64,000 bases of DNA from IMG/VR virus record IMGVR_UViG_3300049846_001482; one strand, 5' to 3'. The DNA comes from an uncultured virus (IMG/VR IMGVR_UViG_3300049846_001482). Its lineage: Duplodnaviria > Heunggongvirae > Uroviricota > Caudoviricetes. The position numbers and the translations under genes are program-made. Below are positions 1 through 64,000 of the stretch, one piece after another (within the stretch, counting starts at the first letter, position 1; each line of letters starts with the position of its first letter). The notes under the pieces were generated by a model, which was given only the letters and a program-made list of their open reading frames with translations, did not search any database and had not been told where the DNA came from.

Positions 1-70
1 GCTCAAACCGGGGAAAGTCCTCTTGGATTTCTCCAAGCCCCTAATCCAGACCGCTATCTTCTATAGACGT

Positions 71-98
71 ATTGTAGCAGAAATTAGTTCCTTGTCAA
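71..98 (-). promoter_or_regulatory. sigma70-type promoter (TTGACA-N16-TACAAT) reading out of the left window edge
   Basis: Reverse complement reads TTGACA aggaactaatttctgc TACAAT, with TG upstream of the -10. Confidence 0.6.
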
Positions 99-319
99 GA
101 ACTTTTTTCGTTTAATTTTAATTTCTCGAACATTGCCTTTGCTACTTCCTTTGAATAAGCATGCCTTTTTCTGATTATGTCCATCGCCTCTCTCTCGCTC
201 AATGGATTACCGTTGCTATCGTACATTTTCTGGGTATCAAGTCCGTATTTCTTCAACTCGGCCTCATCATAGTCAAAGGCTTGGACCTTTTTGCCATTGA
301 GCCATTGATCTCTCTTCAA
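95..319 (-). CDS. small hypothetical protein, M(K/N)RxxW(L/I/V) family
   Basis: N-terminus MKRDQWLNG shared with neighbours; ATGA overlap. Confidence 0.75.
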   Translation of the reverse strand: MKRDQWLNGKKVQAFDYDEAELKKYGLDTQKMYDSNGNPLSEREAMDIIRKRHAYSKEVAKAMFEKLKLNEKSS

Positions 320-594
320 AACACATCTCCTCTTTCTACCTCTTCTGGCATCGGCATTTCCTCAAACCCTTCTGGACAATGCTCTCCGCTCCAGATAAAA
401 ACCGTTCCTACGGGTATTGGGTTTTTAGGCTCTATCTGAGTCACCTTTCTGATCAACCTATAGCCTTTTTCTTGCCAATCTAAAAGCGTTCTAATATCTC
501 TCGGATAGAAGTTAGCTATCTTTCCATGCTTCTCAAAATGAGCATGCCAATCTATCCTGAATCTTTTGTTTTTGAGCCAGTCTATTCTATTCAT
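316..594 (-). CDS. small hypothetical protein, M(K/N)RxxW family
   Basis: MNRIDWLKN start; ATGA overlaps on both sides. Confidence 0.75.
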   Translation of the reverse strand: MNRIDWLKNKRFRIDWHAHFEKHGKIANFYPRDIRTLLDWQEKGYRLIRKVTQIEPKNPIPVGTVFIWSGEHCPEGFEEMPMPEEVERGDVF

Positions 595-827
595 GACTTA
601 GGCTTCAGTTTGGGTGTCTTTTCGATGGGCTCTTGGGCATCTTCCCAAGACACACTCCACCCTTCCCCGACAACCTTTCCACTCTCTACTACTTTGACTT
701 CGCCCTCAGCTATCTGCTTGAGGACTTCCATGTAGCGTGGATCTTCAGGCGTGATCTCTTCCCAGTACTTTTTAGGCACTGTGGCTGGGTCATATTGCCT
801 ACCTTCGATCCAGTCTTTTCTTTTCAT
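591..827 (-). CDS. small hypothetical protein, M(K/N)RxxW family
   Basis: MKRKDWIEG start; ATGA overlaps. Confidence 0.75.
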   Translation of the reverse strand: MKRKDWIEGRQYDPATVPKKYWEEITPEDPRYMEVLKQIAEGEVKVVESGKVVGEGWSVSWEDAQEPIEKTPKLKPKS

Positions 828-1057
828 AGTGGAGGAAACCTATCGAAATGTTCAGTCATGACTCTCCAGCCATTCGGAACCATGCCACCTGACCAGAAGG
901 CCACATATCCTGGCGGGATGAGGTCGTCATCCGTGGATGTTCTTTGAATAAGAACAAATCCATATTGATTTATCTGTTGGGTGACATTGTGAGCATGAAC
1001 AGAGACCCAATCAACAATTTCCCTTGGGGCTCCATTCAACCAATCACTTCTTTTCAT
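824..1057 (-). CDS. small hypothetical protein, M(K/N)RxxW family
   Basis: MKRSDWLNG start; C-terminal FWSGGMVPNGW resembles IWSGEHCPEGF of 316..594. Confidence 0.75.
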   Translation of the reverse strand: MKRSDWLNGAPREIVDWVSVHAHNVTQQINQYGFVLIQRTSTDDDLIPPGYVAFWSGGMVPNGWRVMTEHFDRFPPL

Positions 1058-1232
1058 GGAACTCTGGGAGAAACTGTTGGATATTTATCTGTACTGTCTC
1101 GGTCCAAACAATGGGATTGCCGTCTTTGTCAAACCCAGTTGGCTTCATGTCGCCACTGAACTTTGTCTCTATGTTGATCTCTGGAACTCTCTGAGTCCAG
1201 TGATCTCCCCGCACCCATTGTGACCTATTCAT
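1044..1232 (-). CDS. small hypothetical protein, M(K/N)RxxW family
   Basis: MNRSQWVRG start; GGAGG SD. Confidence 0.7.
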   Translation of the reverse strand: MNRSQWVRGDHWTQRVPEINIETKFSGDMKPTGFDKDGNPIVWTETVQINIQQFLPEFHEKK

Positions 1233-1410
1233 CGTGGTCTATCCTCCCCCATCCGTCAGGTATCGGCTTATCTTCTGGCCAATATCGGGCAAAGTCTCTC
1301 TTTCATGTCCTGACGATAAGGATGTAGCCAAGGGCTTTTGGTCCTGGCTCCCAATACTTTCAGCTCAGCTTAGTTTTTGGTTTTCCCTGCAACCAGTCGT
1401 AGCGTCTCAT
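1225..1410 (-). pseudogene. sixth family member interrupted by two in-frame TGA codons
   Basis: Manual translation MRRYDWLQGKPKTKLS*KYWEPGPKALGYILIVRT*KRDFARYWPEDKPIPDGWGRIDHDE; SD AGAGGA. Confidence 0.5.
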
Positions 1411-2131
1411 CGTTGATCCTCTTGAGAGCCTTAGCAAAGTATTTGCTATCTTGCTCAATGCCGATGAACTTTCTGTTGGTCCTGACAGCCGCTACACCAG
1501 TGCTGCCTGAACCCATTGTGTTGTCTAGAACCGTGTCACCTTCGTTGGTGTAGGTCTTGATAAGGTATTCACACAGTTCAACTGGCTTCTGCGTTGGGTG
1601 GAACTTCTCAGGGTTGTCGTTGTTGATGACGGGGAACCTGAGGACCGAAGATGGATACCTTTCGGTAGAGCCACCACCAGAGACACCCAACTTGGTCTGT
1701 CCGTAGTTGTTACCATCGCTGGTGTTCTTGACGAACTTGTGGACGGGTGGATGTCCAGTCGTCTTCTGTGGGTGGTAGGTTGGTGTCTTTCGGTAAAAGA
1801 CCAGAAGATGCTCATGCTTGCGTAGTGGCATCTTCTTTGCATTCAGAAAACCAGTGCTTTTGTTCTTCTCCCAGATCCAATCGTAACGAAACTCTTTTGG
1901 ATTGCTGGAGACCATGATGCTTGCAAATGGCTGAGCTGCAAAAAGAACGATAGCGGCAGATGGTTTGCAGACTCTCGTGTAGGCAGACCAAAGAGCCACA
2001 GGGTCGATTATCTTGTCCCACTTATTTCTGGCCGTCACCCCATAGGGCAGGTCACAGAGAACCATGTCTACGGATTTTTCAGGGATGTCTTTTAGTATTT
2101 CAAGACAATCTCCCCGATGTAGCTTTGTCAT
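1370..2131 (-). CDS. N6-A/N4-C DNA methyltransferase (beta class)
   Basis: DLPY catalytic motif, HPTQKP, DNTMGSGST SAM-binding motif. Confidence 0.92.
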   Translation of the reverse strand: MTKLHRGDCLEILKDIPEKSVDMVLCDLPYGVTARNKWDKIIDPVALWSAYTRVCKPSAAIVLFAAQPFASIMVSSNPKEFRYDWIWEKNKSTGFLNAKKMPLRKHEHLLVFYRKTPTYHPQKTTGHPPVHKFVKNTSDGNNYGQTKLGVSGGGSTERYPSSVLRFPVINNDNPEKFHPTQKPVELCEYLIKTYTNEGDTVLDNTMGSGSTGVAAVRTNRKFIGIEQDSKYFAKALKRINDETLRLVAGKTKN

Positions 2132-2355
2132 CCCTTTGGCTTCCCGCCAAAAATTCCGTCAAAGATCCCACCAAATGGGTCAGTGTCCTTTTTTTGGTTG
2201 GACTGCAACGAAATGATCATCGATTGAAGTTTTAGGATGGTTCTGTCTTTTTCTGCGTTGGCATCCTTGTATCTCTGAACGTCCATCTTGTGGTCGTCCA
2301 AAGATATCCACTGCTTCTCTTCAAAGATGCGAACTGCAATCTTGGGAGCGCTCAT
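2128..2355 (-). CDS. hypothetical protein (start MSAPK; the longer ORF overlaps the tmRNA)
   Basis: ATGA overlap with the MTase; start chosen downstream of the tmRNA. Confidence 0.6.
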   Translation of the reverse strand: MSAPKIAVRIFEEKQWISLDDHKMDVQRYKDANAEKDRTILKLQSMIISLQSNQKKDTDPFGGIFDGIFGGKPKG

Positions 2356-2449
2356 GGGTTCCCTTACAAGAAACCCGCTTGGATCTTTCGATTGGCAAGC
2401 GGGTGGCCCGATTTGATCCCGTGCACGGGTCTTGCCATCGGGGAGAAAT

Positions 2450-2801
2450 TGGTGGAGCCGGTGGGAGTCGAACCCACGTCCGAAGATCGATCCTGAACAG
2501 GCACTACATGTTTGTCTGTGTGTTTGGACCATTTATCGCCCGTTCAAGCCCCCACAGCGGAGCCATTCTTGGCTAGTAACCTTAGGTCTTAACTCCTCAC
2601 CAAGTTACCCGGATCGGAGAGCAGTCCTATTCGGCCTCTATCTAGTCTCTAGGACGAAGACTAGGAGAGGGAGGCAGTTTTTAAGCTGCTTCGAGGTAGA
2701 AATCTTCAGCAGTTATGCTGTGCCCAAGTTTTTAACGAGGTCTCAGACATCCCCGACATGCGCCCATTCGTTCACTTTCCCCGTCGAAACCGTGCGGCCC
2801 C
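2450..2801 (-). ncRNA. ssrA: tmRNA; tag reading frame 2681-2710 = (A)AEDFYLEAA*
   Basis: 5' GGGGCCGCACGGTTTCGACGGGG; 3' GTGGGTTCGACTCCCACCGGCTCCACCA; ATAACT-GCT resume context; tag ends AA-stop; 352 nt. Confidence 0.95.
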
Positions 2802-2819
2802 AAAGGGTATTACTGGTTA

Positions 2820-2849
2820 ATTATATTACTTTTCTATAAAAGATGTCAA
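2820..2849 (-). promoter_or_regulatory. consensus sigma70 promoter for tmRNA
   Basis: TTGACA-N18-TATAAT. Confidence 0.8.
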
Positions 2850-2855
2850 GGAAAA

Positions 2856-3041
2856 TCAACAATAGGCAACCCTTCTTTTGGTTCTTCCTGCAGCCCTTAG
2901 AAGCATGCTGATTCTTTCTTTGTCCGTCACACCACGTTTTTTCTTGACCTTCTTCTTGACCTTCTTCTTGACAATAGGTTTTTCTACCTCTTTTTCAGGC
3001 TCTTTTGGCTTTATGTTGGCGATAAACTTGTAGCGATCCAT
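2856..3041 (-). CDS. small Lys-rich hypothetical protein
   Basis: KKKV x3 repeat; TAATG coupling to the upstream gene. Confidence 0.6.
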   Translation of the reverse strand: MDRYKFIANIKPKEPEKEVEKPIVKKKVKKKVKKKRGVTDKERISMLLRAAGRTKRRVAYC

Positions 3042-3649
3042 TAGATGATTTCTATGCGGACAGGCATCGCTGAGCTGGATGTGTCACTATCTGAGGGTGG
3101 TGAAAAGTAACCCGTAGGATTGTTGGTACTGTAGTATTTTATCTGAATGCCTAAAAGTCCTGCTTTACGCATCGCCCTTCTATATCTCTCCCTCTCATAA
3201 GCCTCATCCTCTGCCTTCTCTTCGGGTGTCCGTCTGTCCTTGTTTGGCTTATTGACAATATCAAGCATTCTATCGGAGCCGTATCGCCTGTAAAACGTAT
3301 CTCTGTCTTCTACCATCTCAACGTAGGCCAGGGGAACGTTTTTGACAAACTGATAGATCGGTCTAACTATATCTTGAAACGATATTGTATCGTAATGGTT
3401 CGTTCCCCTTTCATCTTGTCTGATGAAGGGCATGCCTCTTTCGTCGCAAGTGATGTAACGTATGTCGTAAGGTCTGTCGTGACCATGACCCATTGCGTCA
3501 TCGTCTACTTGAGGTCCAACTTGAAGAACAAGGACATACTCATCATCAAATTGCTTTTCTTTGAGGACTTGTCCTGCTTCAAAAACAAAACTCTCACCGA
3601 TGTCGGTAAGAGTCTCTTTATCGCTGCTGGCGAATTCGTTGCGGTTCAC
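3041..3649 (-). CDS. hypothetical protein
   Basis: 202-aa ORF coupled to neighbours. Confidence 0.7.
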   Translation of the reverse strand: MNRNEFASSDKETLTDIGESFVFEAGQVLKEKQFDDEYVLVLQVGPQVDDDAMGHGHDRPYDIRYITCDERGMPFIRQDERGTNHYDTISFQDIVRPIYQFVKNVPLAYVEMVEDRDTFYRRYGSDRMLDIVNKPNKDRRTPEEKAEDEAYERERYRRAMRKAGLLGIQIKYYSTNNPTGYFSPPSDSDTSSSAMPVRIEII

Positions 3650-4333
3650 TTTGGTCTCTTGTAGAAGTTACGCATGTAGATGCTTAGTTCTTTTTGGTTT
3701 AGTATTAGCTCTGGTCGAGTTGCATACCACCAACTTGTGAAGTGGGCTATTTCAGCCGAAGTATGACCGTCGCTGATCAACTTGTCGATGTCGCCAATTT
3801 CTGGGTGTATCAAAACACGCTTACACTTTTCTGCCTTGGTAGCATTTCGCTTACGCTGCGCCTTCTGCTTAGGCGTCCTTTTGTTGGTGAGAAAATCAAG
3901 TCGCTTCATGTCAGCAGTAGGGGTTGGAGGCACCCTCATGAAGATGCTGCTCACACATCTTTATGACGGTCTGTTTGTGTTCGGTAGGTAGAAGCTGCCA
4001 AAGAGCCTCGATCTTCCTTACATGTCTCTTTATTGAAGCTTTTTCCTTTGGGGGTGCATAAGAAGCATCGGTTAGACGAGACTTCTTGTAGTCTTCAAGC
4101 CACTTGTCTGGGTTTGGCATATTTCCTGAATTGAGTTGGGGACTACTTGGGCTTAGACTCTTCGGCAAACATCCAGAAGGTATCTCTCTGGACGGCTTCG
4201 GCATATTCCTCTTCATCTCTACACTTGGGACAGGCATAGTGGGCAACCAAACAGCCGACTTTCCCATCTGGACAAGGCACCATCACATATTCAACGTTGT
4301 GCTTTTCGCAAGCCATGAGATGACCTTTAAAAT

Positions 4334-4411
4334 TGGTGGGAACTACAGGATTTGAACCTGTGACATCCATCTTGTAAGGATGGCGCTCTAACCGGGCTGA
4401 GCTAAGCTCCC
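4334..4411 (-). tRNA. tRNA-Val(TAC)
   Basis: Cloverleaf; anticodon arm CCATC-CTTACAA-GATGG; encoded CCA. Confidence 0.95.
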
Positions 4412-4519
4412 AAAATTATTTCAAATTCTCGATGTCATACATGTTTCTGCATTCCTGCCAAAACACATACAAGCACCTAAAGATCACTTTATAGAATTTC
4501 CAGTTGAGATAGTATGGCA

Positions 4520-5212
4520 TTAGTCCCCGCCACCACTGTCCCCACCGCCAGAATCGCCGCTGTCCGAGCTGTCGCTGCTGTCTGAGGACGAATCATCGCT
4601 GCTCGAATCGTCCGATGAATCGCTGTCGTCAGATGAGTCGTCAGAGTCTTGACTGTCCTCATCAGAGGTCTCGGTGTCCTCGGCGGTCTCGTCCTCGATC
4701 TCGTCTGCAGCCTGCTCTTCTGAGACGTGAGCCTCTTCGATCTCATCGATTGAAGCCACAGGCTCCGCATCGTTCAGGTCAGTGCTGCTGGTGAAGCTCG
4801 TGTTGTTCAGGAAGTAGTTCATCAGCACCAGATCAAACAACCCAACGCCGCTGGAACTGCTTGAACTCTGGACCTCACGAACCACCACGGGCTGGGCAGT
4901 CGAGAGGCGAACCTTCTTAGACACCTTGCTTCGCTTGAAGACCGCCAGAGGCATCAGGATGGGCTTCTTCCGCTTCATGCCAGCGACCACAAACTTCTTG
5001 CGCTTGACAACGACCACGGTGCCGATCTTGACCTTCTTGGTGATCTGCTTGAGAGCCTTGGCTTGCTTGGCCTTATCGATCTTGGGTGCCTCAGCAGCCT
5101 TAGGCTTCACAGTCAGCGTCTTGCCGAGAGCCTTTTGAACGGGCTTCTCGAAGACATAGGGCTCACTGGGCTTCTTGACGAAGAGGCTCTTGATGAAGGG
5201 AATGAGAGGCAT
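4520..5212 (-). CDS. hypothetical protein, basic N-terminus and Asp/Ser-rich C-terminal tail
   Basis: 230-aa ORF ending in DSSDDS/GGGD repeats. Confidence 0.75.
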   Translation of the reverse strand: MPLIPFIKSLFVKKPSEPYVFEKPVQKALGKTLTVKPKAAEAPKIDKAKQAKALKQITKKVKIGTVVVVKRKKFVVAGMKRKKPILMPLAVFKRSKVSKKVRLSTAQPVVVREVQSSSSSSGVGLFDLVLMNYFLNNTSFTSSTDLNDAEPVASIDEIEEAHVSEEQAADEIEDETAEDTETSDEDSQDSDDSSDDSDSSDDSSSDDSSSDSSDSSDSGDSGGGDSGGGD

Positions 5213-5214
5213 GG

Positions 5215-5382
5215 CTACTTCCTCGCTTTCTTGGAAGGTTTTTTGGCAACCTTTTTCTTGGTCGCAGCCTTGGCAGGCTTTGAGGGCTTGGACTTAACGG
5301 GAGCCTTTTGCTCACCAGCTAAGTGAGTCAAGTATTTGAACTCTCTGGGTTTTTGCTCTTCGCCCATGCCAAAAAACTTCAT
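5215..5382 (-). CDS. small Lys/Ala-rich (histone H1-like) protein
   Basis: Manual translation MKFFGMGEEQKPREFKYLTHLAGEQKAPVKSKPSKPAKAATKKKVAKKPSKKARK, directly after a promoter. Confidence 0.6.
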   Translation of the reverse strand: MKFFGMGEEQKPREFKYLTHLAGEQKAPVKSKPSKPAKAATKKKVAKKPSKKARK

Positions 5383-5418
5383 GATGCATTCCCTTTCGTG
5401 TTGTTAGCCATTGGGAAT

Positions 5419-5447
5419 ATGATACAACTTTATTAGACGCTTGTCAA
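5419..5447 (-). promoter_or_regulatory. sigma70-type promoter
   Basis: TTGACA-N17-TATCAT. Confidence 0.7.
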
Positions 5448-5635
5448 TGCTTTTTTGTTTCAAAAAACCCTTATTCTTCACCCAATTCTATGTAGGCATA
5501 AAGGGTTCTGTCGTCTGGCTCATACCTAAGGCGTATGTCTTGTGAAGCCATGAACTTTAGGGTTTCCTCGTCATAGACATCCCCACAAGCCTGCACTTCG
5601 TCTGCTTTAAAGAGTCTTTGCTTAAAAACAGCCAT

Positions 5636-6847
5636 TTATTTCCACCTTGAGACAGCCACCTCTTCAAGAACTTTGGCTATCTGATCTCTAGTCATATCCC
5701 TAAAGAAGTAGTTCAGTCCCCTAACTGGGTTTGGAACCCCATCGATTTTTACCACTTCAATGTCAAAGTAGTACCTTGTGTTTTCTCTGACAAAATTGAT
5801 GGCTCCACGCATGGTAGGTGACACAACGCTGAAATTGACAAAAGAGCCATCGTTGGTCTTTACCATTATATCATAAACATGCGTCTTCTTTTTACCCGCA
5901 GGGACGCTTTCGCTCTTCTTTAGGCTATTGAGGAAAGACTTGACGGCTTCTGGATCAATGATACGGGATGCCTCCAAATGCTGAGTCTTGAATTTCTGCG
6001 TGGGGGCAATTGGATTACCGTCTTCTTGCTTGAATCTTTTGATGAGCTTCCGCAGAGCCCGAAGCTCATAACTCCTAACAGAAGCACCGCTGCAACGTAG
6101 GGTCTGAGCCGTATATCTTGCCGTCCGCTCATCAAAATAGAGAGACTGTATGACAAACCTCTCTTTTTCAGTCAGCTCTTGATCAATGAAAGCCCTGAGT
6201 TCTTCATGAAGAGTGGTCTTGATAACCTCTGCCTCTGGACTAGGACCAGGCGCAGCCATCGTATCAGCAAGCGTAAAGTCTTCGCTATTTTGTGATACGG
6301 GAGCAGAAAGGCTCAAAAATGAACGACTATCGGACATCGTTAGAATGTGCTCTAGCGTGTCCTGCATCTTCCTAGTGATGCCATTTTTCCGAAGCAAAAC
6401 CTCAAACTTCTCGTAATCACCACCAGACTTAATCAATAGCTTCTTATAAAGCCTAGCTTTGGGTGCGCCCTGAGAGAATCGCTTGGTGTCAACGACATTG
6501 CTGGACGATATTTCATCTCGAATATGCTTCAAGACGTGCCAGGTGGCGTAAGTGGAAAAAGCACAGCCTTTCGACATCTTGAATTTATCAAGCGCATCGA
6601 TAAGGCCGAGGATTCCGCATTGAAACAGATCATCGACCGTGCTGTTGCTTCTATAAGAGTAGCTGTTGGCGATTTTTAGAACGAATCTGAGGTTGTTGGC
6701 AATAACCTGATCCCTCAGCTTAATCTTCTCAGACTCGTTTTTGGTGCGCTTATACTTGCGGATTAACTTCAACAGATCTTCTCTGGAAAGATAATCCTTT
6801 TTAGCCTCAGCAGACAGGTACGATGTTGTGCTCTTGTTCTGCTGCAT
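5636..6847 (-). CDS. phage sigma-70 family factor with C-terminal extension
   Basis: Region 2 NNLRFVLKIA..DDLFQCGILGLIDALDKF..FSTYATW; region 4 LTEKERFVI..ELRALRKL. Confidence 0.9.
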   Translation of the reverse strand: MQQNKSTTSYLSAEAKKDYLSREDLLKLIRKYKRTKNESEKIKLRDQVIANNLRFVLKIANSYSYRSNSTVDDLFQCGILGLIDALDKFKMSKGCAFSTYATWHVLKHIRDEISSSNVVDTKRFSQGAPKARLYKKLLIKSGGDYEKFEVLLRKNGITRKMQDTLEHILTMSDSRSFLSLSAPVSQNSEDFTLADTMAAPGPSPEAEVIKTTLHEELRAFIDQELTEKERFVIQSLYFDERTARYTAQTLRCSGASVRSYELRALRKLIKRFKQEDGNPIAPTQKFKTQHLEASRIIDPEAVKSFLNSLKKSESVPAGKKKTHVYDIMVKTNDGSFVNFSVVSPTMRGAINFVRENTRYYFDIEVVKIDGVPNPVRGLNYFFRDMTRDQIAKVLEEVAVSRWK

Positions 6848-6849
6848 GG

Positions 6850-7713
6850 TTATTTGGCCATTTCAACAGCGCCACCCTTCTTGATTTTAGCGACCTTCTT
6901 GGACTTCTGGATCATGTCTTCCATGCGGTCTTCGATGTCGTAAACGGTATCAAGGAACTTCTTGGTCCGCTTGATGCCACGTTCACGCTCAAAAGGCAGG
7001 TCCACATGAACACGGTCCACAATGCGGCCGGGATTGGCCTGCATGATGTAGACCTCATCGGTGAGATAGACAGCCTCAGAGATGTCATGGGTGATGAAGA
7101 TGATGGTCATCTGGTTCTCGGAGTCGGCAATGAGCCGATTGACCATATCCTGCATGTCCAGACGGGTCTTGATGTCCAGAGCGCCAAAGGGCTCGTCCAT
7201 GAGCAAGATCTGAGGGCTTGCCAGAACACTTCGGGCAATAGCCACACGCTGGAGCTGACCACCAGACAAGATGGGGTACTGGGCGAACTTCTTCTCATGT
7301 CCGTCCAGACCCACCTTCTGGATCATCTCCATCGCTCGTTCCTCACGCTCCTTCTGGGGAACGCCCTGCAGTTCGAGCCCAAGCGCCACATTCTCCAAGA
7401 CCGTCATCCACGGCATCGAAGAATACTTCTGCATGACCATGCCGACAATGGTCTGGCGGCTGATGGGCTTGCCGTTGACCAACACGGTTCCAGAAGTAGG
7501 CTTTTGAAGGCCTGAGATGTAGCGCAGCAGGGTGGACTTGCCGCAGCCCGACATTCCGAGAATGGAGACGAAGTTGTTCTTCCCATTCTCAATGAGGAGG
7601 CTGAGGTTGTCGATGGTCAGAGTCTTGCCGCCATCGTAACTCTGGGAAACATTCCTGAGTTCGATGATATTCTCTGCCTTCGGGTCGTCAACGAATTCGA
7701 TGGCGTCTGCCAT
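6850..7713 (-). CDS. ABC transporter ATPase (TauB/SsuB/NitT type)
   Basis: GMSGCGKST, LSGGQ, LLMDEPFGALD, ITHD. Confidence 0.95.
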   Translation of the reverse strand: MADAIEFVDDPKAENIIELRNVSQSYDGGKTLTIDNLSLLIENGKNNFVSILGMSGCGKSTLLRYISGLQKPTSGTVLVNGKPISRQTIVGMVMQKYSSMPWMTVLENVALGLELQGVPQKEREERAMEMIQKVGLDGHEKKFAQYPILSGGQLQRVAIARSVLASPQILLMDEPFGALDIKTRLDMQDMVNRLIADSENQMTIIFITHDISEAVYLTDEVYIMQANPGRIVDRVHVDLPFERERGIKRTKKFLDTVYDIEDRMEDMIQKSKKVAKIKKGGAVEMAK

Positions 7714-7727
7714 GACTTTCTCCAGTC

Positions 7728-8843
7728 TTAGAAGCTGTAAACGCTGCTCAGGACAAGGGTCTGTTGGTTGTTCTGGGCTGTGCCATTCGCAGTCGTGTAG
7801 ATGGACGCAGGGGACACATCGTAGATGACATCAAGAGCATTGGTGATGCTGCCATTCTTGTGCTTGAGCGTCAGCGTGTATTGGGTAGAGGTGTCGCCAG
7901 TCAAGGTGCCAGGGTTGCTGACATAGACACCACGCACCGTAGCCGAGTAGGGTCCGTCGCCATAAGACAGATACCCAGCCCCACCGTTGAAATACATGTC
8001 ACTGTGAAGGTATTCAACCGCCAAAGTGACATTGCTCAACGTGCAGTAGGTGTAGGCATTGATGAGATCCCGATGCTCGAATGTGCCAGACAGGTAGTTG
8101 TCACGATACCAGTTGACAGCAACACCAGCCGTAGATCCGAGGCTCTGGATGGAGGAACCGAAGTCTTTGGTCTCATCAACAGAGACATCCGAAGAGTTCT
8201 CGTTGGCTCCATAGACGATGACGTTGGTTACATCGTTGACGGCATACTTCATGGCCACAGCCATATGATAGACAGGCTCCGCCAAGAACAGGGCTGAACG
8301 GGTATAGTTCAGGTTGCTGTTGGGGTCTGGAAGCTCATAGCCCAAGAAGCCGATCATCTTACCGGCCTGAACAGTCAACTTGCCCAAGCTCTGGTAGAGA
8401 TAAGCCTGCTTGACATTGGGGGTTGACGAGCCAGAGTTGCTGGACTTGTAAGCAGCCGCATTGTCGCCATAGATGAACTGCAAGAAGGCTCCTCGGTCAG
8501 CGGTATCCGAAGCCTGAACCGACAGGTGTGCCGTTCCCAGATGCGCCCCATTGGTGATGCTGTTGGGGTTGGTCAGATTGAGGCTGGCATTGACATCCAC
8601 GTAGCCAGAGACCGTGAAGGTAGGCGCTGGGACAGCCACAGGGGTCGAAGCGACCACGGGAGCTGGGGGTGTCACAGGAGTCACCACGGCGGTCTTGATG
8701 ACGGTGGGGGCTGGGGTAGCCACAACCTGGGTGGTCACGGGCTTGACGGCGTTCTTTCCACCGACCTCGAAGTTCTCCGTCCAATCAGCGTTGGCGGAAG
8801 CGGTCAGAACAAGCGACAGGATGGTGATGATAGCCTTCTTCAT
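7728..8843 (-). CDS. outer-membrane beta-barrel/porin-like protein
   Basis: Signal peptide, Pro/Thr linker, SGYVD start of barrel, GKM-GFLGYE..NLNYTRS motif, terminal aromatic YSF. Confidence 0.7.
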   Translation of the reverse strand: MKKAIITILSLVLTASANADWTENFEVGGKNAVKPVTTQVVATPAPTVIKTAVVTPVTPPAPVVASTPVAVPAPTFTVSGYVDVNASLNLTNPNSITNGAHLGTAHLSVQASDTADRGAFLQFIYGDNAAAYKSSNSGSSTPNVKQAYLYQSLGKLTVQAGKMIGFLGYELPDPNSNLNYTRSALFLAEPVYHMAVAMKYAVNDVTNVIVYGANENSSDVSVDETKDFGSSIQSLGSTAGVAVNWYRDNYLSGTFEHRDLINAYTYCTLSNVTLAVEYLHSDMYFNGGAGYLSYGDGPYSATVRGVYVSNPGTLTGDTSTQYTLTLKHKNGSITNALDVIYDVSPASIYTTANGTAQNNQQTLVLSSVYSF

Positions 8844-8858
8844 GTTGGTCTTCCTTTC

Positions 8859-9641
8859 TTATTTAGTGGCGTACTTGTGAGGGAAAAGAAACTTGTCCAG
8901 CCAGACAAAAACCTTGTCTTGGACGTATCCGATGAGGATGATCACCAACATGATGGCGAACACCTTATCGATTCGGCTCTGGCGGTAAGCGATCTGAGCA
9001 ACACCACCCAGACCACCAGTGTTGTTGACGACCTCAGCCACCGTAATGTAAGTCCAACTGATGGCAACCAGAACTCGGATGTCGTCAAAAACACGAGCCA
9101 GAACGTCAGGGACGAAGACCTTACGGATGATGTTCCAGCGATTCTTGCTCAAGGTCTCAAGAGTCTGGACATAGGTCTCGTCCGTCTCCTGAATTCGCTG
9201 CACCACGACAGGGAGCAGATAGACGATGATACCAGCCGCCAAGAACTGCACCTTCATATTGGTCTCAATGCCAAACCAGCCAATGAAGAGACCGATGACG
9301 GCAGGAAGCGGGATGAAGCGAATGGCATCCAGATACTTGCGACACATCTCACGGAAGAACGGGAAGAGTCCGATGAGGAAGCCCAGAGGCAAGCTGATAG
9401 CCACAGCCTCAAGATATCCCAGGAGGTTCAGCTTGATGGAGTAGGCCGCATTTCGGGTCAGAGCATCCTCATAGAAGAGTGGCTTGAGGGCTCCAATGAC
9501 CGCTGTCGGTGATGGGAACTTGGCAGCACCGAACATGCAGACCACTTGCCACAGCCCGATGAAGAAGAAGAACCCGAACATCGAGATGGCAAAGGCTTTC
9601 TTTTCGGAGAGGTTGCTGCGAAGTTCAAAAAGGCCTTCCAT
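8859..9641 (-). CDS. ABC transporter permease (TauC/SsuC type)
   Basis: Multiple TM helices; PSP, RFIPLPA, SWTYITVAE..GLG. Confidence 0.93.
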   Translation of the reverse strand: MEGLFELRSNLSEKKAFAISMFGFFFFIGLWQVVCMFGAAKFPSPTAVIGALKPLFYEDALTRNAAYSIKLNLLGYLEAVAISLPLGFLIGLFPFFREMCRKYLDAIRFIPLPAVIGLFIGWFGIETNMKVQFLAAGIIVYLLPVVVQRIQETDETYVQTLETLSKNRWNIIRKVFVPDVLARVFDDIRVLVAISWTYITVAEVVNNTGGLGGVAQIAYRQSRIDKVFAIMLVIILIGYVQDKVFVWLDKFLFPHKYATK

Positions 9642-9892
9642 GACTGCTCCTTAGACGTAGTGGATGATGGTTGCTGTCTTCTCGTCCAGAACACAGTCGG
9701 AGAAAGCCAACTGCATCCTCTGTTGTTTGCTGATGAAGACGACCCCATATCCGTCACACTTGCTGCAAATCTTTTCGTGATCCCAACCAGTCTGCTCACA
9801 AACTGGACACCTTACCTCTGAGGGATACTTTTCTATCGCCTTGAGGTTATACATTGCTGGGAACTTCGATTTCTTCTTCATGACGCTCTCTA

Positions 9893-9942
9893 TAAAAGAA
9901 AGCGGTGCCATGCCCTACGGATTGATTAGAACATGGCACCGT
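9893..9942 (-). terminator. intrinsic terminator-like hairpin after the OmpA/SBP gene
   Basis: CGGTGCCATG/CATGGCACCG stem followed by CTTTCTTTT. Confidence 0.6.
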
Positions 9943-9956
9943 TTCTCGGTGGTCAA

Positions 9957-11516
9957 CTAGTTCAGCAGTTCGAAGTCCGTGCGGCGGTTCTGCTCACGAC
10001 CCTCGGCGGTGTCGTTGCTGGCCACAGGCTTGCTCGGACCATTGCCGATGACAGTGAAGCGGCGGCTGTCGAAGCCGTACTGCTGTGACAGGTAGTTCGC
10101 CACCGACTGGGCACGAGCCTCGCTCAACTGCTGGTTCAGTGAAGCAGAGCCAGTGCTGTCGGTGTTACCCTCGATGCGGACACGGGAACGAGCGAAGCCA
10201 CGAGCCGTATCAGCGAACTCAAGGTCGATGATCCGCTTGGCCATGGCGCTCAACTCGGCCGAACCGCTTGCGAAGGTGATGCTGACCTGCTTGGACGAAA
10301 ACGCCTCACGGGCAGCACCATCGGACTTCGAGATAGCCGAGAAGGTGGCAGCACCCTCAGCAGCATGCTCGGAACCACTCAGGTTCAGACTGCGGAGATA
10401 GGACGTGTCCGCCACCTGACGCCACGAAGGGGCGTTGTCCGAAGCCAGATTGATCTTCGTATACAGCACCTGCATCTTGGTGTAGAGCTCTTCGAGCTTC
10501 ACGCCAGAGTAGTTGCCGTTCAGGTTGAAGGAGTTCACGTTATCGCCGTAGGTCGTGAGACGGACGTTGTTGATGGCGTTGTAGCAGAAGTCCTCAGGCT
10601 GGTTCAACCCAGCAGCCAGGATCTTGGAGGCCTGACGCTTGGCCTCGTCCGACTGGTTGAGTTGAGCAGCACCGATGAGCCAGCCCTCGATGAGCTGCTT
10701 GACGCTCTCAGGGTACTTGTCGAGGAACTTCTTCTTGGCGTAGAACACGTCAGCGATGATGTTGGTGCCCTTGCTGTTCTTGAGGATCTTGGCACCAGCC
10801 ACCGACTTCACGCAGTCCTCGTCATCAGGAGCCCAGACCACAGCCGCATCGACCTTACCCTGCTTGAAGTAGGTGGCCGAGTCGATGGCAGACGGAGCCT
10901 TGACGATGGTGACATCGCTGTACTTGAGGCCGCCAGCGCTCAGAACCCACAGGAGGAAGGTGTGCGACGGAGTGCCCTCAGCCACAGAGACCTTCTTGCC
11001 CTTCAGGTCAGCCACCGTATTGATGGTGCCATTCGAGACGATGGCATCGCCGCCACGGGACCAGTCAGCCTGGAACACGACCTTGGGCTGATACTTCTCC
11101 AGTGACTCCGACTCGGTGACGAAGGAATCCGCAGTCGTCCAGAGCAGATCCACCTTGTCGTTCTTCCACGCTTCACGGCTGGCGTTGTAGTCGTCCATCA
11201 GGACGAACTCCACGTCGAGCCCGTAGCGCTTCTTGTACTCGGAGTCCGAGTTCGGCTTGAAGCCACGGTTGAAGTACTGACCACCCGCATAGCCACCCCA
11301 TGTGACCACGCAGACACGCAGGGGACGGTCCAGAGAAGCCGTCTGGGTCTGATTGCCAGCCCCGAAAGAGCCCGGCTCGATGTCCTGAGCCTGCTTGCCT
11401 TCGGGAGCGATGGCGGACAGCCACCCCTTGCTCTGAGCGAGCTTGTAACCACCCACCAGTGACCCAGCGATCACGAGGATGATGAGGAACTTGGAAAACG
11501 CCGTGAGGTTGTTCAT
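9957..11516 (-). CDS. NMT1/SsuA-like substrate-binding protein fused to a C-terminal OmpA domain
   Basis: DWSRGGDAIV, DLKGKKV; OmpA motifs IEGNTDSTG, NQQLSEARAQSV, GREQNRRTDF. Confidence 0.92.
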   Translation of the reverse strand: MNNLTAFSKFLIILVIAGSLVGGYKLAQSKGWLSAIAPEGKQAQDIEPGSFGAGNQTQTASLDRPLRVCVVTWGGYAGGQYFNRGFKPNSDSEYKKRYGLDVEFVLMDDYNASREAWKNDKVDLLWTTADSFVTESESLEKYQPKVVFQADWSRGGDAIVSNGTINTVADLKGKKVSVAEGTPSHTFLLWVLSAGGLKYSDVTIVKAPSAIDSATYFKQGKVDAAVVWAPDDEDCVKSVAGAKILKNSKGTNIIADVFYAKKKFLDKYPESVKQLIEGWLIGAAQLNQSDEAKRQASKILAAGLNQPEDFCYNAINNVRLTTYGDNVNSFNLNGNYSGVKLEELYTKMQVLYTKINLASDNAPSWRQVADTSYLRSLNLSGSEHAAEGAATFSAISKSDGAAREAFSSKQVSITFASGSAELSAMAKRIIDLEFADTARGFARSRVRIEGNTDSTGSASLNQQLSEARAQSVANYLSQQYGFDSRRFTVIGNGPSKPVASNDTAEGREQNRRTDFELLN

Positions 11517-11557
11517 TGCCTTACTCCTTTCTATTCCGGGTTAGAGATCTGAGCTGA

Positions 11558-12577
11558 TTAGCTCAGGTATTTCGAGCGACCACCGCTCTTTCCAACGCCA
11601 ACCACGACATCTTCTTCGTCGAGGTTGACGACAGAACCTTCGTCATTCGCAGCAGCAAGAACCTGCTGCTTCTCCTTGGGTGAGAGAAGGAAGGTAGTGC
11701 TCTTCTTCTCCCACTCTTCGAGCATCTTGAGGCCTTCCTCTTGCAAGACCCCGTTCTGGATGTCGATGCTGTCCATGAAACCCTTCGAGATCTCCATGAA
11801 GTGTTCCATCTCACCGACACGCTCACCGATGTTGTTGGCCATGAACTCCATCGACTGGTCGAACATGGCCTTCTTATCGGGATTTCCGTTGATGACCGAC
11901 ATGGCGCTGCGGAAGGCGTTGGAACTGACCTTGATGGCCTCGAACTCCCGCTTGCGGACATCGACCTCATCCTTGGTGTCTTCAAGCACGACGGCAGCGT
12001 TCTCCCGCATCTTCAGAAGGACACGGTAGACCACTTCCAGCTTGGTGAACAGGGCTTGCAGGGTGAGGTTGGAGTTCTCAAGGCGACCAGCCTTGCGAGA
12101 AGCCAAGACCATGGCCGTCTCGTTCTGAGCCTTCTTGGCCGCAGAAGCCGTCTTGAGATTGCTGTTTCGCTGGGTCTCGTTGGCCTCGATGACTCGCTTG
12201 AGAGAAGCCATCTGGCCACGCAGATTGCGAATCTGCTCATCCATCTTCCTCATGTTGTCTTCGAGGGTTCGGATGTAGCCCTCAACGATAGCGATGGGGT
12301 CGAGTTCGATGATGGCCCCAGTGATCTTCTTGCAGACGATCTGGTAGAGGGACCAGACGATGTTGCGGAACTTGTCGTCCAGAGCCAGTGTGACGATGCC
12401 CACGACAGCCACACCCAAGAGGATGGCATAGAGGGTGTTCTGGAGCAGGACGACCAGGGTTGGAGCAAGCAGCACCAACCCTACCACGGCAAGAGCAGCG
12501 AAAATCATGCCGGTGGTTCCCTCTGGACGGTCCCAGAAGGACTTCTTTTCAGGTGTGATTTGAGGCATCGTGGACAT
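11558..12577 (-). CDS. membrane-anchored coiled-coil protein, PspA/IM30-like
   Basis: Two TM helices, then DPIAIVE..long heptad coiled coil. Confidence 0.65.
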   Translation of the reverse strand: MSTMPQITPEKKSFWDRPEGTTGMIFAALAVVGLVLLAPTLVVLLQNTLYAILLGVAVVGIVTLALDDKFRNIVWSLYQIVCKKITGAIIELDPIAIVEGYIRTLEDNMRKMDEQIRNLRGQMASLKRVIEANETQRNSNLKTASAAKKAQNETAMVLASRKAGRLENSNLTLQALFTKLEVVYRVLLKMRENAAVVLEDTKDEVDVRKREFEAIKVSSNAFRSAMSVINGNPDKKAMFDQSMEFMANNIGERVGEMEHFMEISKGFMDSIDIQNGVLQEEGLKMLEEWEKKSTTFLLSPKEKQQVLAAANDEGSVVNLDEEDVVVGVGKSGGRSKYLS

Positions 12578-12592
12578 TTCTATTCCCCTTCC

Positions 12593-13267
12593 TTATTTAG
12601 AGAGATATTCAGTGATCTTCGAGATGTCCGAGTTGATCTTCTTGGCCAGGAAGTTCTTGGTCGCCATGAAGCGGCCCTTGGCCTCAGCCGTCTTGGTCTC
12701 ACTGGCTACGATCTCATCAGCCACCTTCGTCTTCTTGGTCTCCAGAGCCTTGATTTGGCTCTCCAGAGTCTTGATTTGCTTGTCGAAGTCCTCGATCTGA
12801 GAACGCTTCTCTGCGTCCAAAGCCTCGGCGTCAGCAAGCTCACGCTTGAGGGTTTCCTCTTCCTCAGACAGAACTTCGAGAGCCTGCTGGGCAGAAGAGA
12901 TTATCTTGCTGGGCGAACACTTCATGGCCTTGGCAGAAGCGCCAGCCGCCTTGAAGCGGGTCTCTTCGTCGGGGATGCTCTTCTCCATATTGGAGAGAGT
13001 TTCAGAGAATTCGAGGTAGCCGTAGCCCGCCGACTTACCCTTCTCGATGGCATCCTGCAGACCAGCCAAGATGTTCTGGTCCACACTGCTGTTGGAGCCA
13101 GCAGTCTCGGTGGCAGCGCCCGCACGAGTGGTTCCACGATAGCGGGAATTCTTCGCAGGAGCCGCAGCAGGGGCAGTTTCCTCGGCAACCTCAGTCACAG
13201 GAGCCGCATCAGCAGGAGCCTCGGTGGGCGATTCCTTGACGAACAACGACTTGATGAATCCAGCCAT
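12593..13267 (-). CDS. coiled-coil hypothetical protein, first gene of the envelope operon
   Basis: AAGGAG SD; promoter upstream; heptad-rich C-terminus. Confidence 0.8.
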   Translation of the reverse strand: MAGFIKSLFVKESPTEAPADAAPVTEVAEETAPAAAPAKNSRYRGTTRAGAATETAGSNSSVDQNILAGLQDAIEKGKSAGYGYLEFSETLSNMEKSIPDEETRFKAAGASAKAMKCSPSKIISSAQQALEVLSEEEETLKRELADAEALDAEKRSQIEDFDKQIKTLESQIKALETKKTKVADEIVASETKTAEAKGRFMATKNFLAKKINSDISKITEYLSK

Positions 13268-13299
13268 GATTTTCTCCTTGTTTGATTACGATGGTTGTA

Positions 13300-13328
13300 A
13301 GTATAACATCGTAAGTATTACTTGTCAA
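13300..13328 (-). promoter_or_regulatory. sigma70-type promoter of the ABC/OmpA operon
   Basis: TTGACA-N17-TATACT with TG extension. Confidence 0.8.
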
Positions 13329-13337
13329 GAACTATTT

Positions 13338-13814
13338 TCACCAATATCCGTTACGCCCTCTTAGGTATTCCTTTTCATGTTTTCTAAGGATTTCCTTGGC
13401 TTCTGCATAGTCACCGAAGGAATATCCCAGCATCCAGTGGGAGATCCTTTCTCCCTTTTCGTCAAGGAACTCCTTGACTTCCCCGTTTTCATCCACGTAT
13501 TTGTCGTATGTTTCCTTCGACAAATCAAGCAGTGGTTTGATGTCCCCAGTCTTTGCGTAGTAAAGTTTTGCTTTGCAGAACTTCTCGTGGGATTCGTAGC
13601 ATTCCACGGAGCAAAACTTCCTCTTGCAAGTCTCACAGGGAACAGTAAGGGGCTTCTTTCGTTGTCTCTGGTGGTTGAGATAGCCAGGGCAGGATTTGGG
13701 GCTTTTCTTGCTACCCTTTTTCGCTGCCTTTGAGATGGGCTCCAAAATCTCGGCTTCTTTCTTGCCTTCTATCCGAGCGTCCTTGTTAGCCCATTTCTTC
13801 TCAAACTTGTTCAC
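13338..13814 (-). CDS. hypothetical protein with Cys-rich (Zn-finger-like) segment
   Basis: CETCKRKFCSVECYESH. Confidence 0.6.
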   Translation of the reverse strand: MNKFEKKWANKDARIEGKKEAEILEPISKAAKKGSKKSPKSCPGYLNHQRQRKKPLTVPCETCKRKFCSVECYESHEKFCKAKLYYAKTGDIKPLLDLSKETYDKYVDENGEVKEFLDEKGERISHWMLGYSFGDYAEAKEILRKHEKEYLRGRNGYW

Positions 13815-14265
13815 GGCTGATCTCTGCTCTTACCTTCATAAGCAACTTGCCCAGAAGGTTTTGTCCTTTGCCCACTGACTTGAGAGCCCCAGTTCCCCAG
13901 AGGGTATCGTAGGGGCTATCTTCATATATGAGGCGGTCTCCACTCTTGAGCAGCACCGTCTTGAATTGATGCTGTGAGAACTTTGCCCGTAGAGCAGTCA
14001 ACATGACCTCTTCTCTGACGGACTCCCAATCACTTCTCAAGGGTAGGGAGCGACCCAACTTCTTTGCCTGACCAGGAGAGGAGGCGGATCTCACTTTTTC
14101 CTGGTCAGGCATTGAAGTTGATTTCATCGCTTGGAAATAATGCTCCACTGTCGGCCAGTTTCTTCCGTCCACCATGATGTTGCTTGGATAGAAGTTGGAG
14201 AAACAAGCGAACTCGTTGTCTCCACCGAAGAAAAACAGGGGCTCCATCATTTCCAGTTGTTCCAT
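13801..14265 (-). CDS. NADAR (YbiA-like) family protein
   Basis: FSNFY, WPTVEHYFQAMK, AKKLGR, AKFSQH, DTLWG, GQNLLGKLLMKVR. Confidence 0.92.
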   Translation of the reverse strand: MEQLEMMEPLFFFGGDNEFACFSNFYPSNIMVDGRNWPTVEHYFQAMKSTSMPDQEKVRSASSPGQAKKLGRSLPLRSDWESVREEVMLTALRAKFSQHQFKTVLLKSGDRLIYEDSPYDTLWGTGALKSVGKGQNLLGKLLMKVRAEISREQV

Positions 14266-14266
14266 C

Positions 14267-14473
14267 TTACTTGGACACCTTCTGGACGTTGGCGGCCTGC
14301 GGACCCTTGTTGCCCTGCTCGACTTCAAAGGTCACTTCCTCGCCTTCGGCCAGGGTCTTGAAGCCCTCGCCCTGAATGGCGCTGAAGTGCACGAAGATGT
14401 CCTTGCTCTTGTCGGCGGGCTCGATGAAGCCGAAGCCCTTCTTGTCGTTGAACCACTTGACTTTGCCGTTCAT
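14267..14473 (-). CDS. cspA: cold-shock protein
   Basis: [39 protein letters not shown]. Confidence 0.97.
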
Positions 14474-14618
14474 GTTATTGCTCCTTCCGGTTAGTACTCT
14501 TGCGAGTGAGGTTAGAATTCTCATGACCACTTCCTTTACACTGTCCCAGACCATCTGGGCATTGCTACCACTTACGCATTTCCGCCTCCTTGAAAATGTT
14601 GCTTGTTCAGTGGGCTTG

Positions 14619-14647
14619 ATATTACTTTTTTTCGAGTTACTTGTCAA
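14619..14647 (-). promoter_or_regulatory. sigma70-type promoter for csp
   Basis: TTGACA-N17-TAATAT. Confidence 0.65.
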
Positions 14648-15072
14648 GCCCAAAATGTCACTTCTTCAGAGTTTCCCCTCTTTCATAGCCTTGATGTCGC
14701 TGGGGTAGATGGGAAACTCAAAGAAGCCGTTGTTGTCCAGATCCCCATAGCCGTAGCTCGTCTGCTCGGAGATGTCAGTGGAGACACCATAGGGATAAGC
14801 CATGTAAAGGAGTCGCTGGCCGATCTTATGCTTGTCGTCCAAGTCCAGATCGGTCAACATCTCCTTTCCACAGACTTCTTTAGCCATCTTGTAGAGCATC
14901 GACTTCGGGAACTGGTTGTTCATGATCTCTCCTATTTGAGAAGCATCCAGACAGCTATCCACTTGTCGCATTTGTCGCAGTAGCCGTGAATTCTCCATCG
15001 CTGCTCTGGAAATGGGAAACAGAAATCGATGTAGTTGTGTCGATGAAAGAGTCTTTTTAAGAAGTCCATGTC

Positions 15073-16227
15073 TTAGACCTCGATGACGATTTCTTTGATC
15101 TTCAAAGTCTCCATCAAGTACTTGATGTGAGTCTCACGAAGACCCTGCTTGACCGAATCAATGTTGCCATTCCGCAATCCAAACAAGATGCCATTGAAGG
15201 GAACATCCTTGATTGCAAGGGCAAAGTCCTTCTGAGCCTGCTTGTCTCCCTTGGGCATGTCCTTGACCTTGTTCCAAGCGGACTCTATCTGCTCAAGCAG
15301 ACCAACATACTTCTCCTTGATCTGCGTGTGCATGGACTTGAACTCAGGGAAGTAGTTCAAGAACTCCTCGGACTCGTTGGAACGGACGATCTCCAACATG
15401 CGCTTGGAGCCCATGCCGTCCCTCATGTGGTGCAGGGCGACATACTGCGGAGTCTTGATCTTGACCCTGTTGAAGTTGGCATCGCAGACAACATAGCCCT
15501 CACCCTCAGTCGGCGGGATATGCTCCAGCGTCTTGAGAACATCGTCCAGCGTACCCAGAGGGTAGGACTTGATTATCTCCCAGCCATATGCCATGTTGAA
15601 AACATTAACTGGAGAACCTTCGGCGTAGGATGCTATTCTCTTGGGAATATCAGAAGCCTCTTTCACGGAACGATAGCCGTGGAAGATGATGCGATTTGCC
15701 GTATGTTGAACAACCTGCTTGTTGTAGGGAGTGCAGAGTTCAAACATATAGCAAAACGAAGTCGCCACCTCATCCGTAGATGGCAACTTGTAGCCCAACT
15801 CATTCCACACCTTCCAGAACAGTTCTGCGAAGGTCAAGTTGGTGCCGTAGAGATTACCACCGGCATCGGGGGTGCCAGACGAAGCCACATGCCACTGGTT
15901 GTCGTACCAGTAGAGGGTCATGAGGGAGCCATCAGCCTTCTCATAGACCTTGGCAGTAGCCCAGTCTATGGGAGCAGCGTGACCCTCACCGTGGTTGAAG
16001 AACTTGTTGTAGGGGTAGGAGACAACAGCCCAGTTGTCGGACTCATCCAAGATGATTCCACGGCACTCCTGCACGATCTTCTCGCCCATAGGCGACTCGA
16101 TCTGGGAGTATTTGAACAACACCAAGTTGGGATACTTTGGGTGCCGCTTGACAGAAACGCCATACTTGGCCGTCATGTCTTCGGGCTTGTTGTCAGGATT
16201 ACGGAGAAACTTCTGTAGTTCGAGCAT
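15073..16227 (-). CDS. T4 Rnl1-like RNA ligase
   Basis: ECRGIILD, KFFN, motif I EKADGS, FEL, EGYVV, RVKIK. Confidence 0.9.
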   Translation of the reverse strand: MLELQKFLRNPDNKPEDMTAKYGVSVKRHPKYPNLVLFKYSQIESPMGEKIVQECRGIILDESDNWAVVSYPYNKFFNHGEGHAAPIDWATAKVYEKADGSLMTLYWYDNQWHVASSGTPDAGGNLYGTNLTFAELFWKVWNELGYKLPSTDEVATSFCYMFELCTPYNKQVVQHTANRIIFHGYRSVKEASDIPKRIASYAEGSPVNVFNMAYGWEIIKSYPLGTLDDVLKTLEHIPPTEGEGYVVCDANFNRVKIKTPQYVALHHMRDGMGSKRMLEIVRSNESEEFLNYFPEFKSMHTQIKEKYVGLLEQIESAWNKVKDMPKGDKQAQKDFALAIKDVPFNGILFGLRNGNIDSVKQGLRETHIKYLMETLKIKEIVIEV

Positions 16228-16254
16228 TTCTTACCTTTCGACTTGATAGTGCGA

Positions 16255-17376
16255 TTAGTTCTGGGCAGTATATCGCTCTTTCAAAAGCCTGTCAATGTTA
16301 TTTTTGGCCTTTTCGTGGTCGAAGTAGCTGGTGTAGAAAACCTCGGCATTCCGCAGTTTGGCCAGGAAATCCCTGCGGTGTTCCACGAAGATTTCCTTCG
16401 GAACGTGGGCATATTCCGCCTCTATCTGGTTGTCATATTCCAGAAAACGAGTCCAGTCAGAGGCAAAGATGGCAAAGTCGATGTCGTGGAGGATGTGAAG
16501 GTCCGTGTTGACCAAGGCATCCTTGTTCTGCAGCCAGTTCGTTGAACGGATCAGTTTAGCCACCAACTGCTGTTCGCTCTCTGGCATTCTGGATTTCTTG
16601 GCATGCTCTAAGAAGAGGTTGGCGCTGGCCTCTTCGTTGTCATCCTTACCAGGCTCATAAACAGCATCGTGGAAAGCTAAAGCCATTTCCACCAGATCTG
16701 GCTTTTCCAAGTGAGCCTTGACTCTGGCGAACTGCTCTATGCACTCATGGATGTGAGTGGAGTTGTGGTAAGGACGATCCTTGATGTCGTAGATGTTCAT
16801 CAGGGAACGATAGGTCGTTTCAAAGCCATACTTCTTGAAAAGGTAATCAAGGCGGTAGTGGTCTTTGGAAGAGAATCGGTAGTAGAGTTCCTGAGCAACG
16901 CAGCGAGGAACGTATTGCCTGACAGCCCTCTCCCAGCCGTTGAATCCAACAAGACCCTTGACCATTGAACTGGAAACATGCCCAACCTCCACCTTCGGCA
17001 TCAAGAAAACCGATTGGATGGCATAGCCATTGGCAATGTCGTGGTTGATACGGGCTATCTGAGCCTCGTATTCAAAGTCCAGATTTGACCTGATTCCACG
17101 AAGCAGATATTCGGCTCCCTGCTCTCTGGCAAAGGTCACGATGAAGTCCTTATCCACGCTGACCACTTCAACGTTTGGAAGCTCTCCGTCGTGCTGCTCT
17201 ATGATGGCTTCCTTGATGAGCGCCATGCGGGTTTCAAGGTCAAACATGCACTTTTTCTCGGCATTGGTTGACACAGCCACTATCAACTTGTCGAAAAGCT
17301 GAGATCCCTCCCAAATCATCCACAGATGACCAGCGGTAATCGGGTCAAAGGATCCTGCATAGATGGCTATCCGCAT
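16255..17376 (-). CDS. coaD: phosphopantetheine adenylyltransferase fused to an HD-domain protein
   Basis: IYAGSFDPITAGH, LRGIR..DFEYE, VSSSMVK; C-terminal RPYHN..H..FHDAVY..DNEEASA..LHDID. Confidence 0.9.
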   Translation of the reverse strand: MRIAIYAGSFDPITAGHLWMIWEGSQLFDKLIVAVSTNAEKKCMFDLETRMALIKEAIIEQHDGELPNVEVVSVDKDFIVTFAREQGAEYLLRGIRSNLDFEYEAQIARINHDIANGYAIQSVFLMPKVEVGHVSSSMVKGLVGFNGWERAVRQYVPRCVAQELYYRFSSKDHYRLDYLFKKYGFETTYRSLMNIYDIKDRPYHNSTHIHECIEQFARVKAHLEKPDLVEMALAFHDAVYEPGKDDNEEASANLFLEHAKKSRMPESEQQLVAKLIRSTNWLQNKDALVNTDLHILHDIDFAIFASDWTRFLEYDNQIEAEYAHVPKEIFVEHRRDFLAKLRNAEVFYTSYFDHEKAKNNIDRLLKERYTAQN

Positions 17377-17383
17377 TCTTACC

Positions 17384-17644
17384 TCAGGCGAACTTGATTT
17401 TACCCTTATAGGGCTGTAGGTCAAAGAGCGGGAGCTGGTCCTTGTGAACTCTAATACCCAGCTCCCACTCAAGACCTATCATCTCTATCCGTTTGGGCTT
17501 GAATTGATCTGTTAGATATTCGAGCTCTTCTTCGAGCTCGTATATCTTCTCTTGAAGCCTATTCGCCTCTGATTCGTGTTCTTCAAACTCAGAGGTGAGT
17601 AGCCCCAAGCGTTCCTTCTTTTGCAGTATCTCTGCGAGTTCCAC
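17384..17644 (-). CDS. coiled-coil hypothetical protein
   Basis: 86-aa ORF in the operon. Confidence 0.6.
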   Translation of the reverse strand: MELAEILQKKERLGLLTSEFEEHESEANRLQEKIYELEEELEYLTDQFKPKRIEMIGLEWELGIRVHKDQLPLFDLQPYKGKIKFA

Positions 17645-17650
17645 GAAGAC

Positions 17651-18202
17651 CTACTTGGAGCGGCGAAGACGGAGAGTGCTCTTGATGGTCTTGTAGATCT
17701 TGGTCTTCTCGTCTTCGTAGTTGAAGATGTCGATGACCCAGCCGAACTTCTTGATGTTGTCCTTCGCCATGCCCACGTACTTCTCGGTCCAGCCAGCCCC
17801 ACCAAAAGCGAGGATGGATGGAATGCGGCTGTGCTCTGCCTTCGAGAACCAGTGCTCAAAACGCTCTTGGTCCGAGCCCTGCACCGCCTTGTAGCGGGTC
17901 TCGATGGCGATCTTGCGCTTGTTGCGAGGATTGATGAGCAGGAAGTCAATGCGATACCCCTTCTTGAACTGGGGGACCACGATGACTGCCTCTTCTGTCA
18001 TTTCGACCAGCTCTGGCACGAAGAGACGAGCAGGGATGGTCTTGATGTCGAACTTCTTCTGCAGGAAGTTCTTGAGAAATTCCATCTCGAAGAACTTGCC
18101 CCGCTTGACACCCTTGGCCCCAGGGGCGAGATGACGAGGAATGCTGTCAAACTCGACCCTGGATGTCCGCTTCTTCTTCGCTGCCTTTTTCTTGGACGCC
18201 AT
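17651..18202 (-). CDS. PD-(D/E)XK nuclease-like protein
   Basis: GKFFE..YRIDFLL..IAIETRY..GSDQE pattern. Confidence 0.6.
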   Translation of the reverse strand: MASKKKAAKKKRTSRVEFDSIPRHLAPGAKGVKRGKFFEMEFLKNFLQKKFDIKTIPARLFVPELVEMTEEAVIVVPQFKKGYRIDFLLINPRNKRKIAIETRYKAVQGSDQERFEHWFSKAEHSRIPSILAFGGAGWTEKYVGMAKDNIKKFGWVIDIFNYEDEKTKIYKTIKSTLRLRRSK

Positions 18203-18217
18203 GAAGCGCTCCTAGTT

Positions 18218-19426
18218 TTAGATGAGAGAAACGATCTTCTGCCACGACTCTGTAGCCGAACCGAACCGCTTGTTGGAACCGATGATCTTGCCGACCTTGC
18301 CGCCGATGGTGTAGATGAGCTTGCGGCAGTACTTCTCAGGGTCGTCCTTGATGTTCTTGGGCCAGACGAGCTTGCCACCCTGGTCCACCAGCTTCTTGTG
18401 CATCACGCCCAAGAAGACGGACATGACGAAGGTCTTCTCGGAGATGCCAGGGATCACCTTGTCGATGAAGACCAGATGCTTCTTGCGGGGAGAGAGTTCA
18501 CGCTTCTTGGGCTTGACTTCCTTGGTTTCCTTGCCCACGGGGATCCTCTTCATCAGATGAGGATGGCTCTCGCTGAACACGTCAGCCATGTAGAGATGGA
18601 TGTAGTCGTAGATCTGGAACATCAGAGCCACGGTCTCCTTCGGGAATCGCTTGGCGTATTCCTTCTGGTTCATGGCGAAGATGTCGAGGAGGGGCTGACG
18701 GCGGTTGTAGACGCCATTGAGGCTGTCCTTGAAGGACGGGTCTCCAGCCACAGTCAGGATGGCCATGTCCTCGACCTTGAACTTCGTGTCGGGCTGGTTC
18801 TCCATGACTTCGATGTAGCCCTTCTCGAATGGAACAGGGCAGGCCTTCTTGAACATGTCGAAGAGATGGTCGAAGTTCATGAGGGTCTTGTCCTTGGGGG
18901 AGCGGTTGCTGTTGAGACCCTTGGAGATGGCCTTGAGCAGCGTGGGCTCGTAGTTCTCGTAGACGAAGACGTTGATGGTGTGGTGGCCACGCAGGATGTT
19001 GTTGGCACCGGCGTCAAGGATGGAGAGATGGCGATGACCACCGTCCATGATGGACTCCACCTTGAGGCTCATGCGGCCGTCCTTGATGGAGACAGAACCC
19101 ACCCAATGCACAGGATGGCTGACTTCCGAGAAGTTGACCTTCTCGCTCGAAAGGGTCTCCAAGATGTCGTTGGTGATGTTGCCACGGCGCTGGAACTGGC
19201 GGGGGTTCATGTCCAGCGAGATGAACTTCATGGGGTAGTGCTTGGCGATGTTGAACTTGATGAGGTGAAGGCGGGAAGATCCTTCCTTTTCCCAGACCAC
19301 ATGCTTCGTGGAGTCCAGAGGAAGGTCGATGATGGTGTCTCCGCCACTGAGGCGGTCCAGGGTGTCGAAGTTGGTCTTGACCATCACCGCTTTCTTAGCG
19401 GTCTTTTCCTTGATTGCCGTAGCCAT
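18218..19426 (-). CDS. AIPR-like (ParB-fold) protein
   Basis: DMNPR, SIMDGGHR, ISKGLNSN motifs resemble the AIPR NPR..DGGH/NGxQ..N pattern. Confidence 0.55.
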   Translation of the reverse strand: MATAIKEKTAKKAVMVKTNFDTLDRLSGGDTIIDLPLDSTKHVVWEKEGSSRLHLIKFNIAKHYPMKFISLDMNPRQFQRRGNITNDILETLSSEKVNFSEVSHPVHWVGSVSIKDGRMSLKVESIMDGGHRHLSILDAGANNILRGHHTINVFVYENYEPTLLKAISKGLNSNRSPKDKTLMNFDHLFDMFKKACPVPFEKGYIEVMENQPDTKFKVEDMAILTVAGDPSFKDSLNGVYNRRQPLLDIFAMNQKEYAKRFPKETVALMFQIYDYIHLYMADVFSESHPHLMKRIPVGKETKEVKPKKRELSPRKKHLVFIDKVIPGISEKTFVMSVFLGVMHKKLVDQGGKLVWPKNIKDDPEKYCRKLIYTIGGKVGKIIGSNKRFGSATESWQKIVSLI

Positions 19427-19462
19427 AGATGTCTCCAGAGATGGAAGGTGAAAACTGGAGAC

Positions 19463-19491
19463 AATCTAGCAGAAGTGGTAATTACTGTCAA
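19463..19491 (-). promoter_or_regulatory. sigma70-type promoter for the AIPR-like/nuclease pair
   Basis: TTGACA-N17-TAGATT with TG extension. Confidence 0.7.
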
Positions 19492-20123
19492 GACAATTCT
19501 GCGGGTTTATATTTTTTGAAGACAGCCAGCAGTCTTTTCCTCTGTTTTCCGAACTTTGAGACAGGAAAACCGAACTCATCTTTGAACCACTTTTTGTCGG
19601 GTTCCATCAAATATGCATGGGTTTCATCAAGCCAAACTGATGGATGATACCCACCCATTTGCTTGAATTGGTCATAGAAAATCTTCAAGTCCATCGTCTT
19701 CAATATCTTCTTTACCTCTCTTCTGTAGGCTGGATTGACATAGAAGAGAGCATGGGCAACCTCATGTCGTAAGTCGCCATTCTTAAACGTCCCGATGACG
19801 TAGAATCTGCCCTCCTCATTCTTTGTGAGGTCTAGAAAAATCTTTTCGAACTTTGTGAGAGGGTCAAACTTTCCTAAAACAAAAGGCTTCAAGATCCTCG
19901 AAGGGATGTTGAAGCCAGTCCAGTCTTTGTAGTAGGTAAACTTCTTGCTTTTCTTCTCTTTCTTATACCACTTCTTGAACTCAGCTATCGTAAATATCTT
20001 TCCTCTAAACTCTGGCGACTCAAAGTGTTCCTGGAACCTCATGAAGAATCTGGTCAGGTCTTTTTGTCTTTTGAATTTCAGATGGATGATATTTGGAGCT
20101 AAGTATATCTTTTTGAATTTCAT
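19488..20123 (-). CDS. HExxH-containing hypothetical protein (paralog of 63057..63671)
   Basis: LRHEVAHALFY..YRREV..DETHAY. Confidence 0.7.
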   Translation of the reverse strand: MKFKKIYLAPNIIHLKFKRQKDLTRFFMRFQEHFESPEFRGKIFTIAEFKKWYKKEKKSKKFTYYKDWTGFNIPSRILKPFVLGKFDPLTKFEKIFLDLTKNEEGRFYVIGTFKNGDLRHEVAHALFYVNPAYRREVKKILKTMDLKIFYDQFKQMGGYHPSVWLDETHAYLMEPDKKWFKDEFGFPVSKFGKQRKRLLAVFKKYKPAELS

Positions 20124-20772
20124 ATCAAAAAGTCTCTTTCAGTGAAAGGCTTTTCGGGTGGCTCATCGGACTTGAGTATCGATGGATCAACGGGAGTAAA
20201 GTCCTCCACGAATCTTTCAAGGGGACTATCCATGACACTGCTTTCGAAGCCCTCATAATGCCAGTAGATGGTGTCGTTGTAGGTGTTGACGTGAGAGATG
20301 ACAACGTTGCCTCGCTGGATCTTTACGAGTCTCCAAACCTGTCCTTTCTTTATCTGATCAATCTTTATTGCCATAACCTTTTAGACGCTCGAATTGCCGT
20401 TAAGTTTCTGTGTTTCTAGTCACCAAGTGATCTTGAACTTGGGCCAATAGCCAAAGAACTCCCAGAAGCTATGATATGGTGAAGGTGTGCCTCCCACCCA
20501 AGCAATTGTCATGCTGGTATTTTCTGCAGACCCAGTAGCCCAATTGCCAACTTGAAAATCAAGCCTCTGTAGCTCTCTAGCCAACCAATAGCCGTCATTG
20601 TAGTACTTATCTTTCATTCTGAGGAAAACATGCTTCTTGCCACTTTTGGCAGCTTCCCCTATTTTGGTAAGAATTTCACACAATAGCTGGCGGCGGTATT
20701 TCAATAACTGACTCTTGGTGGGAGCAGCAGCAAGCGGCATCATTTTCCTGACCTCAGAAGCCATCAACAGCA

Positions 20773-21039
20773 TCACGCCCTCTTAGCAATCCATTTGACG
20801 AAGTTGGCAACCTTTTCGTCTGCCATCAACTTCTCTTTGGTATTGAAGTTCTTTCCCAACTCCTTCTCGGAGTGGAACTTATGGATATTGGTGTGGCAGT
20901 CCTCACAAAGACTGATCAGCCGACTACGCATCTCTGCTTTAGTGAAGTTCTTCTCAAACCATTTGGTTGAGTGCAGAGTTCGGGGTATCAGATGGTGCTC
21001 TGTTACCGGCTTTTCACGAAGACACAGTTCGCATGCCAT
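20773..21039 (-). CDS. small HNH-family protein
   Basis: CELC..HHLIP..LCEDCH..IH. Confidence 0.8.
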   Translation of the reverse strand: MACELCLREKPVTEHHLIPRTLHSTKWFEKNFTKAEMRSRLISLCEDCHTNIHKFHSEKELGKNFNTKEKLMADEKVANFVKWIAKRA

Positions 21040-21040
21040 A

Positions 21041-21283
21041 TCAGGTCCACAGCTTTCTTAGTTTGAACCAACCCAGTTCAAAGAAGAAGTAGAGAAACAT
21101 CTTTACGCAGAAGTCTATCCAGAACATCTTCTGCGAAAGACCTAGAGATCCAGTCAATACATACACCAACCATGCCGTAACTAGAGAAGAGATTATCCTC
21201 AAGATGATGGTCTTGGTGACAATCTCTTTGGTGCTCAACATGTATTTGTGTTTGTAGTGTTCCTTTATCTCGGCAACCTTCAT
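21041..21283 (-). CDS. small membrane protein (DUF2061-like)
   Basis: [25 protein letters not shown]. Confidence 0.6.
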
Positions 21284-22098
21284 ACTGCAACTTCGGCCTT
21301 TATCAGCGGGTGAGGGTCATATCCAACTAGGTTGAAGTCCTCGAACTTGAATCCGAAGATGTCCCGGACCTCTGGATTGATCTCCACCCTTGGAAGAGCC
21401 TTGAAATCTCTGGTCAACTGCAAATTGACCTGCTCAATGTGGTTCTTGTAGATGTGGACATCGCCAAAAGTGTGAACGAACTCACCTGGCTTCAATCCAA
21501 CCACCTGAGCCACCATCTGTAGCAGCAGAGCATAGGAGGCAATATTGAATGGCACTCCCAAAAAGACATCGGCGCTGCGCTGATAGAGTTGGCAGTCCAA
21601 GAACTCGTTCTTTCTGACATTGAACTGGAACAAACAATGGCAAGGAGGCAACTTCATCTTGGGGATGTCAACTGGATTCCAAGCCGAGACGATATGCCTA
21701 CGTCCATTGGGGTTCTTTTTTAGACCATCAATGAGGTCTTTGATTTGGTCTACTCCATCACAATTGCCATATCCAACTGGCATCTCGTGCTCGCCAAACC
21801 TTCTCCATTGAAACCCATAGACAGGTCCAAGATTGCCATCTTCATCAGCCCACTCATCCCAAATCCGCACCCCGTTGTCCTTGAGGTACTTGATGTTGGT
21901 GTCGCCTTGTAGGAACCAAAGCAGCTCATGGACAATGGACTTGAAATGGACCTTTTTGGTCGTCAGAAGAGGAAACCCATCTTGCAGATTGAACCTCAAC
22001 TGCCGACCAAAGACACCAATAGTGCCTACGCCAGTCCTGTCAGCCCTTTCGTCTCCGTTGGCAAGGATGTCTCGCAAGAGATCGTGGTACTGCTTCAT
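21280..22098 (-). CDS. thyA: thymidylate synthase
   Basis: [42 protein letters not shown]. Confidence 0.98.
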
Positions 22099-22107
22099 GA
22101 AAGCCTC

Positions 22108-22347
22108 TTAGAGAACTTCGGTGTAGGGAAGCTTCATTGGCTTGAAGACTGTATTGAGGTAGGTGCCTTTTGAGGGAGCAGCCAAAAACTCCTCATAGAT
22201 TGACTTGTCAACGTTGGCATACTCATACCTCTTACCGTTCTTCCAGGTAATGATGAGAGTATTGTCCTTGTCACGATATGAAATGTCAGCAATGTGGGAT
22301 GAATCCACTGCTACGGCTTCCTTGATTATCTTTCTGTAGTCTTTCAT
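22108..22347 (-). CDS. KTSC domain protein
   Basis: VDSSHI..Y..YEY.NV..Y.EFLAAPSKG.Y.N. Confidence 0.85.
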   Translation of the reverse strand: MKDYRKIIKEAVAVDSSHIADISYRDKDNTLIITWKNGKRYEYANVDKSIYEEFLAAPSKGTYLNTVFKPMKLPYTEVL

Positions 22348-23294
22348 TGTTTTTCTCCTTTGGGTGGCTTCTCAGCGTACTTGTCAAAAAAGTAGCCTGG
22401 AAACCAAATCTCTTTTTCCTTGACTTCATTGTTTGAAGATAGAACCTCACACAGAACATCATCTTGCTGTATTTCCTTTATCTTGACCCTTAGACCATTG
22501 AAGACGCTATCGGCTCTAAAAGTCCTTTCGTCTCCCACCTTGTAGTCATGCCAGTTCCTATCCAAAACGGCAATCGTCTCTTCCTTGAGGGCCTTGAGTT
22601 GTGTGAAACCATCTGGCTCAAAATACTCAAAGTCCAGACACTCCTTCAACTTCTTGCCGTTAGGAAGTTCCCAATAGCCCCAACGAGGATATCTATTGAT
22701 TATGCCCTCAGTGATCTTACTCAGGTCCAGGTACTCCAATTTCCACGAACTGTCGTCTCCCCAGACACATCCACTGATGAAGCCAAATTGACCCACAGTG
22801 TTTTCTTCAAGTTTATCCCAAGCCTCGTCCTCTTCTTTGTCGTTCTCTCTCATGCGGTCTGCGGTTTCCTTGCCATGCCTCTTTTCCATGTCGGCATAAT
22901 GCTCTTCAGACCTGAAACCCTTGATGAACTCATCCAGCTTTCCTTCTTTGGTCATCAAAGCCCTAAGGTTGCTTTGGCTAAGAGTCTCTGCATCTGGAAC
23001 ATAGTAGCCCGTAGGACAAAAACCATAGGCATCTCCCTTCTCCGTGGCAATCATCTTACAGTCAGGCAGGGACATGACAGAGGTGCAAGTGTAGTCGCTG
23101 GAGTAGAGAGCATACCACTTGCCCTTTTGCTTGAAAGCAAAGAAGGTGTCGTACATGCTACTGTATTTGCGCTCGTAACTGCCAACCTGCTTCTCGGTGC
23201 CGTCATCAGCAACCTCAAAGACGCCGACTTGCAGATAGTTCCAGCAACCTGGCTTTGTTGGCTTCTGCTCTAAGACCTTGGCGATGTAATTCAT
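22344..23294 (-). CDS. hypothetical phage protein
   Basis: 316-aa ORF with ATGA overlaps. Confidence 0.75.
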   Translation of the reverse strand: MNYIAKVLEQKPTKPGCWNYLQVGVFEVADDGTEKQVGSYERKYSSMYDTFFAFKQKGKWYALYSSDYTCTSVMSLPDCKMIATEKGDAYGFCPTGYYVPDAETLSQSNLRALMTKEGKLDEFIKGFRSEEHYADMEKRHGKETADRMRENDKEEDEAWDKLEENTVGQFGFISGCVWGDDSSWKLEYLDLSKITEGIINRYPRWGYWELPNGKKLKECLDFEYFEPDGFTQLKALKEETIAVLDRNWHDYKVGDERTFRADSVFNGLRVKIKEIQQDDVLCEVLSSNNEVKEKEIWFPGYFFDKYAEKPPKGEKQ

Positions 23295-23860
23295 CGGTCT
23301 CTTCTCATTTCTAGTGGAGGGGGAACTGGCTCTCGTCCGTCAATCGCATCAAGAACCTGTTGCTGTACCTCTGGCGACAGAAGAAGGTCGCCATTCTCAG
23401 CAACACCAGGCCTTGTCACATGTCTATCTATTTCCAGTTCAAGAAACTCGTTGGTCGTGATTGCCCGCATAATGGCATCAAAAGTTTCCCGACAGAACTT
23501 TCCATCGGGAAGGTCACGACCTCTAGTATGGCTTTCGCCCCTGAGAGGTCTTACTCTTGTGCAACTGCATCCGAGGTAATCGTTTTCTCCGCCACCCTCA
23601 GATTTGATGCTGGCCGATATCCTGTAGCGGTGCTCTCCTAGATAAATTGTAAACCAAAAGGAGTGAGCCGCTGGTTCGGTTGACCCAAGCCTAAAACTCC
23701 AAGGCTCCGAACTAAGGTAATCAGACCAGTTCCTCTTGACTCCACCATAAGAGAAATACTCGTCAAGCCAAGATATCAAATCTTTCCTTCTTGCCTCATC
23801 CCTCTCTTCTAGGCTTAACCTCTTGGGGATGAGGTTCATCAAGAAGTTCATCTTCTTCAC
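23291..23860 (-). CDS. hypothetical phage protein
   Basis: 189-aa ORF coupled to neighbours. Confidence 0.7.
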   Translation of the reverse strand: MKKMNFLMNLIPKRLSLEERDEARRKDLISWLDEYFSYGGVKRNWSDYLSSEPWSFRLGSTEPAAHSFWFTIYLGEHRYRISASIKSEGGGENDYLGCSCTRVRPLRGESHTRGRDLPDGKFCRETFDAIMRAITTNEFLELEIDRHVTRPGVAENGDLLLSPEVQQQVLDAIDGREPVPPPLEMRRDR

Positions 23861-24372
23861 TTGCTCACCAAGAAGAAAACGTCATCGGCAACAGTCTGTG
23901 GGTCTGCATTTCCATCGACCGATCTACTATCTTCAAGGTAAGAGCCTATTCTCTGCCAATAAACAAAGGGAACCGCCAGCCATATTGGCAGTCTCATGAA
24001 GGGCAAAGCCCTCTTGTCTCTCTCTTTGGCATTGAACCTCTTGATGAGGTTCCAAGGAGAAACCCTGATGAAGATGGTTTGTCCGCTGCGATTGATATAG
24101 TCCTTGTTCAACTTGTTCAGATAGGTTCGTCCGCCAGTTGAAACAATACAGTCACCCTTAGAACCAGACGCTATCAGAGCCTCATACTCCAGAGCGTGAA
24201 ACTTCTCTGGATCTGTTGATATCAGTTCTCTAAAGTTGATAGCATATTTTTCCTTGATATAGTCATCTGTATCAAAGAAGGCATAACCCATCTTCTCGGC
24301 TAAAATCCTGCCGATAGTGGATTTGCCCGAACAAGCCATACCTATGAGGAAAACTCTATCTCCCATCCCCAA
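23857..24372 (-). CDS. aroK: shikimate kinase-like protein
   Basis: FLIGMACSGKSTIGRILA, FFDTD, F.ALE, VSTGG. Confidence 0.8.
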   Translation of the reverse strand: MGMGDRVFLIGMACSGKSTIGRILAEKMGYAFFDTDDYIKEKYAINFRELISTDPEKFHALEYEALIASGSKGDCIVSTGGRTYLNKLNKDYINRSGQTIFIRVSPWNLIKRFNAKERDKRALPFMRLPIWLAVPFVYWQRIGSYLEDSRSVDGNADPQTVADDVFFLVSK

Positions 24373-24899
24373 TGACCTCTTCGGTATACGTGCATTCGTA
24401 ACAGGTATATTCGTAGTAATTCCAGTCTTTTAGGGACCATATCTTGTAAGTGCCAAACCAGTCATTGCCATCGTAAATACCTCGACCAACGAAGGTCTTT
24501 ACAATTACTCCATTTTTATAAAAGGTGGTCTTCTTTGTCTTGTACATAGAAGCACACCCGAAAAGTGACACAAATAAAGCTATGGCAATGAACCTTTTCA
24601 TTAGTTGACTCCTATTTGACCAGTCTTTTTGAATTCGTCTCTTAGAGCTTGGATTTTTGCATGGATATTGCATGAATAGCCGTACATGATGTCACAAGAA
24701 CAGGCATCTGATTCAATCTGGTCAATGAGGGCAAAGATCTTGTCCCTATCAAGCAGCGTCATGGGTTTGAAGACAAGGCTCTCTGAGGCTATCTGATTGG
24801 CATAGCCCAACTTAGCCATTCTAACCATCCACTCGTAGTCGTGACGGCAAAGGCTGGAGTAGTGTCCGCAGACTGAACAGATTGGATCTCCAGTAGCCA

Positions 24900-25097
24900 T
24901 TAGCCCCTCTTTTTCCTGACGAGATGTTTGTGTTTCTCAATAAACGACTTGAGTGACGCATCAACTACATCATCAAGGGTTCGCCTTGTGTTGACGCAGT
25001 ACCGCAGCAACTCAAAGTAGGAGTCGTCATCCAAGTCGAAGGTCACTAGAACCTTATCGTCTGGCTTTGGTTTTGGCTTTCGTGTCTTTTTTGGCAT
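24900..25097 (-). CDS. small ribbon-helix-helix-like protein
   Basis: VTFDLDDD..ELLRYC..TLDDVVDASL. Confidence 0.5.
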   Translation of the reverse strand: MPKKTRKPKPKPDDKVLVTFDLDDDSYFELLRYCVNTRRTLDDVVDASLKSFIEKHKHLVRKKRG

Positions 25098-25561
25098 TTT
25101 CTCTCCTCTCTTTTCTAACTACCTTTTCCACAGAAATCTTGACTTTGACAATGCCACATTGATCGTGGCCTGGCTCGTTGTCCTTGAGGTCTTTGACGCT
25201 CTTATAGACTCTGCTACCACCCAGCGCCTCGCCAAGCTCCCAGTCAAAATCGATCTGACACATGTAGCCGTAACGTGCCTTCATTTCTTTTCCTCACAAA
25301 TAGGAACCACAGTCCTTCTCTCGTTGATGACTACTTCAAAGCCTTCTGCCCCGAAGTATTTGTTCACCAACTTCACCTTTTCTGACACAGAACCACTTGC
25401 AGAATATTCACTCGAAGCGCACTTATAGCCCTGTGCAACGAACTTCGGGTGGTCTATCTCAATGCGAGTGCCGTCAGAAAATCTAATATACCACTTCTCA
25501 GACGGCCTTGAGGATATGTTGATCTCACAGCCAGTCAACAGCATAAGAAGCAGCAGATATC

Positions 25562-25993
25562 TCACGACACAGGCTCCTTTTCCAGAGACTTCAAAGCATC
25601 TCTCCATTCGCTAGTCCTTTGTCCGCTTGTCCAAGGTGTGTTTCCAGTCTTGTGAGAGAACCAGGCCACCACCCCATCCCACCCATAGTCCAGATAGAGG
25701 TTTCGAATTTTCTCAACCTCTTCAAGACTCACGCCCTCACCGTCAGCAGCAGGGCCAAAAACATCATTGAGACAAACCCACATCTCAATCTTGTCATCAT
25801 CAAGATTTAGAGATAGAACATCTTTTTCGAGCAGATACGCCACATCGTCTCTTTGGGGCTTTGGGAGAGACCTGATCCACTCAATGATGCGAATCCTGTT
25901 CTTGCTTATTTTTAGCAAGACGCCAGTATCACTGCAGTTGTCCTCAGCTTGTCCGTAGATTGCAAGCATGAGTTCTGGAGAGATGTCGCTCAT
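25562..25993 (-). CDS. hypothetical phage protein
   Basis: 143-aa ORF; NDVFG..DGE motif. Confidence 0.65.
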   Translation of the reverse strand: MSDISPELMLAIYGQAEDNCSDTGVLLKISKNRIRIIEWIRSLPKPQRDDVAYLLEKDVLSLNLDDDKIEMWVCLNDVFGPAADGEGVSLEEVEKIRNLYLDYGWDGVVAWFSHKTGNTPWTSGQRTSEWRDALKSLEKEPVS

Positions 25994-26446
25994 CTAAATC
26001 TCGTAGATGGTGACTGGGATACCCTCTTCGTCCGAAACCTTGACGATGATCTTCTTAATCTTCTGCCAATCACCACCAGCAAGACCGGCCCCTATCTTGG
26101 GAAGGGCAAGGCTCTTGAGTTTGTTCTCTTTCATGTGCTTGAAGACGTTCTTCAAGCCCATCTCAAAGCCCACATATTGAAAATGGTCGATCCCCCTTGG
26201 TAGGAAATCGACCTGAGTGTAGATGTTGTAGATTTGTTTGCCACCAGCTTGGGTGGTTGAGAACATGCCAATCTTGTTGCGACCAGCAGCCTTGTCAAAG
26301 TCAATGTCGGCCGCATAGACGGCTGGCCATTTTGCTCTTAGAGCCTTGGCAACACCGCTACCCATTGTCTTGCGGCAGTTGCAACCATGACCAATGGCGT
26401 CCTCAGTGGCTTGAAGCAGGTCGCCTTTAACAACATTGATGCTCAT
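25994..26446 (-). CDS. macro domain protein (ADP-ribose processing)
   Basis: VKGDLL, HGCNC..MGSGVA, YN.YTQ, PKIGAGLAGGDW. Confidence 0.92.
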   Translation of the reverse strand: MSINVVKGDLLQATEDAIGHGCNCRKTMGSGVAKALRAKWPAVYAADIDFDKAAGRNKIGMFSTTQAGGKQIYNIYTQVDFLPRGIDHFQYVGFEMGLKNVFKHMKENKLKSLALPKIGAGLAGGDWQKIKKIIVKVSDEEGIPVTIYEI

Positions 26447-27149
26447 AACAGTGTTCCTTTCCCTGTGAAGTACCTGAATCCCCGTTCCCACCCCATGCGT
26501 TCAAACTCACGAGCCACAACTAAAGCAAACCTCTTGTCTGCAAAATTGTGTTTGTTTTTCCAGTCTGGATAAAAGAGACATCTCGTGTCAAACTCCTCAT
26601 CACTCTTTAACTGGAGGACATCTGACTCTTTGATCTCTATATCCATTGCCTTGAAGTACCTGGCGGGACCATCATTGATGATCCACATGTAGGCGTTGTT
26701 CCCAAAGAAGTCCCTAAGGGTCCGCCTAAACAGAAGCTCATCGTTTTCAAGATAGAACTCCCAGGTACCATCACCGCATTGTTCACCAGGGATGTATTTT
26801 GCTCTCTTGATGAACACGACAGCCCTTTCTAGACTTCTATTTCTCTGGAGAGGATTTCACACCGAGTTCCATCCCCTATGAATGAAGCAACAATCTCATC
26901 TTCCTTGAATCTTTTGGTTAGATTATCGATATGAGAGTTGATAGAGTAAATTCCTTCCTTCGTCTTATATGGCTCCTGAGATTTTGTTTTTGTCAACGAG
27001 TTCACAACATCATTTCTAGTTGGTTTGTGTAGGTACTCGTATCCAAAAGCCAAAGACGCCATCGCTGGAGTGTTGTCAAACAAAGCCCCACCTAAGGAGA
27101 CAATCCACAGGCTTTTCGTTTTGACATTTTCCACTTCAACCTCTAAAAT

Positions 27150-27225
27150 TGGAGCCGACTGCCAGGATCGAACTGGCGACATCCGAATTACAAATTCGGT
27201 GCTCTACCAACTGAGCTAAGTCGGC
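27150..27225 (-). tRNA. tRNA-Thr(TGT)
   Basis: Cloverleaf; CCGAA-TTTGTAA-TTCGG; CCA. Confidence 0.95.
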
Positions 27226-27585
27226 GTTAGACTAATCGGTAAATCTCGTACTTGCGGTCCTTATGGTCGCTTGTTCTCTTTACATAGTCAAGCACTTCTT
27301 TTGCCTCTTCAATCGTGCCATTGAAGACTGTCTGATTGTGAACGGTGTAGGCTGCTATTTCACCGTTATCCCACCTAAAACCAATGACATAGGCAATCTT
27401 GTTCATTAGATCTCCGTTTTCACGTTTTCTTCTATCAGCGAATGCATCTCTTTCAGGGCTGCACGATACCCATCGAAGTAGGGGTCATTTGGAAACTTGT
27501 CCTTAAACCCGTCTTCGTAGAACTTGATGATGGCCAAAACTTGTTTTTTGACCTCTTTTGGATCTCTAGGGGTTGACATCAACCC

Positions 27586-27945
27586 TCACTTTAAAGCAGA
27601 GGCAATCCATTCTCCAAAGGGGCGATGGAATGCATGGTTGTTCGGAAGAACTCCCAAGATATTCGCAGCTCCAGTTGGATTCATGGAGTGAACAACCACT
27701 TGAGTACTGTGGTTGACGCCATGAACTATCTCTTTGGCAACAGCATATCCCGTATTGGGGTCATCACTGCTTACCATCGACCTATTTCCTAGATCGTGAT
27801 CCAAGAAGATGACATCATACTTGACGTTCTTTAGAAGTGGATGTGCCGTCTCTGCATCCTCGACGTAAGTGACATCGTGATTTGCCAACCACTTCTTAAA
27901 GCTCGCAATTCTCTCTTGGCTGTCTTCTAGAACAAAGATTTTCAG
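27586..27945 (-). CDS. cyclic-phosphate processing receiver-domain protein (probable CTG start)
   Basis: (M)KIFVLEDSQERI..FLDHDLG..TGYAVA..VHSMNPTGA. Confidence 0.8.
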   Translation of the reverse strand: MKIFVLEDSQERIASFKKWLANHDVTYVEDAETAHPLLKNVKYDVIFLDHDLGNRSMVSSDDPNTGYAVAKEIVHGVNHSTQVVVHSMNPTGAANILGVLPNNHAFHRPFGEWIASALK

Positions 27946-28466
27946 AGCATTCTCCTGAAGAACGTATCATATGGGACCATTGCTACGTCTGGGTTGCGTC
28001 TGGCATTTCTGAACTTCACGCTTTCGGATGCCGTTTGTTCTGGGTTGAAGACAAGGATTTGGGCTCTGGCAGGATTGTTGTTGTAGGTGTAACCATTGTC
28101 TTCGAGAATGGAGATCAACTCGCTGCGTGAACGTGGTCCTATGCCAGTCATGCAGACAATCGCTGGGGGTAGAAGCCTGCGATTGATGGGTGAAAGGTTT
28201 CTGCGGCGAGTGGTCCTGCGCCTTCTAGGTCTTGGCTGGGTGACTTCCATGACCACATTGGCCAAAATGTCGAGGTCGCCAGTCTGCCTAGTCCTTTCAC
28301 GTTCCATGATGTTGAGAGCGGCATCCCTGATGGTTCTTGATGCCTCATCGTTTCCATTGACAATGTTACGGGGTAGAGCCTTGCTCAATTTTCCTTTTGC
28401 CTTCGGTTTCTCAACCTTAGGTGCTTTTTCCTTGATCTGCTTTGCAACAAACGCATGACGGTTCAT
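27942..28466 (-). CDS. hypothetical protein with C-terminal BRCT-like domain
   Basis: Start MNRHAFVA; VCMTG..SRSEL..ILE.NG..AR..V.Y.TF. Confidence 0.55.
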   Translation of the reverse strand: MNRHAFVAKQIKEKAPKVEKPKAKGKLSKALPRNIVNGNDEASRTIRDAALNIMERERTRQTGDLDILANVVMEVTQPRPRRRRTTRRRNLSPINRRLLPPAIVCMTGIGPRSRSELISILEDNGYTYNNNPARAQILVFNPEQTASESVKFRNARRNPDVAMVPYDTFFRRML

Positions 28467-28513
28467 TTTAACATCCTCACATGATTCACATTTGGTATTA
28501 CATTTTAGAAAAC

Positions 28514-28591
28514 TGGTACACCCTACAGGATTTGAACCTGTGACCTCTCCCATGTCAAGGGAGCGCTCTAACCGGGCTGAGCTAAGGGTGC
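28514..28591 (-). tRNA. tRNA-Val(GAC)
   Basis: Cloverleaf; CTCCC-TTGACAT-GGGAG; CCA. Confidence 0.95.
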
Positions 28592-28803
28592 GTGTTAGGA
28601 GGAATGGTGGTTTCCTCCAAATAGTCGCAATCTTCCTCTTTGTTCAGGCAGAAAAGCCCGAAGTAGGAGTCGTGATAGATGGCCATGTGCCACGTTCCAT
28701 AGAGGGTCTGCTTGCCACACTTTGGGCAAACCTTGTCTTTGACCTCACCCTCACCGTTGATACCGTCCCTGAATGCCGTCATGACCCAATCCCAGAATGT
28801 ATT

Positions 28804-28879
28804 TGGAGCTGTGAGCCGGGATTGAACCGGCGACCTCAGTCTTACCAAGACTGTGCTCTACCAACTGAGCTATCACAGC
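28804..28879 (-). tRNA. tRNA-Thr(GGT)
   Basis: Cloverleaf; CAGTC-TTGGTAA-GACTG; CCA. Confidence 0.95.
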
Positions 28880-28880
28880 G

Positions 28881-29438
28881 TTACTTCTCTGCAGCCTTCT
28901 TTGCCTCACGCTCATTGAGATACTTGAGAGCCTTCACATACCAGATGTTCTGGATGTCTTCGTCTGTGATCTGACGAAGTTGGGTCTCATCCTTGATTGG
29001 ACCCCACCAAGACTCTGCTCCCATGATGACCTTGTTCAGATCTGGGACGAAGATGGCTGGGTTGGAGCTAAGGGTAAGCATCAAGATCTGCTTTTTAGGA
29101 TCGTAGGCCCTAACACCACTCAGAGGGATATCACCGATGTAGATGCCCAAGAACGTCTTGCCCTTGTATTCATCGCCCACGGGCCTAATCATCACGTATC
29201 CGCCGACCATCTCTTGATCTTTTGGTGTTCTGGTGGTGCATCCCATCCGACCCTGAAACCTCAGTTCCTTGACCTTGATGGGATACTTGATGTTCTCTTC
29301 GTATTGGTAATGCTCAGTCTCTTTCATGGCCTTAGCCAAGGCTCCGATCATTGAAGCAAGAGCATTTGTTCCCTCATCTTGCTTCTTCGTGGACTTCTTT
29401 GGCTTTACTTCCTTCTTGCTTACCGGCTTCTTAGCCAT
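28881..29438 (-). CDS. hypothetical phage protein (start MAKKP)
   Basis: ORF between two tRNAs; KTFLGIY..NPAIFVP..GAESWW. Confidence 0.75.
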   Translation of the reverse strand: MAKKPVSKKEVKPKKSTKKQDEGTNALASMIGALAKAMKETEHYQYEENIKYPIKVKELRFQGRMGCTTRTPKDQEMVGGYVMIRPVGDEYKGKTFLGIYIGDIPLSGVRAYDPKKQILMLTLSSNPAIFVPDLNKVIMGAESWWGPIKDETQLRQITDEDIQNIWYVKALKYLNEREAKKAAEK

Positions 29439-29458
29439 GTTAGACCTGAGAGAGAGTT

Positions 29459-29534
29459 TGGAGCCGTCAGTCGGGATTGAACCGACGACCTCCGAATTAC
29501 GAATTCGGCGCTCTACCAACTGAGCTATGACGGC
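29459..29534 (-). tRNA. tRNA-Thr(CGT)
   Basis: Cloverleaf; CCGAA-TTCGTAA-TTCGG; CCA. Confidence 0.95.
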
Positions 29535-29730
29535 GAACTGCTTAGTTCTCTTTATTTATCTCAAACTCAAGGATAAACCAGTCATTGTTAGCTGGATAAC
29601 CCCTTTTTCTGTTGATATATTCGCCTGCCTTTTCCTTGCTATCAAAAACACCCATGACCTCCGTTTTTTCTTCGTCACCACTAAGCGACCAATAAGTTAC
29701 TACGAAGACAGTCATGGTTGTCTCTTAAAT

Positions 29731-29805
29731 TGGAGCGGGCAGTGGGTTTCGAACCCACGACCTTCACTTTGGCAAAGTGACGCTCTACCCCTGAGCTATG
29801 CCCGC
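29731..29805 (-). tRNA. tRNA-Gly(GCC)
   Basis: Cloverleaf; TCACT-TTGCCAA-AGTGA; U73, CCA. Confidence 0.95.
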
Positions 29806-29806
29806 A

Positions 29807-30190
29807 TTATCTCTTTCTTAACTTCCTGCCATTGCCCCTATTGAGATTGCCATAGGTAGGTGTCAGGGAGTGGCAGTTAGGACACAAGAGAATCAAATTA
29901 CTCTCACGATGATCTCTTGAGTTTCCATTCTGGTGTTCTGCTTGCAGTGGTATCTTTCCTGTCACTGGATTCTTGTGGTTCCAACCACATCTTGAACACT
30001 TGTTTTCGAACTTTTCAAACAAGTATCTCCTTACGTGGTTGGAAACCACTCCAGTCTTGGATCCGCCACTTACAAGTCCAGATTTCCATCTCTTAATGTA
30101 GTTCTTGTAGGACAGTTCATTTTGACATGCATTGTCGCAGAACTTCTTTATTTTGGACTTGATATCTTTATTGCAGTTCAGACATTGCAT
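29807..30190 (-). CDS. free-standing HNH endonuclease between the two tRNA-Gly genes
   Basis: CLNC..KFCDNAC; CSRCG..EHQNGN..N..LLCPNCHS. Confidence 0.88.
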   Translation of the reverse strand: MQCLNCNKDIKSKIKKFCDNACQNELSYKNYIKRWKSGLVSGGSKTGVVSNHVRRYLFEKFENKCSRCGWNHKNPVTGKIPLQAEHQNGNSRDHRESNLILLCPNCHSLTPTYGNLNRGNGRKLRKR

Positions 30191-30215
30191 GTTGCATTGA
30201 ACCACCCTGTTAAAT

Positions 30216-30289
30216 TGGAGCGGGATAAGGGAATCGAACCCTCGCATCCTCCTTGGAAGGGAGGCAGGCTACCATTACATCAATCCCGC
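30216..30289 (-). tRNA. tRNA-Gly(TCC)
   Basis: Cloverleaf; anticodon loop CTTCCAA; U73, CCA. Confidence 0.93.
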
Positions 30290-30363
30290 ATATCTGCTGG
30301 ATCTTCCCTCTCGCCACACCAGCCGTGGCGCTCATCAGCTTGCTGGGGCTGAACCCCAGGGCC

Positions 30364-30675
30364 TCACAAGGCTTTCTGAATTAGATCCTGAATGGCTGGC
30401 TTGGGTCTAAAGCCCACAAAGCTTCCAACCACGTTTCCGCCCTTGAATATCACGAAGGCGGGGATGGAACTGACACCGTACTTCGATGACAACTCCATGT
30501 TCTCATCGACATTGAGTTTGGCGAACTTCACATCTTCCATTTCTTTCTCTAGCTCGCTGAACACGGGTCCAACCATTCTGCAAGGACCACACCATTCAGC
30601 CCAAAAGTCTACTACAACTGGCTTTTCCGAGTCAAGAACCTCTTGCGTGAAATTCTCACTTGTCAAGTTGAGCAT
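30364..30675 (-). CDS. trxA: thioredoxin
   Basis: [22 protein letters not shown]. Confidence 0.97.
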
Positions 30676-31132
30676 TGATTCTCCTTTTGACCATCACTTC
30701 GACTTCTTGCCAGAGCTTTGCCTTCTTATCGTAGACCCAAAAAGACATCTTCACGCTCTTCTTTCTCTTGCCAGTGACTCCGACGATCATCTGATGTCTG
30801 AATCTTCGATAGACCTTTCCGATGTAGGAGTCTTTCTCGCTTAGAGCCGTGAAGCCTGTTGATGGGTGGCTATGATACATTCCATAGACAAACCCCTTCT
30901 TCTCGTTCTTTCTAGTCAACTCCTTGATCTTCCTGACGTACTTCTTGGAAATGTCGCCAGAATCAAGAGGCTGTCTAGAGATGTTCTTACAAGGAACTAC
31001 TTCAGTGATGCGAAGGTTTCCCACACCCTCAGGGATGGCTTCAAAGTAGCCTATACACTCTTGAGGGTATTCCGCTACTGCATGTCTCTTTAAGAGATCA
31101 TAGAGCAGATTTTCTATGTACAGGAAATCCAT
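30656..31132 (-). CDS. JAB/MPN (Mov34) domain protein
   Basis: [21 protein letters not shown] motif. Confidence 0.85.
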
Positions 31133-31156
31133 TCGCCATCTGGTTCCTTGTTAAAT

Positions 31157-31231
31157 TGGCTCCGACCTCTGGACTCGAACCAGAAACCACTCGATTAACA
31201 GTCGAGCGCTCTACCATTGAGCTAGGTCGGA
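31157..31231 (-). tRNA. tRNA-Asn(GTT)
   Basis: Cloverleaf; CTCGA-CTGTTAA-TCGAG; G73, CCA. Confidence 0.95.
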
Positions 31232-31237
31232 ATGAAG

Positions 31238-31423
31238 TTACTTCTTCTTTCTTCTTTCTTTTCTTACTGTTATCTCAACTAGCCAGTCGTAACACTTGAC
31301 GCAGAGGTGGTATTTTTGAACCACGTCCACCCCATTGTCATCAACTTGTGGCGGCGACAATATGATAGCGCCTTTTTCTTTCAGTTCTTCAAGGCACCTG
31401 TCGCATGCTACTTTTAAAGCCAC
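31238..31423 (-). CDS. small Cys-rich protein
   Basis: CDRC..HLCVKC. Confidence 0.6.
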   Translation of the reverse strand: MALKVACDRCLEELKEKGAIILSPPQVDDNGVDVVQKYHLCVKCYDWLVEITVRKERRKKK

Positions 31424-31848
31424 TATTTACTCCAGGGCGTGGATTTGTCTTCTATCTTAACAAAAACCTCGTCCTTGTCAAGCGCTAAAGGTATCAACCA
31501 GAAAAGATTTGGAATGATGTTATGCTCCCACGCCATAATATCATCCACATTGTACCAACCAACTTTTTCGATTGTCAAAGACCTAATAGTGATACTTTCA
31601 CTTTTGGCGACGAAGAAGTGAACTTCGTTTCCTGAGTGGTTCATGTAGGCAAACTCTCTCCATGAATCCACTTGGCCGCCGGTTTCTTCAAGGAACTCTC
31701 TCTTCATGGCTTCGGCTGGGGTCTCGCCCTCTTCTATCTTGCCGCCGACTCCATTGAGGAATCCCTTTTGCCATTCTGGTTTCTGCTTTTCAATCAAAGC
31801 CACCGTTCCACGCTTTGGATTGTAGAGAAACCCTACTACGTATCTCAC
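31423..31848 (-). CDS. NUDIX hydrolase
   Basis: GGKIEEGETPAEAMKREFLEETG Nudix box. Confidence 0.93.
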   Translation of the reverse strand: MRYVVGFLYNPKRGTVALIEKQKPEWQKGFLNGVGGKIEEGETPAEAMKREFLEETGGQVDSWREFAYMNHSGNEVHFFVAKSESITIRSLTIEKVGWYNVDDIMAWEHNIIPNLFWLIPLALDKDEVFVKIEDKSTPWSK

Positions 31849-32285
31849 AGAGCCTTCCCGCCGTGACGATGTGGCCTTGTGGCATTGTAGTTCATCTTTA
31901 ACTTGACCACTGCTTCCAGATCCCAGCCTCGCATTGCGAAGTAATCACCGATTCTGATCACTGCATCTGCAAGTTCAACAGCCTCGCCTTCGGGTTTGGC
32001 AATTCCCAAGGACTCATCCCAGTAAGCCTGCTCTTTCATTTCCTTACCGTCAGGGCTACTTAGGTTGCCACGGTTAAGCCTGTTGATGCTTCCGTCTGGC
32101 TCTACTTCGTTGCCTTCCCAAACCACATAGGTTGAGGGCTTTTTGTTTCTCACTTCCTCTGAGGCCTCGGCTATCTCCGTGACCATCAGCATATGAAACT
32201 CTAGCGGTTGTCTTTCTCTTCCCTCATACCACCCCTTGTCTTTGGACATTTGGTGGGCTTGCGAAGCCATTTCATTCAGTGTCAT
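31845..32285 (-). CDS. MazG-like NTP pyrophosphohydrolase
   Basis: LMVTEIAEASEE..ELADAVIRI.D..KMNYN.TRP.RHG. Confidence 0.85.
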   Translation of the reverse strand: MTLNEMASQAHQMSKDKGWYEGRERQPLEFHMLMVTEIAEASEEVRNKKPSTYVVWEGNEVEPDGSINRLNRGNLSSPDGKEMKEQAYWDESLGIAKPEGEAVELADAVIRIGDYFAMRGWDLEAVVKLKMNYNATRPHRHGGKAL

Positions 32286-32336
32286 TTTCTTCTCCTAGTA
32301 GGTGATCTGAGTTTAGCACCATCTAGGATGTATTTC

Positions 32337-32370
32337 AAAAACAAAAACCCTTCGGGGTTTCCGAAGGGTC
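32337..32370 (-). terminator. intrinsic terminator of the leader (attenuator)
   Basis: GACCCTTCGG-AAACC-CCGAAGGGT followed by TTTTGTTTTT. Confidence 0.85.
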
Positions 32371-32396
32371 AGAGGCGGCTGGATTCTTGCTTCTCT

Positions 32397-32483
32397 TTAC
32401 CCTTCGGACAAAACGGTATTAACCCCATTACCTGTGGTAGTGGTGTTGACCGTTCCCGTGTTGAGGGCGAAGATGAAAAGCAT
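32397..32483 (-). CDS. leader peptide MLFIFALNTGTVNTTTTGNGVNTVLSEG (putative tRNA-sensing attenuator)
   Basis: GGAG SD 6 nt before ATG; 17 consecutive N/T/G/V codons; stop overlaps a copy of the terminator 3' arm. Confidence 0.8.
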   Translation of the reverse strand: MLFIFALNTGTVNTTTTGNGVNTVLSEG

Positions 32484-32508
32484 TTTTAGCTCCATACGTT
32501 ACTAGTTT

Positions 32509-32536
32509 TTTATAAAAGATGACAGGATTCTAGCAA
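32509..32536 (-). promoter_or_regulatory. putative promoter of the leader/tRNA operon
   Basis: TTGCTA-N16-TATAAA; CATCTTTTATA also occurs upstream of the tmRNA. Confidence 0.4.
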
Positions 32537-32919
32537 TTCCTGATCACCACTTAAAACTGTCAAAACACTCTATTTTTACCACTTTCTTCATGAAGTTATG
32601 ATACTCAAAGTTCTTGATCGTTCCAGATATCAAAACTTTGGCGGTCTTGGTCCCATCGATCATCTGGTCTCCCAGATATTGAACCAACTTGACTTCATGG
32701 TTTTTATTGACAGCCCGAATGGCGATGTTTTTGCAGCCATTCAATTGCAGGTTCTCTATAACCCCTTCATACCCCAACTCTTTCTGGGTGTCAAGCTCTT
32801 TTTCCAACTTTTCTACTAGCGCTCCGCAGGTCTCTTGGGTTCCAACGAATTTTCCTCGTTGATAGCCTATGAAGTAGAAGTTGACCGCTACTCCAACGAC
32901 CAGAACGGCAGCGATGACT

Positions 32920-33258
32920 TTATTCATTGGGAACATCCCCGTAACTCTTGATGACCCTACCTTGTTGGTCGTATTCAACAATGTAGATCATCTGCCCTTC
33001 CTTCCACATGCTTTTTCCAGACAACTTGCCGTCTTGATAGTATTCTAGCAGCTCACCATCAATTCGTCCATCTTTGTATGAGCCTTTTTTCTTTACCTTC
33101 TGTCCTGGCTCATTGTAGTACTCAATGTATTCGCCTTGCAGCTTAGTCCTATTTTTTCTGTCTGGACCTGTGTGGCAAATGGTTCTCAAAAAACCATCTG
33201 CATAAGCATCGTCTCCACCCAACTGACGATAGTGGGTTTCGGTTCGTTTCAGTTCCAT
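32920..33258 (-). CDS. MORN-variant/YwqK-like repeat protein
   Basis: G.Y.EYY..G..K.KG.YKDG..DG...EYY..GK repeats. Confidence 0.75.
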   Translation of the reverse strand: MELKRTETHYRQLGGDDAYADGFLRTICHTGPDRKNRTKLQGEYIEYYNEPGQKVKKKGSYKDGRIDGELLEYYQDGKLSGKSMWKEGQMIYIVEYDQQGRVIKSYGDVPNE

Positions 33259-34514
33259 TAGTCCCTCACAAGTTCACCAGAGGCGTGATCTGCATACTTG
33301 GCGTAAGCATCCACCGAGACAGTCTCAGCCTCAGGGTAAACAAAGGCAGTCAACTTGCCGCCAAAGCAGCAAGCGGTATCAACGTTAGCGGTCTTGTTGA
33401 TGATGTAGGGCTTGCCGTTGGTCTGGGCTGCGTGACCATAGACAATCCACGGGCTGTTCTCATTCACAACCCTCTCGGCCGCCCAATCCAGACGCTCAGG
33501 AAAACCATTCTCATCCTTGTTGCCAGTGATCTTGCCGAAAAGGCAGAAGGTTCGAATAGCGCCCTTGTCATCCTTGCCGATCATGCTGTCCTCGATACCA
33601 GCGTGAGCAACAACGAGCTTGCCACCGTCAAGAACAAGGTAGAGAGGAAGGCTGCTGATGAAATTCAAGAGCTTAGCCTTAAACTCCTTAGCATCCTCAC
33701 GAGCCTCTATCTGGTTGACGGTCTCAGCAATGCCATGACCCAACTTGATGTTGTTGCCCATCAGATAACGGCGCAGCTTGTCGTCATGGTTGCCTCGGAC
33801 AGCCAAAGCAAGACCCTGCTCAACCAGATTCATGATGTATTCAAGAGTACCGGCGTTGCTCGGACCCCTGTCGGCAAAATCGCCAACGAAGACGATCTTG
33901 CGACCATCCAAGAGACCCTTTATACGCAAGTCCTCTATCAGAGCAATGAGCTCTGGCAGGCAACCGTGGGTGTCACCTATGATGACAGCCTTATCGACTA
34001 TCTCTACACTGTTCACTACGCTCGTATCCTGAAAAACAAAAGGCTCATTGACGGAAGAAGCATGGATGATTTCGTTGATGTCGTCCTCAGCCAAATGCTT
34101 CAAGCCATCGAAGAAGGTCTCCACAGACTTCTTCACGATGTCTGCAGGAACAACCCTCTTACGTCCAGCATTTTGAGCCTGACACACGTTGTTGTCAACA
34201 TGATCAAAGACAATGGCTATCTTTTTGTAGCCATACTTGTCAGCCAACTTGAACCAATCCCTACGAGAGCGGGCATTGTGGTTCAGGTTGTCTATCACAA
34301 CAGGGAAACCATGCCTCATCTTGACATCAACGAGGGTATAGAGGATGTCAAAGGCTTCCCTAGACACATTCTGGTTGCCAGCATCACCAGAGATCATCTC
34401 CCTGATGGTGTCGGCAGAGACAATGTGCGCACCAAACCACTTGGAAGCAAACGTAGACTTACCGCTTCCAATGGGTCCACAGAGAAGGACGAGGGTGCGC
34501 TGTTCCAATTTCAT
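33258..34514 (-). CDS. polynucleotide kinase-phosphatase (P-loop kinase + calcineurin-like phosphoesterase)
   Basis: GPIGSGKSTF, SAD.IR; IGDTHGC, VGDFADRGP, RGNHD, VAHAG, VYGH, DTACCFGGKLTA; lacks the C-terminal ligase domain of bacterial Pnkp. Confidence 0.9.
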   Translation of the reverse strand: MKLEQRTLVLLCGPIGSGKSTFASKWFGAHIVSADTIREMISGDAGNQNVSREAFDILYTLVDVKMRHGFPVVIDNLNHNARSRRDWFKLADKYGYKKIAIVFDHVDNNVCQAQNAGRKRVVPADIVKKSVETFFDGLKHLAEDDINEIIHASSVNEPFVFQDTSVVNSVEIVDKAVIIGDTHGCLPELIALIEDLRIKGLLDGRKIVFVGDFADRGPSNAGTLEYIMNLVEQGLALAVRGNHDDKLRRYLMGNNIKLGHGIAETVNQIEAREDAKEFKAKLLNFISSLPLYLVLDGGKLVVAHAGIEDSMIGKDDKGAIRTFCLFGKITGNKDENGFPERLDWAAERVVNENSPWIVYGHAAQTNGKPYIINKTANVDTACCFGGKLTAFVYPEAETVSVDAYAKYADHASGELVRD

Positions 34515-35101
34515 TTTGTTGATCCTACAAAGTTCGTTTGGATAAGGCTTTCAGTTGACTGGAAGTATTTGTCGGTCATCGTGCGATTGACTATCTCGGC
34601 CCGATTCAAGTAATCGACATCACCAGTCTTGTTGTACTGCTTATGATAGGCTGCTATCATGGACTTCTTTGAAGTCTCCGACTCGCCCAACTTAAACGAA
34701 GCCTTGGCATATTTCATAGCAAGTTCCGTGTTAGTTGTCAAGCGAATTAAACCAGAATAAGCCTCTTGCCTCATGAAGATGGCTAGATTCTTATCGGTTG
34801 CAGCCTTTAGATAACATTGCTGTGCCAATGTCTCGTCCTTGAACAGGGCCACCTCTTCGTATATCTTGCCCAAGTAGTAATAGGCACCAGGGTAGTTGCT
34901 GTTCCTGTTGACGATAGCGGTAAAGAAATCCAAAGCCTGCCCGTAGTTGGCGTAATTGTACTCTTCTACACCAAACTCATAGACTATCTTAACGGTCTCT
35001 TCTTGGATGTCTTTGGAGAAGTTTATACCAGACTTGTTGATCGGTGGCTTTGCAAATGCCATAGATGACAAGAGCAATATCGCCAGCAGAATTCTTAACA
35101 T
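34511..35101 (-). CDS. exported TPR/SEL1-like protein
   Basis: Signal peptide; AYYYLGKIY..A...Y.KAA. Confidence 0.65.
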   Translation of the reverse strand: MLRILLAILLLSSMAFAKPPINKSGINFSKDIQEETVKIVYEFGVEEYNYANYGQALDFFTAIVNRNSNYPGAYYYLGKIYEEVALFKDETLAQQCYLKAATDKNLAIFMRQEAYSGLIRLTTNTELAMKYAKASFKLGESETSKKSMIAAYHKQYNKTGDVDYLNRAEIVNRTMTDKYFQSTESLIQTNFVGSTK

Positions 35102-35181
35102 GATATCTCCCAAGAGGGTTAAAACAGGATGAGCCACCTTGTTGCTGGTGGCTCACCTGTCAGACAAATCTTTCTACTACA

Positions 35182-35577
35182 TTAGTCCAGATCAGGTTCG
35201 TCGGTGCTTGGCCTCTTCACTGCCTTGCCGCCTTGAATGACGACATCGTAGCGAACAGGCTTGTCATCAGAATCCTTTGGAGCCTGAATGACAACGCCAC
35301 CATCTTTTGTTCTGCGAGCTGAGTTAGCCTTCGCAGGAGCCTGCTCAACTTCCTGCTTTGTTACAGGAGCCTGAGGAGTTCCCAAAGTCTCAATCTTTGG
35401 CTCAAAGGCCTCAGGTGCAGCAGCCCTGGGTCTCACAGTCTTTGGCTTTGCAGCCTTAGGCTTCTCTGCCTTTACAGCCTTCTTAGGGGCCTTAGCGGCA
35501 GGCTTTGTTGCCTTGACAATTGGCTTGCCAGCGGCATCAACCTTTGGTTTGTTCTTGCTTCCTTTACGTCTGCCCAT
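35182..35577 (-). CDS. Lys/Ala/Pro-rich DNA-binding-like protein
   Basis: GRRKGSKNKPK AT-hook-like start; PAAKAPKK repeats. Confidence 0.65.
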   Translation of the reverse strand: MGRRKGSKNKPKVDAAGKPIVKATKPAAKAPKKAVKAEKPKAAKPKTVRPRAAAPEAFEPKIETLGTPQAPVTKQEVEQAPAKANSARRTKDGGVVIQAPKDSDDKPVRYDVVIQGGKAVKRPSTDEPDLD

Positions 35578-35746
35578 CTTCCTCTCCTTCTGTGTTTTCG
35601 ATATCATCTGATTCTTCAGACTCTTCATCGAAGTTTTCAAGATCTTCTTCGTCAGGTTCTTTCTTGTACTGGTAATTTCTCCAGTTCCAATCCTCATCTT
35701 CCTCGTGAGGTTTGATCCGTGGCTTTCTCTTACCCTCTTCCAAGGT

Positions 35747-36628
35747 TTATGCCTCCATTATAGCATTCTTTTTGGCTGTAACCAAGTATTTGTTGAATTG
35801 TTCAATTGACAATGTAAAGCCAGCAGCTTGAGGATGTCCGCCACCATTGTATTTCTTGGCAAACGTATTCGATCCATCGCCTCTCACTGAAAACCTCACA
35901 TAGTTTTTCTCTGGAACAAAGTTATACACAACGCCTATTCCACTTGGGGACTTCTGTGCTAACTCATGTCCAACTTCTGATTGATAAAGTGATGCATTGA
36001 CGGCTGCAACCGAAACGCCATCGAAGTCCATAATGCAAAAATGCTTGGCAGTGTGCTTGGAGTCCTTGAGAACTCTGTTGTAAACAACTGAACCTAAGTT
36101 AGATGCAGTGTCCTCATCGAACTTTTCCAGAAGACTGTTGAATTCGTCTATGGTTGCATCTGGATCAAGCAACGTTCTGATGTATTGAACTACAGCATAG
36201 TCTTTGGGACCACGCCATGTCCATAGGTCAGCCACAGCAATGTATTCCAACATCTTGGGTGGCGTCTTACCTGGAAAGAAGTGATTCCAAGCCACCATGC
36301 AGCCTGCGTTCTTCATGTCGAACTTACAGAACCGCATAAGCGATGTATTGTTCTTGGCGTCAAAATCAGTCATATCCAAGACATCGCTCTCGTGATGGTC
36401 CAGGATCAGACATTCCACAGATCGCCCTATGAGAGCTTCAAGGTCGGCAGGGCGTGGAGTAAAGTCGATGAAGTAAACGAAGTCGCCAGGATTAAGGCTG
36501 AGGAGTTCTCGCCACTCGTGCTGCCTCGATGAGAAGAACACTTCAATGTTCTTGTCGTACTGTCTAGCAACCCACGCTCCAGCGAGTCCATCATGACAAG
36601 CCTTATGCGATATTGCTATGGTTCTCAT
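35747..36628 (-). CDS. DHH/DHHA1 family phosphoesterase
   Basis: H..CHDG, IDF, ILDHH, D.W.W, FSVR..GGGHPQAAG. Confidence 0.9.
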   Translation of the reverse strand: MRTIAISHKACHDGLAGAWVARQYDKNIEVFFSSRQHEWRELLSLNPGDFVYFIDFTPRPADLEALIGRSVECLILDHHESDVLDMTDFDAKNNTSLMRFCKFDMKNAGCMVAWNHFFPGKTPPKMLEYIAVADLWTWRGPKDYAVVQYIRTLLDPDATIDEFNSLLEKFDEDTASNLGSVVYNRVLKDSKHTAKHFCIMDFDGVSVAAVNASLYQSEVGHELAQKSPSGIGVVYNFVPEKNYVRFSVRGDGSNTFAKKYNGGGHPQAAGFTLSIEQFNKYLVTAKKNAIMEA

Positions 36629-36975
36629 CTTCTGCCTCTAGTTCAACGAATCCGAAGGCACTAAGGATAAAGAATGCGACACTCGCCACGGTGCCACACA
36701 CTGCTGATAAGGTGTTTCCATTCTGAAAGGCTTGCATCGAGCCAACCAGCATGGATCCAACCAGCAATAAGCAGAACGATATCGAAATGTATTTTAGGAA
36801 GTTCATTTCTTAGTCTTCTTTGACCAACCTAGTTCTGATTCAAGGATAGCACCCTTCTGGATACCACTTGATTCAGCGTCAGCAGTGGCCCTCTTCAACG
36901 TTCTGCGGTAAACCAAGTAGCTCACCGCATAAGAGACCAAAGAACCGAGTAAGAAACCGATTAGAAAAGCCATTA

Positions 36976-37305
36976 CTACTCCTCGTCTTCATCGAGATCA
37001 TCTTCCGACTCGTCAATGTAGTCATCGTCGTCGTCTTCGGCCACATAACCGTTGGTGATGTCTTCGATAAAGTCATCTATATCTTCTTCATTATATTCTA
37101 TATCGACTTCATCTTCCTCTAATTCCGACAATATTTCGAAGTCCTGGCCGTCTTCAGTGATACTTTCAATAAAGTTATCCAAACGGAACTGGACATCGGG
37201 ATCTTCGTTCAGGTAAGCGGTTAAAACTTCCTCAAACTTATCTCTGGCTTCGGTTTTCTTGTAGTTCGTGGAGATGTAGTAGTTGCAAATACGAAAAACC
37301 GTCAT
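36976..37305 (-). CDS. acidic hypothetical protein
   Basis: GGAG SD; D/E-rich C-terminus. Confidence 0.7.
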   Translation of the reverse strand: MTVFRICNYYISTNYKKTEARDKFEEVLTAYLNEDPDVQFRLDNFIESITEDGQDFEILSELEEDEVDIEYNEEDIDDFIEDITNGYVAEDDDDDYIDESEDDLDEDEE

Positions 37306-37327
37306 CCGTTCTTCCTCCGTAAGTTAT

Positions 37328-37430
37328 ACTTTGAAATTTTTGCACGTACTTAAGGTCTTAAGTACTATGTGCACCCCACAATTTCTAAGCCCACAAGTAC
37401 TATTATAAGTACGTGCAAAAAATTTCAAGT
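37328..37430. repeat. imperfect ~25-bp inverted repeat with nested palindrome
   Basis: ACTTTGAAATTTTTGCACGTACTTA ... TAAGTACGTGCAAAAAATTTCAAGT; internal GTACTTAAG-GT-CTTAAGTAC. Confidence 0.85.
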
Positions 37431-37442
37431 AAAATCTTTGAA

Positions 37443-38216
37443 CTATTTTCCCCAATGCCGGTTATAGAGTTCAACCTGCAACTTGCTTATGCCGTCAAGA
37501 TCAGGTGAGTGCGGCAACTTGCTCTCTATGTAAGCCTTCTCTATCAGCGGCTCGTAGAAAGCGCATCGCTCCTGAAACTTCTCGTATGGAACAAGTCCCT
37601 GCTTTATATCCAGCAACTCCTGGTTGTTGTAAAGCGGAAACTCTATCTCGCCTCTTACCAGAAGGTCGTAAGACTCAGTGTAGAGCCTCAGCGCATGGGA
37701 GAGCAGTTTGGGATCGAAGCCAAACTTCTCTATCAAGTCCTTGCGGCCGGTCTGATTCCCCGACTTCACCTTATTTCTCTCCAATTGAGAGTAGGCATAG
37801 CCAGCAAAGGAATGCTTGAGCTTCTTGGATATGAAGAGGTGACGATTGGCTATTACTTTGTCAAAGGCTTCCGTCTTATATAGCGTGTTGCCAGGATTGA
37901 CAAACAGTAGCTCAAGTTGGTTGGGGTTGTTGCCAGCCAGAAGACCAAACCACTTATCGAGACCGTAGAACGTACAGTCGAGATCGCCCTTCTGGTTTCG
38001 CTTACCAGAACTGGATGGGTTAGATTTGAACTCCACGAACTCGCAGCGTTTACGTCCAACACGATACTCCTCAGGCTCTATGTAAACGCCAAGGAAGTCC
38101 TCGTCACTGTTGGGGCTGTTGGTGCCATAAAGTTGAGATCCCACACGCAAGAAGGCTATGCAGTTTTCAACTACAAGTTTCTTCTCTGGCGTAGATAGTT
38201 CAAGTTTGTCTAGCAT
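37443..38216 (-). CDS. Pol-beta superfamily nucleotidyltransferase (YcgL/RlaP-like, RNA-repair associated)
   Basis: GSQLYGT..SDEDFLG, NPN.LELL, F.GYA.SQ, K...HALRL, LLDIK.G. Confidence 0.85.
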   Translation of the reverse strand: MLDKLELSTPEKKLVVENCIAFLRVGSQLYGTNSPNSDEDFLGVYIEPEEYRVGRKRCEFVEFKSNPSSSGKRNQKGDLDCTFYGLDKWFGLLAGNNPNQLELLFVNPGNTLYKTEAFDKVIANRHLFISKKLKHSFAGYAYSQLERNKVKSGNQTGRKDLIEKFGFDPKLLSHALRLYTESYDLLVRGEIEFPLYNNQELLDIKQGLVPYEKFQERCAFYEPLIEKAYIESKLPHSPDLDGISKLQVELYNRHWGK

Positions 38217-38223
38217 GTTGTCC

Positions 38224-39021
38224 TCAAAATGGTTCGTCTTTTTTGGTCTCAACGTTGGTTTCAGTGGGCGGCTCAAAGACGTTGCCGAACATGAACTCAC
38301 GTATTAATCCTGATTCTTTACCCTTCAAGTAGTTCACGGAACTCTTAACAGCCTGCGCAATGTTGTGATCTTTGTATTGAAGCGTTCTTATAGCTGTCAT
38401 CATTTCAATGACCATTCCTGGAGAGACCCTGTAACCTTTTTCAACATACTTGATGATGCGGAAAAACAACATCACAGGGTTCTTTATCGTTCCATAAACT
38501 GTAAGTGTCTTGTAAGTTTCGTCCACCAGAAAGTTTTTGTGAGATATGGCCTCAGTGGATGAAATAATTGCACACTTGCAAACATTGAAATCGAAAGAAT
38601 CTAAGATGTCAACCACTTTTTTCGGGTTGTTTGTAAAAATCTCTGGGTTGACTAGTTGTATTTTTTTAATGTCCCCCACGGTTTGGTCTTTCTTCTTCAA
38701 TGTGATGGAAAATTGACTTACTCTGTCTTGAGCAAACTTACCATTAATTATGAGTTCATCTCTCAACCGATCCATGTCTTCGGTTTTGAATGTGTAAATG
38801 TCAACATCTTCGGCATCGGCCACTACTGGAGCGGGTGAAGCACATCTACGAGCATAACCACCGCAGATGAAGCCGTTATGTTTTTGTGCTAACTCAAATA
38901 TTTCTTTGATTTCGGTGAAGCCACGCAAAAGTGGAATATGACAATAATTATTTGCTGTCCTTATGTCTGCATAATCTCGTGTGCTTCTTAGTAGACCGGC
39001 AAAGATATGTCTCTTGCTCAT
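38224..39021 (-). CDS. class II tRNA nucleotidyltransferase/poly(A) polymerase head-domain-like protein
   Basis: FICGGYAR..DVDIY..IQLV..FDFNVC..RIIKYVEKGY. Confidence 0.65.
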   Translation of the reverse strand: MSKRHIFAGLLRSTRDYADIRTANNYCHIPLLRGFTEIKEIFELAQKHNGFICGGYARRCASPAPVVADAEDVDIYTFKTEDMDRLRDELIINGKFAQDRVSQFSITLKKKDQTVGDIKKIQLVNPEIFTNNPKKVVDILDSFDFNVCKCAIISSTEAISHKNFLVDETYKTLTVYGTIKNPVMLFFRIIKYVEKGYRVSPGMVIEMMTAIRTLQYKDHNIAQAVKSSVNYLKGKESGLIREFMFGNVFEPPTETNVETKKDEPF

Positions 39022-39409
39022 GAGGACTCCTACAAGGTTTGAGCCATTGTAGGAGTGAGAGGATGTTATGTCAAGAAAAACCTGGCGATGTTCAAGACTT
39101 CTTGCTTCTTTTCGTAGTCTGAATCTTTCAACTGACGCAACCAAGCCTTGCAATCGGCCACGTCTTTAAATATCACAAATTCCTGATCGAATGTATTACT
39201 ATTCACGAAAGTATCATAAGTCCATTTGCCGTAGCAATACCTGTTTTCTATCAATCCAAAAAAGAATACTTTCCCAGATTCACCAACAGAGGAGTCTTCC
39301 CATAGAATGCTGGCATCAGCGAGTTGACTATCTAGTTTCTCTGCCCCTCTACACTGCCGAGAAGCCGTTTCTAGCCACGATGACATGGTTGTACCTACAG
39401 AGAGGCGGG

Positions 39410-40126
39410 TTAGGGCTTTGAGGGCTTTAAAACGCCATCTGGACCATATTTGTCCCACTTGATGACCTTGTTCTTGCGGTAGACCGCTTTGACCTCAATA
39501 GAGCCGTCAGGATAGTATAGTGTAAATTCTCCGTGGCGCAAGCCATCTTTGTAAAAAGTCTTTGCTCGTAGTTTGCCGCTGTTGTATTCGGCACATTCAC
39601 CGTGCAGCAAGCCGTTTTTGTAACTGAGTTTTTGAACGGGGATGTGATCGATGGACTTCTTGCCTACACACACAGATTTTTCTACTTCCCAAATTCCTTG
39701 CTTTTTGTTTTTGAGGTAAATGCCTTTTTCAGAGATTCCACTTGTTGTATTTGCGCTGAACCACGGTCCTGTTAGTTTACCTTTGACATAGTAGCAGTCG
39801 ATGATAGATTTTGAATCGACGTAAATTTTCCTTCCGTGAAGTTTGTCGTCAAGGTATTCGCAGGTGATATGGGAGTCTATGCCAAAACTTTTACATTCGC
39901 CACTTCTCTTGCCATTCACATATTCTATGGATTTTGCCAGTTCGCCATTTTGATGAAAATACTTCTGTGTGCCGTCAAGTTTGCCGAGGTGGTAGTTGAG
40001 ATCAGTCTTAGGTCGCCCATTGAGATAGAAAGACTGCAGGTTCCCGTGAATCTTACCCTTCAAGACCCAGTATTGTTTCTTGATGTTGTCGTTTTTATAC
40101 CACTCTCTAAAGACTTCTGCACTCAT
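39410..40126 (-). CDS. MORN-variant/YwqK-like repeat protein
   Basis: Repeated HG...YY.NG....Y.NG..HG units. Confidence 0.8.
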   Translation of the reverse strand: MSAEVFREWYKNDNIKKQYWVLKGKIHGNLQSFYLNGRPKTDLNYHLGKLDGTQKYFHQNGELAKSIEYVNGKRSGECKSFGIDSHITCEYLDDKLHGRKIYVDSKSIIDCYYVKGKLTGPWFSANTTSGISEKGIYLKNKKQGIWEVEKSVCVGKKSIDHIPVQKLSYKNGLLHGECAEYNSGKLRAKTFYKDGLRHGEFTLYYPDGSIEVKAVYRKNKVIKWDKYGPDGVLKPSKP

Positions 40127-40303
40127 GACCCATAGGGATACTTTTTTCGCAAGAAAACATCTAGGTAGGATTTCGGATAGTCATAAAGCAAGCCGTCCTG
40201 AACTCCCTTCAAGCGATAAAGATTCTGCTCCGGTATAATTTTGATCAATACTAAATCCTGAGACGGGACTTCGCCTGCCTCATGGATGTTTTGGTAGAAC
40301 ACG

Positions 40304-40942
40304 TCATGTATTTTGTACTGTTGGCTCATGGATTAGCTTGGCAAAAATCAGAGTGCCAGTGTCTTGGCTCAAAACTTGGCGGACCTCAACCTTGACTCTT
40401 TTTCCTATTAGGTCTTCGGCTTTATCAACGACAACCATTGTTCCTTCATAGTCGCCTCGACCTTGACCTGGATCTTTGCCTTTCTCCTTTATTCTAACAA
40501 AAATTTCGTCACCGATCATGAATTTAGGACGAATCGAGAGATAAAGTTCGTGAATATTTAGCACCGGCACCCCATGAACTTTGGCCACACCATTCAGGTT
40601 ATGGTCTAGAGTCAATAGTTTGCCGCCGAGATGCTTGCAAAGTATAACTAGTTTTATGTCAGTGCTTTTGGATTCTTGGACTTCTTTGATGTTGCCGTTC
40701 CAAGTATCAACCTTCGTCAACTCACTGATCTTGTTGGCAACATCCAAACCCTTGCGACCTTTCTGCCTCTTGTTATGGTCTTTAGAGTCGGCTAGTTGCT
40801 GCATTTCCTCTAGGATAAATAGAGGAATAACAATATCGCCTTCCAAAAAGCCAGTCTTCAAAAGATCATGGATTCTACCGTCTATTAAGACGCTCGAATC
40901 GAGAACTTTGTTTGACTTTTTTTTAGCGAATAGTTCTAACAT
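40304..40942 (-). CDS. PIN + TRAM domain protein (YacL-like, without N-terminal TM segment)
   Basis: LDSSVLIDGRI, EEMQQLADS, RKGLD, TLDHNL; GKDPGQG..GTMVVV..IFAK. Confidence 0.88.
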   Translation of the reverse strand: MLELFAKKKSNKVLDSSVLIDGRIHDLLKTGFLEGDIVIPLFILEEMQQLADSKDHNKRQKGRKGLDVANKISELTKVDTWNGNIKEVQESKSTDIKLVILCKHLGGKLLTLDHNLNGVAKVHGVPVLNIHELYLSIRPKFMIGDEIFVRIKEKGKDPGQGRGDYEGTMVVVDKAEDLIGKRVKVEVRQVLSQDTGTLIFAKLIHEPTVQNT

Positions 40943-41997
40943 TGCCTTTTGTGAAATCCTTTAGACGAGGGACGCAATCTTGATGGATGACCGTATTGTT
41001 CTTTTGAATCAAGATGCTCTCACCAACCTTGAGTCGCTTGGTGCATACCAAACACCGTTGCTTTATGTGCATTGCAACTTTCATCAGTGAACTCTGGTGT
41101 CCTGAGAAGACCTTTTTTCTCGCTTGATGATCTCAAGCCTTATGTTCCAAGCCTGATCCGAGAGTTTCTTTTCCAGTTTTTCAAGTTGCCTTATCGTCAT
41201 CTTCTTCAATTCTGACTTTTTCATGATCAGTCAACCGAGTTGGTGATTTGGCGGTAGGCTTCGAGCGGTATGAAACGAGAGTAATAGTTGGACATGTCAG
41301 CCAACGTCTCTTCGTAATGCTTCTCCCTAACCTTGTCAGCTAGAACGTCTGGCTTAATGCCCAAAGCAAGGATAGTGTGTTCAATATCCTTGAGTCTCAC
41401 CTTGATGTTGACGATACGCCTTAGTTTGGTAGCACACTTACTAGCCCACCACTTGTCTATTTTACCTGTAGAGTCGTAGAAGGCATAGTCAGGTTGCTGT
41501 TTGTCTTTAAGGTATTCTTCGTAAATCTTGTTGAATCTGTCGTTGACTGTATTGGCACTGGAAACAGCCGACTTCATTTGCTTGAGATCGTATGCCCTAA
41601 TGAGATCATCGCTAAAGCCAACTCTGTAATCCACAAAGTTGGCCTGAGACACCCTATAGGCATTGATGAAGAAGACGTTTGCTACCAACGAAGCTACTAA
41701 CAGGAAATTAGCGATAGATCTGTAACGGTAGTGAACTATGGTCTTTAGCCATAGAAAGAAAAGGTGTCTAAGACTTCGGTATTGTCTTGGACTTAGATAC
41801 TCTTCTCGATGCTTTTTTCCCTTTGAAGAATTTTGCCAATTCTTTTTTAAGATCCACATTGACAGCCTCTAAGTTGTTCTTGATTTCCTTCACCCTATTC
41901 TCATATTTGTCGCCAACTGCTGGGTGATTTCCATCTAGGAACTTGACTTCTTTAGCCAATTTCTCTATCGACTCCATTGTTTCAAAGAATTCAGTGC

Positions 41998-42783
41998 TCA
42001 TACCTTGGCTCCTTGGATTTCCAGTCTTTGTCTAATTATGTTGCAGTATTCTTCAGAGATTTCAGACCCAACCCATTGACGTTCAAGTTTCTTAGCCATC
42101 TTTAGGGTTGTTCCAGAGCCAGACATGGGATCATAGACAACATCACCCTTGTTTGTCCAGCTCAAAATGATGTCCTCTGCCAATTTCTCTGGGAAGATGG
42201 CTGGATGCTCATAGGCAATTTTATCCCGTGTAGAGTTGCCATATCCAGTCGAATATCTCCAGATGTTAAATCGACGGCTCACTTTGTTATACTTTATTAC
42301 ACCACGACCCGTGTCTTTTAGAGACCCATCTCTTTGTCTCTGGGTGGCTTTACCTCTCGATTGTTGATACTTTACTTCTCGGTCATTGATGGGATTGAAC
42401 GTCTTGATCTTTCCCTTGCTGAACAAGAAGATGTGTTCCCAGACATTGTAGTATCTTGTCTTGTCGGGGAAGCTAAAACTGCTCTTTTCGTAAATGAGCT
42501 GGTCATAGAGATTGAAGCCACACTGTTCTGTGAAGTAGATAGCTTGTTTGAGCGGATCCAAAAGCCTTGAGCCATTTTTTGTCTCGTAGCCAATGACCCA
42601 AGCAACCACTCCACCAGGCTTTGTTACCTTGTAGAGTGACTTGGCAATTTCCTCAAATGGAAACGAGTAGCCATTGTAGGTTCTTAGGTCGCCATAGGGT
42701 GGACTGGTAACTGTTAGATCTACACTGTTCTCGCCCAACCTATTCATTGTGTCGATGCAGCTTTCATTGAAGATTTGGTTCAT
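41998..42783 (-). CDS. N4-C/N6-A DNA methyltransferase
   Basis: VTSPPY, HPAIFP, DPMSGSGTT. Confidence 0.92.
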   Translation of the reverse strand: MNQIFNESCIDTMNRLGENSVDLTVTSPPYGDLRTYNGYSFPFEEIAKSLYKVTKPGGVVAWVIGYETKNGSRLLDPLKQAIYFTEQCGFNLYDQLIYEKSSFSFPDKTRYYNVWEHIFLFSKGKIKTFNPINDREVKYQQSRGKATQRQRDGSLKDTGRGVIKYNKVSRRFNIWRYSTGYGNSTRDKIAYEHPAIFPEKLAEDIILSWTNKGDVVYDPMSGSGTTLKMAKKLERQWVGSEISEEYCNIIRQRLEIQGAKV

Positions 42784-43097
42784 TTGTATTTCACCAGGAA
42801 GAAGCCAGCAACTATCATTGCAAATCCCAACCACTGCACTAGACCCATTGTAGCCATTCGCTGGGTGAAATAGGCAGTTGCGAGACCATAAGCAGTGAAC
42901 ATCACGACATCATAGAGCATTCCATCGAACATTAGGTCTTTGGACCACCTGCTCGTAATCAACCACAAAGGTAATGCTCCCACAATCCAAGCAATCCAAA
43001 ACCAATGTCCACCATAGGTTTTGTTTTGAATGATGAGCCATGCATAGAGCGTATAGACCGCAGACGCAAGCGGTATCCATATCATGTAGTAGATCAT
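42780..43097 (-). CDS. small 4-TM membrane protein (SMR/DMT-like)
   Basis: Four hydrophobic segments in 105 aa. Confidence 0.6.
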   Translation of the reverse strand: MIYYMIWIPLASAVYTLYAWLIIQNKTYGGHWFWIAWIVGALPLWLITSRWSKDLMFDGMLYDVVMFTAYGLATAYFTQRMATMGLVQWLGFAMIVAGFFLVKYK

Positions 43098-43993
43098 ACT
43101 GCCACTTTTGCCTTTGCCTTCTTGGCTGGTTTTTCAAAAGGCAGCTCTGGCTGCTTTGGGTTGTCTCGTTCTTCGATGAACTCAGCAATTCTTTCGTTGG
43201 CAACCTTGCAATAACCTTCGTCTCTGTCGATGGAGATATAGTTCCTACCGGTCATCATGGAGGCTATGGCAGTAGTGCCAGATCCGCCAAATGGGTCAAG
43301 GATGATGTCGTCTTTGAAGCTGCCAAGCAAGATGCATCTCTTTGGCAGTTCAACAGGGAAGGCTGCAGGATGCTTGCTCTGCTTTCTCTTGATGGGATTC
43401 ATTTCCCATATCTGCATGCCATAGGTCTTGAACTGGTCCATTGAGAGGGCAGACTCCTTCCTCCTGTCGTCATTGAGGTCTTTCCTCTGCCCTGGCTTCT
43501 TGAACCAAAGGATGTATTCGCATTCTTGAACAATGGGAACGGAGCCTGGAGAGCCAAAGCGGCCGAAACTGCCCATCATCAACCCAGCTCCACCCGAAGA
43601 ATGCTTGCCTCTGACCTTTCTCCAGAGGATCATCTCTTTGTAGTCGAACTTCTTGACGAGTTCCATGATGAGAGCAGAGTGGGTTGGCAAAACCACATTC
43701 TTCTTTAACTGACTCTTGATGGATGAGTGGGTATCATCAATGTTGATCCATAGATGACCACCAGGCACCAGCAGTCGGTAAGCCTCTTCAAAAACTGGAA
43801 ACAAGACCTCATTGAGATACCTGTTCCAATTTACCATCATATCACCCTCGTTCTTCTTGATGTCCTCATACTCCATATCTGCAAAATAGGGAGGAGAAGT
43901 AACGATGAGATGAACACTCTCTGATGGAATGTCCCTCATGACCTCAACGTTGTTACCGTGGGTGATCTTATTTATATATTTGTCTATGCTCAT
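43094..43993 (-). CDS. N4-C/N6-A DNA methyltransferase
   Basis: VTSPPY, HPAAFP, DPFGGSGTT. Confidence 0.92.
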   Translation of the reverse strand: MSIDKYINKITHGNNVEVMRDIPSESVHLIVTSPPYFADMEYEDIKKNEGDMMVNWNRYLNEVLFPVFEEAYRLLVPGGHLWINIDDTHSSIKSQLKKNVVLPTHSALIMELVKKFDYKEMILWRKVRGKHSSGGAGLMMGSFGRFGSPGSVPIVQECEYILWFKKPGQRKDLNDDRRKESALSMDQFKTYGMQIWEMNPIKRKQSKHPAAFPVELPKRCILLGSFKDDIILDPFGGSGTTAIASMMTGRNYISIDRDEGYCKVANERIAEFIEERDNPKQPELPFEKPAKKAKAKVAV

Positions 43994-44696
43994 TTTTCAT
44001 CGCTTCCAGAATGGTGAGTAAGTCGGGTCTCTCTATGGTTATGCCATGCTCCCACTCTTCTTCTAGTATCGTTAAGTCTTTGCCGTAGAAGACAATAGTC
44101 GATAGAAGATTCATGTTGGCATCTAAAGTGTCGTATTCTGACTCTTTTGTGGTGTAATTCATGGCCACAAAGTTCTCAGACGGCTCATAGAACAAGAAGA
44201 AGTAGATGGCGTTGCATCCAGTTGTGTCGTGGGTGATGTTCCATCTCTTTCTATGAGAAGTACTCTTGATCGAGTAGTTCTCAGGAATTGGCTTGATGTA
44301 GTACTTCGGATTTTTCCCTCTGAATCTGACAAAGTTGAATACAGCAGCGTTCTTTCTGATAATAGGCAACTTGTCTGGATCTGTGGGACCGAAAACCCAT
44401 CTTCCCATCGGAGAAACGATGAAGTTCATAGATACTTCATCTTTGCCGTAGGGCTGAAGAACAATGCTCTTATCTCTTTGCATGCTCTTTCTCGAAGATC
44501 TTTAGGTTGCTTTCGTAGTAGTTGTCAAACTGCAACCTGCTATGAAAGGTCGTTTTCTCTCTGGGCGCTTTGCTATTTGAGATATCCAGCGTCTTGAATC
44601 GCTTGGCGTAAAGATTGAACCAAGAGTTGAAATCCACCATGCTCTTAAAGTGATAGACTTCCTTTTTGCCATCAGCAAGCAAGAACTTTACGGTAA

Positions 44697-45461
44697 TCAT
44701 GCCACCTTCACCCGCATCTTCTTACGAATCTTCTCAATGGACTTGTTTTGCAGAATGCGGACATACTCGCCGCTCATGTTCATTTTGTCCGCAATCTCAT
44801 TGAGGGTTAGCGTATCGTGATCGTTGAGCCCAAATCTGTAGTTCAGGATGTCCTGCTCTTGCTTCGACAGGAACTTGTTTATAATGTTTTGGGCTCTCTC
44901 AAAATCGATCTTAATGTTCATGTCGTCTTCAAAAGACCCGCTGGCTGCAATGTTGTTGAAGACTGGCGTCTCTTCGACTGAGAACTGGAGAGAAATGTCG
45001 TCTTTCTGGTTGATGGTATCTATGAGTATCTTGGTGGACACATTCAGTGTCTCTGCCATCGATTCAATGTCTGGCATGTCGCCAGCATTGATGATCTCTC
45101 TCTTTAGTTTTTCGTAAGAACGGTAGAGGTTGATGCGATGTTGAGGAAGACCAAGGGTGCCGACAGAGATTGATCCGTTGATGTTCTTTAGGATTCGCCA
45201 GTAGGCATAGGTGCTAAAGTTGTTGTTGCGGGAGAGGTCAAACTTGTCAATGGCATCCATGATTCCAAGAATGCCCTCTGACACGAAATCGTCAAAAGAC
45301 TGGCTCAGGGATATGTTCTTGTATTTGTGAGCCAACGAGAAGATGAGACCGACGTTGCCAAGAACAACCTTGTCTCTAGACTCTAGATTGCCAGTCTTCT
45401 GGTAATCTGCTATGAGGCTAACCGTCTCTTCGTTGCTGATCTTTTTAGCTTTTGGTAGCAT
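44697..45461 (-). CDS. second sigma-70 family factor (SigB/F/G-like size)
   Basis: NVGLIFSLA..EGILGIMDAIDKFD..FSTYAYWRI; YRFGL..TLNEIA..EYVRILQ. Confidence 0.92.
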   Translation of the reverse strand: MLPKAKKISNEETVSLIADYQKTGNLESRDKVVLGNVGLIFSLAHKYKNISLSQSFDDFVSEGILGIMDAIDKFDLSRNNNFSTYAYWRILKNINGSISVGTLGLPQHRINLYRSYEKLKREIINAGDMPDIESMAETLNVSTKILIDTINQKDDISLQFSVEETPVFNNIAASGSFEDDMNIKIDFERAQNIINKFLSKQEQDILNYRFGLNDHDTLTLNEIADKMNMSGEYVRILQNKSIEKIRKKMRVKVA

Positions 45462-45698
45462 GGTTCACCAAGTTAGGATTTTCTTAGTTAGAAGAATGTC
45501 GATAAGGGGGTCATCTAACTTGTCATACTGAGACATCAGGCTCTCGATTGCCTCCATCTTCTTTTTGGATCCCTTCGTCAGATCAATGAAGATGTTACGA
45601 GATACCTTCTCGCTGGACATTGTTACTGTCAGGTCTTTTGTCTTTACGTGGATGTAATTCATGTAGTAAATATAGGAACAAAGCGGTCTATTTCAAAT

Positions 45699-46754
45699 TT
45701 ATTTTTGCTCTTTGTGAAGAGTAATAAATACATCTTCTAGTTTCTGAACGATATCGTGAACGTTGAACCATTCCTTGACTCGTGCAGCGCCCCTATTGCC
45801 CATCTCTTGCTTGAGATCTGGGTTTCTGAGAAGATGTAATACTTTGTTTGCGTAACCCTGCACATCAGATGGATGTAATACAAATCCGTTGTGGTTATCT
45901 GTCACTAGTTCAGCCTGAGCGCTGTCACCACCCGAATGTGTAACTACTGGGAGTTTTGCTGCCATTGATTCAGCAATAGAGATGCCAAAGGATTCGCCGT
46001 AGATGGAGCCATGAGTCATGACAGTAATGCCATTGAGGAAGTCACACAACTCGTTCTCATTGACTGTGTTTGGAAACTCTCTCACCATATCCATGCAACC
46101 AAGTTGTTCAATGGCTTGTCGGTATGGGTCTGGTAGTCCTATTACATGAAACTTTGCCTCTGGCATCTCTCTCTTGATGATGGGCAGGATGTTCACGTTG
46201 ATGGGATGCCACTTGGATGGATCATTTCGGCTATACCGTCCAAAGACTGGAGCCTTGTAGTCTCTATTGAAGTCATAGGCATCGAAAACTTCGGTTTCGA
46301 CTGGATTGTAGAGCGAGACACATTTGGATGGTTCAAAAAGGAATCCTGAACGCTGCTTGTAGATTTCCAATTGTGCATTGCTTACAAAGATGTGTTTCTT
46401 GATGCGTAGACGGTCTACGGTGTTGTCAAAGTGGGCAAAAATATTGTGTTCGACTAGAATAGGAACACCGGCAAAGACATCAATCAAGGCATGGTCTGGA
46501 TCACCCATGCGATGAAAGTGAACAATATCAATATTCTTGGATTTGATCCACTGCATCATCTCCAGCATGTTCTCTGATATCAACATGTCCTGAACCAAGG
46601 GCTTTACCAAGTCTACCCTCGGTCCACCACGCCATCCTGCTGCAAAGACGTTGAACTTGTCTTTGTTCAGATGCTTGAGGAATAGTTGGGCGGTCTTTTC
46701 AGTGCCACCCATAGACCATTGATTGGAGAATTCTAGAACGTTAATTTTGCTCAT
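45699..46754 (-). CDS. GT4 family glycosyltransferase
   Basis: GGTE, YNPV, ESFGISIAESMAA.LPVV, MGNRG. Confidence 0.92.
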   Translation of the reverse strand: MSKINVLEFSNQWSMGGTEKTAQLFLKHLNKDKFNVFAAGWRGGPRVDLVKPLVQDMLISENMLEMMQWIKSKNIDIVHFHRMGDPDHALIDVFAGVPILVEHNIFAHFDNTVDRLRIKKHIFVSNAQLEIYKQRSGFLFEPSKCVSLYNPVETEVFDAYDFNRDYKAPVFGRYSRNDPSKWHPINVNILPIIKREMPEAKFHVIGLPDPYRQAIEQLGCMDMVREFPNTVNENELCDFLNGITVMTHGSIYGESFGISIAESMAAKLPVVTHSGGDSAQAELVTDNHNGFVLHPSDVQGYANKVLHLLRNPDLKQEMGNRGAARVKEWFNVHDIVQKLEDVFITLHKEQK

Positions 46755-47319
46755 AGTTTATGAACACACCAGTTCCAGTAGAATGACCGTCTTTGGTGAT
46801 ATCAACCTTCTGATCAGACTCAATGCCAGCCCATAGACGCTTCATGTTGTCGTTCAGATGAATGTCGTCCAAGATGACCATACAGTTCTTGAGCATCCCC
46901 TGAGCATCAAGGCTCATTAGGGTGTTGGCCTCGTCATCGCCATTGTGAGAGATGTCCAAATAGATGATGTCTGGCTTAACGTCAAACTTCATGGTTCTGC
47001 AATCGCCATGAACAACCTTGATTTTGTCACGCAAACCATCGTGAATGAACTGGTTGGCATTCTGGATGTCGTAGGTGTGAACAAGGGTGTTGGGTTTGCC
47101 GTAGAGATAGGCAACAGCCGAGGCACCTCTGTATGTTCCGATGTCGAAAAACTGAGCGTCTGGATACAGCATAGCCGTGGCTGTAAGCAGTTTGAAGTAG
47201 CTGGGCTCTTCCATGAAGTAACGGCTGTATTCAATGTCAACACTCTTGAGAATGTCATCCCTAAAGTTGTAGGACACATTCTTGGATGCCTTGATGATAG
47301 CGTCGAGGTCAAATTTCAT
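46741..47319 (-). CDS. class I SAM methyltransferase (Methyltransf_24-like)
   Basis: DIGTYRGAS, YDI, IYLDISH, ILDDI. Confidence 0.8.
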   Translation of the reverse strand: MKFDLDAIIKASKNVSYNFRDDILKSVDIEYSRYFMEEPSYFKLLTATAMLYPDAQFFDIGTYRGASAVAYLYGKPNTLVHTYDIQNANQFIHDGLRDKIKVVHGDCRTMKFDVKPDIIYLDISHNGDDEANTLMSLDAQGMLKNCMVILDDIHLNDNMKRLWAGIESDQKVDITKDGHSTGTGVFINYEQN

Positions 47320-48100
47320 TTCTATCTCCCTGTTTTTGCATAGTTTGTTCAATGCTTATCTTTTTGAGACGTGGCCAATGTGGACCGTGTAGTGGATGTA
47401 GGTCTTTGAATGACGTGTAGTTGTCTAGCGTGATCTTGTCCCACAACTCAAGGTAGGCATTGGTGTCGAAGTCCTTTGAGTGACCCCAATTCTCAAGTTT
47501 TTGCTTTAGTTCTTCTCGGCTACGTCCCCAAGAGTAGTGCAGAAGCCTTAGGGGAGTCTGAATAGCCATTTCCTTGGTGTCTCTGCAGGTGGTGTAGGCG
47601 TCCTTGCTCTTGGTGCCGATGAAAATGCGTCCGTCTGTGTCCCCATCAGCATCTATGACGAGACAAACATCACCAAACGACTTGAAGACAGTGATCCAAT
47701 GAGCCTTGATAGCACAGCCATCTAAAACATCTTCGTTGTCAGTCATGAACTCCAAAAAATCCTTGGGGTTCAGCAGTGATTCGTCTGCATCTATCTGGAT
47801 GATCCAGTTGCCATCCTTACACTGCTGCCCAAGGAACCTTCTTTCAGCAGTATCGTTGTCGATGGGTCTATCCAGTTGATGGAAGTTGCCTCTTACCACC
47901 TTGATCTTCTTGTCCTTGTCTTCTTCAAGGAACTTGTTCAGTTCAATTTCGCTGAAATCAAACTTGTTCTTAGACCAAGTGATGTATTCGCTGTCAATTC
48001 CAAGGATGATCTCGTCAGCAAGGTCGTAGTAACTACGAATAGCATTGAAAGCATACTTATAGTCGTAGGAAAGCAATGTAACGAAACTTAGATTGCTCAC
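47309..48100 (-). CDS. GT-A fold glycosyltransferase-like protein
   Basis: WIIQIDADE, HYSW.R..KLENWGH. Confidence 0.7.
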   Translation of the reverse strand: MSNLSFVTLLSYDYKYAFNAIRSYYDLADEIILGIDSEYITWSKNKFDFSEIELNKFLEEDKDKKIKVVRGNFHQLDRPIDNDTAERRFLGQQCKDGNWIIQIDADESLLNPKDFLEFMTDNEDVLDGCAIKAHWITVFKSFGDVCLVIDADGDTDGRIFIGTKSKDAYTTCRDTKEMAIQTPLRLLHYSWGRSREELKQKLENWGHSKDFDTNAYLELWDKITLDNYTSFKDLHPLHGPHWPRLKKISIEQTMQKQGDRNEI

Positions 48101-49260
48101 TTTGACCCCTTTTCACACATCAAAAATATGCTGGAGCATAGGTCTGGATACTGTTGACCCAATTGATAGCAACCTTCCAAGTACTCTTTAGAGATGATAT
48201 CCGTTTCAAGCAATCTATCCCACTGGAAGTTTGCCAAAGCCTTGAAGAAGATGCCTGAACGATGTGATACTTTGAGTCCAGCCGCCTTGGCATCCCTCTC
48301 AAGGGTGTCCAAAGTGTAAGTTATGCGATGTCCGTGGGCTGATTCTGCCTTTGTGACGGCTGCATTGTGGTCAATGAGACCCATCTTCACGGCAATTTGT
48401 CTCGATGGAGCATTGGCATTGGGGCAAACCAAGAAGAATCGTCCATCTTCGGCAAGCCAGTCATCATTGACACGCCTCAAAACTGCGACAGGATCATCCA
48501 AGTGTTCAAGAACGTGGGTCAAGATGATGTTGTCATACTTTTTTGGAAGCGTGGCCGTCTCAAACATGCTGTGATGAAACGCAATCTTGTCGCCAAGCTT
48601 GGCTTTGGCCGCTTTGATGGCTTCACTTGAGGCTTCAATGCAGGAGATGTCAGAGAAATGGGGTAGAAGCCTCTGAGTGAAATCTCCCTTGAAGCTTCCC
48701 ATCTCCAAAACGCTACCATTTTTGAAGAACGGCTGGAAAGACCTGATCATGAAAGGATGCATTACATCGAAATCAAAGTTGTAGGCGTATTTGTGGTCCG
48801 CCGTATCCTTGATCTCAGCATTGAAGTCACGAGAAGACATGTCTAATTGCATCATCTTCTTTGAATGTGGCATGAACTTGAAGCCAAACTTGGTATACAT
48901 CTCTATAGCTGCCTTAGCTGTTGGGGCAACCTCCAACTGAACGTAACGAAAGCCACGACTTTTTCCAAAATCAGTGCACATCTTCAAGAGATGTGATGAA
49001 ACACCCCTCTTGCGGTAAGGCTGCAGAACACTTACATGGTTTATGAAGCCGACTTCTTGGTTGAAATAGGCCGCCACCAGACCAACGAGAATTTTCCCAC
49101 TCCATGCCTCGAACCTAACACAGTTAAGGCTGATTTTCTTTGAAAACTCCTTTAGGTCCACCCTCTTGCTGAGAGCAGGCATGAAGTCATCATTGCAATC
49201 GCATAGATGCAAATAGACATCATCTTCGCTGCTTCGATTTTCACAGTAAACTATGCTCAT
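48097..49260 (-). CDS. GNAT acetyltransferase fused to class I SAM methyltransferase
   Basis: V...YRKRGVSS.L..LEV..AIEMYTKFGF; VLEMGS.KG, HVLEHLDDP, CPNA. Confidence 0.85.
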   Translation of the reverse strand: MSIVYCENRSSEDDVYLHLCDCNDDFMPALSKRVDLKEFSKKISLNCVRFEAWSGKILVGLVAAYFNQEVGFINHVSVLQPYRKRGVSSHLLKMCTDFGKSRGFRYVQLEVAPTAKAAIEMYTKFGFKFMPHSKKMMQLDMSSRDFNAEIKDTADHKYAYNFDFDVMHPFMIRSFQPFFKNGSVLEMGSFKGDFTQRLLPHFSDISCIEASSEAIKAAKAKLGDKIAFHHSMFETATLPKKYDNIILTHVLEHLDDPVAVLRRVNDDWLAEDGRFFLVCPNANAPSRQIAVKMGLIDHNAAVTKAESAHGHRITYTLDTLERDAKAAGLKVSHRSGIFFKALANFQWDRLLETDIISKEYLEGCYQLGQQYPDLCSSIFLMCEKGSK

Positions 49261-50183
49261 TGCTTTATCTCCGCCAGACCAAAACCACTCTTTCCGAACT
49301 CGTTTCCATTGTAAAGAAGGTAGGTCTTATTGTTCATCTCAAAAACGTTTGGGTAACACATCATATCCGAGTCCCACCCGTCGCTCTCGCCCTCAAAGAC
49401 GATCTCACTGTCTTTGCGAACCCACTCAGATGGAGACTTAGCCTCGGCATAGCCCAGTCGATAACTTTTGGTCTTATCGGTTCTGAATCCAGCCGCATGC
49501 CGATAGCAGAAAATCATCTTATAGGTGCCGTCCTGCTTGTAAACAGTTGGCAACGCTTGGCATTCTTCTTTGCCGATAACGTCAGCAATGATCTGTTGGT
49601 TAGCCTTGACCCAGTTGATTCCGTCTGTTGATTTGGCGTAGCCGATTTTGTAGATACGCTCTGGTTGTTCGTTGACCAACATCCACCTTGTTCCGTAGAT
49701 GTACCACATGTTGAACTGGTTGTTGAAGACTTTTACAAATCCATCTGCAACAAGAAATGGCTCATTGAGCGAACTGCTCAAAACTGGTCCATCAAAGGGT
49801 TTGTTGAACGTATGTCCGCCGTCATGGCTCTCTGCAAACCCTATAGCAGTATCAACCGAAACCGACTGCCTTCTGGTCCAGCCAGTAGTAAAGGCAAGTA
49901 TCCTCTTGTTGTCTCTAGCAACGCTAAAAGGGAAGATTCCATGCTCATCAAAGGTTCCCTTCTTGCCAAGAGCAATGACACCATCCCCAACAACCTTGAT
50001 GACGTTGAAGTTCTTATCCATGTCAACATAACCAACATGGCTAAGGAACTTGCTTCCATCTGGTTTACGTGTTGAGAAGTAGACTCTAACAAAGTCATCA
50101 AAAACAAGAGCCTGCGGAGACTGAGCATAGGACAATCCATGCTCTGCTGCGTTGAAAATGAGACCCATTCTCTTGATGATCAC
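49257..50183 (-). CDS. five-bladed beta-propeller glycosidase-like protein
   Basis: SHDGG and STDGINW Asp-box-like motifs; WDS.M.CYP; YNGNEFG. Confidence 0.75.
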   Translation of the reverse strand: MIIKRMGLIFNAAEHGLSYAQSPQALVFDDFVRVYFSTRKPDGSKFLSHVGYVDMDKNFNVIKVVGDGVIALGKKGTFDEHGIFPFSVARDNKRILAFTTGWTRRQSVSVDTAIGFAESHDGGHTFNKPFDGPVLSSSLNEPFLVADGFVKVFNNQFNMWYIYGTRWMLVNEQPERIYKIGYAKSTDGINWVKANQQIIADVIGKEECQALPTVYKQDGTYKMIFCYRHAAGFRTDKTKSYRLGYAEAKSPSEWVRKDSEIVFEGESDGWDSDMMCYPNVFEMNNKTYLLYNGNEFGKSGFGLAEIKQ

Positions 50184-51139
50184 AAATCACCCTCTAGTTG
50201 AGCCAAACCAAAGCCATCCTTACCAAACTCATTGCCTAGATACAGCATGTAAGTATTGCCATCCATCTCGAACACATGTGGGTAGCTGATCATCTCGCTA
50301 TCCCACCCATCCTCTGACACATCAATACCAGCCAAAGAGTCATCTCTTTGCCAGTTCACTAGGTCAGTCGAAGAAGCATAGCCTATTCTGTAACTTTTTT
50401 CTCTACCCTTATGGTTGCCACTATGTCGGTAGCAGAAGAACATGTGATACTTTCCATTCGCAAAGATGACATCGGGGCTTGCCTGACATTCGTCCTCTTC
50501 GACTCGACTGGGAACAAGGTCAGAGTTGAACTTCTTCCAGTTGATGCCATCTAGAGACATTGCCATTCTGATCTTGTAGACCGGCTCTGGTCTTTCTGCT
50601 GAATTTATCCATTTCCTACCAGCGATGTAGAAGAGATACCAGAAGCCGTTGAACTTACGTATCTTTGGACCACTAATGATGAAGGGCTCATCGGGTGATG
50701 TTGAAAGAACGGGTCCGCCATTACCAACCTTCTCGAAGAAATGTCCATCCTGACTTTGAGCCATTCCAATTGCAACATCAAACGGAACGGATTCACATCT
50801 GGTCCACCCGCCATAGTAGGCCAGGAACTTACCTCTGTCTTGTATCACGGAGATAGGATAGGTGCCAAACTCATCAAAAGTCCCACGCTTGCCAAGACTC
50901 ATGATGGGTTCCCTGCTGACGTTGACAATCTTGGTAAAGTCACCCCTATCCAAGTCAACATAGCCACCAAGGCTCACGAATTGTCCATTGGCATCTGGAG
51001 TTGGTCTGCAGGAGAAGTATATCCTGAGGTAGTCGTCAAAGACCACAGTCGAAGGAGCCTGTGCATGGGTCTTCATCCACTCAATGCCTTGGACATCCTT
51101 AGGGCTAAAGATGCGACCGAGTTTTTTCCATTTAAACAA
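50180..51139 (-). CDS. beta-propeller glycosidase-like protein (tandem paralog; TTG start)
   Basis: Same motif set as 49257..50183; GGAGGA SD. Confidence 0.75.
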   Translation of the reverse strand: MFKWKKLGRIFSPKDVQGIEWMKTHAQAPSTVVFDDYLRIYFSCRPTPDANGQFVSLGGYVDLDRGDFTKIVNVSREPIMSLGKRGTFDEFGTYPISVIQDRGKFLAYYGGWTRCESVPFDVAIGMAQSQDGHFFEKVGNGGPVLSTSPDEPFIISGPKIRKFNGFWYLFYIAGRKWINSAERPEPVYKIRMAMSLDGINWKKFNSDLVPSRVEEDECQASPDVIFANGKYHMFFCYRHSGNHKGREKSYRIGYASSTDLVNWQRDDSLAGIDVSEDGWDSEMISYPHVFEMDGNTYMLYLGNEFGKDGFGLAQLEGDL

Positions 51140-51827
51140 GGTCGTAATCCTCCAGCATCCTTTGTGTGTCTTCAATTCCAACACAAAGAATTGGATCAAT
51201 TATCGAAAGAGCTGGCACAAACTCATTCCCCATTTGTGAGTAGGGAGTAAGGCGGCTCTTGAGGAACTTGAGTTCTATGCCCTTGCTTGTGAAGTCGGTG
51301 TGATTGTAGAGTTCGGTGCCGCCAATCGGGTTGATGTATTGGGTGGCTCCTAAGTGTTGGCAAATAGCCAAAACCTTATCCTGTCCCTTGAATTGCTTAT
51401 GGTCAAACGGCAACTCAGATGACAGCATGAACTTGGTTTTGATGTCCACCATCCCAGCAACATGCGTGATGGACATGTTTATGTAGTCAAACAAGTTCTC
51501 GCTACCTTCTGTAAAGCAAGAGCGTAGCCAGCCTAGTTTTTCATTGTGAGCAGCCTTGGCGTAGGCATTTGCAATCTGTCGAAAGAGGCGTTCACGGTCA
51601 AAGTCCTTAGCCAAGAACCGCTGATTGATGTCAAGGCTATCGGAATCTGCCTTTAGAGGCAACGTGAAAGTCTCTGGCTTACCATTCAGAAGGAAGCGAT
51701 TGCGGTTAATCCAACCCTTCTTCGTGTATTTGATGTTGTCGTAGATCACGAACATGTCCACGGCATTGAATAGTTGCCAATAGCCAATGTAGGGCAAAAA
51801 GTAGGGTTGCATTATTGCTACTTTCAT
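51132..51827 (-). CDS. wbqC: WbqC family protein
   Basis: AIMQPYFLPYIGYWQL..D.F..YD..Y.K.GWINRNR; YINPIGG; LSIID. Confidence 0.92.
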   Translation of the reverse strand: MKVAIMQPYFLPYIGYWQLFNAVDMFVIYDNIKYTKKGWINRNRFLLNGKPETFTLPLKADSDSLDINQRFLAKDFDRERLFRQIANAYAKAAHNEKLGWLRSCFTEGSENLFDYINMSITHVAGMVDIKTKFMLSSELPFDHKQFKGQDKVLAICQHLGATQYINPIGGTELYNHTDFTSKGIELKFLKSRLTPYSQMGNEFVPALSIIDPILCVGIEDTQRMLEDYDLV

Positions 51828-52897
51828 CAGAGCCCATTGATGCTATCGATGACATACTGGATCTGCTCGTCAGTGATGTCATTGAAAATAGGAATGCAGA
51901 GTATTTGGTCGTAGACGGCTTCTGTGTTTGGCAACGAAGCGGGTGGCAAACGGTGATAACGAGTCATGTGGTTGGGGAAGAAGTATTTCTTTGTCTGAAT
52001 GCCCTTCTCAGCCAACTTCTCGTAAACCTCATCTCTCTTAGGGGTCAGAATGGAGAAGTCCTTATATGAAGAAAGGTCTCCATCCCTGACTGTCTGAAAC
52101 TCAAGCCCCTTGATGCCCTCACGGTAACGCTTTGCTATCTCCTGCCTACGAGCCATGACGCTATCTATGTTTTGCATGGAGAGATAGGCTAGTCCAGCAT
52201 GAAATTCAGATATCTTTCCATTCATGCCCAAAAGCTGGGTGTTGTAATCTCCCTCAAAGCCATAGTTACGAGCCTTGTAAAACCTCTCAGCAATCTCTGG
52301 GTCTTTGATGAACGTCAATCCACCCTCGGCTGAGGTAATGAGCTTCGTTCCACTGAAAGAGTAGGCTCCAGCATCTCCAAACTCGCAGATGTGGCGGCCC
52401 TGATACTTGGACCCGTAGCCGTGAGCAGCATCAATGATCAGCTTGAGGTCATGAGCCTTTGCCAAATACTCCAACTGCCCCATGTCACATGGATTGCCAA
52501 AGATATGAACGCCCATGATGGCAACGGTCTTGTCGCCAACCTTTGCATCAACATCAGAAGGGCTGATGGTGTAGGTGGATGGGTCGATATCAACAAAGAC
52601 AGGAACAAGATCGTTCCAGACAATGGCATTGATAGTTGAGTTGAACGTGAATGATGGCACAAGGACATGAGAGCCCTTGGGGAAGTTGAAGCAGCGCAGC
52701 AACAACATCAATGAAACATCACAGGAAACACAAGACAGGAAGTGACGATCGCTATTGAACTGCTCCTTGGCTGTCTGCTCCATCAGTTTGGAGTATTTTG
52801 AGAAGTTGGAAAGCATACGGCTCTCCCACAACTCATCAACAATCTTGATGTAGTCTTCTTTGTTAGGCAACGATGGTCTCATCAATGGAACTTTCAT
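51827..52897 (-). CDS. DegT/DnrJ/EryC1/StrS sugar aminotransferase
   Basis: PSFTF, PVFVDID, HIFGNP, IDAAH, SFSGTK..SAEGG, G.NGKISE. Confidence 0.93.
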   Translation of the reverse strand: MKVPLMRPSLPNKEDYIKIVDELWESRMLSNFSKYSKLMEQTAKEQFNSDRHFLSCVSCDVSLMLLLRCFNFPKGSHVLVPSFTFNSTINAIVWNDLVPVFVDIDPSTYTISPSDVDAKVGDKTVAIMGVHIFGNPCDMGQLEYLAKAHDLKLIIDAAHGYGSKYQGRHICEFGDAGAYSFSGTKLITSAEGGLTFIKDPEIAERFYKARNYGFEGDYNTQLLGMNGKISEFHAGLAYLSMQNIDSVMARRQEIAKRYREGIKGLEFQTVRDGDLSSYKDFSILTPKRDEVYEKLAEKGIQTKKYFFPNHMTRYHRLPPASLPNTEAVYDQILCIPIFNDITDEQIQYVIDSINGL

Positions 52898-52905
52898 CTA
52901 TATCC

Positions 52906-54384
52906 TCATATCTGGATGTGAGCGTTCAACTTACCCCAGTCAATAAAGGGAGTCATGAAGAGAGTGTTGAGGTGAGTAGCCCTGCCGTGGATTGGACTCC
53001 AAAGCCTAACCCCTCTTCGGTATAGTTCACGGCTCAACTCACGATCTGGAAGTTGTCCCGTGAAGATGTCTGCGTTGGCTTTCAGTATTTCCTTGCTAAC
53101 ACAAAAACTAGAACAGGTGCTTTCGGCCGTCCGCCAGTGGCAACTGTCTGTAATCGTCAACTTCTCTTGACCGTAGGTGATGTCATCTGTCCGTGTGTAG
53201 CGATCAGGGTGGTCATAGAGTGTAAAGATGGAGTTCTCTATCCTGTTGACGCCCTGTAGCAAGACGTTAAATGCGTCTGGAAGGTACATGTAGTCATCTT
53301 CCGAGATGTAGAAGTGGTCGTATTTGTCGAAGAGGGAGCTTATCTTGCGATAGACCTCTTTGATGGACTCCAGACCACTTCCAACATTGATGCGAGTGAA
53401 TTCTTTGATGGGTTGAGATTTGATGTAGTTGGTGTAGTCGTTTTCTTGCCCATCATAGATCACATAGACATCAATTCCCTGTGCTGCATTCATCAGGGAC
53501 TTGAAGTTCTTCTTCTTGTCGTACCAAGTGGGACGATGTTTGTCTGGGCGAATCTGTCCATCGAGTTCTGAGCCGCTGCACCAGAAGATGATGGCCAAAC
53601 TGTCTGCCCCAAATCGGTATCCGCTATCAATTCGATCCCATTTTGACTTGTCTTCTACTAGTTTATCTGCCCATCTCTGGAAAAACAAAGTTTTGTTTGG
53701 AGCTTCGGCATAGGAAACCTTGCTAGAAGTGACAGATTCCTTATGTATAACTTCTGACAGTGGGTAATAGATGACTTTCTTGTTTAGCTGGAACCTTACC
53801 TTAAAGCATAGGTCGTTGTCTTCGTATCCATTCTTGTATCCAGTGTCAAATCCACCTACTGTTTCAAAGTCTTGCTTAGAGATGAAGAAGCAAGCACCTG
53901 TGAGACATTGGTATTCTCTTTGCTCATTGACAAATGGGTGGTTGCTGGGAAAGTGACGATAGCGGTGATCAAAGACGTTGCCATTGTAGCTGGTGCCTAA
54001 AACCTGAACGCCTGCATGTTGAATGTTACCGTTAGGGTATAGTAGTTTTGGACCCACAATGCCAGCAGATGGGTTTTCTGCCATGAAACCTACAATGTCA
54101 TCCCATCCACTTTTCAAGAGAATGTCATTGTTCATGAAACATAGTAAGGGATATTTTGCTTTGGCTGCGCCGGTGTTGCAGCCGCCTGCGAAGTTGATGT
54201 TTTCCTCAAGCCTAATGTACGTAACCTTTTTTCGGTAAGTGTCAGAAATTCTCTCTTCTTCTCTGGAGCCATTGTCAACAATGACAATTTCGTGCTCGAC
54301 AAGAGTGTTGTTTATGATACTATCAATGCATTCCTCAGTCATGCGTCCATGATTGAGTTGTGGTACTATGATGCTAAGTGCCAT
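52906..54384 (-). CDS. two-domain GT2 glycosyltransferase
   Basis: IVIVDNGS, NFAGGCN, MNND, GACF, EDNDLC; second domain ISEDDY. Confidence 0.9.
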   Translation of the reverse strand: MALSIIVPQLNHGRMTEECIDSIINNTLVEHEIVIVDNGSREEERISDTYRKKVTYIRLEENINFAGGCNTGAAKAKYPLLCFMNNDILLKSGWDDIVGFMAENPSAGIVGPKLLYPNGNIQHAGVQVLGTSYNGNVFDHRYRHFPSNHPFVNEQREYQCLTGACFFISKQDFETVGGFDTGYKNGYEDNDLCFKVRFQLNKKVIYYPLSEVIHKESVTSSKVSYAEAPNKTLFFQRWADKLVEDKSKWDRIDSGYRFGADSLAIIFWCSGSELDGQIRPDKHRPTWYDKKKNFKSLMNAAQGIDVYVIYDGQENDYTNYIKSQPIKEFTRINVGSGLESIKEVYRKISSLFDKYDHFYISEDDYMYLPDAFNVLLQGVNRIENSIFTLYDHPDRYTRTDDITYGQEKLTITDSCHWRTAESTCSSFCVSKEILKANADIFTGQLPDRELSRELYRRGVRLWSPIHGRATHLNTLFMTPFIDWGKLNAHIQI

Positions 54385-54430
54385 TTTGTTGCTCCTCCAA
54401 TGGATCTAAGATTGTATCAAAAACATTCGC

Positions 54431-54458
54431 TTGAATTTTCGGTGGGTGGCGCTATAAT
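54431..54458 (+). promoter_or_regulatory. promoter of the plus-strand island
   Basis: TTGAAT-N16-TATAAT. Confidence 0.6.
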
Positions 54459-54503
54459 AGTGTAACTCATGGGATGAGATTTCCCAACAAAGGAGGAAAA
54501 AGA

Positions 54504-54692
54504 ATGCCTGTCAATACGCCAAGCAAGACTGCAATGATCCAGAACTTGCGCCAGGTTGCTGGTAACAAGAACACCCTGACCAGGGAGCAGTTCCGCAACA
54601 GCTCTCGCAGGAAGTTCGCCAGCGTCACCATTGAGAAGTACTTCGGTAGCTTCTCTGCCGCTCTCCGCAAGGCCAAGCTCGCAGCACGCTAA
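54504..54692 (+). CDS. stand-alone homing-endonuclease-associated repeat domain protein
   Basis: LRQVA..LT..F..TIEKYFGSF.AAL.KA; AAGGAGG SD. Confidence 0.65.
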   Translation: MPVNTPSKTAMIQNLRQVAGNKNTLTREQFRNSSRRKFASVTIEKYFGSFSAALRKAKLAAR

Positions 54693-54700
54693 TGTCCAAA

Positions 54701-54742
54701 GACCCCGCTGTGGTGACAACACTGCAGCGGGGTTCTCTTTTA
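54701..54742 (+). terminator. intrinsic terminator
   Basis: ACCCCGCTG/CAGCGGGGT stem followed by TCTCTTTTT. Confidence 0.7.
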
Positions 54743-54764
54743 TAAAAACCAATTTAGGTATAAG

Positions 54765-55553
54765 ATGCGACTTCTGGTTTTGATGTCACTAATTTTCTTG
54801 AGTCCCACCTTGCTCCATGCTGAGAGCAAGGACATCTATGAATTGAAAGACAAGATACTTACCTTGTCTCAAGAGAACAACAAAATACTCGCCTCCAACG
54901 AAGCCATAGCCAACAACAGGCTTGCTCGTTATCAAGCCAGGCTTCTTGTAAAGACGATCTCATATGAGATCTACTGGTATTTGAAGAGGCAGGGTGTCAA
55001 TCGCAGCCTTTCCAAGATAGAAAGCATCGTCAACGCCGCCTATATGTCCTCGTGGATATTCGTTGACTTAGGCAAAGACCATCTGGACCGCTTTGTGACC
55101 ATCCTACAGTGGCCAAGGGATGAGACTACGTTTGATCCACAACTGGTTTCTCATTGGAAGGCTGGAACCTACCTCCCATCGCTTAAAAAGACAGTCAAAA
55201 AAGACACCATCGACTATGGTGCTTTCCAGATAAACCAAGACCACATAGAGGGGTTGAAGCTCATCAACTTCCTTTACGATAGCAGTGTCATCAACTTCAA
55301 GGTGAGGCGTGTCCGTAGCGTCAAAGACCTCATGGATGTAAATACCAACTGCGTGGCTCGCTGTATCATTGAAACCGACCGCAAAGAGCGTGGCTGGGAG
55401 TGGCAACACATTGGCGACAGAAAGTTTAGAACATTTGTCATATCTCAGATAGAAAAGTTGTCAAAAGAACATCTGTATAACAGAAATTTCGTTCAAAAGT
55501 ATTATTCTCTGACTCCGATCAGGGAGTACAGCGCTAAAGATTTCAACTTCTGA
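54765..55553 (+). CDS. exported lysozyme-like/lytic transglycosylase-like protein
   Basis: Signal peptide; ETTFDP..DYGAFQIN resembles the SLT ES..G.FQI motifs. Confidence 0.55.
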   Translation: MRLLVLMSLIFLSPTLLHAESKDIYELKDKILTLSQENNKILASNEAIANNRLARYQARLLVKTISYEIYWYLKRQGVNRSLSKIESIVNAAYMSSWIFVDLGKDHLDRFVTILQWPRDETTFDPQLVSHWKAGTYLPSLKKTVKKDTIDYGAFQINQDHIEGLKLINFLYDSSVINFKVRRVRSVKDLMDVNTNCVARCIIETDRKERGWEWQHIGDRKFRTFVISQIEKLSKEHLYNRNFVQKYYSLTPIREYSAKDFNF

Positions 55554-55610
55554 TATTGAAAATAGCTTGGAATCAACTATAATCAAGCAAAGACACCACT
55601 TGAGGTTTGC

Positions 55611-56228
55611 ATGAAGAACATCATCATAGCCTTTTCTGGAAAGGCTCAGTCAGGCAAAACAGAATCATCTAAGTTGTTAAGGGAAATTGTAGAGTCAACC
55701 AACGATGTCTCGTTCAACAAACTCTCTTTCGCCACGAAGGTCAAGGAGATAGCCCAGTATTACTTCGGTTGGGACGGCGACAAGGAGATTTACACCCGCA
55801 CCTATCTTGATGGCGAGATCAAGCAGGACGGATCTCTTGCTGCGGCCGGTGAGGTAGAGGTCATTCAAGACAAGGGTAGGCAACTCCTCATCAACATCGG
55901 AGAGAAGTTCCGAGCCATTCGACCCACTGTATGGGCAGACATTGTTTTGCAGCAGATCAAAGACCTTGACATTGGAAAGCCAGAGAATGTCATCTACTGC
56001 ATTGACGACCTGAGATTCAGGAACGAGGTTAAGTCCCTCAAGGGATATGGACGAGCCTACTTCATCAGAATCAACAGGCCAGCAGGACAGTTGAATCTAG
56101 ACGATGTTACAGAGAAAGACTTGGACTCCCATCGCTTCGACTACTACATCGAGAACGATGGCTCCGTCAAAGAATTGAAGCAGAAGATACACCAAATCTA
56201 CCAAGACATCTTAAAGCATTCTAATTGA
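55611..56228 (+). CDS. deoxynucleoside monophosphate kinase-like protein
   Basis: FSGKAQSGK, SFA..K, RQLLI.IG, DDLRFRNE, I.NDG. Confidence 0.85.
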   Translation: MKNIIIAFSGKAQSGKTESSKLLREIVESTNDVSFNKLSFATKVKEIAQYYFGWDGDKEIYTRTYLDGEIKQDGSLAAAGEVEVIQDKGRQLLINIGEKFRAIRPTVWADIVLQQIKDLDIGKPENVIYCIDDLRFRNEVKSLKGYGRAYFIRINRPAGQLNLDDVTEKDLDSHRFDYYIENDGSVKELKQKIHQIYQDILKHSN

Positions 56229-56252
56229 GGTCGCATGCATTAAAGGGATCCC

Positions 56253-56645
56253 ATGAAGAACAAACGACTTGAAGAAAGACTCAAAAAATACGGCACCGCA
56301 TACAGCGACATCATCAAGATGATTGAGAAATGCGAAGCCGGTGACGTTGGCGAGATTCAAATTTCGAAGAAAGAGAAGATAACCAAGAGCCCCATCTTAG
56401 ATAAGATGATTTTCACTTATCTGAAGAAGTTGAAGGTCAGGATAGTGTTCACAGAGGAAGTTGAGCCAAAGTCCTCTGAGGATGAGCGTCCAAAATGCCC
56501 CAATGACGTTCACAAGGTTCTTGGTAGCGACATGAAGAAGTCAGCAAAGATAAAGACTCTTACAAAGAGCAAGTACAGCATGTTCAGGATAGACGTGACA
56601 TCTTTCGTTGTCTGTCCTGAGTGTGGCGACATAAAAGAGATTTAA
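56253..56645 (+). CDS. hypothetical protein
   Basis: 130-aa ORF; C-terminal CPECG. Confidence 0.65.
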   Translation: MKNKRLEERLKKYGTAYSDIIKMIEKCEAGDVGEIQISKKEKITKSPILDKMIFTYLKKLKVRIVFTEEVEPKSSEDERPKCPNDVHKVLGSDMKKSAKIKTLTKSKYSMFRIDVTSFVVCPECGDIKEI

Positions 56646-56663
56646 CCATTCTTTGAGGTTCCA

Positions 56664-57104
56664 ATGGCAAGACAGAAGAAGGAAAAGACACCAAAGTACT
56701 ACGAGGCTCCAGAGGTCGAGACGGAAGTCAAGAAGATCCTAGAAGCCTATCCCGACAAGTTCAACTCCTTCGGGATGCACGACATCAAGGTTCTATTCAA
56801 GACTGGCAAGAAGAAAGAGGGCAAGAAGCATGTCTCCATCAAGATCATCAAGGAGCCAATCACCCTCATCTCCTCCAAGAAGGCCCTGCTCTTCGTGGTC
56901 GATGGCTGGTGGCAGGATGTCATCGATAGCGACCGCACCAAGGGGCTCATTGAGGGTCTTTTGAGCATCGAAGTGGATGACTTCGGTGAGTTGTCCAAGA
57001 GACCATTCGATGTTCAGACCTTCGCTGAGATCGCCAAGACCTGGGCTGGATTCAAGAAGATCCTTCCAGGTGAGAAGGAAGACCTAGTTCTCTCAGCAGA
57101 GTAA
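56664..57104 (+). CDS. hypothetical protein resembling degenerate phage metallopeptidase-like family
   Basis: YYEAPEV..PFDVQTF.EI; no HExxH. Confidence 0.45.
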   Translation: MARQKKEKTPKYYEAPEVETEVKKILEAYPDKFNSFGMHDIKVLFKTGKKKEGKKHVSIKIIKEPITLISSKKALLFVVDGWWQDVIDSDRTKGLIEGLLSIEVDDFGELSKRPFDVQTFAEIAKTWAGFKKILPGEKEDLVLSAE

Positions 57105-57115
57105 AGCGCAAAAGA

Positions 57116-57150
57116 AAGAGCCCCTAGTTGATTCTAGGGGCTCTTCTTAT
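57116..57150. terminator. bidirectional terminator between convergent genes
   Basis: AAGAGCCCCTAG-TTGATT-CTAGGGGCTCTT with A/T-rich flanks. Confidence 0.8.
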
Positions 57151-57166
57151 GTGCGTTGATGTTGGT

Positions 57167-57787
57167 TTACTTTTTGTGTTTCTTGAAGTACTCTACTTGA
57201 CGAAGCCTCTTTACTGCCTCACCCTTAGTTTTGTAGCATCCAAGTTTCTTGCCTTTGCGTGAAAGAACACACCACTTACTATCCATCTTTTTGATGTAAG
57301 CCAGCCTGAGCATGGCAGCATGGCGTGACGATATTGCTGGCTGCAATTCAAGGACTGGCAAGAAGTTGTCGGCCAACTTTTCTGCTGCATCAGGACCAGT
57401 CTCAGAGGAGTAACCCATTTCGGTGAACTCCTTACGATGAGTGGCCTCATGCATGATGGTCTTCACTATCTGGTTGTCAACCTCTTGTTGGATGGCTTGC
57501 TCTGGCTGTCCAGACAACTTTGATCTGACTTCTTGCTCTATCTTGGGTATGTTGACGAAGATGGTATGAGGAGCCCCTGTGTTGTATTGACCAAAAGGAC
57601 CGCTAACCATATGTCCAACGATGTCCGTTACGTCTCTGAGTAGTTCTGGATTGTGTTGGTTAACAATGTCAACAGCTCTTTGGATTCTGGCAGCAAAGGC
57701 AGGCTCAATAGAAACCCTCGGAGAACCGACTAACTCGGTATGCTCCTGAACTGGTTGCTGTATCTGAGCCTGTCTGAACGAAATCAT
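57167..57787 (-). CDS. probable virion-associated protein with HExxH motif
   Basis: MHEATH; basic C-terminal KWCVLS..GKKLGCY..A.KRLRQVEYFK module. Confidence 0.6.
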   Translation of the reverse strand: MISFRQAQIQQPVQEHTELVGSPRVSIEPAFAARIQRAVDIVNQHNPELLRDVTDIVGHMVSGPFGQYNTGAPHTIFVNIPKIEQEVRSKLSGQPEQAIQQEVDNQIVKTIMHEATHRKEFTEMGYSSETGPDAAEKLADNFLPVLELQPAISSRHAAMLRLAYIKKMDSKWCVLSRKGKKLGCYKTKGEAVKRLRQVEYFKKHKK

Positions 57788-59715
57788 GCCATCTTCCTAA
57801 AGCTGATCGGAGAGAGGCTTGCCATTCCTGGAGCCATTCCTGGACCCGATGGACCGGCTGGAGGTGCAGCAGGGGAGGCTTGCATTGGAGTTCCTGCCTG
57901 CTGAGGATTGGTCTTCTTTACCGAATCCCTTTGCTTCTCCAAGTCCTGCTTTCTCATCCTAAGTTGTTCCATCTGACCAGTCATGGTCTTCATTTGCTCG
58001 TCAATTGCATTGATCTGGTCTTGGTAGCCCTGACGTTGCTGGTTGTAGGCATCCCCAGCTTGTCCAAAGGCGTGAATGAACTCGTCGTCCATAGATCCTG
58101 AGGCTTCCATGCCAGATGGTCTGACCCAGATGAAGTCTTTGGTCTCGCTATCTTTGGCAAGGTGTCCTTCTTTGTCCAATTTAGGAACCCAGCCCCTTCT
58201 CTTCAAGATGGCCTTAGCCAAACGCCTGATGTCTGTAGCATAGCCAGTTACAGCCGCCCTCATAAGAACCCAATCTGGTGTTGCTGGATTCATGATGGCT
58301 GCAGTGATGATTTCCTTGTCTTGCATGAAGTCTTCTTCATCCATCTGCTTGGCTTTGGCTAGAACAGCCTCATCTTCTCTCATGGCTTCTGGAAGAGACT
58401 CAATGTATTGCTCAGCTCTGGTTTTGCCAGACTTATCAACCCTCTGATTCTTCGAGAGATTCATCAAGACAGACCAGTGAGCCTTTTCATTGGAAGCCTC
58501 TGACAACTTGCGTTCTTTTGTCATAGCCCTTGGCTTAGTACCTTTCTCTAGGTCTTTGGTCTCAAATTTGCCCTTCTCAAGATTGAAAGGCTGGTTTGTG
58601 ACAACATCTTCACCCCAACTGGATGGAGCATCTTCCATCATGGTTGGGATGTCTTTGTTGACGGTCTTTTCGGCAGGTGGATCAAGCAACATGTAGATGG
58701 CATGTCCCTTTCTCCACGTCATAGGCTTGCTGTTAAGGGCATCCAAAGAGCGAATGATGTTGTCTTCGCTGATGCCTCTGGACTCCAGCTCTTTATAGAC
58801 TGGGCTATTCTTCAATTCGTCAATTGAGATTGTGTCTACGTTGGGTCCAATAGTCTTGGCTTGATAACTCTTTGTGTGATGGTGTCTCATCAACCATTCT
58901 CTGCTGTGTCTATCTTTGGCAGAGACTTCTGGAAGGACTATCTCTTTGCGAATCTTGAAGATGACATCCTTGATGTTGCTGATGGCTGGCTCCAAGACCT
59001 TCTCAAAGTATCTTGAAATACCATCGGCACCACGGTATTGGTCAATAACAGATAGGTCTCTCTTGACATAACCATTGGCTGCGTCAAGAAGGATGAGTCG
59101 GCTCTTTAGCTTATTGATCTCATTGAGGAGTTCGAAGGCTCTGAATATCTTAGATTCCCTGAGTCTCTTCTCTTTCTCATAAGCCTTCTTCTTATCCTTG
59201 TTTGAAGGGTCTGCCTGCATGTCGTCATAAAGACGATTGATGGTCTGTTCGTCGCTAAGATATTCCTCTATCTCGTTCTTCTCTTTCTGAAGAGGCAACA
59301 ACTCGTGCATGGTCTTACGGGTTGCAGCAGCGACCTTCTCGCTGACACCCTCTTGCATGGGGATGATGACATCGTTTAGAATGCCACCACGCAACTCCTC
59401 TTCCTCTTCGGGGGTGATGGGGTCGGTCTGAGCCATCTTGGTGAGGTATATCTTTATCTTACGAGCAGTAACACTTAGGACATCCTCAATTGAAGCAGCA
59501 GCGGTTACGGCCTCTGGGGTAGATGGAAAAAGCTTCTCAACCTGCTCTCTAATAATAGAGGTGAGTTCAAGTATGTCACCCAAGGTTGCTTGCTTCCTCA
59601 CTTCATTAGCAAGTTCCATGGCCGTCTCTGGTGCAATATGAACTCCATGCTGTTTACCCTTTTCGATAAACGCATGAGCTAGATCAGCCTCTTGCCATGT
59701 AACGCTCTGATTCAT
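57784..59715 (-). CDS. large coiled-coil protein, probable virion/internal protein
   Basis: 643-aa ORF; GGAGG SD; Pro/Gln-rich tail. Confidence 0.65.
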   Translation of the reverse strand: MNQSVTWQEADLAHAFIEKGKQHGVHIAPETAMELANEVRKQATLGDILELTSIIREQVEKLFPSTPEAVTAAASIEDVLSVTARKIKIYLTKMAQTDPITPEEEEELRGGILNDVIIPMQEGVSEKVAAATRKTMHELLPLQKEKNEIEEYLSDEQTINRLYDDMQADPSNKDKKKAYEKEKRLRESKIFRAFELLNEINKLKSRLILLDAANGYVKRDLSVIDQYRGADGISRYFEKVLEPAISNIKDVIFKIRKEIVLPEVSAKDRHSREWLMRHHHTKSYQAKTIGPNVDTISIDELKNSPVYKELESRGISEDNIIRSLDALNSKPMTWRKGHAIYMLLDPPAEKTVNKDIPTMMEDAPSSWGEDVVTNQPFNLEKGKFETKDLEKGTKPRAMTKERKLSEASNEKAHWSVLMNLSKNQRVDKSGKTRAEQYIESLPEAMREDEAVLAKAKQMDEEDFMQDKEIITAAIMNPATPDWVLMRAAVTGYATDIRRLAKAILKRRGWVPKLDKEGHLAKDSETKDFIWVRPSGMEASGSMDDEFIHAFGQAGDAYNQQRQGYQDQINAIDEQMKTMTGQMEQLRMRKQDLEKQRDSVKKTNPQQAGTPMQASPAAPPAGPSGPGMAPGMASLSPISFRKMA

Positions 59716-59729
59716 TGATTTGCCTCCGC

Positions 59730-60104
59730 TTAGTACTTTATGGTTCTGTCCTTGTGTTCAATTTTGGTTCTGCTCATATCGGGTCTCATCTTCTTGCAGA
59801 TGTATTCGACAGCTATCTTGGCGCTGCCCTCGTTACCGCAAGTAAATGAGTCTACCCAAGCAAATGCATGTTCTGGACTGTAGTGAATGCTGAGATGACT
59901 TTCCGACAAAAAGAGGACGCCAGACAGACCTTGTGGTTCAAACTTCTTCCAATTCTCTGCTATGACGTGCATCTTGGCTTTTTTGGCCGCAGCGTGAAAT
60001 ATTTCTTGCATCTTCTCGATGGAGTCTAACTTAAATGGATCCTTGATACCTACGATGTCTGCAATGACGTGAGTTCCTACTTCGCTGCCTTTGAATTTTT
60101 CCAA
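59730..60104 (-). CDS. speD: S-adenosylmethionine decarboxylase proenzyme
   Basis: GTHVIAD, FEPQGLSG, LSESHLSIH, DSFTCG. Confidence 0.92.
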   Translation of the reverse strand: MEKFKGSEVGTHVIADIVGIKDPFKLDSIEKMQEIFHAAAKKAKMHVIAENWKKFEPQGLSGVLFLSESHLSIHYSPEHAFAWVDSFTCGNEGSAKIAVEYICKKMRPDMSRTKIEHKDRTIKY

Positions 60105-60370
60105 TTTCCGCCTTGTCTCCTTTTGTTGGTTGAGTTAGTCCTCCGATTCATCGGAGAGTTTATACTCTTTAAGTATATCATCTCTTTCGCTTAAACGCCA
60201 AGCTCTTTTGTCTCTCTTGGATAGCCTACAAAAGCCGCAACGATTCAGACCGCTTGCGGTTCTGACGTTGTATTCGCAGCCCCCACAGTCCTCTCTTGGA
60301 ACATCGTTCTGGTAGAGAGGACAAGAGACAAATTCTCGCCTGGAGATACCCATTTTATCAAAACTTCCTT

Positions 60371-60844
60371 TTATCTAAAGAATCGTGAACCTACGTTGGG
60401 GATTAGGTTGTCGGCCACCAAACTCTGGTTGCTTCTGGCGCTGATATCCTGTCTGGCAATATCTACGTTGTCGTTCACACCAGGAACGCCGTTGACATCT
60501 ACACCAAAGACGGTGCTGCCTGCTCTGGACTCTTTGACGGCTGCTTGCTGATTCAAGACGCCATACTGACCCTGGATCAAGCCACCATCGGCATCGTAGG
60601 CAGGAGCATCGCCAGCAAGCTGTTCGCTGTTTCTGACCAATACTCCGTGTGGATTAACTGGCTCACTCAATGAGGCGGCTGTGGCACCGGCTGGGGTGTC
60701 AATGCCATTGCTTCCCTGAGCGGTCTGGAGTTCATTTGGCAAGAGACCAGTGCTTCCATGCAAGATATTGAACTCGCCCTGGGGTCTGATGCTCTGAGTA
60801 ACGAACTCAGTGTTATTTGAATTGAATTGGTCCTGCTTAGACAT
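60371..60844 (-). CDS. hypothetical, probable structural protein
   Basis: N/Q/G-rich 157-aa ORF. Confidence 0.6.
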   Translation of the reverse strand: MSKQDQFNSNNTEFVTQSIRPQGEFNILHGSTGLLPNELQTAQGSNGIDTPAGATAASLSEPVNPHGVLVRNSEQLAGDAPAYDADGGLIQGQYGVLNQQAAVKESRAGSTVFGVDVNGVPGVNDNVDIARQDISARSNQSLVADNLIPNVGSRFFR

Positions 60845-61060
60845 TTTAGATCTCCTCGTTATTCATCAATTTTAGTATGTCTTGAGAATTTAACTGTCTG
60901 GGTTGGGCTGGCTGTGGTGGAGCAATCGTGACACCAGCATTGTCTTTCGAATCACTCAATGGAGTTGTGGTTAGCGTCTGGTCAACAGGGTTTCCGCCAA
61001 CACCTAGTCCAATGTCAGTTTTGTTAAAGGACTTCTCGTAGCCACGTATGTTTGCCATCT

Positions 61061-61525
61061 TTACTCCTTAGGGAATACGTCTTCACGAGTTGTGTAGTAA
61101 ATGATCCTGTGAAGGTTGTAGTATTCCTCAGAAGAACCATCGTCTCCATGTTTCTTGTAAGGTTCTCCCAAAACATCGACACCATGACGGGTCTCTATAT
61201 TGTCAAAAACCTCCTTGAGCTTAGCCAAGTAGGTCTCCCTGTCAGTCTTAGAGTCAATGCCAACGATGATCTCAAACTGGAACTCTTCTCCATCTAGGAT
61301 GTCGTTTTGAACACCAAAGCCTGGGAGAGAAAATCTTTCGGAGTAGATCTTAACGTCACCAAAGAATTCAGACCTCTTCTTGATCTCTTCAAAGGTGTCA
61401 TCAATGATGTGAAACTGAACTGTCTTATACTTGAAGCTAAGACCAGTCAGTTCTGGCTCTGAGCTCGTAGCCTTACGGTAGTTTCTAAGGGTTAGATAGC
61501 TCTTATACAACTCATTGAATGTCAT
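61061..61525 (-). CDS. hypothetical protein
   Basis: 154-aa ORF with ATGA overlap. Confidence 0.65.
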   Translation of the reverse strand: MTFNELYKSYLTLRNYRKATSSEPELTGLSFKYKTVQFHIIDDTFEEIKKRSEFFGDVKIYSERFSLPGFGVQNDILDGEEFQFEIIVGIDSKTDRETYLAKLKEVFDNIETRHGVDVLGEPYKKHGDDGSSEEYYNLHRIIYYTTREDVFPKE

Positions 61526-61884
61526 ACGTCATCTCCATCGTCGTGTCCGCCTTGAAGTAGTCTTAATTTCTCTGGAAGGAAGGGGCACCAACCAAAGCCT
61601 ACCGTTGATGTATCTTGTTGCCATCTTTGTGGGTCGCTGAAGTTTGGCGAAGTGCATTCATACTGAATATGCATCATCGGGGCTTGACGACCTGCTGCCT
61701 CACTAGACCATAGGGCTGGATTAGTTCCGCCGTTGGCTAGTGGATTTCTATTGTTTGTCTTGACGGCCTTGAAGGGACAACTGGTGCAAAAGAATGCAAC
61801 CGTTAACGGGTCAATTGTCCTATCTTGATTAACGTTAAAGGGCTTCGGTGTAAAAATTGAATTTGGGTCATTCGGATCAGGCAT
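61522..61884 (-). CDS. hypothetical Cys-containing protein
   Basis: CTSCPF..C..WCP. Confidence 0.6.
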   Translation of the reverse strand: MPDPNDPNSIFTPKPFNVNQDRTIDPLTVAFFCTSCPFKAVKTNNRNPLANGGTNPALWSSEAAGRQAPMMHIQYECTSPNFSDPQRWQQDTSTVGFGWCPFLPEKLRLLQGGHDDGDDV

Positions 61885-62498
61885 TAAGAACCTACTACAA
61901 TGTTAAGGGTTTGTGTGAAGTTTAGATTCTGGTTGTCGTGGTAATAGGCGTTGCCAGATGCTTTCTGCATCGTGGACTGTCCTAGTGTCAAGACATCTCC
62001 ATTGACAGCGTTCTGGAACTTCGTGGTGCCTGTTCCATCAATGAGATTTCCATCCAAGCGACCACCTACACCTACTGCTGAACCAACGACTGGATTCTTA
62101 GTGAAGGTATAGGAGCTATACATGCCACCGATTGCATCAGAAGACCTAGCAAGGATGCCGGGACCAACTCCCTGAATATGTTCACCGCTTCTAACTGCAA
62201 ACCTGCTCTCAAAGACGTTGGCTGGATCGACCACATAGGAATTCTTGACGATATAGCCATAGTTGAAGATGGAGTTGCCGCTATGGTCAACAATCTTAAC
62301 ATCATAGACACCGGCCGGAATGCTGGTGAAGGCATAGGTGCCATTCATGTCTGTATCACCGGAGGCAATAACAGTCGTCGGATTAGGAGCGAATGGATGC
62401 GCATCGGTATCAGGATTCATGAGCATGACAGGATAGCCGCCTAGAGGCGTATCATTCCTGTCAGTGACTTTTATTCTAACTGTTACTTCGTTGGCCAT
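61884..62498 (-). CDS. Ig/carboxypeptidase-regulatory-like beta-sandwich protein, probable structural
   Basis: V.DRND.PL.G..V..TDMNGTYAF..IPAGVYDV. Confidence 0.65.
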   Translation of the reverse strand: MANEVTVRIKVTDRNDTPLGGYPVMLMNPDTDAHPFAPNPTTVIASGDTDMNGTYAFTSIPAGVYDVKIVDHSGNSIFNYGYIVKNSYVVDPANVFESRFAVRSGEHIQGVGPGILARSSDAIGGMYSSYTFTKNPVVGSAVGVGGRLDGNLIDGTGTTKFQNAVNGDVLTLGQSTMQKASGNAYYHDNQNLNFTQTLNIVVGS

Positions 62499-63056
62499 TG
62501 CTTACTCCTTGGTCTCCGTGTATTTGTCCAGAGTCTTCTTTGTCTTAGTCTCTAGACCGGACAAACCAAATTGATCGAATATCTTGTGTCTGAAACTTTC
62601 AAACTTGTCTGTTGGCACACAGAACTCCGCCAAGACAAGAATCTCTTTCATGACCTTTTTGTTTTCAGAGAGAATTTCTTGTTCGACCTTCTCTCTTTCT
62701 TCTGGTGATAGCATTTTAGTTGTCCTTTTTGGGCGGCTCATTTCTTTCCCTGGGGTTCTTGACGTGAAGAACGGGATCGAAATCGTCACCTAACTGGTTC
62801 AAAGTCTCCCAGTTGGTGAAGTGGTCCATGCCAGGAGCAATGTGTTTTCTTGTGTCGTCCATTTTCAGATCAACAATCGTCTGCAGAGGCTTTGACTCCT
62901 CTGGTTTACCTGTTTGCGGATCCTTGGATTCTGGACTTGCGTTCCAAGGATATTTGTTGGGATTAGCCGCAAATTTAGTGAGCTTTTCCCTAAAGGAGAT
63001 AATCATTTGTGTGTTTGAGCCCTCATACTAAATAGAAAATTATAAAAGAAGATCGT

Positions 63057-63671
63057 TTATACCACATTTTCTTCGTATAACTTTCTGAACTTATTGATAT
63101 CTTTTGAACTTGGCAAAGCATCCTCTGAGAAGGCTTTAGATATCACATTTTCAGAGGATAGGCGGGCATTGACCTCATCGGCAAAGTTGATATCGTCAAT
63201 TCCCTTGAATTTATAGTCGTTTTTAGTCAGGTGATCCAACATCTTCTGTTTGATGTCTGGCTTGATCTTCTTAAAAAGCCTCAAAACCTTCTGTCGATAT
63301 GAGTAGTCCACATAGAATAGGGAGTGGGCTATTTCGTGTTTATAGGTGAGACTATGCTTGCTTTGGAAACACACAATGAAAGCGAACTTGCTACGGGGCT
63401 TTAGGTTGGCTTCCTTTACGGACTTGTAGACCGTCTTTAAAAAGACCTTTTCTGCCTCAGAAAGACTCTTTGGAGAAAAGGCCGATTTAAACCTGCTAAT
63501 GTCTTTGTTGTTGAAACAGTATCCACTCACCACATTACTGGCCAAATAAGACTTGAGGCTTTTCAGCTCAATTTTGGCGTCAATACGAGTGGCGGCCAGA
63601 CACATGCGCTTCTGGTCGGGAAATTTGGCGAAAAAGATCCGAGGCTGAATTTGGGAGATCTCTATAAGCAT
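63057..63671 (-). CDS. HExxH-containing hypothetical protein (paralog of 19488..20123)
   Basis: YKHEIAHSLFY..YRQKV..DEVNA. Confidence 0.65.
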   Translation of the reverse strand: MLIEISQIQPRIFFAKFPDQKRMCLAATRIDAKIELKSLKSYLASNVVSGYCFNNKDISRFKSAFSPKSLSEAEKVFLKTVYKSVKEANLKPRSKFAFIVCFQSKHSLTYKHEIAHSLFYVDYSYRQKVLRLFKKIKPDIKQKMLDHLTKNDYKFKGIDDINFADEVNARLSSENVISKAFSEDALPSSKDINKFRKLYEENVV

Positions 63672-64000
63672 ACCCTTCCCCTATTGTCTTATTTTTTGTT
63701 ACCAAACCACTTCGCATAAATAGCCCAGAAAAGATTGTTTGCAAACGGAGATTCGTACTTGTTCTTTCCTATAATCACTGTCTTGTCGCCAACAAACGGA
63801 GTATAGAAATACAGAGATCTTGTTGCTGCGTTCTTGATGTTTATCTTCCTTAGTTCTGGCTTATCGGTAGTGTAGGCATAGGGGAATTTGAGAGACTGGG
63901 CCTGCTTGAATCTCTTCATGCTTACCGTTACCGCACCCAAAATTTGCTTGTCAACGCCAGCCCACTTTGGATCATCGCCTCTGGGTGGGTCATATGCGCC

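Follow-up and report, generated by a model that had tools for sequence, protein, structure and literature searches.

A candidate leader-peptide attenuator, matched in its codons to the tRNA genes behind it, in an uncultured tailed phage

How might a phage that carries tRNA genes decide when to transcribe them? To our knowledge, the regulation of such genes has hardly been addressed. Debate has for decades turned on why phages carry them at all, with codon compensation and escape from tRNA-cleaving defences as the two positions laid out in a passage of PMC10264068. The question of their control is raised in concrete form by a locus of a large uncultured tailed phage, within a 64-kb stretch of DNA, from a contig of about 195 kb, that was analysed as a whole (hereafter the window), in which a 28-codon ORF and an intrinsic terminator stand ahead of tRNA genes on the same strand; the features of this locus lie on the minus strand. 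We propose, with a probability of about 60%, that this locus is a multivalent leader-peptide attenuator of the thr/ilv type, which would admit transcription into a MazG–NUDIX–tRNA block when Asn, Thr, Gly or Val codons are decoded slowly.

The leader ORF, 28 codons plus TAA, occupies 32397..32483, with its ATG at 32483 and its TAA at 32399..32397. It is preceded by a Shine-Dalgarno motif, GGAG (32490..32493), 6 nt upstream of the ATG; an alternative in-frame ATG at 32495, which would give a leader of 32 aa, has no ribosome site. Its sequence, reading frame and position, re-read from the DNA, are as the original prediction had given them. The peptide, MLFIFAL-NTGTVNTTTTGNGVNTV-LSEG (in full, MLFIFALNTGTVNTTTTGNGVNTVLSEG), is built around a putative regulatory block at codons 8–24 (32412..32462), for which a codon count bears out the claim that it uses Asn, Thr, Gly and Val exclusively: its 17 codons comprise four for Asn, seven for Thr (all four Thr codons being represented), three for Gly and three for Val, and the same four amino acids make up 18 of the 27 residues following Met1. 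Controls drawn from small ORFs mark this composition as extreme: the 17-residue run is the longest among the 989 small ORFs of the window, the runner-up reaching 6, and the longest such run among 28,535 small ORFs from 176 other loci is 10. The composition is partly explained by a hairpin internal to the block (32411..32455; -16.3 kcal/mol; a possible pause hairpin), in which ACC codons are paired in frame to GGU and AAC codons to GUU; given the Thr and Asn codons, some of the Gly and Val codons thus follow from complementarity.

The same four amino acids recur in the tRNA genes. ARAGORN and Rfam, the sources of all tRNA and tmRNA calls in the window, recover the seven downstream tRNAs that had been predicted on this strand, namely Asn(GTT), Gly(TCC), Gly(GCC), Thr(CGT), Thr(GGT), Val(GAC) and Thr(TGT) at 27150..31231, interleaved with JAB, thioredoxin, HNH, cREC_REC and unknown genes. 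Together with a Val-TAC tRNA at 4411..4334 (found by both), they make a total of eight tRNAs in the window, every one of them for Asn, Gly, Thr or Val, and 7/8 lie within 5.2 kb downstream of the leader. A finer match had also been claimed, in that the valine codons of the leader are only GTC and GTT and would suit the Val-GAC of the block; the usage itself stands, but its significance fails, as it is expected with P = 0.30 under the phage's own codon usage, and we rejected the argument. The window further encodes a set of tRNA repair or rescue functions, comprising a T4 Rnl1-type RNA ligase, a kinase-phosphatase, cREC_REC and Macro proteins, and a tmRNA (2801..2450; ARAGORN and Rfam).

The RNA around the leader can adopt three alternative helices. 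Segment 1 (32456..32482), the 5′ part of the leader ORF, can pair with segment 2 (32393..32408), a duplex of -17.2 kcal/mol whose energy is equalled by 36/1000 shuffles and which therefore has moderate support. Segment 2, which takes in the final three sense codons together with the stop, duplicates the terminator 3′ arm; as the antiterminator 5′ arm it pairs with segment 3 (32360..32374) at -22.5 kcal/mol. Segment 3 can otherwise pair with segment 4 to form the intrinsic terminator (32334..32370), which has a 10-bp stem, a 5-nt loop and an energy of -17.0 kcal/mol, and is followed by TTTTTGTTTTTG, the T-tract lying at 32345..32334. The copy is evident in the sequence CCGAAGGGT, which occurs both at the leader end (32407..32399) and in the terminator 3′ arm (32355..32347), and its partner ACCCTTCGG is found in the terminator 5′ arm (32369..32361); both the copied arm and its pairing with the 5′ arm are thus located where the original prediction had put them. 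Because the stop-codon region copies the terminator 3′ arm, the antiterminator and the terminator are mutually exclusive. Folding accordingly returned both structures as real alternatives, -17.0 kcal/mol for the terminator versus -22.5 kcal/mol for the antiterminator, in a placement like that of thrL. The energy of the terminator is reached by 0/1000 shuffles, and the 181-nt region as a whole folds better than 200/200 shuffles (z -3.67).

The position of the ribosome bears directly on which helix forms. When the RNA was folded up to segment 3 only, with a 30-nt ribosome footprint masked, stalls at codons 2–21 left 9–10 of the 10 antiterminator pairs, a stall at codon 22 left 7, and stalls at codons 23–28 or at the stop left none; within the block, it is thus stalls at codons 8–21 that keep the antiterminator available in this masked fold. 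With no ribosome present, the truncated RNA likewise adopts the antiterminator. At full-length equilibrium, the antiterminator is the minimum-energy state for stalls at 6/21 codon positions only, and stalls in the Thr run are not among them. Hence, the attenuator model depends on co-transcriptional order.

Under such an order, the 28-codon leader would be made by transcription that either arrives from upstream or begins at a weak promoter (about 32536..32509). A ribosome that reaches codon 23 or beyond, or the stop, would cover segment 2 (32408..32393), whereupon segments 3 and 4 would pair and RNA polymerase would stop at the T-tract (32345..32334). Were a charged tRNA scarce, the ribosome would instead stall on one of codons 8–21 (Asn, Thr, Gly, Val), leaving segment 2 free to pair with segment 3, and in the absence of a terminator the polymerase would read through into the MazG-like, NUDIX and zinc-ribbon genes and thence into the block of one Asn, two Gly, three Thr and one Val tRNAs. 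As the leader is written almost wholly in the four amino acids of these tRNAs, read-through probably occurs only when their codons are decoded slowly. Precisely those isotypes that the leader samples would then be supplied on demand, under negative feedback. We infer the translation of the leader, the control of read-through by stalling and the passage of transcripts into the tRNAs from features established by computation: the ORF, its three alternative helices, their geometry, their rarity, the isotype match and the presence of the design in other phages.

That last feature comes from two phages only distantly related to that of the window (one 519-aa protein is about 36% identical). The uncultured huge phage LR756501.1 has 66 tRNA matches, and 5/5 of its arrays of at least five tRNAs are headed by a unit with a fixed order: a conserved promoter-like box, then the first ATG ORF, then a strong terminator, the 5′ arm of which is able to base-pair with the leader ORF in its 3′ part. 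The isotypes of each array are all present in its own leader, the leaders having been chosen by a rule that was set after they had been viewed. Four of the five leaders precede the first tRNA by 33–278 nt and are not separated from it by a protein gene; in one unit of this phage, a gene for a ribosomal protein L7/L12 homologue stands between the switch and the tRNAs. No leader was seen at its small tRNA groups of one to three tRNAs (L182, L183 and L185). In the Agrobacterium phage Atu_ph07, one leader–terminator unit precedes the first array, of nine tRNAs, its leader ORF (339246..339118) being annotated just as the hypothetical protein gp469; taken alone this match is weak, with 23/41 residues in the nine-isotype set, an enrichment of 1.25, and its own set ranking second of 7. 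In the two stretches of later Atu_ph07 arrays that were viewed, no leader was seen.

The original prediction had proposed, as a check, that leader codon content should co-vary with downstream tRNA content, and in these phages it does. For the seven leader–array pairs (one from the window, five from LR756501.1 and one from Atu_ph07), the true pairing is the best of 5,040 permutations; within LR756501.1 alone it is the best of 120, and the window leader's own isotype set ranks first of the 7 sets. The units of LR756501.1 and Atu_ph07 share with the window a small ORF carrying the isotypes of the array, a strong terminator, and complementarity of the 3′ part of the ORF to the terminator 5′ arm, and the unit with the L7/L12 homologue also shares the interposition of a protein gene, yet there is no sequence similarity between them and the window element. 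They further differ in that each isotype-sorted array has a unit of its own and that the promoter box is conserved, whereas in the window three protein genes and promoter-like sites intervene before the tRNAs.

Closer relatives were sought through DNA and through the MazG-like protein encoded first behind the switch. A blastn search with 31800..33300 against 50,697 phage records gave no match; in IMG/VR, no stretch matched the single MazG-like protein as query, two DNA patterns from the element (the arms and the back-translated block) gave 0 matches each, and the MazG-like alignment as query gave 80 loci, the best at 49% identity. The best of the matches listed from metagenome contigs was likewise 49% identical, the closest protein relative, P0004 (81–86% identical over the aligned part), not being among them, and GTDB genomes supplied seven MazG-like loci at no more than 47% identity, 4/7 of them in Bdellovibrionota-type MAGs. 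The MazG-like loci yielded no comparable leader, with 0 further arm-copy terminators and no run of Asn, Thr, Gly and Val longer than 10. They are tRNA-poor, with 21 tRNAs in 177 loci, and co-variation between leader and tRNAs is therefore beyond their reach. Two other studies supplied, from three runs, short contigs that span 32300..32608 and differ from it at 1–3 bases each, at depths below 5. Among RNA runs, none was listed as containing the stretch. In the one run that spans both regions, the leader region differs at 2/215 bases versus 11/211 for the MazG-like gene, at a depth below 5 where single differences are possibly errors; this lower divergence hints at conservation of the leader. 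Rfam reports no family for the element at the gathering score, nor for 32250..32600 at E values up to 10.

As the tRNAs do not follow the terminator directly, one has to ask what the switch would control. Between the terminator and the first tRNA lie 1.1 kb and three protein genes. The first, at 31845..32285, encodes a MazG-like nucleotide pyrophosphatase, recognized by a PHROG pyrophosphatase profile (2.7e-27) and by tblastn matches to annotated MazG-like phage genes, with no match in Pfam; its AGGAG stands at the same spacing as the GGAG of the leader. It is followed by a NUDIX hydrolase gene (31423..31848; Pfam PF00293, 8.8e-13) and by a 61-codon putative zinc-ribbon ORF read from the sequence (31238..31423), which has two Cys-x-x-Cys pairs and ends 7 nt upstream of tRNA-Asn. 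Inside the NUDIX gene, two sigma70-like matches (11/12 and 10/12; 31454..31578), both with an extended -10 TG, stand downstream of the switch and upstream of tRNA-Asn, and a weaker promoter-like match (9/12, with TG; 32310..32338) comes directly after the terminator. Sigma70-like matches are threefold commoner on the coding strand (18 vs 6), and a perfect one precedes the tmRNA; it is therefore probable that such consensus matches act as promoters here, and transcription of the tRNAs may be independent of the switch. Strong internal promoters had been named at the outset as something that would count against the tRNA-sensing idea; the sites are there, in the form of consensus matches.

These observations lend themselves to the reading that the attenuator is real but targets no more than the two pyrophosphatases, MazG-like and NUDIX, with the tRNAs having their own promoters and the codon match arising because host-limiting codons are reflected in the leader and in the phage tRNA set alike. 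Hydrolysis of (p)ppGpp, the alarmone that arises from uncharged tRNA in the ribosome, has been reported for MazG and for some NUDIX enzymes, and such an activity would give this reading a starvation logic for the two genes immediately behind the switch. We nevertheless consider it unlikely. Four of the five LR756501.1 leaders have no protein gene between them and their tRNAs, which makes the tRNA array the recurring partner of such leaders; moreover, no terminator was found between the NUDIX gene and the tRNAs, and control of the pyrophosphatases would not require an exact match to four isotypes.

A more deflationary account, that of an ordinary gene for a 28-aa protein or a small RNA whose plain terminator closes an upstream operon, the alternative pairing having no regulatory role, draws on the setting of the element. 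Only one other strict terminator besides that of the leader exists in the window, likewise on the minus strand, and the leader terminator comes after a long run of co-directional genes. Translation of the leader is predicted, and no leader promoter could be clearly assigned: the one candidate is a weak, uncertain promoter-like site (32509..32536; TTGCTA-16 nt-TATAAA; predicted to start transcripts some 20 nt upstream of the leader ATG), which a consensus promoter scan did not list. Positions 32528..32506 are similar to the spacer in the perfect sigma70-type promoter that precedes the tmRNA, and one of the contigs from other studies carries a change in the -35-like hexamer of the weak site. Against this account stand the specifics of the terminator. 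Among 135 strict terminators from the window plus 168 loci, with E. coli thrL as positive control, only two have an upstream copy of at least 8 nt of the 3′ arm, namely that of the leader, where 9–10 nt are copied over the stop codon, and thrL itself. The antiterminator energy is matched by just 1/1000 shuffles, the peptide is an extreme outlier in a composition that equals the tRNA set, and other phages have the same design ahead of their tRNA arrays. We therefore regard the plain-gene account as decidedly improbable. A ribosome-site ORF followed by a terminator is seen in 0/11 of the other gaps of at least 120 nt in the window.

The likeness to thrL suggests in turn that the element could be a captured leader of a bacterial thr operon, acting as a threonine-only sensor or surviving as a relic, with the other residues serving structure. 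Like the leader described here, E. coli thrL is a short Thr-rich ORF with a hairpin inside its coding part and a stop-codon region that copies the terminator 3′ arm over 9 nt; the copy starts 32 nt before the 5′ arm in thrL vs 38 nt here. The two have a T-T-G-N-G run of codons in common, around which 20/23 bases are identical, a level reached by 0/1000 codon-order shuffles (maximum 19), and Thr is the commonest residue of the leader (7/28). Yet the element differs from thrL in lacking a match to the Rfam family Thr_leader (RF00506), even at E up to 10, and behind the switch there are no threonine biosynthesis genes, their place being taken by the MazG-like, NUDIX and tRNA genes. Asn, Gly and Val codons also occupy the sensing zone and match the tRNAs behind it, and searches of Bdellovibrionota-type genomes gave no significant match to the leader DNA, neither in a set of four (best E 0.04, short matches) nor in a further 17. 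Capture is accordingly very unlikely in our estimation. That a low-complexity off-frame ORF came to lie beside a terminator by chance is almost certainly wrong, as all the rarity controls and the recurrence in other phages are contrary to it, even if stretches of at least 14 residues with no more than four residue types occur in 7/989 small ORFs of the window.

The original reading of the locus as a tRNA-sensing attenuator thus gains from the anatomy of the switch and from the co-variation in other phages, and is tempered by the intervening genes and promoters, by the loss of the valine argument and by the share of the composition that the hairpin accounts for. Tentatively, and at somewhat less than even odds, we extend it to the proposal that large phages run a modular network of tRNA supply on demand, in which each block is gated by an attenuator written in its own amino acids, measures a failure of host tRNAs (through starvation, anticodon nucleases or other damage) and replaces just those. 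The module of the present phage, that for Asn, Thr, Gly and Val, would in addition turn on the two pyrophosphatase genes and would work with the Rnl1-type ligase, kinase-phosphatase, cREC, Macro and tmRNA as one translation-rescue system. A link to one particular anticodon nuclease was considered and dropped, as a search of the PARIS paper (PMC11464382) yielded no passage on Thr or Asn tRNAs. We found no published account of isotype-matched leader attenuators before phage tRNA arrays, including for the LR756501.1 and Atu_ph07 units. If the tRNA-sensing attenuator is real, phage tRNAs would constitute an inducible and self-limiting response to failures of decoding, the classic attenuator of amino-acid operons would have been reused for a new class of product, and leader codons would provide a sequence rule for predicting the tRNAs whose loss in the host a phage anticipates. 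With the same design in the cultured Atu_ph07, and with so small an element in the window, the idea is directly testable.

Among known systems, E. coli thrL senses both Thr and Ile, and thus resembles the proposed leader in responding to more than one amino acid; it differs in standing before thrABC, as opposed to phage pyrophosphatase and tRNA genes, and the leader here samples four isotypes. Multivalency is also seen in the leaders of ilvGMEDA and ilvBN, which respond to Ile, Leu and Val and regulate genes that serve the same amino acids. The likeness, drawn from their description, is that of one leader sensing several amino acids at once; the products so controlled are biosynthetic enzymes in the ilv operons, while the matching products here are tRNAs. 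The coupling of genes of the translation apparatus to the charging state of tRNAs is itself precedented in the pheST attenuator, with its pheM leader, and in T-box riboswitches. The pheM leader senses a single amino acid and controls a synthetase, as against four isotypes and tRNAs in the phage, whereas T-box RNAs bind tRNA directly without a ribosome, and the element here has no Rfam T-box match. Like the ribosome-dependent members of this group, the phage locus has a ribosome site before a short ORF, clustered candidate regulatory codons, an intrinsic terminator, and a maskable antiterminator that excludes that terminator.

Reading and translating the minus strand of the window bears out the leader ORF of the original prediction together with its Shine-Dalgarno sequence, stop and codon content: it begins with an ATG at 32483, runs for 28 codons to a TAA at 32399..32397, is preceded by a GGAG (32493..32490, minus strand) and encodes the peptide MLFIFALNTGTVNTTTTGNGVNTVLSEG. 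Codons 8-24 (hereinafter the block) specify solely Asn (4), Thr (7, with all four codons), Gly (3) and Val (3). This Asn/Thr/Gly/Val run of 17 is the top one among the 989 small ORFs of the window, where the runner-up is 6, and in 28,535 small ORFs from 176 loci such runs reach 10 at most. Stretches of at least 14 residues with four or fewer residue types are seen in 7 of the 989; low complexity itself is not rare, and what is unusual in the block is its run length together with the identity of the four residue types. Within the block, an in-frame hairpin (-16.3 kcal/mol) joins ACC to GGU and AAC to GUU; hence, some of the Gly and Val codons follow from the Thr and Asn codons. The further argument from the exclusive use of GTC and GTT for Val had to be dropped, as this is expected in 30% of cases. 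The leader ORF as an observation is confirmed and far from chance.

The tRNA set named in the prediction is likewise in place, with ARAGORN and Rfam in agreement: Asn-GTT, Gly-TCC, Gly-GCC, Thr-CGT, Thr-GGT, Val-GAC and Thr-TGT are encoded at 31231..27150 on the same strand as the leader. Both programs also find a Val-TAC tRNA (4411..4334) and a tmRNA (2801..2450; tag peptide AEDFYLEAA according to ARAGORN). The isotypes of all eight window tRNAs are Asn, Gly, Thr or Val and, thus, every tRNA matches an amino acid of the block.

The leader ends in the proposed copy of a terminator arm: nine bases at 32407..32399 are identical to the terminator 3′ arm (segment 4) at 32355..32347 and complementary to 32369..32361, and can thus pair with the terminator 5′ arm. 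The terminator hairpin (32370..32346, minus strand; 10 bp, loop of 5) has an energy of -17.0 kcal/mol and is followed by TTTTTGTTTTTG, as against -22.5 kcal/mol for the antiterminator helix joining 32408..32393 (segment 2) with 32374..32360 (segment 3); the two helices are alternatives. Folded as a whole, the 181-nt region does better than all 200 shuffles (z -3.67) and has the 5′ part of the ORF (segment 1, 32482..32456) paired with the stop-codon region and the terminator formed. The duplex energies were matched in 1000 shuffles by 1 for segments 2:3, 0 for 3:4 and 36 for 1:2. As a proxy for co-transcriptional folding, the RNA was folded only up to segment 3 with a 30-nt ribosome footprint masked: in this truncated RNA, 9-10 of the 10 antiterminator pairs form with the ribosome at codons 2-21, 7 with it at codon 22 and none with it at codons 23-28 or the stop. 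Therefore, 14 of the 17 block codons would open the switch upon a stall. The state of the leader without translation appears ambiguous in the truncated-RNA folds, and the equilibrium fold of the full-length RNA is less clear: the antiterminator is the minimum-energy state in only 6 of the 21 stall positions, and stalls on the Thr run are not among these. We also screened 135 strict terminators from the window and 168 fetched loci (~1.75 Mb, both strands) for a repeat of at least 8 nt of the 3′ arm within 120 nt upstream of the terminator; just two have it, namely the window element and the positive control, thrL, the leader of the Escherichia coli thr operon attenuator.

Our analysis also uncovered comparable units in the 735-kb uncultured phage LR756501.1, whose 66 tRNA matches fall into isotype-sorted arrays, all of which were covered. 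All five arrays with at least five tRNAs are headed by a conserved promoter-like box, a small ORF and a strong terminator. Taking the leader ORF to start at the first ATG past the box, the leaders are MNFRIINMIQEQMQQIQNLIGGTISY for the Met/Gln/Ile/Glu array, MKNMVRKYNDYCINDKLKMLIG for Ile/Cys/Asp/Asn/Tyr, MNNILHINLLNSLCLLGIKLIG for an array of five Leu tRNAs, MLQTSKHSKHFSSSSKWFTTFGVETDLLCVS for Trp/His/Phe/Lys/Ser and MLFNSNISVKFTPAPAVAFRRGTGTGTGTCVPAGCGFEGMNG for Arg/Thr/Val/Ala/Gly/Pro. Each of the five includes all the isotypes of its own array, and each ORF has a 3′ part complementary to the terminator 5′ arm region; no leader unit was seen before the three small groups (1-3 tRNAs) of this phage. 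In the second unit, a homologue of ribosomal protein L7/L12 is encoded between the terminator and the tRNAs. By their sequences these units look like paralogues. The box before all five leaders reads as an A-rich run, TGAC, a T-run and then AATATATA, and three units have nearly the same terminator, their ORFs ending in L-I-G, the part that encodes the arm copy. At two loci of the same phage, one of them at 688600-691000, there are two tandem CTA-anticodon tRNAs (amber readers, called as Pyl by ARAGORN) along with odd tRNA-like genes with short anticodon loops, a hint of stop-codon reassignment in this phage.

In the cultured Agrobacterium phage Atu_ph07, a 42-codon ORF, annotated only as hypothetical protein gp469, and then a terminator precede the first array (Ala/Arg/Phe/Pro/Ile/Tyr/Trp/Met/Glu). 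All nine isotypes are present in gp469, and 19 of the 22 residues of one stretch come from the array set; taken singly the match is weak, at 23 of 41 residues and an enrichment of 1.25. Scored at the amino-acid level on this small sample, with a leader-picking rule set after the data were seen, the true pairing of seven leaders with seven arrays is the best of 5,040 permutations, so that leader composition follows the array in other phages too. It also comes first among the 120 permutations of LR756501.1 by itself and among the 720 that leave out Atu_ph07. The leader of the window ranks its own array first among the seven. A different small ORF, MPTTTAYTITTATERQTTPTSA, with Thr at 9-10 of 22 residues, is conserved in four fetched loci and ~20 more metagenome or IMG/VR loci, many of them human-gut contigs, on the strand opposite to a MazG-like gene and ending ~73 nt ahead of a strong GC-rich terminator; this ORF could represent a separate type of leader that senses Thr.

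What the switch would control is less straightforward. Past the terminator come genes for a MazG-like pyrophosphatase (32285..31845, minus strand), a NUDIX hydrolase (31848..31423, minus strand) and a 61-codon zinc-ribbon-like ORF ending 7 nt ahead of the tRNA-Asn; no convincing terminator was found between these genes and the tRNAs. In a hairpin at 32292-32325, which separates the terminator from the MazG-like gene, CCTAG is paired with a CTAGG overlapping the ribosome site of that gene; this may add translational control. Sigma70-like matches are biased toward the coding strand (18 versus 6 on the other), 31578..31454 holds two good ones (11/12 and 10/12, each with a TG), and there is a weaker one right after the leader terminator; given this bias and the two good matches, the tRNAs may have additional promoters of their own. 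Of the proposed direct control of the tRNA genes, the shared strand holds, while three protein genes and promoter-like sites intervene. The same intervening elements would also fit a switch that governs just the MazG-like and NUDIX genes, and this reading shares weight with control of the tRNA genes, which is plausible.

The promoter scan gave no clear candidate for the leader. A perfect 12/12 sigma70-type promoter (2849..2820) lies directly ahead of the tmRNA, and its spacer has a ~20-nt stretch in common with the region upstream of the leader. The window also encodes a sigma-70-family factor with regions 2 and 4 (5636-6847), which may redirect the host RNA polymerase; this would bear on the choice of promoters serving the leader and the tRNAs. 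A nearly perfect inverted repeat (37306-37442, arms of ~23 bp) surrounds a TATAAT-like box in an intergenic gap and could serve as an operator or as a promoter under regulation.

A large uncultured phage is the apparent source of the window: one strand holds 90 of the 105 crude ORF calls, the only matches to known phage proteins are distant ones to huge phages, and the MazG-like protein is recorded from a contig of 195,487 bp. The gene content of the window includes thymidylate synthase, the sigma factor, T4 Rnl1-type RNA ligase, kinase-phosphatase, cREC_REC, Macro, JAB, thioredoxin and HNH. Among these, the T4 Rnl1-type ligase, an AAA_33 kinase-metallophosphatase fusion, the cREC_REC receiver and the Macro domain (15073-16227, 33258-34514, 27586-27888 and 25994-26491), near the tRNA genes, resemble a kit for tRNA repair. 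In genome collections, the MazG-like protein has its nearest relatives (41-47% identity) on short contigs of Bdellovibrionota-type MAGs, a weak hint either of host range or of phage contigs binned there.

No relative with the leader locus was among the matches listed from public phage records, IMG/VR, metagenome contigs or GTDB genomes, and the variation data come from short low-depth contigs of other public runs. Three of these (three runs, two studies) span 32300..32608, each with 1-3 differences, among them a synonymous TTC to TTT, a GGA to GTA (Gly to Val) and one in a -35-like hexamer; 32346..32410 is without listed differences. One run also covers some of the MazG-like gene, and there the leader piece differs at 2 of 215 bases versus 11 of 211 for the gene piece, at most a hint that the leader is under constraint. 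In one other run, a contig extending past the 3′ part of the MazG-like gene diverges at 31826, where the window has the NUDIX gene, indicating a relative with a different gene order there.

By analogy with thr and ilv attenuation, a ribosome reaching the leader end would cover segment 2, and transcription would stop at 32345..32334. A shortage of charged Asn, Thr, Gly or Val tRNA would stall the ribosome at codons 8-21, leave segment 2 free for the antiterminator and let transcription proceed into the pyrophosphatase genes and, unless another signal intervenes, the tRNA block. The added tRNAs would then speed up leader translation and close the switch again. Since the sensor would be the ribosomal A site, it would react to tRNA loss just as to amino-acid starvation; the nearby RNA-repair genes make tRNA damage a plausible setting. 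Of the predicted attenuator for the tRNA cluster, the reading as an attenuator is well supported by anatomy and the cross-phage match, with the tRNA genes a plausible target of the putative switch.

In function, this element has analogues in multivalent ilv leaders, the pheM-pheST attenuator and T-box RNAs. The full-text literature, subscription journals aside, yielded no description of phage tRNA genes under the control of a leader-peptide attenuator. Neither the Atu_ph07 genome paper (PMC6102473) nor a study comparing 224 jumbo phages (PMC7824862) mentions attenuation in its main text, and the words "leader" in the former and "leader peptide" in the latter are likewise absent. Among described systems the E. 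coli thr attenuator comes closest, and the window element has the arm-copy design and spacing in common with it; 20 of 23 bases around the shared T-T-G-N-G codons are identical to thrL, a level reached by 0 of 1000 codon-order shuffles. Unlike the thr operon, it has no thr genes downstream, and it is not a member of the Rfam Thr_leader family; the likeness may reflect either descent or convergence on the same hairpin. Taken together, the element appears to be a variant, recurrent in large phages, of a known attenuation mechanism.
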